NCBI GenBank assembly: GCA_951406725.2
Contig: OX597818.1
Span: forward strand, 4,092,001-4,156,000
Reading direction: 5' to 3'
DNA: 64,000 bases
Source: Octopus vulgaris
Taxonomy: Eukaryota
A model generated the notes under the pieces. It saw only the letters and a program-made list of their open reading frames with translations. It did not search any database and was not told where the DNA came from. Below are positions 1 through 64,000 of this stretch, piece by piece; the stretch's first letter is position 1; each line of letters opens with the position of its first letter. Both the position numbers and the translations under genes were made by a program.

Positions 1-429
1 AGGCATACTCGTTGTTTGTTTATCACTGGAACAAATTACGGTGGTTAACGTAAATACTTTATTGTCGTATTTACATCAGCCTGCGAAATTGATTTAAAAA
101 TTAATATTTTAAAACATTTTATTGCCACAGTTATTACTATTAGGCGTGTAGAATATTTCGACCAGCTTTTGCAATGTGTCAATATGTTTATTTAGCTTCA
201 TATTTGTTAATTTAATTGTGACCTCGTTCAGAGGATTGGGTGTCGTAAGGCAACAAGTCCAACTTTCGATATCGCAATTATCGTTTCCACCTCCAGGACG
301 AAGAAATTTCAATGAGAAGTATTTTCAATGAGAAGAGAAAGAAATACACAATGTATTAAAAATATTACACTTAGTCTATTGTCCATGTTAAATTTTTACA
401 AATCGGAATCTAGTTAATAATTTCATAAC

Positions 430-1165
430 GTAAGAAACAGCGCATAACTTCCGTAAGTTATGTGACTTGCCGGAAGCATTAGCTTCGGGCTGTGGAATAA
501 TTAAGAACTTCTTTTGGTAATAATCATTGTAATAAAATTAAGTACTTGGTTAGAAAGATAATTTTAACTATCATTTTCATTTGTCTATGAATTATGCCGA
601 TAATGATACAGACATCCTATTAATGGTTTAAAGAAAGTTACTAATTAGACTGAGATTAGTAGATCTATTAGTGATTTAGAGAGAGGGATATGACTGGAGA
701 GAGATAGAGAGAGAGACTAGAAGATCATTAAATAGTGAGCGATAGATAGAGAGAAGGGGAGGGAAAAAGATATGATATAAGTGTGAGAAGGGGAGAGAAA
801 CTATAAGTGAGAGAAGGAGAGAGAAAGAGAAGCTATAAGTGAGAGAAGGGGGGAGTAAATGTTGTATTAGTGCGGTAAAGAGAGCGAGAAGGAGAGATTG
901 GTTTTTTTTTTCCTCCCACCCCAAGAGTAACCGCCATTTTTGCTGAAAGCTGGACCCTTATGCTGCTATACTCTACAATAATAGTTGAGTATACTAAAGT
1001 ATTCGACGTTTCTGCTGCTGCCACTCTTATTAAAGGAGGGCACAACTACTTAAAATTCTATTCAAAACAGAACATCTTCTATATTAAAATTCTTTAAAGT
1101 TAACAGTTATTGTTACTTAAAGACTAATTCATGGCTGGAGCCTTTGACCCAGAAGACAAGAACAG
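430..1165. promoter_or_regulatory. Promoter-like island with possible first exons of unidentified genes
   Basis: ETS-like CCGGAAG near 470, YY1-like CCGCCATTTT at 931-940, and plus-strand ATGGCTGGAGCC...AACAG|gtaggt at 1131-1165. Also a minus-strand acceptor ttcgcag| at 81. Confidence 0.3.
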
Positions 1166-3479
1166 GTAGGTTGTAAGAGAATGAAGTTATTGTTGGACAA
1201 CCTAAGAATATTTTTCTTTAACTGTTGATGATTTTAGTTGTCAATCAGCCACCATTCTATATATATGTATATGTATATACACATACATATTTTACCATCC
1301 GTTTATGATAAAACTTCCATTAGGAATAACTTGTTGGAACTTTTATTGACAACTTCTCAAAATACTCCTGAAAAACTATTTTCGTCTTGTCACACTTGCC
1401 ATAACACGATCATTTATTTTCCCATCTATTTAATGTGTTTTATTAATAACTTTTGTTGCTGTTCTCGTGAAAATGTTTCGTGTTTCTATTGTAAATGTTT
1501 ATTCTTTTTCCGTTTACATACTTAATTTTGTTTCGTATATATAAATAAATGCCCACAATTTTGACATATACTTGGACATAAGAACTAGTCTGACACTTCT
1601 TGAGTAAACTGACTTCGTTTATGTATTAAAGAAATGTTTAGTTATTGGAGGAGGGGCATTTGTAGATCAATGTCTGGTGAGACTTGTGTGGAGGAATGTA
1701 CGGTGTGTTGAACGTTAAAATCTGGGGAATTATGAGAGGTGTGTGGACTGGGGGAATGGTCAAGTGGTTTTCAAGAGGTATTGTCATTGTAGAAGATGTT
1801 AAGAGAAGAAATGTCCGTGAATTTATGAATGAATGTTTGCAAACCATGTTAGTTTTTATTTGCATGTTTGTGTATATGTGATAGCTATATGGGAATTACT
1901 ACTGAATCTACTGAGCTTTTAAAGCGGGTTTAAGTTGTCCCTGAAGAAAAGAAGGCTCACCTTCTTTTGTTGAAAATGTAGCAATGTGGAGGGCTGTACC
2001 ATTTATGCTGAAATGTGGAGTTAGAATTAGCTAATGGAATTATTAATATACAAAGAAAACTGTAGGGCATAAGTGAACTCTAAAGAGAACTCTCAAGTAA
2101 AAGAATGTAGATTTGAGGGGAACTTCATCAACGTAGTCTGCGAACATGGTTTCAGATGAAAAAAAAACTGATTGAGGTTTTAGATGAGTAACAGGGAAGT
2201 TCCTATACGAGATATGGATGGTTTTGCTGCTGTCAGTGACATTTGTTTTCACCATTCTCAATAATATTTGAGTGTTGGAAGTGAAATGAGTGACCAGTTT
2301 GTTTCCTGGTCAATGAGGCGATAGTGTGTAGTTAGGCTCTGACACTTAAAAATCGTCACGCGTTTCCAGATATTCCTAACTCTAGTACACACTGAGATTA
2401 ATAAGAACTTGGGTTGGAAGTACTAGGAGGCAAAACTACATATTTTCTGGACGAAATTATTTGTTCTGTGAATGGAAATATATTGTACCTGATTTAGAAT
2501 TGAGCAAAAGAAATGCGAATCCAATTAGTCAGGTGTTAATAGTTGTTTCCCTTAGATTCCAGTTATTAAAGGTGAGGTCATCGATTCAGATAATTGATCT
2601 TTTTTTTTTTTTTTTTAACATAACACCCGTCTTTATTTGTGGTCAGGATGATGATAAATTCTGATTGTTGTTTAACTCCAGATCAGTACTATTCGTGAAA
2701 TGAAAGGCTCAAGTCCAGCTTGTACGAATTTGCAGAATCACTTTGTGTAATGTATCCTTCGTTCCATAAAGCACTAGGGTGTGATTTGAGGGAATTTTGG
2801 TTGTTATATCTAACATCTTTAGTGACCATTTAGAGAGTTCTTTGTCTCCTGATTATTTAAGTAACTGAAAGAGTCTCTTTTTCCCGGATATTAATATAAA
2901 ACACCAATCTTCATTGAATAATCTTAAACACAAACGGAAACAATTCGAAAAATGGAAATCATATCGTGAAAGAGAAAAACGTTAATTCACACGGTTTACT
3001 TCTCCGTTTCTTTAAACAGGAGTTATCTCTCGATACATTTCAAGTTGGTTTCCATATTTATTGACCCTATGTAATTTTTTTTATTTATGGTTGTTCCTCA
3101 AATCCAAAGATGACCAGTTTTAGAAAGGCAACTATGATTAAGCTTTATTTTGTATGAAAGATAACATTATGAAAACAAAGATGACACTTAGAATATAAAC
3201 CGAGCAAGGTTATAAAATAAAGATATGTCAATAGTAGTAATGTAATTTATAGAGACAGTGTTGCAAATAGTCTGGTACTAGTGGCAGTAAGTAAAGAATT
3301 AGGAGCTAGTCGTTACACTGTAGTTTGATATTCACAATAAATATTACTTCAAATCATGTGGATACCTCCTTGTGATTATAGTTTTCAGTAACCAACTTTA
3401 CTCAGTACAATCTTGTAAGTAGTAGAACAGGAGGGACATGTCTTGTTTAGGTTGATTAGGCCACTCAAGCATAGGGTTT

Positions 3480-4200
3480 CTGGAGGTGTGTATTCTGATA
3501 CTTGACTTCCATCTGTTCCAACATGAGGATGGGAGCCACCATTTCAGAATGAGTTGACATAAGTTTACTTACCAGGCATTCTATGGTCTCTTTGTTGTTT
3601 TGTAGCTTAATGGTGGCAGGCATAAGTATTCAGGGCTTGCTTCTAATTGCTTGATCTAACTTGATCATATGTACCATCTCATCAGAATAATTTCTGGTGA
3701 CATTAACTGTATCAGCACCAGGCAACTCTCAGACCCTCCTATAATTTCAAAACTTCTTTTAATGTGTTTTTACTTCTTTTTTTTTCTGGATACTCAGTCA
3801 CACACAGTCTACTTTTTGGTTCTTTTTTGACACTCTGGAAAACTCGTGGGAGAATCAGCTGATAGAAGGTTTGGGCCTTTCATATTTTGTATCTTTCAGC
3901 TTAGCCATGCCATGGGGATAAAAGGAAGTTGTTTCGTTACTGCCGGTGATGCCATATTTCTGCAGAAAAGTTAATTCCTCTGATATGAACAATGATCCCT
4001 GATCATAATGAATATGAGCAGCTACTCCAACTACACTGAACAACTTATGATCTTAGCTATCATTTTGGGACAGGGTGTACATGAATGGTAAACAACAATA
4101 TTCATCAATTGCTGTTAAAATGTAATAGCTTTTATTAGCCATTCAAGCAATATATTGATGGCATAACAAATTGAGCAGATCTGCTCACTAAAATTGAGCA
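3480..4200 (-). mobile_element. Degraded Gypsy-like LTR retrotransposon integrase remnant
   Basis: ORF 3855-4043 HIHYDQGSLFISEELTFLQKYGI...TTSFYPHG resembles the integrase core IHSDxGxxFxS...TTxYxPQGNG. Confidence 0.5.
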
Positions 4201-4459
4201 GATTTGTTGTGGTGCAGTTCATTCAGTTTTACATCAATTTTTCACATTCTAGCATGGGTTACAGAAATATATTACACTGGCATTGCTTTATAGTTGGATG
4301 CTTTCCCTGTGGCTAACCCATGCCTTGTTCTCAAGTGATCTCTTATGCCACATATCTTTCAAGGCACAAAACTGGCAGGTGATTTGTTGATAGGGGAAAT
4401 TACATCACTTCTTGCAGCATTTTGATTTTAGAAGAAATGCAAATATAAACACACACACA

Positions 4460-4625
4460 TACACAGCAGGCTTCTTTTAGTTTAAAGCTACCGAATCCAT
4501 GCACAACTTTTTGATTAGCCTGGGGGCCAAAAACGAAGACACTTGCAAAAAGTGCCGTACAGTGGGACTGAATCCAAAACCCTGTGGTTGGCAGGTAAAT
4601 TTCTTAATGACATAGTTATGTCTGT
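4460..4625 (-). mobile_element. tRNA-derived SINE head/core (degraded)
   Basis: Reverse complement of the ggttcagtcccactg...gcaagtgtctt head also seen at 5455, 10800 and 26700. Confidence 0.6.
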
Positions 4626-5449
4626 ATCTTAGACAGTATATCAGCTGCACAATTCAGTGCAGCTGGGCAATATTGTCATAAAAAAAGGGCACTCCTGCTT
4701 TCTAGCACATAGCCCTTTGCAGAGAATGTCAATGATCATGTGCTTCTTAGTGGGTGAGTGTTTGTGTTCATGGTATGTATATGTCCATGAGAGCAATGCA
4801 ACTGGTCACCTGGCCACACTAGTGTGGTATGTCTGCTTCAATGGTGAATATGCAATTATCGAATTGCTGCGATAAAAGTTTTCAATACCATTTTCTTTCA
4901 TGTTATGAAGGCTGCCAGTACTGGGGTATCAAACAGGAATTCTTGTTCATTTTACACAAGAATTGTTATATCCACTGTAAATTACTTGAAAACCTCCATA
5001 TTACAGGTGAAGGGAAACCATATCCTCTGCAGCTGGTGTGTTCAACAGTAATTGCTGGTGTTTGGAGTCAGGTTGATAGATGCTTGATTTAATGGGCATT
5101 TATTATTGTTTAGTATCAAATTTATTCTTTTGCTGACTTCTAAGAACTGGTTTGAATTTGTATTATGTTTGGTCTGCATTCTTCTGCAGACAATAACAAT
5201 ATTAATGTATAAAAATGCATCTTTAACATTGGCATTTTTGTCGATCTGGTCTATAACTCTGTAAAGCTGCCACTCCTAATGATGCCTTGCTGAATTGGCA
5301 GGACTTGCTGCAAGTTTTGAAAGCTGCAAAGGGCTTTTATATGGATTTAGTGGGAAATACTTCACAGACTCTGTGTACTAAATACTTTGTATTTTGCAAT
5401 CTTTTCCATTATTTCATTGATACTCGAAAATGGAGAGTAGTCAGTAACC

Positions 5450-5850
5450 ATGGTCGATGTGTTGCTTAAGAAGTTAGCTTCCCAACCACATGGTTTCAGG
5501 TTCAGTGCCACTGTATGGTATCTTGATCAAGTGCCGTAAACTATAGCACCAGGCTGACCAGAGGCTTGTGAATAGATTTGATTGATGGAATCTGAAAGAA
5601 GTTCATGCATGTGTGTGTGTGTATATATATATATATATAAATATATACATGTGTGCTTTTGTTTTCTTGTATTACATCATGTGATAGCTGTAAATGAGTG
5701 TCACTGCCATACAAGAAGTGTAATTCATTTTCAGTATTCTGTAAAAGTATCTGGCCAAAGAGAAATATATGGTGAGGGTTAGTGACAAAAAGGACATCCA
5801 ACTATACAAAATCTGCCTTCACCTTTGATCCATGCAATCTTGGGAAAGTG
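5450..5850 (+). mobile_element. tRNA-derived SINE with RTE-like 3' tail
   Basis: B-box-like ggttcagtgcc head, internal (TG)n(TA)n, and a tail ggttagtgacaaaaaggacatccaactatacaaaatctgcc resembling the RTE terminal module. Confidence 0.6.
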
Positions 5851-6375
5851 ATTCTTAAGTTTTTTACCTCTGGTGATTAGCACTTTAGCTCTCTTAGGAG
5901 ACTTGCTGGGCTCATCATTGCTATGTTATTGCCTTCAGCTAACTTCTGAATGTATGAAGCAGAAGTCTGTCTTACTATGTTACTGGACTTGGCAGCAACA
6001 GGCTTCTAGATCAGAAGGAAATTGTTAAATATCACAGTACAGGACTTTTAATAGTTAGGTCACATACTGTAAGTGGGTGGGTAGCGTGGAGTGCCATGAA
6101 ACTTAGTTAACGTTCATATGTTGTTTTAGGATATTATGTCTATACACAATTCTTTTGTTACAATCAGTTCAACCTTTTGGTATTTATCAGAACAAAAAGA
6201 AACATCTGATAATTGAGAATTGAAAACTGTAGAGTGGTAGTTACCATGGAAATTATTGTTAAGTGAATGACTGCCAAAACTTCAAAACTCATAGAACATT
6301 TTTAACTTAGTCTTTGTTTTGAGAAGACAGTTTCTTAGGTTGAGGGAAGACATAGTTGGTATAAGAGGCTACTGT

Positions 6376-9300
6376 CATCATCATCATTTTTTAACGTTCG
6401 CTTTCTGTGCTGGCATGTGTTGGATAGTTTGACCAAGGGCTGGGAAGCCAGAAGGCTGCACGAGGCTCCAATCTGATCTGGCAAAGTTTCTACTTCTGGA
6501 TGCCCTTCCTAACGCCAACCACTCCAAGAGTGTATTGGGTGCTTTTTATGTACCACTGGCACAAAGGCTAGTCAGGCAGTACTAGCATCAGCCATGCTCG
6601 AATGGTGCTTTTTATGTGCCATGGGCATGGGACCAGTCAGCCGGCACTGGCATCAACCACGCTTGAATGATGTTTTTTACGTACCACCGGCATGGGAGCT
6701 AGTCAGGTATCACTGGCAACAACCACACTGGAATGGTGCTTTTTACGGGCCACTAACCCAGGACTAGTCAGGCAGCATTGGCATCAACTATGCCCAAATG
6801 GTGCTTTTTACGTGCCACCGGCACAGGTACCAACCAGGTGGTACTGTTATCAGACACGACAATGACTTGACTTGACTCAGCAGGTCTTCGCAAGTGCAGT
6901 TTATTCCCCAATCATTGAAGGGTCCTCTTAAATGGGCTGGTTATGCTGCACTGGCATACGTCATGGTTACGGTCTCAGTTTGCCGTGTTTTCTCAAGCAC
7001 AGCATATCTCCAAAAGTCTGTCACTTGTCATCGCCCCTGTGAAGCCAACATTTAAAGGTCGTGCTTCACCACCTCATCCCAGGTCTTCTTGGGTCTACCT
7101 CTTCCACAGGTTCCCTCTACTGCTAGGATGTGACACTTTTTCACACAGCTGTCCTCATCCATACGCAGCACATGACCATACCAACGCAGTCATCTCTCTT
7201 GCACACCACATCTGATGCTTCTTAAGTCCAACTTTTCTCTCAGGGCACTTTCACTCTGTCGTGTATGCACATTGATATTACACATCCAACAGAGCATACT
7301 AACTTCATTCCTTGCAAGCTTTCACATGTCCTCACTACAATGTAACATAGCTGTTCGCACACATGCGTCATAGTCTACCTTTTATTTTGAGCAAGAAGCC
7401 CTTTTGTCACCAGCAGAGGTAGGAGCTCTTTGAACTTTGCCCAGGCTATTCTTATTCTAGCAGCTACACTCTCAGAGCATCCTCCCTCGCTACTGACTTG
7501 GTCACATAGGTAACAGAAGCTTTGTAGTTTTTCCCCTGGCATGTGATGGAAGCTGTTTTCTGCACGTTTTCAGTGTTTACTGCCCTTGAGCATTTGTCAC
7601 ACACAAAAAATATCTCCCCAGTTAGCCTTCCTTTGATATTGCTGCATCTATGTGTCCAGAGCTTACACTGGGTACATCTTAAGGAGTTTCTACCTATGAC
7701 TTTTCTACAGATCATTTACCTGAAGGGATTTGTGATTTGTCTGCCTTCGTACTTATTGTGACTTTAATTTTTGCTAGATTGACTCTAGAGCCCTTCAATT
7801 CTAGACCTTGTTTTCACACCTGAAACTTCTCTAGTTCTGATAGCAACTCAGCTATTAGAGCAAGGTCATCAACATAGAGAAGCTCCCAAGGGCATCCTGT
7901 CTTGATTTCCTCTGTTATTGTCTGGTGGACTATGATAAGAGGGGGCTGAGGAGTGATCGTTGGTGGACCCCTACCCCTATCTGAAATTCTTCACTATACT
8001 CATTACCAACCCTCGCTTTACTGACAGCATCCCTGTACATGGCTTGTGCTCTTACTAGCCACTCATATATCCCTAGTTTCCACATTCACCACCAGATAAG
8101 GGATCGGGGGACCCTGCCAAAGACTTTCTCCATGTCAATGAAAGCCAGATACAGAGGTTTATCTTTGGCTAAGTACTTCTCCTGTAGCTGTCTTACCAGA
8201 AATATAGCATCAATGGTGTTTTTCCCTGGCACAAACCTAAACTGCATCTCGTCTAAACTATCTTTCTCCTGAATTAGTTTGTAATACTAACTCCAATAAA
8301 CCTGCCAGTTACCTATTCACCTATCTGGTGGACACACTAGACAAATTAACTACATCCTTGCCAGGAAAAGGGAAAGATGCCAAAACCTTCCCAGGTGAAG
8401 AATGCACCCCTCAACATAGATTAGTCATTAGCAACTTCAGGAACAGGGCTAAATGGATGTCCAGCAGACGACCAGCATGGAGAAGGGTCTGGAATTAGTT
8501 GGGCTATGACCCTCGCCATGACTTTCATTACCTGATCCAATAACTTGATACATCATCATCATCATCATTTAACGTCTGCTTTCCATGCTAGCATGGGTTG
8601 GACGGTTCAACTGGGGTCTGGGGAGCCCGAAGGCTGCACCAGGCCAGTCAGATCTGGCAGTGTTTCTACAGCTGGATGCCCTTCCTAACGCCAACCACTC
8701 CGAGAGTGTAGTGGGTGATTTTATGTGCCACCGACACAGGTGCCAGACGAGGCTGGCGAACGGCCACGCTCGGATGGTGTTTTTATGTGCCACCGACACA
8801 GGTGCCAGACGAGGCTGGCGAACGGCCACGCTCAGATGGTGTTTTTATGTGCCACCGACACAGGTGCCAGACGAGGCTGACGAACGGCCACAATCGGATG
8901 GTGTTTCTTACGTGCCCACAGCACGGAGGCCAGTCGATGCGGTACTGGCTACGGCCACGTTCGGACGGTTTTCTTGTGTGCCACCGGCACTGGTACCGCA
9001 AAGATACAAATTCCATTGATGTTCATCTATTTTGATTTGATTTGATTTTCACTTGCCTCAACAGGTCTTCACAAGTGTCACAAGAAGGAAGGAAGGTATG
9101 CACAGGTGAACTGACAACGTCCCAGGTAGGGGCCACGGGTTATGGCCTGACTAGTCTTGCCGGGTCTTCGGATGATGTTTTTATGTGTCTCCGACACAGG
9201 TGCCAGATGGATGGTGTTTGTTACGTGCCCACAGCACGGAGGCCAGTCGATGCGGTACTGGCTACGGCCACGTTCGGATGGTTTTCTTGTGTGCCACCGG

Positions 9301-10565
9301 CACTGGTACCACAAAGATACAAATTCCATTGATGTTCATCTATTTTGATTTGATTTGATTTGATTTGATCACTTGTCTCAACAGGTCTTCACAAGTGTCA
9401 CAAGAAGGAAGGTATGCACAGGTGGACTGACTACGTCCCAGGTAGAGGCCACGGGTTATGGCCTGACTAGTCTTGCCGCTGTAATTATTCATACCTAATG
9501 CATTGCCTTTACTTTTGTTAGCAGTTGACTATGGTACTACTACCCCAGTCATTGGGTATGACTCCATCATGAATTACCTGGTTTACAATGTGGGTGACTT
9601 GACTATAGCTGGCACCGCCAGATATTTTAAGCATCTCTGTGGTGATTCCTGATGGGCTGGAGGCTTTCCCTGTCATCATACCCTTAATTGCTTTATCTGC
9701 CAAGGTACTGTCAATTCGGATAGCTGGTCCCTCTGTTGAGTCAACATTCAGCAGACTCTCTTTCTCCTATTCCTTCTCTTCATTTAGCAACCTCATTAAA
9801 TGCACGTGAGCCATCATCCATGCGGACACATTTCTCTCCTATGACATCACAATTTTCTCTCACACCCTGTCTTGCAATATGAAACACTTCGTCTTTGGTC
9901 TTCACAACACATGACATTGGCAAATTTTTTCTTATCTGCTTCCCCTCTGGCTAAGTAAACCTGTCTCCAAGCTTCCCTTCTGGCAATCTGATACATTTCC
10001 CTTCTACCACCGTTATTCCAGTCCTTCCATACCTGTTTCTTTTCCTTAATGGCCCTGTCAACTACATTGTTCCACCACCACATTATCTTGGGTCGAGAGG
10101 GGACTTTGCACCATCCTCAGATCTGGTCAGTAACCCTCAACAGGTTATCCCATAGGAACCTCCAGTTGTCTTCTACATTATGTGTAGCTATATCATCTAT
10201 TTTGTCAAAAGCTTCGAGTAATACCTCTCTAAATCTCTGTCCATTTGCAGGATCCTTAAGCTTCCAGACCCTTCTCCATGCTGGTCGTCTGCTGGGCATC
10301 CATTTAGTCCTGTTCCTGAAGTTGACTAATCTATGTTGAGGGGTGCATTCTTCACCTGGGAAGGTTTTGGCATCTCTCCCTTTTCCTGGCAAGGATGTAG
10401 TTAATTTGTCTAGTGTGTCCACCAGATAGGTGAATAGGTAACTGGCAGGTTTATTGAAGTTAGTATTACAAACCATAAGCTCGCTTGCATCGCAGAACTC
10501 CAGCAGCCTGGTTCCATCCCCATTGCAGGAACCAAAACCATAGCCTCTATGTACACCATGGAATG
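6376..10565 (-). mobile_element. RTE LINE, degraded, interrupted by two insertions (8280-8491 and 8551-9478)
   Basis: (CAT)n tail and 3' UTR at 6376-6960; RT/PHD remnants 7000-8270; EN-region remnants to 10565 (GTRLLEFCDASELMVCNTNF). Sequence is continuous across the insertions (ttgatac|ctgtaatt). Confidence 0.9.
8551..9478 (-). mobile_element. RTE 3' UTR-only insertion with ~310-bp internal tandem duplication
   Basis: (CAT)n tail and ~60-bp modules; 8896-9165 is repeated at 9209-9478. Confidence 0.85.
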
Positions 10566-10574
10566 TTTGTTTGT

Positions 10575-10915
10575 ATGTATATAATCTTGTTTCAGTCATT
10601 GGACAGCAGCTATGCTGGGGCATTACCTTGAAGGGTTTTAGTTGAATAACTTGACCCAAGTACTTATTTTTTAAAGTGCTTGGTACTTGCTCTGTTGGTC
10701 TCTTTTGTCAAACTACTACATTATTGGGATGTAAACAAACACCTGTTGTCAAGCTGTGGTGGGGGGCAAACACACACACACACACACACATATATATATC
10801 TCAGTTTTTGTCTACCAGCTCCACTCACAAGTCTATAGTAGACACCATAGTAGACAGATGCTATGCAGTGGAACTGAACCCAGAATCACCATGTGGTTGC
10901 AAAGCAAATTTCATG
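10575..10915 (-). mobile_element. tRNA-derived SINE with CR1-like 3' tail
   Basis: Head as at 26700-26865. Tail gtttcagtc...atgctggggcattacc matches the CR1 3' end at 30974-31010. Confidence 0.65.
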
Positions 10916-10924
10916 TCACATTTA

Positions 10925-10964
<40 letters not shown>

Positions 10965-10967
<3 letters not shown>

Positions 10968-11692
10968 TCATCATCATTTAGCCTCCGTTTTCCATGCTAG
11001 CATGGGTTGGACGGTTCAACTGGGGTCTGTGAAGCCGGAAGGCTTCATCAGGCCCAGTCAGATCTGGCAATGTTTCTATGGCTGGATGTCCTTCCTAACG
11101 CCAACCACTCCGTGAGTGTAGTGGGTGCTTTTTACGTGCCACCCGCACAGGTGCCAGACAGGGCTGGCAAACGGCCACGAACGGATGGTGCTTTTACGTG
11201 CCACTGGCACGGGGGCCAGGCGAGGCTGACAACGGACACGAACGGATGGTGCTTTTACGTGCCACCGGCACGGGGGCCAGACGGAGCAGCGCCGGCAACG
11301 ACCACGATCGGATGGTTCGCTAAACCACAGCTGCATTTTCCACTGATGTTGATCGACCTCAATTTTGGTTCTGCTTTCTGATATCTGATTTGATTTGGTT
11401 TGATTTTGATTTTGACTGTTCTCACTGGTCTTGCCGGGTCTTCTCACGCACAGCATATTTCCATAGGTCTCGGTCTCTAATCATTTCCTTGGTGAGACCT
11501 AAAGTTCGAAGGTCATGCTTCACCACCTCGTCCCAGGTTTTCCATACCAGCGCAGTCGTCTCTGTTGCACACCACAACTGATGCTTCTTAGGTCTAACTT
11601 TTCTCTCAAGGTACTTACACTCTGTCGACTATGAACACTGACATTACACATCCAACGGAGCATACTAGCTTCATTTCTTGCGAGCTTACGCA
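10965..11692 (-). mobile_element. RTE LINE 3' fragment
   Basis: (CAT)n tail abutting (TA)n, 3' UTR modules, and ORF end [18 protein letters not shown]. Confidence 0.9.
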
Positions 11693-12119
11693 AATCCAGA
11701 AAATGGAAAAAACTTTTGATCAACAAACAAATAGAACCACATCGGTTCACCGCAACTTTCTCTCTTTCTTCTGTTGGCCTACCTGCTTAGCCAACGGGTT
11801 GGCATCATTTCAAGGCTAAAACAATGTGAAGTGCATTGTGACCAGCGATGTGTAGCAACATCTGATAGCCTGGTCGGTCATGTGATATATATGTGTATAT
11901 ATTTGTGTGTGTGTGTGTGTATATATATATGTATGTATGTATGTATGTATTAGAAAAAATAAGGTCCTCAGATATCTAGATGGTTGTACATTTACAGATT
12001 TTATTAATGTCACATGTTTTTATAAATCATATTAGCGCTTCCATCTACTCTAGTAGATTCTTCATAAGTTCTGCATTCTAACCACTGAGCTATGCGCCAT
12101 TTATTTTATTTTATTTCAT

Positions 12120-14342
12120 CTAGTTTCAGCTCACAAGCTGAGGCCATGCCATTTGGTGTTGCTAGATAATTTTACTTCACGAATGCTTTTTAACAATTGA
12201 CATTTGGTGCATGACAGTTTGATGCAGCTGCCCTCATCTGCACCTCTTGCCGCAAAGTTGGTTCATTTGGGACACCCGACAGGAAGAGGTCCAGCTTTAT
12301 TTTGAAGGCACCTACATCCACCCCATGCAAGTCTCTCAGGTCCTTCGGGAGGATATTGAAGAGGTATGGACCTCTGAAGCCCAAGCTACATCTTGATGGC
12401 AAATTTGGAGTCCTTGGCACTATGCAGTGACGCCCAGTTCTAGTATTTGTGTAACTCTCAATGGCAAAGTTTGGGACAAGTCCTTCCAGGATCTTCCAAA
12501 TGTATATTATGGCATATCTTTCTCGCCTAAGCTCTAAGGAATAGAGTCTTAATCTCTTGAGTCTTTCCCAAAAGCTTATATGCTGCACAGAGGCTATCTT
12601 CTTCATGTAGCTTTGTTGGATTGCCTCAAGTTTTGAGATTAATTTGACATTGGTTGGTGACCATAGCTGAGAGCAATAGTCAAAGTGGCTGAGGACAAGT
12701 GTCCTCCAGAGGACCATCATGGTTTCCTGGTCTCTTGTTCTAAAAGCTCTAAGAATCTATCCAGTCAGCCGCCTACATTTCATTGCCAATTTAGCAACAT
12801 GCACATGAAAGGTTGCATCATTACTCATGTAAATACCCAGGTCTCGCACTGATTGTGCTTCTGGTATTGCAATCCCTCCAGGTCCAGTGTATTTATTGGG
12901 TATTGCATTTAATTTTGCATTCTTATAGCACAAAGCTTGAAACTTTTCAGCATTGAACTGCATGCTTGTATATTTTATCCAGCTCACATTGCAGGTGCAT
13001 AGTGTCTTCAGGGTTCTGTATTACCTGTGAAACTTTTGTATCATCTGCATAACTGGTGATCGTAGCTCTCTGTGTTGCTGAGGGCATGTATGAGAGGGCC
13101 ATTATGAACAGTAGTGGTCCCAAAACTGCCCTGCGGAACACCGCTCACTATTTGCGTGTTAATTGGCTACTACCACCTGGCTTCTATCCTTCAGAAAGTC
13201 ATGAAGCCATTCTCCCAATTTTCCAACCATGCCAAGATCATGCAGTTTGTGACACATCATTCCATGATCGACTTTTCAAAGGGCTTTGCAAAGTCGAGAT
13301 ATATGACTTCCACATTTGAGTGGTTGAGCAGCTGTTTCAGCACCCAATCATAGTGTTGTAGGAGCTGAGTTACGCAGCTTCTTCCTGGTCGGAAACCATG
13401 TTGGGTGTCAGGCAATTAGTTTCCTTCTGACTATTCATCAGAGATAGGTCTGTAGTTCTTGGCCTCCGCTCTGCTACCTCCTTTATGAATAGGGCATATT
13501 TTATCCTCCTTCAGTTTTCTTGGAAGTTTGCCAGTTGCAAGGAAGCTCTGAAAGAGTGACTGCGGTGGTCTTGCTAGGACTCGCTTACATACTTTTAGAA
13601 GGATTGCTGGGAATCCATCAGGGCCAGTAGCTGAGTTTGGGTTCATTTCATCTATAGCCTTTATTACATCATCTTCCTTTATATTAATGTAATCAATCAT
13701 CATTGCCTCTGTTTTTATATCTGCACTGGTAAAGAAGTCAGTTGGATTGCTGACTTGAAAGTGCCCTAGAGGTGGAGTGAAAATACTTTTGAATTGCTCA
13801 TTTCACTTATTCTCATTGGATTTCCTGTGAGTGTACCATCTTTTTTGATGAGTGGCCCTATCCTGCAGTGCACCGAAGCTGTTTCTTTGGCAAACTTGTA
13901 GAAAGCTCTGGGGTTAGATTTTATATTGTCTATAGCCCAGGCTTCTTTGTCTGTTCTTTCTTTTTCATGGGAAAGTTTCAGACACTTTTCAATTTCCAGC
14001 AGTTTTATTTTCAGGCGGGACTTTTCACTGCTTTCAATTTTTTTGTTTAGGTGATTTGAAACTTTTGTACGCCATCTCATAAGAATTTTGTTCTTGTGTA
14101 CAGTGGCCTTTGTCTCTGAGACACATTTGTAGCATATGGCTTGCATTACAGACATGAATTGTTGAAGTGTCATGTTGATGTCCAGTGAGGAGAGACATTT
14201 AGGCCAGTTTTGTTTGAGGATCTCTTTCTCAATTTGTTTCCAGTTTGCCTTATGGAAGTTCAAGCTGGAAAGATTCTGAGAGTTTCTTGTAGGCTGCATG
14301 GTCAGCTCTACCATGTGATCCGAGAGTAGTGTCGGTGTCACT
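12120..14342 (-). mobile_element. CR1-type LINE, 5'-truncated, frameshifted ORF2
   Basis: ORFs with GPDGFPAILLK, VLGPLLFI...YADDTK, VRDLGIYM, LYSLELRRERYAIIYIWKIL. ATTTT-type tail near 12100. Confidence 0.9.
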
Positions 14343-14396
14343 TTATATATGTACGTATCTATATATATATATATATGTATTTATCTATATATATGT

Positions 14397-14640
14397 ATCA
14401 TCATCATCGTTTAATGTCCGGTTTCCATGCTAGCATGGGTTGGATGGTTTGATGGCTGGCGAACCAGATGGCTGCACCAGACTCCAGTCTTGATCTGGCA
14501 GAGTTTCTACAGCTTGATGCCCTTCCTAATGCCAACCACTCCGAGAGTGTATTGGGTGCTTTTACATGCCACCGGCACGAGGGCCAGTCAGGCGGTACTG
14601 GCAACAACCTCGCTCGAATCTTTTTACACATGCCAACGGC
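14397..14640 (-). mobile_element. RTE 3' UTR fragment
   Basis: (CAT)n plus ccatgctagcatgg terminal module next to (TA)n. Confidence 0.85.
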
Positions 14641-14689
14641 ACATTCTTATCCCCATAAAACTTTGCTTCCTTAATTCTTCTCACTTTTA

Positions 14690-17278
14690 GTTCCATATTT
14701 CGTCTTGCTTGCTTGCTAGAAAAAGAGAAAGATGGCTGCTTATAAATGCCAAAACCTTTCCAGGCGAAGAATGTACCCCACAACATAGACTGGTAGTTAG
14801 TGACTGTAGGATCAGGGCTAAGTGGATGCCCAGAAGACGACCAGCATAGAGGAGGAGGGTCTGAAGGCTTAAAGATCCTGCGAATGAACAGAGATTTAGA
14901 CATATTACTCGAAGCCTTTCACGAAATAGAAGGGGATATAGCTTCACATGGAGTAGAAGACAACTGGAGGTTTCTAAGGGACAACCTGCTGAGAGGCTTT
15001 GACCAGATCTGTGGATAGTGCAAAGTCCCCTCTCGACCCAAAATAACGTGGTGGTGGTGGAATAGTGTTGTTGACAGGGCTGTTAGAGAAAAGAAACAGG
15101 CTTGGAAGGACTGGAAGAACGTGGTAGCAGGGAGTTGTATCAGACGGCTAGAAGGGAAGCTAGGAGACAGGTTTATTTAGCCAGAGGGGAAACAAATAGG
15201 AAAAAATTTGCCAACGTTCTATGCCATGAGGATCAAAGACTTGAGGTATTTCGTGTTGCTGGAAGTGTGTGAGAGAGAATCGTGATGTTGTAGGAGACAA
15301 ATGTGTCCGCATGGATGATGGCTCTCTTGCACTAAATGAGGCTGCAAAGAGAGGTTTGGAGACACCACTATGAAAGGTTGCTGAATAAAGAACATGATTG
15401 GGGGAGAAAGAGAGAGAGAGAGTCTGCCAAATGTCAACCCAACTGAGGGACCAGCTATCCAAGTTGACAGTACCTTGGTTGATAAAACAATTAAGAGTAT
15501 GAAGACAGGGAAAGCCCCGGCCCATCAGGAATTACTGCAGAGATGCTCAAAAGAGGTATCAAGTTTTTGGATCAGTTAATGAAGGTCACGGAGAGGGTCA
15601 GTTTAGATGAGATGCAGTTTGGGTTCGTGCCAGGGGAAAAGCACCACTGATGCTATATTTCTGTTAAGACAGCTGCAGGAAATATACCTAACCTAAGATA
15701 AACCTCTGTACCTGGCTTTTGTTGACATGGAGAAGGCCTTTGACAGGGTCCCCCGATCCCTTATCTGGTGGTCAATGAGGAAACTAAGGATAGATGAATG
15801 GTTAGTGAGAGCTGTACAAGCCATGTACAGGGACGCTGTAAGGTGAGAGTTGGCAACGGGTACAGTGAAAAGTGCTGAGTAGAGGTAGGGATCCACCAAG
15901 GTTCAGTCCTCAGCCCCCTCCTATTTATCATAGTCCTCCAGGCAATAACAAGGGAATTCAAGATAGAATGCCCCTGGGAGCTCCTCTATGCTGACGACCT
16001 TGCTCTAATTGCTGAGTCACTATCAGAACTAGAGAAGTTTTAGGTGTGGAAACGAGGATTAGAATCAAAGGGTGTTAGTCAACCTAACTAAAACCAAAGT
16101 CCTAAGTAGGAAGGCAGGCAAACCACGAATCCCTTCAGGTAGATGGACCTGCTCGATCTGTAAAAATGGCGTAGGTAGAAACTCTATAAGATGTACCCAG
16201 TGTAAGCTATGGACACATAAGAGGTGCAGCAATATCAAAGGAAGGCTAACCGGGAGGATAGCTTTTGTATGTGGCAGATGCTCAGGAGCAATAAATACTG
16301 AAAATGTGCAGAGAACAACTTCCACCACATTCCAGGGAGAAAAACTAGAAGTAGTTGACAGCTTCCGTTACCTAGGTGACCAAGTCAGTAGTGGGGGTGG
16401 GTGCTCTGAAAGTGTAGCTGCTAGAATAAGAATAGCCTGGGCAAAGTTCAGAGAGCTCTTACCTCTGCTGGTGACAAAGGGCCTCTCGCTCAGAGTAAAA
16501 GGTAGACTGTATGACACATGTGTACAAACAGCCATGCTACATGGGCTGTGACTACTGAAGACATGCGTAAGCTCGCAAGGAATGAAGCTAGTATGCTCCG
16601 ATGGATGTGTAATGTCAGTGTGCATACTCGACAGTGTAAGTACCTTGAGAGAAAAGTTGAACCTAAGAAGCATCAGTTGTGGTGCGCAAGAGAGATGACT
16701 GCGCTGGTATGGCCATGTGGCAAGAATGGATGAGGATAGATGTGTGAAAAAATGCCACACCCTAGTTGTTGAGGGAACCTGTGGAAGAGGTAGAGCCAGG
16801 AAGACCTGGAATGAGGTGGTGAAGCATGACCTTTGAACATTGGGCCTCATTGAGACAATGACTAGTGACCGGAACCTTTGGAAATATGCTGTGCTTGAGA
16901 AGACTTGGCAAGCCCAAGTGAGACCATAACCTTGTGGCCTATGCCAGGGGTGTAACCAGCCCACTTATGCGTACCTTTCCTTCATTGGACACTAAACTCT
17001 GTTTGTGAAGACCTGTTGAGGCAAGTGAAATCGAAATCCATACTAGTGGAGCACTAAGAGTACCATACAAGCGTGATCGTTGCCAGAGCAACAAACTGGC
17101 ATTCATACCGGTGGCATGTAAAAAGCACCATTCGAGCGTGATTGTTACCTGCGTCGCCTTACTGGCACTTGTACTGGGGGCATGTGAAAAAGCATTCAAG
17201 CGAGGTCGTTGCCAGTCCTGCTGGACTAACTCCTGTGCACTCAAAAAGCACCATTTGAGCATGGCTGTTGCCAGTCAT
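14690..17278 (+). mobile_element. RTE LINE, degraded, with PHD insert in RT
   Basis: Frameshifted EN-RT sequence: QFGF, DMEKAFD, YADD, CSIC...HKRC...CGRC, FRYLG. 3' UTR modules at 17090-17278. Confidence 0.92.
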
Positions 17279-17315
17279 CGTAATTGTTATAATGTCTTGT
17301 TGTTGAGAGAGGCTC

Positions 17316-17407
17316 TCTTTCTTTCCTGATGAGAAGATTGCATTTTACACTGTTATTCCTTTGGAAGAAAACCGTGTTGTCTTCGAAACACATGTCGAAA
17401 GTAAAAG
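17316..17407 (+). ncRNA. Type I hammerhead ribozyme (Penelope-type)
   Basis: ctttc-CTGATGA(17326-32)-gaagat...gtcttc-GAAA(17385-88)-C-acat-GTC(17394-96)-gaaag. All core nucleotides and helices I, II and III are present. Confidence 0.8.
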
Positions 17408-17472
17408 AATTTTAATAACATCTTCGTTCAACTCCATTTATTTATTTATTTACATATATGTGTATGTGTGTG

Positions 17473-17535
<63 letters not shown>

Positions 17536-17565
17536 GCATACATACATGTACACATACCCCACAAC

Positions 17566-20551
17566 ATAGACTGGTAGTTAGTGACTTTAGGATCAGGACT
17601 AAGAGGACGACTAGAAGTCGACCAACATGGAGAAGAAGGGTCTGGAAGCTTAAAGACCCTGCAAATGGACAGAGATTCAGAGACATGTTACTTGAAGCCT
17701 TTGACGAAATAGAAGGGGGAATAGCTACACATGGGGTAGAAGATAACTGGACGCTTCAAAGGGACAACCTGCTGAAAGCCGCTGACCAGATCTGTGGCTG
17801 GTGCAAAGTCCCCAACAAAAATAACGTGGTGGTGGAACAATATTGTTGACAGGGCTATTAGACAAATGAAACAGGCTTGGAAGGACTGGAAGAACGGTGG
17901 TAGCAGGGAAGTGTATCAGACTGCCAGAAGGGAAGCTAGGAGGCATGTGTATTTAGCCAGAGGGGAAGCAGATAAGAAAAAATTTGCCAATGTTCTGCGC
18001 CGTGAGGATGAAAGACTTGAGGTATTTCGTGTTGCAAGACAGTGTGTGAGAGAGAATCGTGAAGTGGTAGGAGAGAAATGTGTTCGCAAGGATGACGGTT
18101 CACTTGCGCTAAATGAGGATGCAAAGAGAGAGGTTTGGAGACGCCACTATGAAAGGTTGCTGAATGAGGAAAATGAATGGGATAAAGAGAGTCTGCCGAA
18201 TGTCGACCCAACAGAGGGACCAGCAATCCGAGTTGACAGTTCCTTAGTAGTTAAGGCAATTACAAGCATGAAAACAAGGAAAGCCCCTGGCCCATCAGGA
18301 ATTACTGCAGAGATGCTCAAAATATCTGGTAGTGCTGGCTATAGCCTAGTCACCCATATAGTTAACCAGGTGATACACGAAGGAGTCATACCCAATGACT
18401 GGTGTAGCAGCATAATAGTCAACTGCTACAAAGGTAAAGGTGATGCCCTAGATACAAATAATTACAGAGGTATCAAGCTGCTGGATCAGGTAATGAAGGT
18501 CACAGAGAGGGTTATAGCCCAACTAATTAGAGAGAGAGTTAGCTTAGATCAGATGCAGTTTGGGTTCGTGCCAGGGAAAAGTACTACTGATGCTATATTC
18601 CTGATAAAACAGCTGCAGGAGAAATACCTAGCCGAAGATAAGCCCCTGTACCTGGCTCTTGTTGATATGGAGAAAGCCTTCGACATGGTCCCCCGATCCC
18701 TTATCTGGTGGTCAATGAGGAAACTAGGGATAGATGAATGGTTAGTGAGAGCTGTGCGAGCCATGTACAGAGACGCTGCTAGTAAGGTGAGGGTTGGCAA
18801 CGAGTACAGTGAAGAATTCCGGGTAGAGGTTGGGGTCCACCAAGGTTCAATCCTCAGCCCCCTCCTATTTATCATAGTCCTCCAGGCAATAACGGAAGAA
18901 TTTAAGACAGGATGCCCCTGGGAGCTCCTATATGCTGATGACCTTGCTCTAATTGCTGAGTCACTATCAGAACTGGAGGAGAAGTTTCAGGTGTGGAAGC
19001 AAGGTTTAGAATCGAAGGGCCTTAGAATCAACCTAGCCAAAACCAAAGTCCTAATAAGTAGGAAGGTAAACCAATCACAAACGCCTTCGGGTAGATGGCC
19101 CTGCTCGATTTGTAAAAAAGGCGTAGGTAGAAACTCTATAAGGTGCACCAAGTGTAAGCTATGGACACATGGGAGGTGTAGCGGTGTCAAAGGAAGGCTA
19201 ACTAGGAAAATAGTTTTTATCTGTGGCAGATGCTCAGGAGCAATAAACACTGAAAATGTGCAGAGACCAACTTCTACCACGTTCCAGGGAGAAAAACTAG
19301 AAGTAGTTGATAGCTTCAGCTGCCTAGGTGACCAAGTCAGTAGCAGGGATGGGTGTGCTGAGTGTAACTGCTAGAGTAAGAATAGCCTGGGCAAAGTTTA
19401 GAGAGCTCTTACCCCTGCTGGTGACAAAAGGCCTCTTGCTCAGAGTAAAAGGCAGACTGTATGATGCATGTGTACGTACAGCCATGCTACATGGTAATGA
19501 AACATGGGCTGTGACTGCTGAGGATATGCGTAAGCTTGCAAGAAATGAAGCCAGTATGCTCCGATGGATGTGTAATGTCAGTGTTCATAATCGACAGAGT
19601 GTAAGTACCTTGAGAGAAAAGTTAGACCTAAGAAGCATCAGTTGTGGTGTGCAAGAGAGACGACTGCGCTGGTATGGTCATTTGACGAGAATGGCTGAAG
19701 ATAGTTGTGTGCAAAAGTGCCACACCCTAGCAGTTGAGGGAACCTGTGGAAGAGGTAGACCCAGGAAAACCTGGGACGAGGTGGTGAAGCACGACCTTCG
19801 AACTTTAGGTCTCACCAAGGAAATGACTAGAGACCGAGACCTATGGAAGTATGCCGTGCGTGAGAAGACCCGGCAAGACTAGTGAGAACATAACCTGTGG
19901 CCTACATACCTTTCCTTCTTGGGACACAAAACTCCACGTGTGAAGACCCGTTGAGGCAAGTGAAAATCAAAATCAAACCAAATCAAATCCGATATCAGAA
20001 AGCAGAACCAAAATCGAAGTCAATCAACATCAATGGAAATTGCAGCTGTGGTACCAGTGCCAGTGACAAGTAAGCGAACCATCCGATCATGGCCGTTGCC
20101 AGTGCCACCCCGACTGGCCTCCGTGCCGGTGGCATGTAAAAGCACCATCCGTTCGTGTCCGTTGCCAGCCTCGCCTGGCCCCCGTACCGGTGGCACGTAG
20201 CACCATCCGTTCGTGGCCGTTGCCAGCCTCGCCTGGCCCCCTGCCGGTGGTACGTAAAAGCACCATCCGTTCGTGGCCGTTGCCAGCCTTGCCTGGCCCC
20301 CGTGCTGGTGGCATGTAAAAAGCACCATCCGTCCGTGGCCGTTTGCCAGCTCCGTCTGGCACCTGTACGGGTGGCACGTAAAAAGCACCCACTACATTCA
20401 CGGAGTGGTTGGCGTTAGGAAGGGCATCCAGCCGTAGAAACACTGCCAGATCAGACTGGGCCTGATGCAGCCTTCTGGCTTCACAGACCCCAGTTGAACC
20501 GTCCAACCCATACTAGCATGGAAAACGGACGCTAAATGATGATGATGATGA

Positions 20552-20553
<2 letters not shown>
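17566..20553 (+). mobile_element. Young RTE LINE, 5'-truncated; ORF2 17794-19374 + 19328-19882; 3' UTR with five modules and (GAT)n tail
   Basis: 526-aa ORF with RT motifs KAPGPSG, NYRGIKLL, QFGF, DMEKAFD, GVHQGS, LYADD, followed by the PHD and the C-terminal RGRPRKTW. Both ends lie in TA/CA microsatellite. Confidence 0.96.
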
Positions 20554-20589
<36 letters not shown>

Positions 20590-20930
20590 TCCCTAACTTT
20601 TGTTTTCACATAAGACAGCTATTATGCTTCCTCCCCACAAAAAACCACCACGTGGATTCTGTTGAGACTAGTAAGAGATAATTATGAACTTTTTTATTAC
20701 ACTTAACTTTTTAAAATAACTTTGATAAGGTTAGTTTTTGCAAGAAGAACCGTAACATGTAAAATTTCTAAGAAAATTATAATTTATCTTATATAGTGGC
20801 GTTTTCAAACTTCTTTTTTTTATAAATATATATATATATACATACAAATATACATGCATATATATACACATACATAAATATATTTATATACATATGCTAG
20901 CATGGCTTGGACGACTTAACTGAAGACTGG

Positions 20931-20985
<55 letters not shown>

Positions 20986-20992
20986 GTTGAAA

Positions 20993-21034
<42 letters not shown>

Positions 21035-21074
21035 CATATATATATATATTAGTAAGTCAATTTTTTGGCTCAGA

Positions 21075-21760
21075 AAGCAAAAGCAAGGCCATGTAGGGGG
21101 ACATGGAGTTATGTACAGGGAGGGTGTTCATGCAAAGAGTTCAGGCCATCTCTGGTCAAGAGAGACTTTGAACCGAGCAGTCGTTAGCATCTTCACTATC
21201 TCATCCGGCAGCTTATTCCACGGAACCGCAACCCGGATGGAGAAAGCCCCTCTCCTTCGATTGAGATGAAATCGTCGCAGATAGAGCTTTTCGGAGTGAC
21301 ACCGCAGCCGACGCTCTGGAGTAGGAGTGAAGAACAGCTCTTTCAAGAGGTTATACTTTCCGCTTATGATGATGTGAGCGAGAATGAGATCACCACGGCG
21401 GCGGCGTTTTTCGAGAGAATAAAGGTCAAGCGTCTTCAGCCTTTCTTCATAAGACAAATGCTTGAGACCAAGAACCATGCGGGTAGCCAGCTTCTGGACT
21501 CTTTCGAGATGATGTATGTCTTTGAGGAGATATGGAGAAGAGGCTTGAATCCTGTACTCCAATATGGGTCTCACCAACGTGACATAGAGCGGTAGGAATA
21601 TGGCTGCTGTGAGCATTCCGAATGACCGTCAAATCAAAAACAGAACTCCGCGTGCTTTGTTGGCAGCATGGACGCATTGGGCCGAAGGTGAAAAGGAAGA
21701 ATCCACCAAGATACCCAGGTCCTTTACCTGGTCGGTCTTCTCCAGCAGCAGACAACCCGA
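21075..21760 (-). mobile_element. CR1 LINE 3' fragment (second CR1 family)
   Basis: LYVTLVRPILEY...LERVQKLATRMV...LSYEERLKTLDLYSLEKRRRRGDLI. Confidence 0.9.
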
Positions 21761-22377
21761 TATATATATAGTTGAAAAATTCATTCGTGGTATAAATTGT
21801 ACCATAAACAATTATTAAAAAAATGGAAAAAAAAGATGTTGAATCAAAATTAGATTTAATACAAAAGTGGATTCAATACATATGCACGTTTCAAAAGACA
21901 ATGCAAATATGTAAGAAAAAAATTATGATCATAGTAATTATTATTAAATTTATGCATTGTCATCAGTGTGAGGAATTTTTGGAAGAACATGAAAAAAAGT
22001 TTAATAAAATAAAATGACGCAATAATGTAGAATACAGATGGGGTAATAGGGAAAATGGGATATTTACAAACAAGTTGTAAATAGTGAGAGTTGTCTCTCT
22101 CACTATTAATAATAATTGTGAGAGAGACAAAAAAGACAAAGATATATCAATGTGTATGCAAGTCTATTTGCGCAGTAAACTATAACATGAAAATAAAAAT
22201 CTAATGGATATGTTTAAAGAAATAGTAACAGGTCGAGATGAAGCATAATGTAAACAAGGCCATGTGTGTCGAGTAGAATATAATGCAACAGGTTCACTAG
22301 CAAAACAAAGCCATACAGAGTTATACATATTAATATTGAAAGACGAAAAAGAAAAATATATATTACAAGAGGCTTAA

Positions 22378-23371
22378 CCCTTTCGTTACCAAACTGCCCA
22401 AAGCCGCCCGAAAAAAATTTTGGTTAATGTGACCAAACAGCCCAAAGCCGCCCGAATTTACCTATTCATATTTAAATGAGAATATCAGAGCAAATCTCTT
22501 TAGTACATTCATGAAAACACGTATTATACTTCGTAAACAGTTCAACTACAGTTTTGTACAATAATCGAAGTGTAATTTTAATTCCGTGAATTTTGAGAGA
22601 TTCTTTTCCGAAATTTGCTATTGTGTTTTCAAAATTTGTAATTCTGACAAAAAATGGATACGAATTTCATTATATCAAGCAGCGAGTCAGAATTCGAAGG
22701 ATTTTCTACTGAAGACCTTCATAAATCTAACTCTATGACTGAAAAAAAAAAGCACATGGTATTTGATAATGAATCTGATGTTTCATTTTCCGAAAGTGAA
22801 AACAGTGAATTCGAGAGCTCCGACAGCGATAAAGAAAACGAATTGGCACCTGAATGGAGTGAAAATTTAAAAACTGTTTCTTTCAGTGATTTTTCTGAAG
22901 AAACTGGACCAAGCCACAGACTTTCCCAGAGGAGTAAAGCCTTAGACTATTTCTTTTTACTTTTTCGAATGAGCCTATTTGAAATCATTACGGCGAAAAC
23001 GAACCGTTACGCTAAACGTAAACAAAGCGAAAGAAACAATAGTTTGTGGTTTCCCATAACCTGTTGTATACCCAATTGAATATTAGCTAATAACCCATTT
23101 TCTATAGCGATGTTTGAACAAAATTTTAATTTTATATTTTGTTGAATTTACCTGTATCTACCTGCAATTAGAGTCACTTTGTGACAAAAATTATAGTATA
23201 GAATTGGTTGAGAATATTTCATTAAATTATCTTCCAAAAATCAGATTAATATATTGATAAATAAAAAAGTTATAGTTGTTTAATGAAACCAGACTAAATT
23301 TATGATTACGTTAGAAATTAATTGAAACACATAAGGGGTGTATTTTGGTCAGAAATATAGTAACGAAAGGG
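22378..23371 (+). mobile_element. Internally deleted piggyBac element
   Basis: TTAA at 22374-77 and 23372-75; TIR CCCTTTCGTTAC. ORF 22654-23079 has an acidic N-terminus and DYFFLLF...TNRYA, matching the piggyBac transposase N-terminus. Confidence 0.9.
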
Positions 23372-23754
23372 TTAAAGCTGAGAGACAAGACAATGTTTGA
23401 AAATGATACAATGTTTAAGTAAAAATGTACATACAAGCTGAGAAAAAAAAAAAGCTTAAAGAAATGCAATGATCACAGACAGCACAGGCCAGTGTATTCA
23501 AAAGAGTTCACTTACTTAAAAACTAGCCCAGGGTAGGGGAGACACTCATAAGAACAAAACCGAATATATAAAGGAGAAAATTATTAATTTACAATAGAAA
23601 AACGTATGCGCTTAACACACAAGGATATACAGTCATACATACACACATACGTGCATACACTCACACATTCACATGCAAGGGTGCATGTGTAAGGGAAGAT
23701 ACAAATAAAATAATAAAGGAGTACGTATTCACATAAGATGTATAAATATATATG

Positions 23755-24947
23755 TCCACCAGGGTTCAGTACTCAGTCCCCTCCTATTTATCATAGTCCT
23801 CCAGGCAATTACGGAGGAATTCAAGACAGGTTGCCCCTGGGAGCTCCTCTATGCTGACGACCTTGCTCTAATTGCTGAGTCACTATCAGAACTGGAGAAG
23901 TTCCAGGTGTGGAAGGAGGGTTTAGAATCAAGGGGCCTTAGAGTCAACCTAGCTAAAACCAAAGTACTAATAAGTAGGAAGGTAGACAATCCACAAATGT
24001 CTTCAGGAAGATGGCCCTGCTCGATCTGTAGAAAAGATGTAGGTAGAAACTCTATAAGATGTACCCAGTGTAAGCTATGGACACATAAGAGGTGCAGCAA
24101 TGTCAAAGGTAGGCTAACTGGGAAGATAGTTTTTGTATGTGGCAGATGCTCGGGAGCATTAACCTCCGAAAATCTGCAGAAAACAACTTCCGTCACTTTC
24201 CAGGGGATAAAAAACTAGAAGTAGTTGATAGCTTCCGTTATCTGGGTGACCAAGTCAGTAGTGGGGGTGGGTGCGCTGAAAGTGTAACTGCTAGAATAGC
24301 CTGGGCAAAGTTTAGGGAGCTCGTACCTCTGCTGGTGACTAAAGGCCTCTCGCTTAGAGTAAAAGGCAGACTGTATGATGCATGTGTACGAACAGCCATG
24401 CTACATGGCAGTGAAACATGGGCCGTGACTGCTGAGGACATGCGTAAGCTCGTGAGGAATGAAGCCAGTATGCTCCGTTGGATGTGTAATGTCAGTGTAC
24501 ATACCCGACAGAGCATTAGTACCTTGAGAGAAATGTTGTACCTAAGAAGCATCAGTTGTGGTGTGCAAGAGAGACGATTGCGCTGGTATGGTCATGTGGC
24601 GAGACTGGATGAAGATAGGTGTGTGAGAAAGTGCCAATCCCTAGCAGTTGAGGGAACCCGTGGAAGAGGTAGACCCAGGAAAACCTGGGACGAGGTGGTG
24701 AAGCACAACCTTCGAACTTTAGGCCTCACTGAGGAAATGACCAGCGACCTTCGCCTGGCACCTGTGCAGGTGGCACGTAAAAAGCACCCACTACACTCAC
24801 GGAGTGGTTGGCGTTAGGAAGGGCATCCAGCTGTAGAAACATTGCCAGATAAGACTGGAGCCTGGTGCAGCCTTCTGGCTTCCCAGATACCCGGTCGAAC
24901 CGTCCAACCCATGCTAGCATGGAGAACGGACGTTAAACGATGATGAT
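23755..24947 (+). mobile_element. RTE LINE 3' fragment with shortened 3' UTR
   Basis: [16 protein letters not shown] and C-terminus. ORF end is joined directly to the last UTR module near 24745. (GAT)n tail. Confidence 0.93.
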
Positions 24948-25319
24948 GCACACACATACATACACAAACATGCACATATATGCATACAAACACATACATA
25001 CATTTATACACATATAAACACATCCACACATGCAAAAAACATACATACATGCATATACACCAAAGAAAATACACATATAAAAATATACACCTATGCGCAC
25101 GTATTAATGTATCCATGCACATACATATACAAGCATATATACATTTAGACATAAACATAAAATACATTCATGTGCAAGCACAAAAACATACAAGTATACA
25201 CATACAAACATACCTACTTGCAAATATATATATACACATATATAAACATGAACACAAGTGCATAAACATTCCCACACAGGGACACATACATACACATATA
25301 ACGAGTATAATAAGAACTT

Positions 25320-26560
25320 ATAAAAAATGAAAATGAGGTAATCCATAAAACTATGGTTAATGAAAAGAAATTTGGACATATATTTACAAGAAAAAACCTT
25401 TTCATCTCTCAAATTTAAGATAGAACTATTCATTTTCATAATTATATTAAACTCTTCTGGGCATAAAAGACAAGTTCTATTTCTAACTCTATAAGAAGGG
25501 CCAGAAGAAACAATATTCCAAGAAATTGAAGAAATTTATGTTATCTCATTTAAGTTGCCTTACCTTTTTGGATAAACTAGTACTACATTCTTTCCGAGGA
25601 TCATTAAAAGATGATTTATGATTATTCAAACATAATTTAAAAGGGGTCTGCATGCAACCTATATAATGAAACCTAGAGAGACCATGTGTTGTAATAGTAG
25701 CTTTATATACAACATTTTTCATTTTACGATTACCTTTAACCTCACAGGTGTTAGGGTTTCTACAGTTACAATTGTTACTAATATTAGACATACTATTGTT
25801 GTCTATATGTATTGATAGAGTTTGTGTATGGGAATCATTGGTAGAAGATACAGAGCTATTTGAATAATTGGGGTTAGTATTAGTAGTAGACGAGGTTAAG
25901 TTCTTGTAGTAAAGATTTAGTTTTCTATTAAAGAAGAAATAATTCTAATCATTGTTATTGAATATCCCAGCATACCTAGATTTACTAAAATTTGATTTAA
26001 CCTTTCATTACTGTATTTATTTTGAGATGCTCTGTGTTTCTTTCAATTACTTTAAATATAACAAAGAATTTAGTAAAATAATTTGGATATCATTAAGCTA
26101 GTGTTAGGAACATAAATTGTGACTAAGGTTTGGTGGAAGATTTTAATTCAAAACTCATGAAAACAAGACATTTGTACCCAGAGCCAGAGCCAGTTTCAGC
26201 CGGGTTGGTAACGAAAGAGTTAATAATAGAATAGACTTTATAAAATTAGACTTCAAATGTTTAGCAAAAGGAAATATCGTCCAAATGATGTTATTATTGT
26301 GTTTCTTATGCGTACGGTCGTTTTTATTAGACAGGTCACCCATTCGAATATATAGTATAGGTTTCTTTTTACCTCTCGTATTAACATTATTATTAATATT
26401 ATTGTTCTTGTTATTATTATTATTAAAAAAATATTGAACAGCATTAAAATTGGTTATGCAGTTGTGTGGGGAATTAAGACTGAAGAAATAAGAGAATTTT
26501 TTTGTGAAAAGACCTTGTTTCGTGTTAATATTTCCAGCTATTCTTTAACCCTAGGACTAA
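25320..26560 (-). mobile_element. Penelope-like retroelement remnant (GIY-YIG endonuclease)
   Basis: ORF 25546-25791 CNCRNPNTC...VVYKATI...HYIG...FK...NNHKSSF...STSLSK matches the Penelope EN signature. Confidence 0.85.
26001..26219. mobile_element. piggyBac-type MITE nested in the Penelope remnant
   Basis: ttaa|cctttcattac ... gtaacgaaagag|ttaa; TIR related to the 22378 element. Confidence 0.75.
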
Positions 26561-26569
26561 TTTTTTGTA

Positions 26570-26865
26570 AGCCTAATATTTATTCTATCGGACTCTTTTG
26601 CCGAACCTCTAAGTTACGGGGACGTAAACACACCAGCACCAGTTGTCAAGCAATGTTGGGGAAACAAACATATACTCACACATACATATATATACATATA
26701 TACGAAGGGCTTCTTTCAGATTCTGTCTACCAAATCCACTCACAAGGCTTTGGTTGGACTGAGGCTATAGTAGAAGATACTTGCCCAAGGTACCATGCAA
26801 TGGGACTGAACCCGGAACCATGTGCTTGGTAAGCACGTTACTTGCCATACAGCCACTCCTATGCT
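26570..26865 (-). mobile_element. tRNA-derived SINE
   Basis: Minus strand reads aggagtggctgtatgg...ccgggttcagtccca...ttgggcaagt (A/B boxes and core). Confidence 0.75.
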
Positions 26866-27141
26866 ATGTTAATATTTTTCTCATAATGACTGTCTGTAAC
26901 ATTACACTTGTTTATATTATTAGAAATATTGGTATTGGTAAAAAAAACTGGTTATTAATTGGTCTATAGTTGTTAAAAATCAAATTTTCCCTATTACCCC
27001 ATCTATATTCTCCCTCATAGTATTTTATTTTGTTTTCTTAAACTGTTTTGCTGTTCTTCCAAAAATTCCTCACACTGATAAGAATGACAAAGCATAAATT
27101 TAATTAGAATTGCTGATTATGATTTTTTGTTCCATATTTTG

Positions 27142-27214
27142 TTGATCAAGTGCCACGAATCAGAGGTGGATTCACAAATTAGTGTAGCTCATTCAGCAGT
27201 GGTGTCCCAGCATG
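27142..27214 (+). mobile_element. CR1 3'-end fragment running into the gap
   Basis: Near-identical to the reverse complement of 30996-31068. Confidence 0.8.
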
Positions 27215-27314
27215 NNNNNNNNNNNNNNNNNNNNNNNNNNNNNNNNNNNNNNNNNNNNNNNNNNNNNNNNNNNNNNNNNNNNNNNNNNNNNNNNNNNNNN
27301 NNNNNNNNNNNNNN
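27215..27314. other. Assembly gap (100 N)
   Basis: Run of N; both flanks end within repeats. Confidence 1.
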
Positions 27315-29277
<1,963 letters not shown>

Positions 29278-29505
29278 CATCATCATCATCATCATCGTTT
29301 AACGTCCGTTTTCCGCGCTAGCACGGGTTGGACGGTTTGACCGGGTCTGGGGAGCCAGGGCTGCCCCAGGCTCCAGTCTGATCTGGCAGTGTTTCTACAG
29401 CTGGATGCCCTTCCTAACGCCAACCACTCCGCGAGTGTAGTGGGCGCTTTTTACGTGCCACCCGCACAGGTGCCAGAGGGGTCTGGCATCGGCCACGATC
29501 GGTTA
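29278..29505 (-). mobile_element. RTE 3' UTR terminal fragment
   Basis: (CAT)n tail, terminal module and one repeat module. Confidence 0.85.
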
Positions 29506-30222
29506 TTGCCTTTTTTCGTTGCATTGCGGCAGGGGGGAGGGTTCCGGCAGAGAGAAGAGAGGGAGAGAGAGTGGGGGGGTGCATGTAATATAGGGGAGCA
29601 CCAGTGGGGAAGGTTTGGGGTAAAGAGAAACGATGACAGGTAGGGTTGGTGGCAGGTTCTAGACAGAATGAAAAGTAGGAAGTAAAACGTAGGATATCAC
29701 GAGTGGGGGAGGGGGCTGGAAGGAGATAGCCGGTTGAGGCAGTGACACATTTCAAAACAGGAGGAACATAAGATAACAGGTTAAGTGGGACGTTTGATGA
29801 GCTGCGGCGCTAGCTGCTTCTGTACAGGGGTAGAGAGGCAGGGGTAAATACATAGTGAGAAAGTATATTGAGGAGGAGGGGTAGGAGGAACAGACACACG
29901 TAGTGGTGGCGGTGGTAGAGGGGATGGTGTAAACAGAGTGTACTCCGGTATGGGTGGTGGGGGTGGGAGGGCGGGCGAACCGCGAATGGCGGGCTGCGTA
30001 GATTTTAATTGGGGACAGTAGTGATAAAGACTTAAGCAATCGGGGTTTGAAGAAATGAACAGAGTAACGAACGAATTAACTTGGTACCGAGGGGTTAAAC
30101 AAATTAAAGGGTTATATTATAAGAACAAGCAGAATTAGTGAATAGATTCGAACATTTAAGGGTTAGCGGCAAATGTATGTGTGTAGTACAAGAGTCGGAA
30201 GAAATGAAATGAGAATTCTTAG

Positions 30223-30225
30223 ATG

Positions 30226-30272
<47 letters not shown>

Positions 30273-30296
30273 CATCATCATCATCGTTTAACGTCC

Positions 30297-30364
<68 letters not shown>

Positions 30365-30475
30365 ATATATATATATATGTATGTATATATATATATATAT
30401 ATTTATGTATATATATATGTATGTATGTATATATATATATATATATGTATGTATATATATATATATATATTTATG

Positions 30476-30506
<31 letters not shown>

Positions 30507-30569
30507 GTATGTATGTATGTATATATATATATATGTATATATATATGTATATATACATATATATATATG

Positions 30570-30604
<35 letters not shown>

Positions 30605-30609
30605 GTAAG

Positions 30610-30640
<31 letters not shown>

Positions 30641-30772
30641 TAAGCATATATATATGTATGTATATATGTATGTATATATATATATGTATGTATATATATA
30701 TGTATGTATATATATATGTATGTATATATATACATATATATATGTATATATACATACATATATATATACACA
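30223..30772. repeat. Compound (TA)n/(TATG)n microsatellite containing a 28-bp RTE tail remnant near 30271
   Basis: Seen directly; atcatcatcatcatcgtttaacgtccg is embedded. Confidence 0.95.
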
Positions 30773-30973
30773 TAAGAGAACAAGATGTATGTTACGCCGC
30801 AATAATATATGTATAAAAAATATATATAAAAATACAAAATGGGACAAGAACGCAAAACACTCAAAGACACAACACAAAAAACGGACAGGCCATTCAAAGC
30901 CTCTAATCTTTAGTCAAGAACCGGATCATCCTCGCAATTTCGGCTGCACACATATATATATATCCTTAAAAAT

Positions 30974-33900
30974 GTTTCAGCTTGAAGGCTGCGCCCATGC
31001 TGGGGCACCACCGCTGAATGAGCTACACTAATATGTGAATCCACCTCTGATACGTGGCACTTGGTCAACAGGGGAGTTCGATGCCTTTGCCCGCATCTGT
31101 CTCTCCTGTCGTGAGGTAGGTTCATCTGGGACCCCCGACAAGAAGAGATCCAGTTTAGTTTTAAAGAAACCCACATCTACACCATGCAAGTCTCTCAGGC
31201 ATTTAGGGAGGATGTTGAAGAGCTGTGGTCCTCTGAAACCCAAGCTGTTTCAGTATCTGGTCCTGTATTTTGATGGTGATGTTGGAATCTTTGACACCAT
31301 GCAGTGGCGCCCCGTTCTGCGGTTGGGGTAACTTTGAATGCCAAAGTTTGGGACAAGAACCTCCAGGATTTTTCAGATGTATATCACAGCAATTCTCTTC
31401 CGCCTTCGCTTTAGGGAGAAGAGTTTTAATACTTTCAGTCTTTCCCTGTAGCTGATATGTTGCATTGAGACGATCTTCTTTGTTTAGCTTCTCTGAATTG
31501 CTTCGAGTTCTGCTGTTAGTTTTATACTGTGTGGTGACCACAGTTGGGAGCAGTAGTCCAAGCAGCTGAGGACGAAAGTTTTCCACAGGACCATCAGTGT
31601 CTCTTCTTTCTTGTTCTAAAAGTTCGAAGAATCCATCCAGCTAGCCGTCTGCATTTTATCACCAAATTAGTAATATGCACTTGGAAAGATGCATCATTGC
31701 TCATGTCAATGCCCAGGTCATGCACTGATTTTGACTCAGGGATTGCAATTCTTCCTGGGCCGGTGTATCCAGTCTGCATGTTGTTTACCTTTGTGTGCCG
31801 GTAGCGCAGGGCCTGGAACTTCCCTGCATTAAACTGCATGTTGTTGTCCTCAGCCCACCTGTATATTGCATCCAACTGCCATTGCAGATGTGCAATATTT
31901 CCAGGGTTTTGTATTGTGTGGGAGACTTTTGTGTCATCTGCATAGCTAGCAAGGGTGGCCATCTTAGCAACTGAGGGCATGTCTGAAAGGGCCACTATGA
32001 ACAGCAGTGGCCCCAAGACAGTGCCCTGTGGAACACCACTTGTTATTTGTATTTCCTTGGAGGTGGCTCTATTGGTCACAACTGCCTGCCTTCTATCTTT
32101 TAGGAAGTTGTGCAGCCACTCTCCAAGTTTTCCACCTATGCCGAGACCACACAGTTTGTGACAAATCATACCATGGTCGACTTTATCAAAGGCTTTTGCA
32201 AAGTCGAGATATATCACATCCACATTTGAGCCATTTAGTAGCTGTTTTAATACCCAGTCATAGTGTTGCAGGAGCTGTGTTAGGCAGCTTCTACCTGGTC
32301 GAAATCCATGCTGGGTGTCAGTCAGCAAGTCATTTTCTTCAAGGAACATGATTAGTTTCTTGCGGACTATTTGTTCCATGACTTTGCCCATGTGTGAGGT
32401 CAGAGAGATAGGCCTATAATTTTTAGCATCTGCTCTGCTTCCTCCCTTATGGATAGGGCATATTACCCCCTCTTTCAATTTGACTGGGAGCTTACCACTT
32501 GCAAGAAAGCTCTGAAAAAGAAGCTGTAGCAGTTTTGCAAGGGCTCGTTTGCACGATTTGAGAAGGATCGCTGGAAATCCATCAGGTCCAGCAGCTGAGT
32601 TTGTGTCAATCTCATCTATGGCAGTGTGATATCATCATCTTCAATGTTGATGTACTCAATTTTTGCCTCTTTGGCTACAGGTAAAGTGGCAAAGAATTCT
32701 TCTGGGTTGTTTACTTGCCTGTGTCCTAGAGGTGTAGTGAACACACTTTGGAACTGTTCGTTCAGTATTTCACTTATCCTCGTGGGATTTCCTGTGAGGG
32801 AGCCATCTTTTTGGAAGAGAGGTCCTATTCTCTGGTGCACTGTGGCTGTCTCTTTGGCAAACTTAAAGAAAGCTTTAGGGTTTGACTTTATATTTTCTAT
32901 TACCCAAGCTTCTTTATCTGCTCTCTCCTTTTCATGAGACTGATGCAGACTTTTCTCAATTTCCATTAGCATTCTCTCGAGCTGAGACTTCTCACCACTT
33001 TTGGTGTGCTTGCTCAGGCGGTTCGCAATCCTTGTCCGTCGTCTAAGAATCTTCCTTTCTCTAGGGATCCTGTTTTTGTTTTTGTGTGTGCTGGCCCTGC
33101 ACACTGGGACATATTTGTCACATATGGCTTGTATTATGGACATGAAGCATTTGTGTTTCATGTCAATGTCCGGTGTGGAGAGACATTTAGGCCAATCCTG
33201 TTTGAGGATCTCTTTCTCGATCAACTTCCAATTTGCTTTATGAAAGTTTAAGTTGTAGACATTGTGGATGCTTCGTATAGGCTGTGTGTCTGCGGGGGCT
33301 TTTGGTCCATACATAGACAGCTCTATTATGTTGTGATCCGAGATCATTGTCGGCATCACTTTAACATTATGGATAATATCCATATTGTTTGTGAAGCAGA
33401 GATCCAGTATATTATCTGCCCTTGTTGGTTGCAGCACTATTTGCTCCATAAAAGAGGCATTTGTGAGATGGAGCAGGGACTCTGCCTGTACCTGCTGATG
33501 GTGTGTCATCCCTGGGAGCATCTGCCTCCCAGGCCATTCCACATTGGGGAAGTTAAAGTCACCCATGAAGAATACACTGTTGTGTTGTTCCAGGTTGGTG
33601 AGAACTTCTATTTTTGTTAGGTAGTCTTCAAACATGCCTGTGTGATTTGGGGCATCCGGTGGGTGATATGTAGTACATATGACGATATTGCATGCCATAA
33701 GGTCTCTCAAGAATGAGATTTTCCTTTTACAGTTGCCGCGCAGCAACCCTCCTACGTTCAGTAGAAATATTTTTGTGGTGTGTGTGTTGGTGTCTGTGGT
33801 GGCCCATACTCAACTGTTGGTGGTGGCCTTATGTGGTGGTAGTTCCAGCTTTGTGTTTGTAGCCAGGTAGGCTGCTGGACAATTTTTTGTGCCATGCACA

Positions 33901-35568
33901 AAAAAGATTGCTGTTCAGCTGCTGCCCTTCTCACATCTGGGTGAAGCTGGCCATTTGTTGGGCTATGCAGTATCTTTTTTGGACCGCGCACTACATCCGC
34001 ATATCGTCTTTCAGGAGTGGTCAGTTCGCCATTTTTCTTTTTCTTTTTGTTCGCAAGGAAGGAATTTTTGTCTTGTGTCCATGTGGTTTTGGCAGGGCTT
34101 CTGATGTGCAAAACGACAGTTTGCACCATCAACGCCATGCCAGCAGTCTCCCTTCAGGTAGAATTTGCAGATGTTTCTACTTTTGCCCTTGTAGATCTTG
34201 CTGGGGTTCTTCTGTTTTTTCCGAACAGTGTTTGTTTTAGTTTTCTTGTCTTTTACCTCTTGTTTTTGGTCGATTTTAGGGTGCTTTCCTTTTTTTGCGG
34301 ACATCGCACCCCTTTGGTCTTCAGTTGTGTTGGGAGCTGGACATGCATCATTGTTCCCCTTGGTTGCAAGTTTCTCGGTTGTGTCTTTTGTTGGGTCCTG
34401 GATGCTTTCTTCATCCTTCTGGTCATCCCTGGTGCAGTCACCTCCTAGGATGATGTCCAGAGTGTCCATGTGTTGCCTGATTAGAGCGTATGAACGGAGG
34501 AATTCTTGTTTCTTTCACTCTATCTGGGCGGTGGTCCAGGAGAAATCATTGCTCTTAAGCGCCGCTGCAATGATGTTGTTTGGCAAGTCACCCTCGGCAA
34601 TCTTCCAGGTGCAGACGAACAATTGCAACTCCCTCGCAGACCAGTTCCTTGACATCTTCACCTGAGATACAGTGAGAGTGAAATAGAGGAACAGAAAGAG
34701 AAGGAAAGATAAGATGGTTGACCTGAAAGGGAGAGGAGAGAAGAGAAGAGAACTGGTGGCAGATCAGCCGGGGGGGGGATAGAGAGACAAGGGGATTGAC
34801 CTGAGAGAAGAGAAAGAATGGCAGGTCAGCAGGGGGAGAGTGAGCGGGATAGGGGTGTGGTAGAGAGAAAGAAGTAAAGGGACAGGGATGAAGAGACAAG
34901 GGGATGGACCTTAGGGGGAGCAGGGAGAAGAAAGGCAGAGAGAAAAAATGGAGAGGGAGAGAGAGGGCGGGATAGAGGTACAAGAGAGTGAAATAAAGGG
35001 ACAGAGAGGGTGGTGTGGAGAAAGGAGACAGAGAGAGGAAAAGAGAGACAAGGGGGTGAACCTTGGAGGGAGCAGAAAGAGGAAAGGTAGGGAGAAAAAG
35101 GGGAGAAGGAGAGAGGGGCAGGATAGAGATGTAAGAGAGTGTAGTAAAGGGACAGAGAGGGTGGTGTAGAGAAAGAAGGGGACAGGAGGAAAAGAGAGAA
35201 AGGGGTTTGACCTGAAGAGTGGAGAGAGAGTAAAAGAGAGGGAGAGAGAAGGCGGGATAGAGATACAAGACAGAATGAGTGAAGTAGAGGAACAGAGAGG
35301 GGGGTGAGATGTGAGAAAGTTGATCTGAGAGAAAGCGTGGGGTGGTGGAGATGCAGAAAGAGAAACGAGTGGAAGTTCAGCAGATGATGGCAGAGAGAGA
35401 GAGAGATAAGAGAGCGGAATAGAGGGTCTGAGGGAGGGAGAGACAGATAAGGAGGGGAGAATTGTAAGACAGAGATAGAAAGAGTAAGGCAGGTTACACA
35501 GATAGTCAGGATTGAGTAGAAAATACACTGTATCACGGACGAATTTATATACAAACAGACACGCGCGT
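30974..35568 (-). mobile_element. Apparently full-length CR1-type LINE (pyrimidine-rich 5' UTR, ORF1 with CCCH zinc finger, EN+RT ORF2), inactivated
   Basis: ORF1 runs from ATG 34655 with CKFYLKGDCWHGVDGANCRFAH. ORF2 pieces carry GDFN, LDLCFTN, SDHN, NYRPISLTS, QHGFR, YLDFAKAFDKV, GVPQG, YADD. Candidate TSD TTAAAAAT at 30966-73 and 35569-76. Confidence 0.92.
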
Positions 35569-35569
35569 T

Positions 35570-36150
35570 TAAAAATAAAAATAGCGTAATCTATAATCGC
35601 GATTATATCTATGGATTATTAGGCGATCTTAGAACCGTAAGATCGCCGATTATTAATAATAATAAATAATATTTTTTTCTTACCTTCTGGTTGAGAGAAC
35701 ACTTACCTTCACTCTGTTTTAGAAGAAAGAAAGATATAAAAGACAGACCCTCGATATTCCCGTATTCTTTACTTGCATTTTGTAAACAAAAGAAAAGAAT
35801 AGAAATCCGATGTTCGTAGATGCAATATTTTATGGTTTGTTTTCGTGTTTTGATCAGCTTGTGAATTTAATATTTGAGCGATTCGATATCAGGAAGTAAC
35901 TTTTCAGAGGTTTTCAAACACGTGGCTTTAGCACATGTGTTCGGTTCTTTGCGAGGTATGTTTTAGTTGCATATACTACATCAAAAGCGAAAATATTCTT
36001 CTCAAATACAGTGTCTTGTCGTACTTTCACTTATATTTGCTTTACAGACAAAATTCACTTTTGATAACATCGATCTCTTGAAGGTTCTTCTAAACTTTCG
36101 AAGAGGTATATTTACTCGACTTGTTAGTTTGGCGCCATCTTGGATATGTA
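35570..36150. promoter_or_regulatory. CpG-retaining promoter-like island with splice donors on both strands
   Basis: AGGAAGT near 35891, CACGTG near 35919, YY1-like CGCCATCTT near 36133. Minus-strand donors AAG|gtaagt (35706) and AAG|gtaaga (35683); plus-strand GAG|gtatgt near 35956. Confidence 0.4.
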
Positions 36151-36871
36151 TATATATATATATATATAATGTATATATTTATATATATATATAAATGTAT
36201 ATATTTTTTTGTTTCAGAAAGGTCTCATAGTCTTCCTTATTCGTTATGCATAGCTGTCTCTTTTACGTATCTGTGTAGGCTGCCATTTCCACCAATCAAG
36301 TTTCCTTCTTCCTGTTACTGACTTATATAAACCTTTCAGTACGGGCAGTGGCCTTCAATTTACACTACTTTCTGTTATCTACGTATAACATCAGGCTCAG
36401 TTAAATGTTCCTTTTCTTCACCTTAACTGTACATCATTTATCTATTTGTGTTTCTAGCTCATAAAGTACGAAACACCTGTAATTTAATTTAAGCTAATGT
36501 TGATAATTGTAATTTTTGCCACTCATCAGATATGCACTATGGCCTTTGACCCCCTCACTCACTTGAATTTTTATCTTTCCTCCCTAATTTCTATATTTCC
36601 TCTGTCTTTTTATTTCAGGAAGGAGCAATCTTACTGCCTTCTTATTTGCAATGCGCCTACCCACTCACACCTTTACCAACTATACTGGAAATCTCTCCTC
36701 TGTACCACAAGGCTCTCATACCCCCCCATCCACCCACCCACCAGTAGTCTCACCCACATTACTGCATGCATCAAAAGGAGACTACATTACTTTTCAGTCA
36801 ATTAACAAACCACCTATTTCCGTTATCTCTTCTTATAATGAATTAACCATAATGAATTCTTATAATGAATT

Positions 36872-37035
36872 TAAGGTGGCGAGCTGGCAGAAACGTTAGC
36901 AGTTATGTTCTAGGTTCAAATTCCACTGAGGTCAACTTTGCTTTTCATCCTTTTGGGGTTGATAAATTAAGTAACAGTTACGCAGTCCGTGTTTGTCCCC
37001 TCTGTGTTTAGCCCCTTGTGGGTAGTAAAGAAATA
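36872..37035 (+). mobile_element. tRNA-derived SINE with Nin/Deu-like central domain
   Basis: ggtggcgagctggcagaa...ggttcaaattcc head followed by gcttttcatccttttggggttgataaattaagta. Confidence 0.6.
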
Positions 37036-37249
37036 TATAATGATTTAACCAATTAGCTGTTTTACTTATTTTAATTATCCATTTATGTTTGTATATCAAT
37101 ACTGCTTATGTTAACGATGCTTGTATTGCAATCACTTCCAATAGAGGCAGCAATTTTAACATGAATGAATGATGGTAGATTAATGCAAGAACAACTGATA
37201 GGACATGTCTGTTATCAAACACTGAGTGAAACCTTTTTTTTTCAGATGC

Positions 37250-39665
<2,416 letters not shown>

Positions 39666-39922
39666 ACTGAAGTTTATAGTAAAAGCATATGCCTAAGGTG
39701 TTGTGCAGCAGTAGAACCAAATCCAGGACCACCAATTAATGACAATTTTTTTTGATAATAAAAGAAAAAATTTTCATATTGTATAGTGTGTAAAGAAAAA
39801 CAACTTGCCATGTACAGAAAATTTCCAAGTATAAAATTAAGTTTTAAAAATTAATAAAGTAACTTTACTAAATACATCAATGACATTGTAAATTTTAGCT
39901 TTTTTGAACTGGCATTACATCA

Positions 39923-40045
<123 letters not shown>

Positions 40046-40820
40046 TCAGAAGATAAATAAGTCTTCATATATTTTTATCAGATGACTTGGCTAATCTATC
40101 AGATCATGTCTGTGCTAAAAAGAACAGAACCGTTATGAATAATCTCATTTTCTTTTACTGGTTTCAGTAAACATAAACAGCAGAGTTTTTTTTTCCTTTG
40201 ATGTAAACAAATACGGACTCATAAAAAACATACATCATCATTTTCAAAATCTTTTAACATTCATCCTCCATGCAGTTTGAAAGGATCTGACATGTCTAAG
40301 TACCATATCAGCTGCTTTGGCATCGCTTCTATGGATGAATGCCCTTCCAAACACCAACACTTCATAGTGGTATTAGGTACTTTTTTCCATGAAGCTGCCA
40401 TATAGCTTGCAAAAAAAAAAAAACAATTTGACTGAGTAGAAGTAAAGTAGAGAGGGAGGTGGCTGTATGCAAGGAAATAAGCAGTTAAAGTATGAGAGAA
40501 GGAGCCAGAATAAGTTTTTTGCTTCATAGGGACTACATGGGTATTTAAAGTTATAGAAGAATAGGTGGGAGTAATCAGAGTGGGGCTGGGGAAAAAATAG
40601 ATAAAATAGTAGTGTTGAGGATACAAAGTTAAGAAAACCCCCAGGTCCATCAGAACTTGCCACTAAGATGTTTAAAATGCTTGGTGGAGTAGGATACAAC
40701 CAAATCACCCACATCATTTATCTGGTTGTACAGGGTGTCATACCCAATGACTGGTATAGCAGCATTATGGTTAACTGCTGCAAAGGTAAAAGGAAATAGT
40801 ATTACAGAAGTATCAAATTA

Positions 40821-42285
40821 CACTGGTTCACAGAGAAATTGAGGCAAACATAAAAATAGTTGCTCCAGCCTAATTTTGGGATGCTGATTTCAGATACAAA
40901 ACCAGTTTCCACTCATCACTTCTAGTTTTTGAGATATATATTGTTATGATTTTGCATCAATTCCCGTAACCATATATATGATCAAACTTAATTTTGTTTT
41001 CCAGATTTTTGTGACACATATCTCTACAATGGCTTCAGGTACTTCAAAATACAGGATGCATCAACAAGGCAAATTTATTCTGCTACATGTTGGGGGATTT
41101 CACAACAGTTGTACAGCACCAAACAATTACTTCCCTCCTGAAAACTGCTTACTTTCATTATTTTGACTGTAAAATTGGAGATCAGGACAAATCCTGGACC
41201 CCACATCTGTTGTAAACCCTGCTACAATGGACTAACTGCATAATTTAACAGCAAGAAAGCAGCCATCAACTTTGCTGTCCCAATGGTCTGGAAAGAGCCA
41301 CGAAGCCATGCAGATGATTGTTATTTCCCCACTCAAGATCTCCTTGTTTCTACACTCCCAGCAAACAAGGATCTTCTTCCTTCATCAGATGAAGAAATGC
41401 CTTCAGAGGAAGATTCTGCCAGGTCAATCTCTTCTGAAGACAATGTCTTTATTTATTCAGGAGCAAGTGACAATGACCCCCACTGAATCATGCAGGAAGA
41501 CATGAATGACTTTGCCGTGATCTATGCAACAGTCAGAGCTCCTGGCATCCTAGCTTAAGCAGTGGAACCTGGTCAAGGCAGATGTAAGGATCACCAGTTT
41601 CAGGACATGGAACCAGAACTTTGCTTCATTCTTCGACATGGAAAAGAGGTTGTGCTACTGCACAAATGTCTCTGGCTTGTTCACCTTTGGTTTCACACAC
41701 AATTCCACAGACTGGCATCTTTTCATAGACTCTTCCAAGCAAAGTATGAAGGCTGTGCTCCTGAACAATGGGAATACTTACCCCAGCATTCCCATTGCCT
41801 ACTCAGCCCACCTGAAGGAGTCATATGACAATATGGAGCTCTTTTTGGAAGCTGTCAAGTACAACCAGTATCAGTGAAGTCTCTCTCGGGACCTCAAGGT
41901 CACTGAGCTCCTTATGGGTGTGCAAGCAGGCTTCACAAAATACTGTTGCTTTCCCTGTCTCTGGGACAGTTGAGCTGTGTCCAAGCACTATAAGCGGAAG
42001 GATTGGGGATCTAGGAGCACTTTTATGCTTGGTGAACAATGTCCAAGAAAATCCTCTGGTGGACATGAACAAGGTGCTTCTTCCTCCTTTTCATATCAAG
42101 CTTGGTTTAATGAAGAATTTCATGAAGGCCATGGACAAAAATGGTACTGCCTTCCAACATTTGTGCACCGTTCTCAGCTCTGTATCTACTAAGCTCTAGG
42201 AGTGCATCTTCATCAGACCTCAGATCCAAGAGGTGCTGAAGGATAAGGACTTCTTACTTTGAAGGAATTGAGAACATGGGAGAGC
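40821..42285 (+). mobile_element. DNA transposon remnant, Chapaev3-like transposase
   Basis: Begins CACTG inside an RTE fragment. Peptides YFDCKIGDQDKSW, PMVWKEP..HADDCYF, WHLFIDSSK.SMKAVLL.NGN.YPSIP, LLPPFHIKLGLMKNF. Family assignment is from memory. Confidence 0.7.
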
Positions 42286-42423
42286 ATATATATATATACA
42301 CACACACACATAGATATATACATATACACATACATATGTAAAAGACTTTCTCACTCCCCGAGCGTTAAACTAATACATCTGTTTGTTGTTTACACACCCA
42401 TCTTCATATTTTTTTGTAAATAT

Positions 42424-42462
<39 letters not shown>

Positions 42463-42504
42463 CATAAATATATATACATATACATATATACATATATATA
42501 TATA

Positions 42505-42698
42505 CATCATCATCATCATCATCATCATTTAGTGTCCGTTCTCCATGCTAGCATGGGTTGGACGGTTCAAATGGGGTCTGTGAAGCTGGAAGGCTTCATC
42601 AGGCCCAGTCACATCTGGCAGTGTTTCTACGGCTGGATGCCCTTCCTAACGCCAACCACTCCGTGAGTGTAGTGGGTGCTTTTTACGTGCCACCCGCC
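42505..42698 (-). mobile_element. RTE 3' UTR terminal fragment within a TA/CA microsatellite
   Basis: (CAT)n tail plus terminal module. Confidence 0.85.
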
Positions 42699-42783
42699 CG
42701 CATATACATATACATATATACATACACAACGATATATATATATATATATATATATACACAAAGATATATATATATATATATAT

Positions 42784-42816
<33 letters not shown>

Positions 42817-42822
42817 CAAAGA

Positions 42823-42894
<72 letters not shown>

Positions 42895-42939
42895 AACAAG
42901 TATATAAATACATAGTGAAACTAATAGAAATGGAACTAA

Positions 42940-45376
42940 TCTCTATATATAAAACTGAAATGCGTTTTTACCGCTTGGATCGCTTTCAATGCCACTACAT
43001 CCCGTCCGATTCGCTCCAAAATTTACAGGGACATGTAGAATGAGGTGACGAAGCTCGTGGACTACCTTAGAAATCCCTATCTTAAAAGGTGTGGTTGCTA
43101 GGGGCCATCTTCCTCACTCACGCTATTTCCTCCAGTACCCTCCCACTCCTCTTCATTTATAACTTTCACAATTCCACTACCATTATTTAAAGTATCTGTC
43201 ACTCTCGCTATTTCCTCTCTTTTTCACTAACTCTGTTTCCTACCTTCCCATCACTTCGGCGGCGTTCTTTTATGTATCTGTCTGTCACAAACAACACACG
43301 AGCATGAGAACAAATATTATGAATCAGATATTCTTGCGTTCATTTATGTGTGTGTGTGTGTGTTCTATATATAAATATGTATAAATAATGTATGTGTGTG
43401 TGTGTGTGTGTGTTCTATATATAACTATGTATATATAATGTATGTGTGTGTTCTATATATAAATATGTATATATGTATGTGTGTGTGTGTGTGTTCTATA
43501 TATAAATATGTATATATAATGTATGTGTGTGTGTGTGTGTTCTATATATAAATATGTATATATAATGTATGTGTATGTGTGTGTTCTATATATAAATATG
43601 TATATATAATGTATGTGTGTGTGTGTGTGTGTTCTATATATAAATATGTATATATAATGTATGTGTGTGTGTGTGTTCTATATATAAATATGTATATATA
43701 ATGTATGTGTGTGTGTGTGTTCTATATATAAATATGTATATATAATGTGTCTGTGTGTGTGTGTCTTCTATATATAAATATGTATATATATGTGTGTGTG
43801 TGTTCTATATATAAATATGTATATATAATGTATGTGTGTGTGTGTGTGTGTGTGTTCTATATATAAATATGTATATATAATGTATATATACAAAGTGTAT
43901 ATATCTGTATTCATGTATATTAAACTTTTTCATACTTTTTCAGTTATATATATTTTTAAACAAATTATAAATATAATTTAATAATTTTTATTTTCAATTT
44001 AAATAATTTAAATTTTTCAATTTTATATTTTATATATTTTATATATTATATTTTTGTTTTTGGTTTTTCACTGATTTGCCTATTAGTGGTTTTATCTCTA
44101 ATTTAATTTATACAGATATATATCTCATTTGTATACATTTGTATATATAATGCGTGCGTGCACACACACACATATATATACACATATATATATATATATA
44201 ATGTGTGCATTATGTAGTCGGTCGATTCAGCTGAAAATATGCACACCTATGTTAAAAATGCTGGCAAGTTTGCATGACTACTATTTTTTTCCTCAAATGA
44301 AAGGTGTCACCTCTAGGACAAAATTCCTCATCTTATAAAATGTGGCCCCAGTAGACCCGAATGAAATCGGGTTATATTAACCAAAATGTGAAAAGGGGTC
44401 TAAATGGGGCTGGAAGGGGATTAAAATTTCAAGGAGCGGGTGTTTAGGAATTCTCTGTTACATCAAGCTAAAAAATTTGCGCCAGCCTTTTAATTGTCAA
44501 TGTGTTGCCGTCCATGATAAAGAAGTTTTCAATGCTTGCCATGGTGAGTCTACTGTCGTGAGAAAGAATCACTTCAAAACTTGATGTTTACGAATTTTCT
44601 TTTACATCAAGTTCAAAATTTTACGCCAGCCGTTAAACTGTCACTACGTTGCTGTCCGTCGTTAACAAATGCCAGCCATGGTGACTCTACTATCCTCAGA
44701 TTTTATCCCTTCAAACTTTGGTTTCCAATATTTTATTATTTTTATTCAGCTCACAAGTTCGTCTGTCCCTTTTAAATGTTAGCGTTTTGCTGTCTGCCTT
44801 GAAGCAGACCTTTCCATTGCCACTGCCTCATATTTCTGATTGATCTTTCTAAATATTTTATTTCTCAAATTACTCAAGATCTTCTGTTGTTTATAAATGG
44901 GAGAGAGATAGATAAAGATAGAGAGTAAGAGAAAGCGAGGGAGAGTCCGAGAGAAAAGAAAAGTAAGAGAGTGGGAAAGTGAGCGAGAAAGGAGAGAGAA
45001 ACAAATACGGAGAATCATCATCATCATCATCGTTTAACGTCCGTTTTCCGTGCTAGCACGGGTTGGACAGTGTGACTGGGGTCTGTGAAGCCAGGAGGCT
45101 GCACCAGGCTCCTGTCTGATCTGGCAGTGTTTCTACAGGTGGATGACCTTCCTAACGCCAACCACTCTGTGACTGTAGTGGGTGCTTTTTTCATGCCAGG
45201 GGGGCTCGCAGCGGCAACGAACGGTTGGTGCTTTTTACGTGCCACCGGCACAGAAGCAAGTCAAGGCGGCGCTATAATCAGCCATGTTCGGATGGTGCTT
45301 TTTACGTGCTGAAAGGAAGCAACAGAAAGTAACAACCACACTCTTACCCACGCGTAGAGCGGGTCACCTTCAGCTA

Positions 45377-45377
<1 letters not shown>
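42940..45377 (+). mobile_element. Possible non-autonomous Helitron carrying a minisatellite and an RTE fragment (45014-45310)
   Basis: 5' a|TCTCTATATATAAAA; 3' GC-rich ccc...ggg hairpin followed by CTAG|t at 45374-78. Confidence 0.45.
43345..43890. repeat. ~40-bp minisatellite (TG)n-TTCTATATATAAATATGTATATATAATGTA, about 13 copies
   Basis: Seen directly. Confidence 0.9.
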
Positions 45378-45422
<45 letters not shown>

Positions 45423-45549
45423 ATATAGTGGAAGTATTAATAGTGAAACTTAAAACTGAAAGTATAATCTCACATTACAATAGATATGTTTTGTTTCAAT
45501 TTTGACACATAATACTGAAATAGTGTAAGAGATAAGAGATTCCTCAGGG

Positions 45550-45708
45550 CTCACATTAGGCAAGAAGTTGAAAATTTTGGGGGCTCATAACACTGCATGG
45601 ATCCTAAGTAAGGCATGTGTAAAATTTGAATGAAAATTGTTGGGTAGTTCTCGAGTTTTACTGATGCACACATAGAGACAGACATCCTTAGTTTTATATA
45701 TATATAGA
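45550..45708 (-). mobile_element. Helitron-like MITE 5' part
   Basis: Minus strand starts TCTATATATATAAAA...gtctgtct...ttcaaattttacaca. Confidence 0.45.
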
Positions 45709-45989
45709 TGATTTGATTTTATATTTTTTCAAATTTACCTAGTTTTTATATTTTATTTACCTGTAATTTTAATTTATCTGCAAGGTACATGACAAAGTTA
45801 TCAATTTATACTGTGAATCATTATTGTATGTTTCTGTACATTTATGTATATTTATTTCATTTAGTTACTGGTATGTGTATTTCATTTTCTAGTTTTCTTC
45901 AACGATAAATTCCAGTATTTCATTCTATTTTCACCTTTACTACTACACCTGTCTTACATGCATTTAAGTGCAACTGATAATCCAGTAAT

Positions 45990-46294
45990 GTACACAATTC
46001 TTTGGTATTAAAATTTTGTTGTATACCTAACTGAATATTAGCTAATAACTCATTTACTATGCTGATGTTTACACAAAACTGAATAATTTTATATTTAGTT
46101 GAATTTATCTGTAATTATAGTCTGTTTGAGACTAAAATTTGTTTATGAACCTCTTAAATTGTGTTCCAAAAATTACAACGTTGATAAATAAAAACAAATT
46201 GTTTTATGAAACCAGTTTAAATTCACAATTATTTTAGAATTTAATTGAAACACATAAGGCATGTATTTTGGTCAGAAATACAGTAACAAAAGGA
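45990..46294 (+). mobile_element. Right end of the piggyBac family seen at 22378
   Basis: Aligns to 23060-23371 (gtatttttggtcagaaata.agtaac.aaagg.ttaa). Confidence 0.75.
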
Positions 46295-46344
46295 TTAAGA
46301 GCAAAAGCCATTCATCAAATTAAAAGCAATCAGTTTAAAACTTA

Positions 46345-46593
<249 letters not shown>

Positions 46594-46606
46594 CTATATC
46601 CTAGAT

Positions 46607-48040
46607 CATCATTATCAAATGTCCGCTTTCCATACTAGGATGGGTCGGACAGTTTGACAGGAGCTAGCCAGGCAGAAGCATGACAAAAAGGCAGAGGAGA
46701 AGAAACACGTCTTACTGCAGAGGACGTATGTGGTTATGTGGCCAGAGAGAGGGAAAGATCAAGAATGAGGGCAGTGTGCTGCTGTAAAGGAGATGCATGG
46801 CTACCCAGCCTGCGGGAAGAGCAAGAGAAAAAGAGAGAGAGTGGGGAAACAGCAAAAGAGAATTGGTGGCAAAGTGCTGAGGCATACTTACAAGGAACAG
46901 GGATCAAAATAAAAATGGGATGGCATACCCTCAAGGTATGGAGATCACAATATATGTGACAGGGTATTGCCAAAGAAGCAATACCAAGGGTACTGACTGG
47001 TTAAAACCTAGGTATACAGAGGGAACTACAGGATACCAATGATACAGTAAGCCAGGCCATGAGGACAGGATTAGAGAATGAGAGATAAGCCTAGTGCATG
47101 AAGAGGAAATGTGAAGAAGAGATGTAGTTTGGTTTGTTGGAGTAGGGTATGTGGAAAGTTTTATTGTTACATGTGGGTGGAACACAGTGCTTCTAGAACT
47201 CAGTTTCGCTGACATGGAATACTGGAATTTATGGTTCTAGAACTCAGTTTTGCAGACATGGGTGGGTCTTCTCAAGAACCTCACATTGCTAGATATCTCA
47301 ATCCATTGTCATATCCTCCAAGAGGCCCAACAACCCGAGATCAGTTCTCACCACTTCATCCCAAGTCTTTCTGGGTCTCCTTCTTCCAAGGGTACGATCT
47401 ACTTTCAGTGTTTGGCACTTCTTTATACAGCTGTCTTCATTAATACATATCACATGTCCAAAGAGACCACGAGATAACAAAGTAGGGGACCTTGTCAAAA
47501 GCTTTCTCCGGGTCAATGAAAGTTAAGTACAATGGCTTACTTTTGACCAAATACTTCTCCTGCAGCTGTCTCACTAGGAAGATGGCATCTGTGGTACTCT
47601 TTCCAGGTACAAAACCAAACTGCATCTCATGTAGTTTAATTCTAATCCTAATCAATTGAGCTATAACTCTCTCTGTAACTTTCATGACCTGGTCCAGCAG
47701 TTTGATACCTCTGTAGTTTTTTCTATCTAAGGCATCACTTTTACTCTTGTAGCAACTAACTATAATACTACTACACCAGTCATTGGGAATGGCACCTTCC
47801 TAAATAACCTGATTAACTACATGGGTGACTAGGCTGTATCCTACACCACCAGATATTTTAATCATCTCTGTAGTGATTCCTGATGGCTGACGGACTTCCC
47901 TGGTCTTCATAATCTTCATTGCTTTATTTATTATGTTGCTATCAAATCTGATGGCTGGTCCCTCAAATGGTTTCCTATTTGAAAGACTCTCCTTCTCCCA
48001 TGCATTTTCCACATTTAGTAACCTTTCATAGAGACACTTC
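46607..48040 (-). mobile_element. Old RTE LINE fragments
   Basis: [35 protein letters not shown] and a degraded terminal module. Confidence 0.8.
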
Positions 48041-48195
48041 TATGTCTGATCTTAATAAACATATTGAAATACAGTTTTTAAAAAATAAACTTTTTTATGG
48101 CAACATTTTATGATTCAAGTATTTGCATGTTTAATCTCATAATAGTTTTGCTTTCAAGCAAATATCATTTAAACAGAAGTAGACAAATATGTTTA

Positions 48196-48333
<138 letters not shown>

Positions 48334-48769
48334 TTACAAAGAGTACTCTTGACTGTGTGTACCAATAGTAAAAGTAGTTTCATCTTTGCAAATCTGTTGA
48401 TACATAAATAGGTCTATCTTCTCAGTGGTGCTATATCATCTATAAACTCTGAGTGTACAAATGTAAAAAAAACTGTATGAAATTTCAAAATACCAAACCG
48501 TTTAGGATCAAAACAATGTAAAATTAACTAGTTAATCACAATGCATAATATTTTTTCTCCGAATTTTGTGAAAAATAAGACCAATTTTTATATAAATTTA
48601 TTTTCAACTCATTTATTCATCAGTGGCTCAAAGAAAATAGAAGAAAGAAGCATGACCACTTAGAAAAAAGAAATGACTTGCATATTGCTGACTAGTATAA
48701 AAAGTTATAAGATGTTCCAGAGAGATGCAGCAAAGAAATTGGCATGTTCTGAATCCCAAATATTCAGAC

Positions 48770-49120
48770 TGAAATAACAGGAGCATGTCAATCCAATGCC
48801 AATCTAATTGTAAAAAACATTTAGGCAAAGATCAAGAAAAGATGCTGCTAAAGAGGACATTACCCCAATGGTTCAGTAAAGCCAGACCCAAAGATAATCC
48901 ACTATATGGACCAACTCTGTCAGAGAAGGCCAAAAGTTTAGCAGAGCATTTAAACAAGAGAGTTTAATTCTGCAAATAATTTTTTATCCAAGCAAAAAGT
49001 GCTGCTGATAACTGATAGTCTTGATTTTTTTCAATGCAGACAAAACTGGATAGTACAACAGAGCCTTCCTAGATGTTACTCAAGACAGAGAAAATAAAGG
49101 GAAACAAAAATGCTAAAAAT
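48770..49120 (+). mobile_element. Tigger/pogo transposase remnant
   Basis: LPQWFSKAR...GPTLSEKAKSLAEHL (CENP-B-type HTH) followed by FNADKTG. Confidence 0.6.
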
Positions 49121-50226
49121 TACCATAATGAAGATTTTTTAACATATCCAAAATTGATAAAAGAAAACTATTAGCCATCCATCCATCCATTCAAATTCTC
49201 TATCTACTATTCCTAAAAGTGTTACTGGGGTAGAGTCCTCAGCATTCTATCAGAAGCAACTGTCATTACACTTCCTGGCTGAATTCCCAAATGTGGCTAA
49301 CTGAGATTATGGATATTATCTAACCATCTCATTATTGGATTACTCCAAGGTCTTCTACTGGTTGGTTAGACTTGAAGAATATGTCTTGCAATTCTTTCCT
49401 ACAACATTCTAATCACATGTCTGTAGTACCAGAACTATAACTTCTGAATGTGAGGAAGCAGAAGCTTGACCTGGAGAGACTCACTGATCTCCAAGCTATG
49501 CACCCTGTTGAATAATGTTTCTCTAGTAATCTAAAGAGCATTTATTTCTTATTTGTAGCTAAAAATTTCTGGAAATTGATAAAACTGAAGTACTGGGATG
49601 TCTTTGTTGTTGTGAGAGGTCCTTATTTGTAAATGTAAAAATCTACATTGGGTACAAGAGCACAGAACAGCATATTCCACAGTTTATGTTAATGGGGTTG
49701 CAAGGGAAAAATAGGTCATAATGTTTAAATGGTTAAATATGAATATCTTGGTTTATTTAATCACTTTACACAGCAGAGATAATTACCTTTTTTAGCAGGT
49801 CTCATAACTTTCCAAACTTGTTTCACCTTCACTTCTTTCACAGTTTAATATGCTTTAGATAGGATGAACCAATTTATGAGTGCAATTATTAACACAGATA
49901 AGATCCTAATGCCACAAGAAATACTGTTTATTCTATACAATAAATATCATCATCATTCTTACATCCACTTTTCCATGCTTGCATTTGTCACAGTTCAAAT
50001 ATTTTATGGCCCTTCCTGTCACCAAACCCCACCCTTGTTTCCAAGCAAAGCAATATTTCTCTATCACCAGACAAGTTTGCATAGAAGATTGGAAACAAAG
50101 GACAGCACTTGTATGACAGTGACACTTATTGCATGATATCAAGACAGAGCCAATAACATACAACATTCTTTCAGTTTTCATCTACCCAATCCACTTACAA
50201 AACTCTAATTAGCCTGGAGCTATTGT

Positions 50227-50588
50227 GGAGGTGCAATGGCCCAGTGGTTAGGGCAGCAGACTCGATTCCCAGACCAGGCGTTGTGAGTGTTTATTGAGCA
50301 AAAACACCTAAAGCTCCATGAGGATCCAGCAAGGGGGGGGGGGGTGACAAACCCTGCTGTATTCTTTCACCACAGCTTTCTCTTACTCTATCTTCCTGTT
50401 TCTGTTGTACCTGTATTTCAAAGGGTCAGCCTTATCACACTCTGTGTCACGCTGAATCTCCCCCAAGAACTACGTTAAGGTTATACGTGTCTGTGGAGTG
50501 CTCAGCCACTTGCACATTAATTTCACGAGCAGGTTGTTCCATTGATAGGATCAACTGGAACCCTCTTCATCATATGTGATGGAGTGCT
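50227..50588 (+). mobile_element. tRNA-derived SINE nested in another, minus-strand SINE (50170-50692)
   Basis: ggaggtgcaatggcccagtggttagggc A-box head. The host SINE resumes at attgtagaagacacttgcc. Confidence 0.65.
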
Positions 50589-50763
50589 ACTTGATTGTAG
50601 AAGACACTTGCCAAGGTCCCACCCAATGGGACAGAAACCAAAATCATACGGTTGAGAAGCAAACTGCTCAACCCCATAGCCATGCCTGTGCCCAGCCATC
50701 TATCTTCCAGACATAAGAAAGCATTACTGAATTAGATACTAGTAGAAGTTTCATAATATTCTA

Positions 50764-50970
<207 letters not shown>

Positions 50971-51532
50971 TTAAATTAAAACATAAAACATACTTAAATA
51001 AAGTCACACTGTTTTTAATTAAATTTATTGTTAAATAGAGATAGTTTTACAATATTTTTACAGTTCCATGATCTTCTATATCAGTGAGCATATAGTCTTC
51101 AGAAAACCTAATGCATAAATATTCACAAATGAAAAAAAGCACATTTTTTTTATATGTCTATGAATATGATTACTTTCCTGCAGTTTTGGCATTTGCAAAT
51201 GTTAGAGCAAATGAGTTTACGACAAAAACAGCTTTTCTCTTAACACAAGTCCAAACATGATCATAGGCGACTACTGGTCTTCCATAAACAACTTTACCCA
51301 GATTTGTGCCTTGGAGGGTAACTTTCTAAGTGCAATCCTATGGTCATTCATGACTGAGGAGGGTCTTTATCTTTTAGTACAGGTGGACCATGCTGGGACA
51401 CTGCCTTGAAGAATTTTTAGTTGAATGATGGGAAGATTTTTCTCAATACCTGAATGGTATATGGTTGTCACAGCAAACTCCAATTTAAAATATAAAACAT
51501 CGTTACATGTTCAGATACATAAATTAACTTAC

Positions 51533-51587
51533 CAATTCGTTCAATTCTAGTGACTTCACGTATTTCTTGAACTTTCTGCACAGTAGG
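51533..51587 (-). CDS. RUVBL2: RUVBL2 exon 2 (PTVQKVQEIREVTRIERIG)
   Basis: 55 nt with ttctttag| acceptor and |gtaagt donor. Peptide matches the RUVBL2 N-terminus (EIRDVTRIERIG). Confidence 0.95.
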
Positions 51588-52394
51588 CTAAAGAAATGAT
51601 AATATAAAATTTCAAATTACTTACATAAACAAATACAAACTAAAATCTTCACATTCCTTCTCATACAGGTATCTATAAAGGTCTCTACCTTGAGATGATA
51701 GAAGTTTCCTGTTGTTTTCTCCTGTTCTCTTAACTACATCCCAACACCCTTAAAAAAACACAGACCAGCAAATGATGGTGGCATTATGTTCTATATCTCT
51801 CTTTTTAAATTATATTTCACTTGTAAGCTTTCCAGAATGTGCTTAGCTTTGAAGAAAGAAATTAACTATCTTACAATTTTTTTTTTTTTAAGAGACACAC
51901 TTGTGGGGAAGAGGAAGACCCAAGAAGACATGAGATGAATTAGTGAAAGCTAACCTCACAGAAAAGGTGACAATGGTCTGAGATGGTTGTGATATGATGT
52001 GCTTGAGATTCAGTCAAGCCATCTCTCACAACTCATCTTCTATCATCCATCCCTCCATCACTTTTCTAACTACAGCACAGCTAACTCACATTGTCTCCTT
52101 ATTACTGTCCCTTATCACTTCTGCCTCTTCCCTGACCCACTCCTATTTCCTTTACTTTCCCACAAACTGATATTCATCATTGATCATACCATTACTGTGT
52201 CTACCACACTCCCCATTTGTAACACTCCTTTCACACTCTTGTAAACTTACCCACCCACACTTTTTGTTCCTCTATCCTGATCATTTTTTACATTCACCTT
52301 GTACCTTTAGGTATATCTCCATCTCTCTCTTTCCAGCTGAAGGAGCCATGAATCTTTTTGGCAAGATACCCGTTTCTGTCCTATCACACTTTCA

Positions 52395-52478
52395 CCTCCA
52401 CTCAATACTATGCCTCCACTCAATACTATGCCTCCACTCAATACTATGCCTCCACTCAATACTATGCCTCCACTCAAT
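52395..52478. repeat. 18-bp tandem repeat CCTCCACTCAATACTATG, about 4.7 copies
   Basis: Seen directly. Confidence 0.95.
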
Positions 52479-53051
52479 CGAGACATCTTCTCTCGTGAAT
52501 TCTTTACTGCTGATGCTACAAAAAAGTGCCCAGCATGCACTCTGTAAAATAGTCAGTGTTAGGATGGGGATCCAGCTGGAGTAACTATGCCAAGGTAGAA
52601 ACTGGAACTTGACTCAGTCCTTTCGCTTAGCAGTTCCCATCAAACTATCCAACCCAAGCTAGTATAAAAAAAACATGAAACAATACTGATGGGTACAAAT
52701 CTTTTCACTCTCAACATATTTGATGTCAGTGATGTCAGTGAAACAAAACATTATAACCTTATTAAAATTTTCAGAAACTTGGCTTTTCCCTTCACAGTTA
52801 AAATTATGCTAGCAGTAATTTCAGTAATTCTTCATATCAATGCTTCTCAAAGTAGGTGGCACTGAAACTGCTCCCCACCCACTGTGCCTCTGCCTGGTGA
52901 TTGATGAAAAATTTTATATATGTACTAGGGACAAGAAGGTGGTAAACAGGTGAGAGAAGCATTTTTACAGTTTTTTATTCTGTCTCTTTGTCTCCTATTT
53001 AAATATTAACATTTCATGCTTGAATATTGTTGATTTTGGCTATGGGTGTCA

Positions 53052-53433
53052 TCTTTATATATAAAAGTGAAGTTGTGTGTCTGTCTCCTACGATTTAGAT
53101 TCCTAACTACTCCCACATTTTGCGGTGCAGTGTAACCAAAAGCAGGTATCTTATAGTCATGATTCATATCGAGCCCTTCTGGGTATTAGCATGAGTCTAC
53201 GATTTAAAAAAAAATTTACCATCATTTTTCCCCATTTTTAATGCATTTCTTTGCTATTATATAAGGGAAGTAACTCTCTAAAAATGTATTATTAAGTCTC
53301 AGAACGTAAAAAGCTACAGTAACACCCCCACCGTTTGTGGTTAGCCATATTGAGATAGCTATTATACTTTACATCTCTAAAAATGCTTATATAGTTATTT
53401 CCCTTACAAACCCGAGCAACGCCGGGCGACTGC
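53052..53433 (+). mobile_element. Non-autonomous Helitron-type element
   Basis: a|TCTTTATATATAAAAG start; subterminal hairpin cccgagcaacgccggg; terminal CTAG is eroded. Confidence 0.6.
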
Positions 53434-54274
53434 TTTTTTGTTAATATATCACCTCATATGTGTAAAGAGATGTGTCAACTGAAACATGGGTACAGAAATC
53501 AATATATATGTGAGCAATAGGGATACAACTTTTTTGCAACTCCATAGTCCTATATCACATTCTGATGAGCTTTTGCTAGAAAACAATGAAAATCAATAGG
53601 TTCTTTTTTTTTCTGTATTTGATTTAAAAAGTTCACCCATAACTAACTTTAAAATTTTTATGCTCGGTTGCATTTCAGTGAATTTCCAAAAAACTAGAAC
53701 CCTGCTTGAATAATAAACAAAAAAGGGGAAAAGATCCAAAACGTTTAATCCATAACTGTTAAAAGAACTGTATTCTACATTCCAGAACAATAAAAGGGTA
53801 AGTCATATAAAGTCAAATTAGTCAATAGTCAAGTTGCAGCAAGTCATTAGAGAGAATGAAATGCAATGGCAGGTTAGCTTTGTTTTTGCACAACCTTAAT
53901 TGCTTGCTCACAGCAGTGATTGCTTCTGCTGATGTTTAGTTTTGATGGCTCATTTCCAGTGATTTGTTAAGCATTTCAAAGCAGTCTTGTACGGTAGTAA
54001 GGCTTGCGATAGCTCTGCATAATCTTCAGCTCTATACATTTGGTCATTGAACCAGTGGTCTGCCCAATTATATGAGATGAACAGGCAGACCATCTGCAAT
54101 CTTCTCTCACATGTGGCATAAGGAAAAATGCAAGAAGGGATAACATTGCTCACGAATTCCATCTGGCATTACTGATGTTTGAAATTTTCTGAAACTTGAT
54201 GTATATATATATATGTGTGTGTGTGTGTATGTATAGATGTATATATATACATGTATATGTACAGATGTATATAT

Positions 54275-55404
54275 CTTCTCGATCTACATCTTGCTGACAA
54301 AACAGATTCCAAAAAATGACCAGCTAAGCGAACTTAACTTTCAACCTGTCATTCATATTCATATTTTTAAGCGTTGATTCGTAACCCTAAATCCCGTTTC
54401 TCTATTATTTATTTCGCCATCTTGTATACATGGCTTCCTGTCTGTCTTAAGATCATGCATTTTCAATCCCTCCTTTAATTTCAGTGTCATCCCGTTATTA
54501 TTCCATTCCACAGAATTCCCTACAAAATATTCTCTCTCTCTCTTATTTATATTATGTTTTACTCGATTCCCGAAGTTTCTAGATGTTCAGTAATTTCTGT
54601 TGCAGAAATTCCCCTACGAATTAATTAAACCTGTTGTTCCTTCGTTGTTATTCTTTTCCCCCAGAATTCCCTACAAAATATTCTCTCTCTCTCTTATTTA
54701 TATTATGTTTTACTCGATCCCCGAAGTTTCTAGATGTTCAGTAATTTCTGTTGCAGAAAATCCCCTACGAATTAACTTAAACCTTGTTGTTCCTTCGTTG
54801 TTATTCCTTTCCCCCAGAATTCCCTACAAAATATTCTCTCTCTCTCTTATTTATATTATGTTTTACTCAATTCCCGAATTTTCTAGATGTTCAGTAATCT
54901 CTGTTGCAGAAAATTCCCTACGAATTAAACCTGTTGTTCCTTAGCTCTCTCTTTCCTCATGTTGCCACCTGATAACCCCCCACCCAACCCCTAACTCTTT
55001 ATAAAGCAGTGTTCGATTTATCTCGTCCCTCTTCTCGATCTACATCTTGCTGACAAAACACTGATTCCAAAAAATGACCAGCTAAGCGAACTTAACTTTC
55101 AACCTGTCATTCATATTCATATTTTTAAGCGTTGATTCGTAACCCTAAATCCCGTTTCTCTATCATTTATTTCGCTATCTTGTATACATGGCTTCCTGTC
55201 TGTCTTAAGATCATGCATTTTCAATTCCTCCTTTAATTTCAGTGTCATCCCGTTATTATTCCATTCCCCAGAATTCCCTACAAAATATTCTCTCTCTCTC
55301 TTATTTATATTATGTTTTACTCGATTCCCGAAGTTTCTAGATGTTCAGTAATTTCTGTTGCAGAAATTCCCCTACGAATTAACTTAAACCTTGTTGTTCC
55401 TTCG
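54275..55404. repeat. Nested tandem duplication: ~757-bp period containing a 152-bp subrepeat
   Basis: ttctcgatctacatcttgctgac at 54276 and 55032; cagaattccctacaaaatattc at 54511, 54663, 54815 and 55269. Confidence 0.92.
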
Positions 55405-55472
55405 AGGTGAACCCGCCCTCCCACCCCTCCACCAGAACCGGCCCTCCCACCCCTCCACCGGAACCGGAAGAT

Positions 55473-56257
55473 CTGCTGGATGTGTAATGTCAGTGTGCAC
55501 ACATGACAGTGAAAGTGCTCTGAGAGAGAAATAAGAAGCATTGAATGTGGCGTACAAGAGAGACGTTTGTGCTGGTATGGTCATGTACTACGGATGGGTG
55601 AGGAGAGCTGTTTGAAGAAGTGCCACTCCCAAACAGTTGAAGGAATCCGGGGTAGAGGAAAACTTGGGATGAGGTGGTGATGCATGACTTTCTAACGTTG
55701 GGCCTCATAGAGGCAATGATGAAAGACCGAGACCTCTGGAGATATGCTGTGAATCCGAAGACCTGACAAATAAAGTGAGTTCATGACTGTATCCTACACC
55801 AGTTTCACATAATCAGCCCCAGCCCATTCAAAAGTACCTTGGATCATGGGGCAACCTGCTGTGCTTGAGGAGACCTATTGAGGCAAGTACATCAACATCA
55901 AAATGAAAATCAAATGGAAATTGTAGTTGTGATACCCGTGCCGGTGACATGTAAAAAGCACCATCTGAACATGCCCGATACCAGCGCTGCCTTGACTGGT
56001 TTCTGTGCCGGTGACACATAAAAAGCACCAACCGATCATGGCCATTGCCAGTCTCCTCTGGCCCCTATGCCAGTCTCACATAAAAAGCACCCGCTACACT
56101 CATGGAGTGGTTGGCATTAGGAAGGGCATCTAGCTGTAGAAACACTACCAGATCAGATTGGAGCCTGGTGCAGCCTCCTGGCTTCCCAGACCCTAGTCGA
56201 ACCGTCCAACCCATGCTAGCATGGAAAACGGACATTAAACAATGATGATGGTGATGA
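55473..56257 (+). mobile_element. RTE LINE 3' fragment
   Basis: WMCNVSVH...WDEVV, UTR modules and (GAT)n tail. Confidence 0.88.
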
Positions 56258-56338
56258 CATCTATGCACATGCATCTATACATATACATCTGTACATATAC
56301 ATGTATATATATATACATCTGAACATATGCATGTATAC

Positions 56339-56377
<39 letters not shown>

Positions 56378-56380
<3 letters not shown>

Positions 56381-59300
56381 TCATCATCATCGTTTAACGT
56401 CCGTTCTCCATGCTAGCATGGGTTGGACGGTTCGACCGGGGATCTGGGAAGCCAGAAGGCTGCACCAGGCTCCAGTCTTATCTGGCAATGTTTCTACAGC
56501 TGGATGCCCTTCCTAACGCCAATCACTCCGTGAGTGTAGTGGGTGCTTTTACGTGCCACCTGCACAGGTGTCAGGCGAGGCTGGCAACGGCCACGGTCGG
56601 GTTGGTGTATTTTATGTGCCACCGGCACGGAAGCCAGTCGAGGCAGTGCTGGCATCGGCCACGAGTCCGATAGTGCTTTTTACGTACCACCAGACCAGGG
56701 ATCCTGGCTGGTTCAATTCGATTTCGATTTCGCTTGCCCCAACATGTCTTCGCAAGCAAAGGGGGTTGGCATGGGTGCCTGTTGTACGGTCGGATTGGTG
56801 TATTTTACGTGCCACCGGCACGGAAGCCAGTGGAGGCGGCGCTGGCATCGGCCACGAGTCGGATAGTGCTTTTTACGTACCACCAGACCAGGGATCCTGG
56901 CTGGTTCAATTCGATTTCGATTTCGCTTGCCCCAACATGTCTTCGCAAGCAAAGGGGGTTGGCATGGGTGCCTGTTGTCGGATGAGGTTCTATATCGACT
57001 TCACTTGCCTCAACAGGTCTTTGTGTCCAAGGGAGGAAAGGCATTCATAAGTGGGCTGGGCTCACTTGTCCTGCCTGGTCTTCTCACGTACAGCATATTT
57101 CCAAAGGTCCCGGTCGCTGGTCATTTCCTCAGTGAGGCCTAAAGTTCGAAGGTCGTGCTTCACCACCTCGTCCCAGGTTTTCCTGAGTCTACCTCTTCCA
57201 CGGGTTCCCTCAACTGCTAGGGATTGGCACTTTCTCACACACCTATCTTCATCCATTCTCGCCACATGACCATACTAGTGCAATCGTCTCTCTTGCACAC
57301 CACAACTGATGCTTCTTAGGTACATTTCTCTCAAGGTACTAACGCTCTGTCGAGTATGTACACTGACATTACACATCCATCGGAGCATACTGGCTTCATT
57401 CCTCACAAGCTTACGCATGTCCTCAGCAGTCACGGCCCATGTTTCACTGCCATGTAGCATGGCTGTTCGTACACATGCATCATACAGTCTGCCTTTTACT
57501 CTGAGCGAGAGGCCTTTAGTCACCAGCAGAGGTAAGAGCTCCCTAAACTTTGCCCAGGCTATTCTTATTCTAGCAGTTATACTTTCAGCGCACCCACCCC
57601 CACTACTGACTTGGTCACCTAGATAACGGAAGCTATCAACTACTTCTAGTTTTTCCCCTGGAAAGTGACGGAAGTTGTTTTCTGCAGATTTTCGGAGGTT
57701 AATGCTCCCGAGCATCTGCCACATACAAAAACTATCTTCCCAGTTAGCCTACCTTTGACATTGCTGCACCTCTTATGTGTCCATAGCTTACAATGGGTAC
57801 ATCTTATAGAGTTTCTACCTACACCTTTTCTACAGATCGAGCAGGGCCATCTTCCTGAAGACATTTGTGGATTGTCTACCTTCCTACTTATTAGTACTTT
57901 GGTTTTAGCTAGGTTGACTCTAAGGCCCCTCGATTCTAAACCCTCCTTCCACACCTGGAACTTCTCCTCCAGTTCTGATAGTGACTCAGCAATTAGAGCA
58001 AGGTCGTCAGCGTAGAGGAGCTCCCAGGGACAACCTGTCTTGAATTCCTCCGTAATTGCCTGGAGGACTATGATAAATAGGAGGGGGCTGAGTACTGAAC
58101 CCTGGTGGACCCCAACCTCTACTTTGAATTCTTCTGTGTACATGTTGCCAACCCTAACCTTACTTACAGCATCTCTGTACATGGCTTGCACAGCCCTCAC
58201 CAGCCATTCATCTATCCCTAGTTTCCTCATTGACCACCAGATAAGGGATCGGGGGACCCTATCAAAAGCTTTCTCCATGTCAACGAAAGCCAGGTACAGG
58301 GGCTTATCTTTGGCTAGGTATTTCTCCTGCAGCTGCCTTACCAGGAATATAGCATCAGTGGTACTTTTCACTGGCACGAACCCAAACTGCATCTCATCCA
58401 AACTAACTCTCTCTCTAATTAGTTGGGTGATGACTCACTCCGTAACCTTCATTACCTGATCCAACAGCTTGATACCTCTGTAATTATTTGTATCTAGGGC
58501 ATCACCTTTACCTTTGTAGCAGTTGACTAGTATGCTGCTACACCAGTCATTGGGTATGACTCCTTCGTGTATCACCTGGTTGACTATACGGGTGACTAGG
58601 TTATAGCCGACACTGCCAGATATTTTGAGCATCTCTGCAGTAATTCCTGATGGGCCTGGGGCTTTCCCTGTCTTCATGCTTCTAATTGCTTTAACTACCA
58701 AAGAATTTTCAACTCGGATGGCTGGTCCCTCTGTTGGGTTGACATTCGGCAGACTCTCTTTATCCCATTCATTTTCTTTATTCAGCAACCTTTCATAGTG
58801 GCATCTCCAAACCTCTCTCTTTGCATCCTCATTTAGCGCAAGTGAACCATCATCCATGCGAACACACTTCTCTCCTACCACATCACGATTCTCTCTCACA
58901 CACTGTCTTGCAACACGAAATATCTCAAGTCTTTCATCCTCACAGCTCAGAACACTGGCAAATTTTTTCTTATCTGCTTCCCCTCTAGCTAAATAAACCT
59001 GTCTCTTAGCTTCCCTTCTGGCTGTCTGATACAATTCCCTGCTACCACCGTTCTTCCAGTCCTTCCAAGCCTGCTTCTTTTCTCTAATAACCCTGTCAAC
59101 AACATTGTTCCACCACATTATTTTGTGTTGAGAGGGGACTTTGCACCATTCATAGATCTGGTCAGTGGCCCTCAGCAGGTTGTCCCGTAGAAACCTCCAG
59201 TTGTCTTCTACATTGTGTGAAGCTATATCCCCTTCGAGTAATATGTCTCTAAATCTCTGTCCATTCACAGGATCTTTAAGCTTTTTGACCCTTCTCCTCC

Positions 59301-59515
59301 ATGCTGGTCATCTTCTGAGCATCCGTTTAGCCCTGATCCTGAAGTCACTAAGTACCAGTCAAACGCCTGAGGTTTTGGCATTTATAAGCAGCCATCTTTC
59401 CCTTTTTCTGGCGAGGATGTAGTCAATTTGGCTAGTGTGTCTACCAGAACGGTAGGTGACTGGCAAGTTTCCTGAAGTTAGTATTGCAAACCATATGATC
59501 ATTTGCATCACAGAG
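56378..59515 (-). mobile_element. Young RTE LINE, 5'-truncated, frameshifted
   Basis: ORFs 58435-59268, 57646-58401, 57275-57724 and 57062-57265. ~193-bp duplication in the 3' UTR; (CAT)n tail abuts (TA)n. Confidence 0.95.
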
Positions 59516-59789
59516 ATCCTATACTATAAGGTTTTGCAGAATAGCAGCTTTACTAATAAAATCTTTTGTAACCTCCCAGAATATGTTCCACAATATTTTA
59601 TGATTTGTCCCAATCTTCTTCCTAAATGTGAGGACAAATATCGGGAGAAGATACTTTTTATTAGACAATCACATACCCAGAAACTATAAATATAGGAAGT
59701 TGTTTAATAAGAACACAATTTCTGTAAAGGCTTTATATCAAGAAGTAACTGATGATTTAGACCAGTCCTTGATGCACATGCAGCAATAA

Positions 59790-60060
59790 ATCTAAATGGT
59801 CTCTAGAGCAGGCATCAGGAATAGGTATCAGCAAACTTTGGCAAAGGCTGGACAAAGAAGAAATGTTTTATATGGATTGTCGAAGAAAACTTTAAATCCA
59901 GATACAGCAACCATCTTTTATACCTTTAGATGACTCTAGAAGAGACATGCAACAACCCTCTCAACAATAAGGGCAAGAACATCAACTACAACATCAAATG
60001 GAAGATCCTGATGTTCCATATGCCTGCTTGAAAAACTTCTTTTAATTGTATAAATACCAG
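59790..60060 (+). mobile_element. Degraded Penelope GIY-YIG remnant
   Basis: Translates to EENFKSRYSNH and NNKGKNINYNIKWKIL. Confidence 0.55.
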
Positions 60061-60469
60061 GAGCAAGATACTTTTATGTCCCCATTTTACAAAATACATC
60101 TTAGCAACAGTTAAAGATAAACCATTGGATACTTAACACATTCCAGTGTTGGTTTACATAATTATTTGATATTCAAAAAACTGATTATATTTCCGGCAGA
60201 GTTAATTATCTCCCTTAGATTTCTCTTTTTCTAGCTACTTGTGCTCATTCAAACTTTAATTGCATTGAATGTAGTTGCTGATCTACCTTGTTCTTTTTAT
60301 CAGTTTAATAAAAGGCAAAATAAATTAATATTTCAACCAGGAAACTCTGGGTAGCTGAATCTCACAAGACTTTTTATGGTTTTTATCATTATAATATATA
60401 CTTACTCTCTTAATTGATTGAATGCTATATTACTTGTAGAATTTCATATCACACAGTATGTATATGTAA

Positions 60470-61330
60470 TCATCAACATTATCCCATCCTCTAACATATG
60501 TTTTCCATGCTGGAAAGGGTTGGATGGTTTAGCCAGAGCTGGCAAGCTGCACCAAGTTCTAGTTTGATTTGACTTGGTTTCTACAGCTGGATGGTCATCA
60601 TTACGCCAACCATATTACATTGTATGCTGGGTGCTTTTAATGTGGCATCGTAAGAATGCTTCAATGTGGCACTAGCAGTCAAATCCTCATCACCAAGGAG
60701 AATAGCTCAAACACTTCTGCTGTGGAGGATAGGTCTTCTTGAGTACAGCAAGTATCTCAGTCCTTTGTCATCCCATGTAAGAGGTTCAGCATCTAGAGGT
60801 CATCCTTCAGTACTTCGTCCCATGTCTTCCTGGGTCTCCCTCTTCAATGTGTTCCATCCACTTTGAGAGACTGGTACTTTTTTATGGAGCTGTTGACATC
60901 CCATCTGCATCACATGACCAAATCAGCACAGTCTTCTCTTGCACACTGTATCTAATTCCTCTTATGCCTAACTTTTCTCTCAATACACCAGCATTCTATC
61001 CAACATGTACACTTACATTTCACACCCAGCAGAGCATACTAGCCTCATTCCTCTCTAGCCTTTGCATGTCTTCTGCATTCAGGGCCCACATCTCACCACC
61101 ATATCCATATACATCATACAACCTTCCTTTTGCTCAGAGCAAGAAACTTTTGCTTGTCAACAAAGGTAAAAGGTCTCCAAATTTTCTCCATGCTATTCTG
61201 ATTCTAGCTATTACATTTCTGTACATCTTCTCCCACTACTAATTTGGTCTCCTAGGTAGCAGAAATTATTCACTACCTCTAAATGAGCCTCCAAGGCATT
61301 CAAGAAAATCAATTTCCTGAGTATCTGTAG
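60470..61330 (-). mobile_element. Old RTE LINE 3' fragment
   Basis: Degraded terminal module and C-terminal ORF remnants. Confidence 0.75.
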
Positions 61331-62416
61331 TGATCAATACTATTTTTTTTTTTTTCACTTTAAGTAAATTCCCAGGTAAACGTTTCTAATAAAAAGGCAA
61401 AAGATACCAGAAGTAAAAATAAGGAAAATACAAGCACAGTTAAATATAAAAGTGTGAAGTATAATTTGTTACATAATCTCTATAGTAAAAACGATATTGA
61501 ATGAAATAATTCCCCATTTGAATTTTTTTAATTACATATGTGTGTAGAAATCTACAGATGCACAAACGCACAAAACGGAGAAAATAAAACAAATATGGAC
61601 TTGTCCCGAAACACCCCCGAGTGGGAAACAGTTCTCAAAATTAACCCCAATTGTTTTCCCCCAAAATTCCTGTCCTCGGAATCTACATAGTCCGAGGTAT
61701 ATTTGTAGAGAATTTCAATATAAAATATCCATTTTCTTGAAACTTAAAACGAAATGAAGTGGACTCCGGTGAATTTTCCGAAATTCCCTACCACCCCTCC
61801 TAAAACACTTTCCCCAAAACATTTTGTATATTCGGAATCTACACGATATAACATATTCGTAGACAATTTCATTAAAAAATATTCATTTTTCTGAAAGTTA
61901 TGATCATCCAATCGGCGATGGGCAGAAATCTGTAATTATACTGGAAAAATTTAAGCGAAAATGTCATTATCACAAAGTTTAATAAATTATTGACGGCTTG
62001 GGCACTCTCGTCTCGTAAACTCATAGTACATTAACTAAAAAAAATTCTAGTGTTTTTTTTTATGGAATGTTTAGAATTGTAATAAAAATAACTGATATAA
62101 AAACAGAATATTCTAACTAAACATTAACTATAAACCTCAAATCTAATACGGTAAAAGAAAATTATAATGGTTTTACTATGAAGTTGAAGTAAAAATTCAT
62201 CTTGACCAAAAGCATTCAGGTCTTGACATGCATGCATTGAACAGCAGAACGCAAATTATGTAAAGCGAACAAGCTTAAACACCTAGAACATGTGGTAACA
62301 TCTGTTTATTCAAAGAATCTTAAATAACAAGCACAAAAGCAATAATTTAGTTACTAAGAAATTAAATTCTTAAACAGTCGTAATACAAATTAAATTAGTA
62401 AAAAAAAACTACTTAC

Positions 62417-62425
62417 CGCTGCCAT
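62417..62425 (-). CDS. RUVBL2: RUVBL2/Reptin coding exon 1 (MAA)
   Basis: Minus strand reads caaaaATGGCAGCG|gtaagt. Strong start context, canonical donor, and phase 0 matches exon 2. A very short first coding exon is as I recall for vertebrate RUVBL2. Confidence 0.75.
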
Positions 62426-63560
62426 TTTTGTATTTGCTGCGTCTTTCTATATTCTTTCCTTTGAAGTAAAAAGAGATATAAGCAAGGGAGGTAATTAATA
62501 CACTCTTGGGTTTTATTAACTCTTACAGTGAGAAACATTCCATTAACAAGCAAGCCAAAAAAATAAACACAGGAAGAAAGAGCAGATTTGCAGAATACAC
62601 TGCCCATCAGAGAAGGTAAAAGACAGAAATTATGGAGTGGTTTGGGACAAACTATAAAAGCGATCATAATTAGGATATTGAATCTATGGAGTTCTGTTCA
62701 AAGCACACCATTTCACTGGTCGTAATTTTTTCAGTTTTGGGTATTTTCAGAAAATGTTTCGAATTTGTATTCTACGAACTCTATCGTACAATTAAACTTA
62801 AAATTTGGTAAATTTTAGGAAGTACATCCACACGAGTTTCACCAAGAAAAGAAGAAGAAAAAAATGCGCCGGTGAACGGGGTAGTGGTGAGAGGACTGGG
62901 AACATTCCCGATGTGAATTTTCCAAGTCCTCTCTCTCCACTCCCCGTTCGTCAGCGCGCATTTTTTTTCTTCATATTCGTTTATTACACATTGTTTTACA
63001 CATATTACACTATTAAAAAAAAATTTTTGACAAGATCTGAAACTAGAGTTTAACTGAAATTTGTGGGGGGAATTAATTCCGAAGAAGTGTGGGGAGTACT
63101 ATCGGAAAATTCACACGATCCTCTTTTTCCCCCTCATAACTTTCAGGAAAATGGATATCTTTTACGGAAATTTTACAGAAACACCGGAGAGGACGTCGGA
63201 AAGTTCACATGATCCGTTTTTTTTACCTCCTCATAACTTTCAGAATCTAGTTTAACGCCCGGTCACCAAAACGAGAAAGAAAAAAACAGTCTAATAAGTG
63301 TTTAAAAAAAAACAGATGTAGAAAACGAATATGAAAACAAAAAATTACGCGAACTTTTGTAACGGGTGTGAGAGTTAGCACTTCCTTCTCTAAGCTTAGA
63401 TTCGAAATCGAATCCAAGAATCATCGGTCGTCAAATACCAATGCATGTATAGGCGCGAAATTTAAAGATCCTTTGTTCTGTCAAAAAGTGATTGATCATC
63501 TCCCTTTGACCTGCGACCTCAGCCATGTCAGGCGAAGTTCAACTGGACAAACGCTGACCT
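62426..63560. promoter_or_regulatory. Putative RUVBL2 5' UTR/promoter region
   Basis: Directly upstream of the ATG, with locally retained CpGs and no LINE sequence. TSS cannot be determined. Confidence 0.4.
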
Positions 63561-64000
63561 ACTTAGTATGTCTATCTGTTGCAGTATGTCTATCTTTCTA
63601 GCTGTTTGAGATATTATAAATACAAGGGAAAAACAGTGAAAGACACACAATCGGAGCTGACACATCAGCAGACACCCCGCGTTTTGGAGACGACAGAGAA
63701 ATGCCTACAGGCTACTGTTCTGAATGATTCACGCACACACACAAACATATTCATCTTTAATATGTGTTCTATACAAGCAATGCGTAGCATTTGCTTACAG
63801 TTTTATGTAGTGTACTTATAACCCATGTAAATAAATCCCTTTTTAATCATGAAACAGTTTATGTATTTATTAATACACACACACATCCACTACATTTGGT
63901 GACCCCGTCAAACGAATTGCGCCTTCCCTGGAACCAGCTTCATCAACCGCGTCGAAGAATTACAGCTTGCACATCACCCGGCAACGAAACACCTGAGAAT

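Follow-up and report, generated by a model that had tools for sequence, protein, structure and literature searches.

Flaviviral xrRNAs are known to occur in a tandem layout. A pseudoknot is also known from the 3′ UTR of vertebrate R2 retrotransposons where, according to the parts of the paper covered here, it is bound by the R2 protein and mutations that disrupt or restore it have effects (PMC11601368). In the portion of the PMC5786205 supplement considered, RTE 5′ UTR fragments carry, by eye, a CACG-T(T/A)AAA word after a CGTG word. For octopus, RTE-2_OV was described with a 3′ UTR made mostly of microsatellite, and the word pseudoknot is absent from the part of the text covered (PMC9115989). 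Our literature search, which extended to titles and abstract starts with most subscription papers outside it, returned neither pseudoknot arrays in RTE 3′ UTRs nor the motif described below. The choice of own RNA by RTE-type LINEs is poorly described in the literature searched, despite about 10^5 copies in the octopus genome. Here we analysed a LINE 3′ UTR for which a preliminary description had proposed an array of hairpin and pseudoknot modules. The comparisons point to a motif that is real, constrained, plausibly knotted and multiplied in tandem.

The host LINE and the array in its 3′ UTR

In the window, the whole 64-kb stretch of DNA that was analysed, a 5′-truncated and frameshifted LINE ORF of RTE type lies at 17776-19882 on the + strand, as do the array and tail of the same copy; it gives an RVT_1 match (E = 1.9e-30) and ends with TAG at 19880-19882. 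Straight after the Pfam RT match comes a PHD-type finger (19099-19235; E = 6.8e-5, below Pfam's cut-off), common to many relatives. When the ORF was searched against proteins, the top named match by identity came from Octopus vulgaris (82%), and further relatives were found in Hydractinia, Mercenaria and Branchiostoma. The consensus of 30 loci has endonuclease motifs, recognised by eye, upstream of RVT_1 and in the same frame, that is an AP endonuclease followed by an RT in one ORF, and the 3′ end is the short tandem repeat (TGA)n after a conserved stem-loop, as in RTE elements. The element probably belongs to the RTE clade, as the preliminary description had it; its sequence is surely annotated as a repeat in Repbase or Dfam.

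The 3′ UTR of this dead copy covers 19883-20536 (654 nt). When the UTR was divided into 30 bins, 29 were covered by contigs from four runs and three organisms; these contigs show neither strand nor expression, and the labelling of X9 as RNA is conjectural. The terminal block is matched 16 times within the 64-kb window, and by extrapolation the genome holds roughly 1-2 x 10^5 such 3′ ends. Indeed, 400 kb of stretches chosen regardless of content contained 19 LINE 3′ ends and 28 cores, which scale to about 1.3 x 10^5 and 2 x 10^5 genome-wide, and a looser count in the first 200 kb of this sample gave 2.2 x 10^5 blocks.

Tandem-repeat analysis places an array of ~60 nt repeats at 20057-20389, as previously proposed, with five units made of a hairpin (GCCAG-N6..11-CTGGC) followed by a core (20098-20389). 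Module 1 (20098-20146) has its hairpin at 20098-20118 and its core at 20122-20146, with one G-U in stem 1. Module 2 (20164-20204) consists of hairpin 20164-20179 and core 20183-20204, and module 3 (20222-20264) of hairpin 20222-20237 and core 20240-20264, both with a stem-1 mismatch in this copy; loop 3 of module 2 has 3 nt only, as in 21 of 30 loci of the subfamily. Module 4 (20282-20326; hairpin 20282-20297, core 20301-20326) and the terminal module (20345-20389; hairpin 20345-20360, core 20364-20389) complete the array. A sixth, degenerate core stands first, upstream, at 20056-20080; it was recognised by eye and its stem 1 is broken, likewise in the subfamily consensus. Decay of the window copy amounts to a stem-1 mismatch in three of the five cores, a G-U in two and the 3-nt loop 3 in one. 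At the terminal position, at least 3+4 pairs are kept in nine of nine subfamily consensuses. Further downstream are a conserved block (20405-20448), common to an octopus SINE-like family and to non-autonomous elements of other animals, a terminal bulged stem-loop (20497-20536), common to RTE-type relatives in other animals, and the (TGA)n tail (20536-20555, from tandem-repeat analysis).

The hairpin-loop variants and the TGTGT/GCACA stem 1 named in the preliminary description are all present in the sequence. Three of its other details have to be read differently. Of the 30 loci in its subfamily, just one has the register shift of stem 2 to CGGT/ACCG (8966-8990), against 30 of 30 with the non-pairing ACCA form. 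The supposed co-extension of stem 2 to GGGTG/CACCC is one-sided, the extra C being the first base of the linker in eight of nine subfamilies, with any loop-1 base. Finally, the two copies taken to have one module result from an internal deletion (24750) and from a 5′ truncation (29460).

Other rearranged copies were observed. At 8493-10322 of the window another copy lies between the inverted pieces of a broken young element, in which a UTR segment of ~310 nt, also present in subfamily C loci, is duplicated, and at 56593-56978 the 3′ UTR of another copy contains a 193-nt tandem duplication with two cores inside. Twin priming would produce 5′ inversions like those found within the UTR of three copies (L341, L444, L008).

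Constraint on the core and its predicted fold

Consensuses were built for LINE subfamilies A-J, ten in all, and for a SINE-like family, S. From thousands of candidates, 40 loci were scored for each and the best 30 retained. The young subfamilies A, C, D, E, G and I have a core of 5+4 pairs together with the hairpin; the hairpin is missing from the old subfamilies B, F, H and J, in which a junction C results in 3-4 plus 5 pairs.

Inserted copies decay neutrally, so that a test of selection needs the source lineages. For the same reason equal substitution rates among young copies are uninformative: CpG sites had changed by 22-32% in every structural class (stems, loops, spacers) of the inserted copies. 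Per-copy substitution rates, like the per-copy pair tables (241 of 465 parsed places, partly misregistered), mostly mirror neutral decay and family structure. We therefore counted changes on a seven-subfamily tree (A, B, D, F, G, H, I), from which J was left out, as were C and E for their small number of ORF ends. On this tree the terminal core has 13 changes in 25 sites, or 0.52 per site, about the rate of first plus second codon positions of the neighbouring ORF (0.54), against 1.26 at third positions and 1.69 at four-fold sites; the UTR gives 0.8 for the linker, 0.27 for the downstream block, 1.1 for the next segment and 0.23 for the terminal stem-loop. Poisson tests of the core gave P = 2e-4 in the comparison with third positions and P = 2e-3 in that with the UTR segment on its 3′ side. 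Pairwise, the subfamilies differ at 43/382 in the core against 171/415 at four-fold sites, all these values being drawn from few, related and consensus-based subfamilies in which tail swaps or gene conversion could inflate the apparent conservation. Since the core changed so much less than third and synonymous positions, it was under purifying selection in the source lineages. It is less constrained than the two elements downstream, the block and the terminal stem-loop. Among 22 distinct young modules, differences reach 0.14 in the core, 0.10 in the hairpin stem, 0.24 in the spacer and 0.50 in the loop, which bears out the earlier remark that the hairpin stem is largely constant and its loop variable; within subfamilies, cores and spacers are equal (both 0.13).

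Could the core be a neutral passenger, a slippage duplicate beside a selected tail that owes its conservation to recent tail swaps or gene conversion? Units do expand like ordinary minisatellites in dead copies, the motif is missing from the relatives in other animals and broken units are tolerated. However, the flanks diverged more (linker 0.8, downstream 1.1) than the core (0.52), and with both sides more diverged a simple tail swap is unlikely; we consider this possibility quite improbable.

We then considered the fold. The core has the compact H-type geometry previously proposed, with stems of 4-6 bp, a loop 1 of 1-2 nt, a loop 2 of 0-1 nt and an A-rich loop 3. Such a geometry is unlikely by chance: among 3000 dinucleotide shuffles of a 68-nt unit, 24 gave a Watson-Crick H-type knot with at least nine pairs, and none did when an A-rich loop 3 was required. 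In the 20 real modules nearest their consensus, 88% of cells pair. The outer pair of stem 1 takes C-G, T-G, T-A and A-T across modules, the A-T form being a non-CpG double change present in 24 of 30 subfamily-B loci. Covariation beyond CpG decay is thus seen at one stem-1 pair, but at none of the four stem-2 pairs, which never changed on both sides in 20 modules representing few independent lineages. A second double change in stem 1 comes from unit H1, which has no stem 1, and in subfamily B one end pair of stem 2 changed on both sides to give a mismatch. The covariation score was equalled by 14 of 500 shuffles, a figure that the tool warns is not a probability. As for TGTGT/GCACA, suspected from the start of being CpG decay, both changes are indeed of CpG type, but a young subfamily with copies 97-99% alike has this form in all of its 30 loci; it was thus present in the source element and did not arise by decay after insertion. 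Owing to the G/C change at the junction, stem 1 cedes one pair to stem 2 between young (5+4) and old (4+5) subfamilies, and nine pairs are retained, although three of the four bases would pair at that position anyway.

RNAalifold predicts stem 1 alone. A rough energy, with no coaxial or A-minor terms, is -6.9 kcal/mol for the pseudoknot versus -9.0 for a nested hairpin, some 2 kcal/mol apart, and folding of the whole UTR is no better than that of shuffles (z = -0.12). Because GTG and CAC each occur twice in it, the unit repeats itself internally and can accommodate other pairings equally well; an outer hairpin is longer in F1 and H2. At gathering score, Rfam has no match in the whole window; below threshold it gives bxd_5 alone (E = 0.41), outside the modules. 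On balance we lean slightly towards the view that the knot forms.

Alternatively, the motif may be constrained as a sequence and not as a knot, either through a single hairpin or as a linear site to which a protein of the host or of the element binds, perhaps on the DNA itself. Its CACGT/CGTG words presumably resemble bHLH-PAS sites. In the single-hairpin form, stem 2 with a CACGUAAAAA loop would be the folded element in old subfamilies and stem 1 in young ones. This would agree with loop bases that are as invariant as stem bases, the unpaired TAAAA included, with the lack of stem-2 covariation, with the better score of nested folds, and with fixed incomplete units, as stem 1 is missing from H1 in 21 of 30 loci and subfamily E has hairpin-only units in 29 of 30. 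It accords less well with subfamily C, which keeps 5+4 pairs despite the loss of both CGTG words, with the AGTG/CACT of subfamily B and with the nine pairs retained through the junction swap. We regard this alternative, whether as single hairpin or as linear site, as rather unlikely.

Unit number and the 5′ ends of copies

The unit number, counted with a fuzzy matcher that misses degenerate cores, is a subfamily trait, mostly fixed, from 1 to 5. It is 4-5 in 30/30 loci of subfamily A, 4 in 28/30 of C, 3 in 30/30 of I and in 22/27 of H, and 1 in 22/32 of J. Variation in number among copies, as the preliminary description had it, was not confirmed. Young subfamilies tend to have more units than old ones, and in F and H the cores follow head-to-tail at ~25 nt. 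When the 36 consensus modules of A-I were read by hand, 26 had at least 4+4 pairs, three had a 3-bp stem 1 and seven were broken; the broken ones are all non-terminal (0/9 terminal versus 7/27), a difference that is not significant (P about 0.1). Subfamily E has one unit without stem 2 in 26 of 30 loci.

The hairpin can be aligned to the core. In subfamily D none of 500 shuffles aligned as well, and for G1 and G4 just 2 and 6 of 500 did; the likeness is lost in A, C and I by the same shuffle test. From these alignments the hairpin appears to be a diverged core. Slippage duplication is the likely origin of both the hairpin and the extra cores, and both are probably redundant for the most part.

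Satellite-like expansions of UTR units were noticed at single loci (L453, L136, L138, L158, L030, L472), with runs of up to 50 cores at ~26 nt, 87-nt units repeated 14-19 times and one 58-nt unit. In subfamily B (L071-L100), core, linker and block are duplicated as one, and its UTR has a pyrimidine-rich stretch of ~1 kb upstream.

The preliminary description held each unit to be independently functional, as an Xrn1 block or in translation control, with a number that tunes activity. The greater unit number of young subfamilies would fit, as would the conservation of non-terminal cores (0.15 against 0.24 in the spacer and 0.49 in the loop). Of 207 copies, 117 were of young type (at least 84% identity), and we looked at where their 5′ ends fall, leaving out central search matches. 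These ends are spread along the UTR, with 11 in the terminal core against ~5.6 per bin (P = 0.03, uncorrected), an excess that would again suit independent units. However, the 11 ends are scattered over 16 positions within the core, and there is no pile-up at its 5′ edge, used here as an indirect proxy for an Xrn1 stop; the exonuclease resistance once suggested is not supported by these 117 copies, which show no sharp pile-up. Moreover, both the three-way junction and the class-3 scaffold, as defined in the parts of PMC12397905 covered, are absent. The young and abundant subfamilies C and E fixed broken units, which speaks against a functional variable number, and B, F, H and J do without the hairpin, so that a hairpin-plus-knot module is not obligatory. 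We judge independent function of each unit quite unlikely.

We tentatively prefer another explanation, to which we give somewhat less than an even chance, namely that the core is a knotted accessory for the grip of the element's RT or for protection of its RNA, and that the additional copies and the hairpin are redundant products of slippage. The knot, its action as RNA, the protein binding and the redundancy are parts that we infer. The terminal stem-loop with (TGA)n, 107 nt past the last core, would prime insertion, as in stringent LINEs. One core would fold as an accessory RNA helping the element's protein to hold or protect its RNA, a role drawn by analogy with the R2 3′ UTR knot, and additional units would arise from slippage. 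Against this explanation, family S and the relatives in other animals transposed without any core.

The downstream tail and relation to known structured RNAs

Relatives from metagenomes were represented by the best 80 of 399 confirmed loci, from 6 of 64 collection parts (199,092 bases). In these 80 loci a profile of the core gave a single match (L307, E = 0.011), outside a LINE UTR, the best reversed control being at E = 2; at 2340-2380 of that locus, a core-like word with an inserted hairpin lies in another animal's repeat. Where at least 120 nt were available downstream (46 loci), a microsatellite begins at most 150 nt from the protein match in 26, lies farther away in 5 and is absent from 15. 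The UTRs of these relatives are short and free of modules. Several end in the terminal stem-loop too; comparison of two groups of them (14 sequences) shows two T-A/G-C double changes in it, and it is likely the core site recognised by the RT.

A profile of the downstream block had 17 matches at E<1 in the 80 loci, against one in reversed controls. In L287 the block comes directly after a twister-P1 match (E = 6e-7, below gathering score), in an element that ends in an RTE-type tail, and for this reason it probably derives from an RTE 5′ leader. In 30 octopus 5′-end loci, where alignments are poor, neither block nor twister was found at a consistent site upstream of the ORF. The LINE tail would thus be a mosaic, made as we infer of filler, cores, leader-derived block and ancestral stem-loop.

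Recurrences of the block in non-autonomous elements were seen at L287 (1814-1918, - strand), L298, L300, L302, L307, L308, L317 and L319. The octopus block could fold a second knot (GGTTGG/CCAGCC plus GGCA/TGCC), whose second stem is missing in other-animal copies. A hammerhead reading of the block was rejected, its CTGATG-like word not being conserved across subfamilies and Rfam giving none. Pattern scans gave no match to the block in viral contigs and none to the core in prokaryote genomes; four matches of the core pattern in viral contigs were set aside, three lying in apparent phage coding sequence and none having a retrotransposon context.

Family S (L361-L390) is old and SINE-like, with a head that resembles a tRNA, a (TG)n middle and the word CCTTGGG, which is of CORE type as given in the part of PMC5786205 covered. 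The head was recognised by eye; ARAGORN, run on 10 of the 30 loci, returned no tRNA. On 20 of the 30, Rfam gave no twister, and nothing but microsatellite miRNA noise and one tRNA. The family has the downstream block and the terminal stem-loop as in the LINE, and no core. A knot array would for this reason raise avidity for the LINE's own RNA: the LINE would have added and multiplied the cores, upstream of the tail it shares with the SINE, as pseudoknots to which its protein binds, and they would win the RT back from the SINE in a dosage-tuned cis-preference. We find this improbable, and the array as a tuned device is unproven; if true, it would be a dosage-tuned device without counterpart in the literature searched. 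If the array is one useful motif plus slippage, it would be a modest addition to known structured LINE tails. The natural variants (5+4, 4+5, broken units, 1 to 5 copies and a coreless SINE-like element) constitute a ready-made mutant series.

The LINE can be compared with four described systems, each through the parts of the papers covered. As in viral xrRNAs of classes 1-3 (PMC12397905), a compact predicted pseudoknot lies in a 3′ UTR; unlike them, the core has 26 nt only, neither the three-way junction with double pseudoknot of classes 1 and 2 nor the P1/P2 scaffold with L2B docking site (at least 40 nt) of class 3, no Rfam match, and no discrete genomic 5′ ends. A search of the PMC5786205 supplement gave no exact match to block or core, and no structure is proposed in the text portions covered. 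The bipartite RTE-5′/RTE-3′ SINE bodies described there (Kojima 2018, PMC5786205) resemble the non-autonomous elements in which the block follows twister-P1, as in L287; unlike in that description, the leader-type block sits here in the autonomous LINE's own 3′ UTR, which appears to be a mosaic, with a 5′-leader-type block moved to the 3′ end of an autonomous element. The terminal stem-loop and (TGA)n, common to the SINE-like family, are like the tails of stringent-type LINE/SINE pairs (PMC3747384), in contrast to which a long insert of repeated cores separates the stop codon from the tail. Finally, like vertebrate A-clade R2 (PMC11601368), the octopus LINE has a small predicted knot that lies 5′ of a terminal stem, next to an A-rich strand. 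R2 has a single knot, which a 6-nt hinge connects to the 3′ stem and which structure and mutants have proven (PMC11601368), whereas in the octopus LINE, an element of another clade, the core ends at 20389 and the stem-loop starts at 20497, and the predicted knot recurs in tandem, at a distance of 107 nt from the terminal stem-loop.
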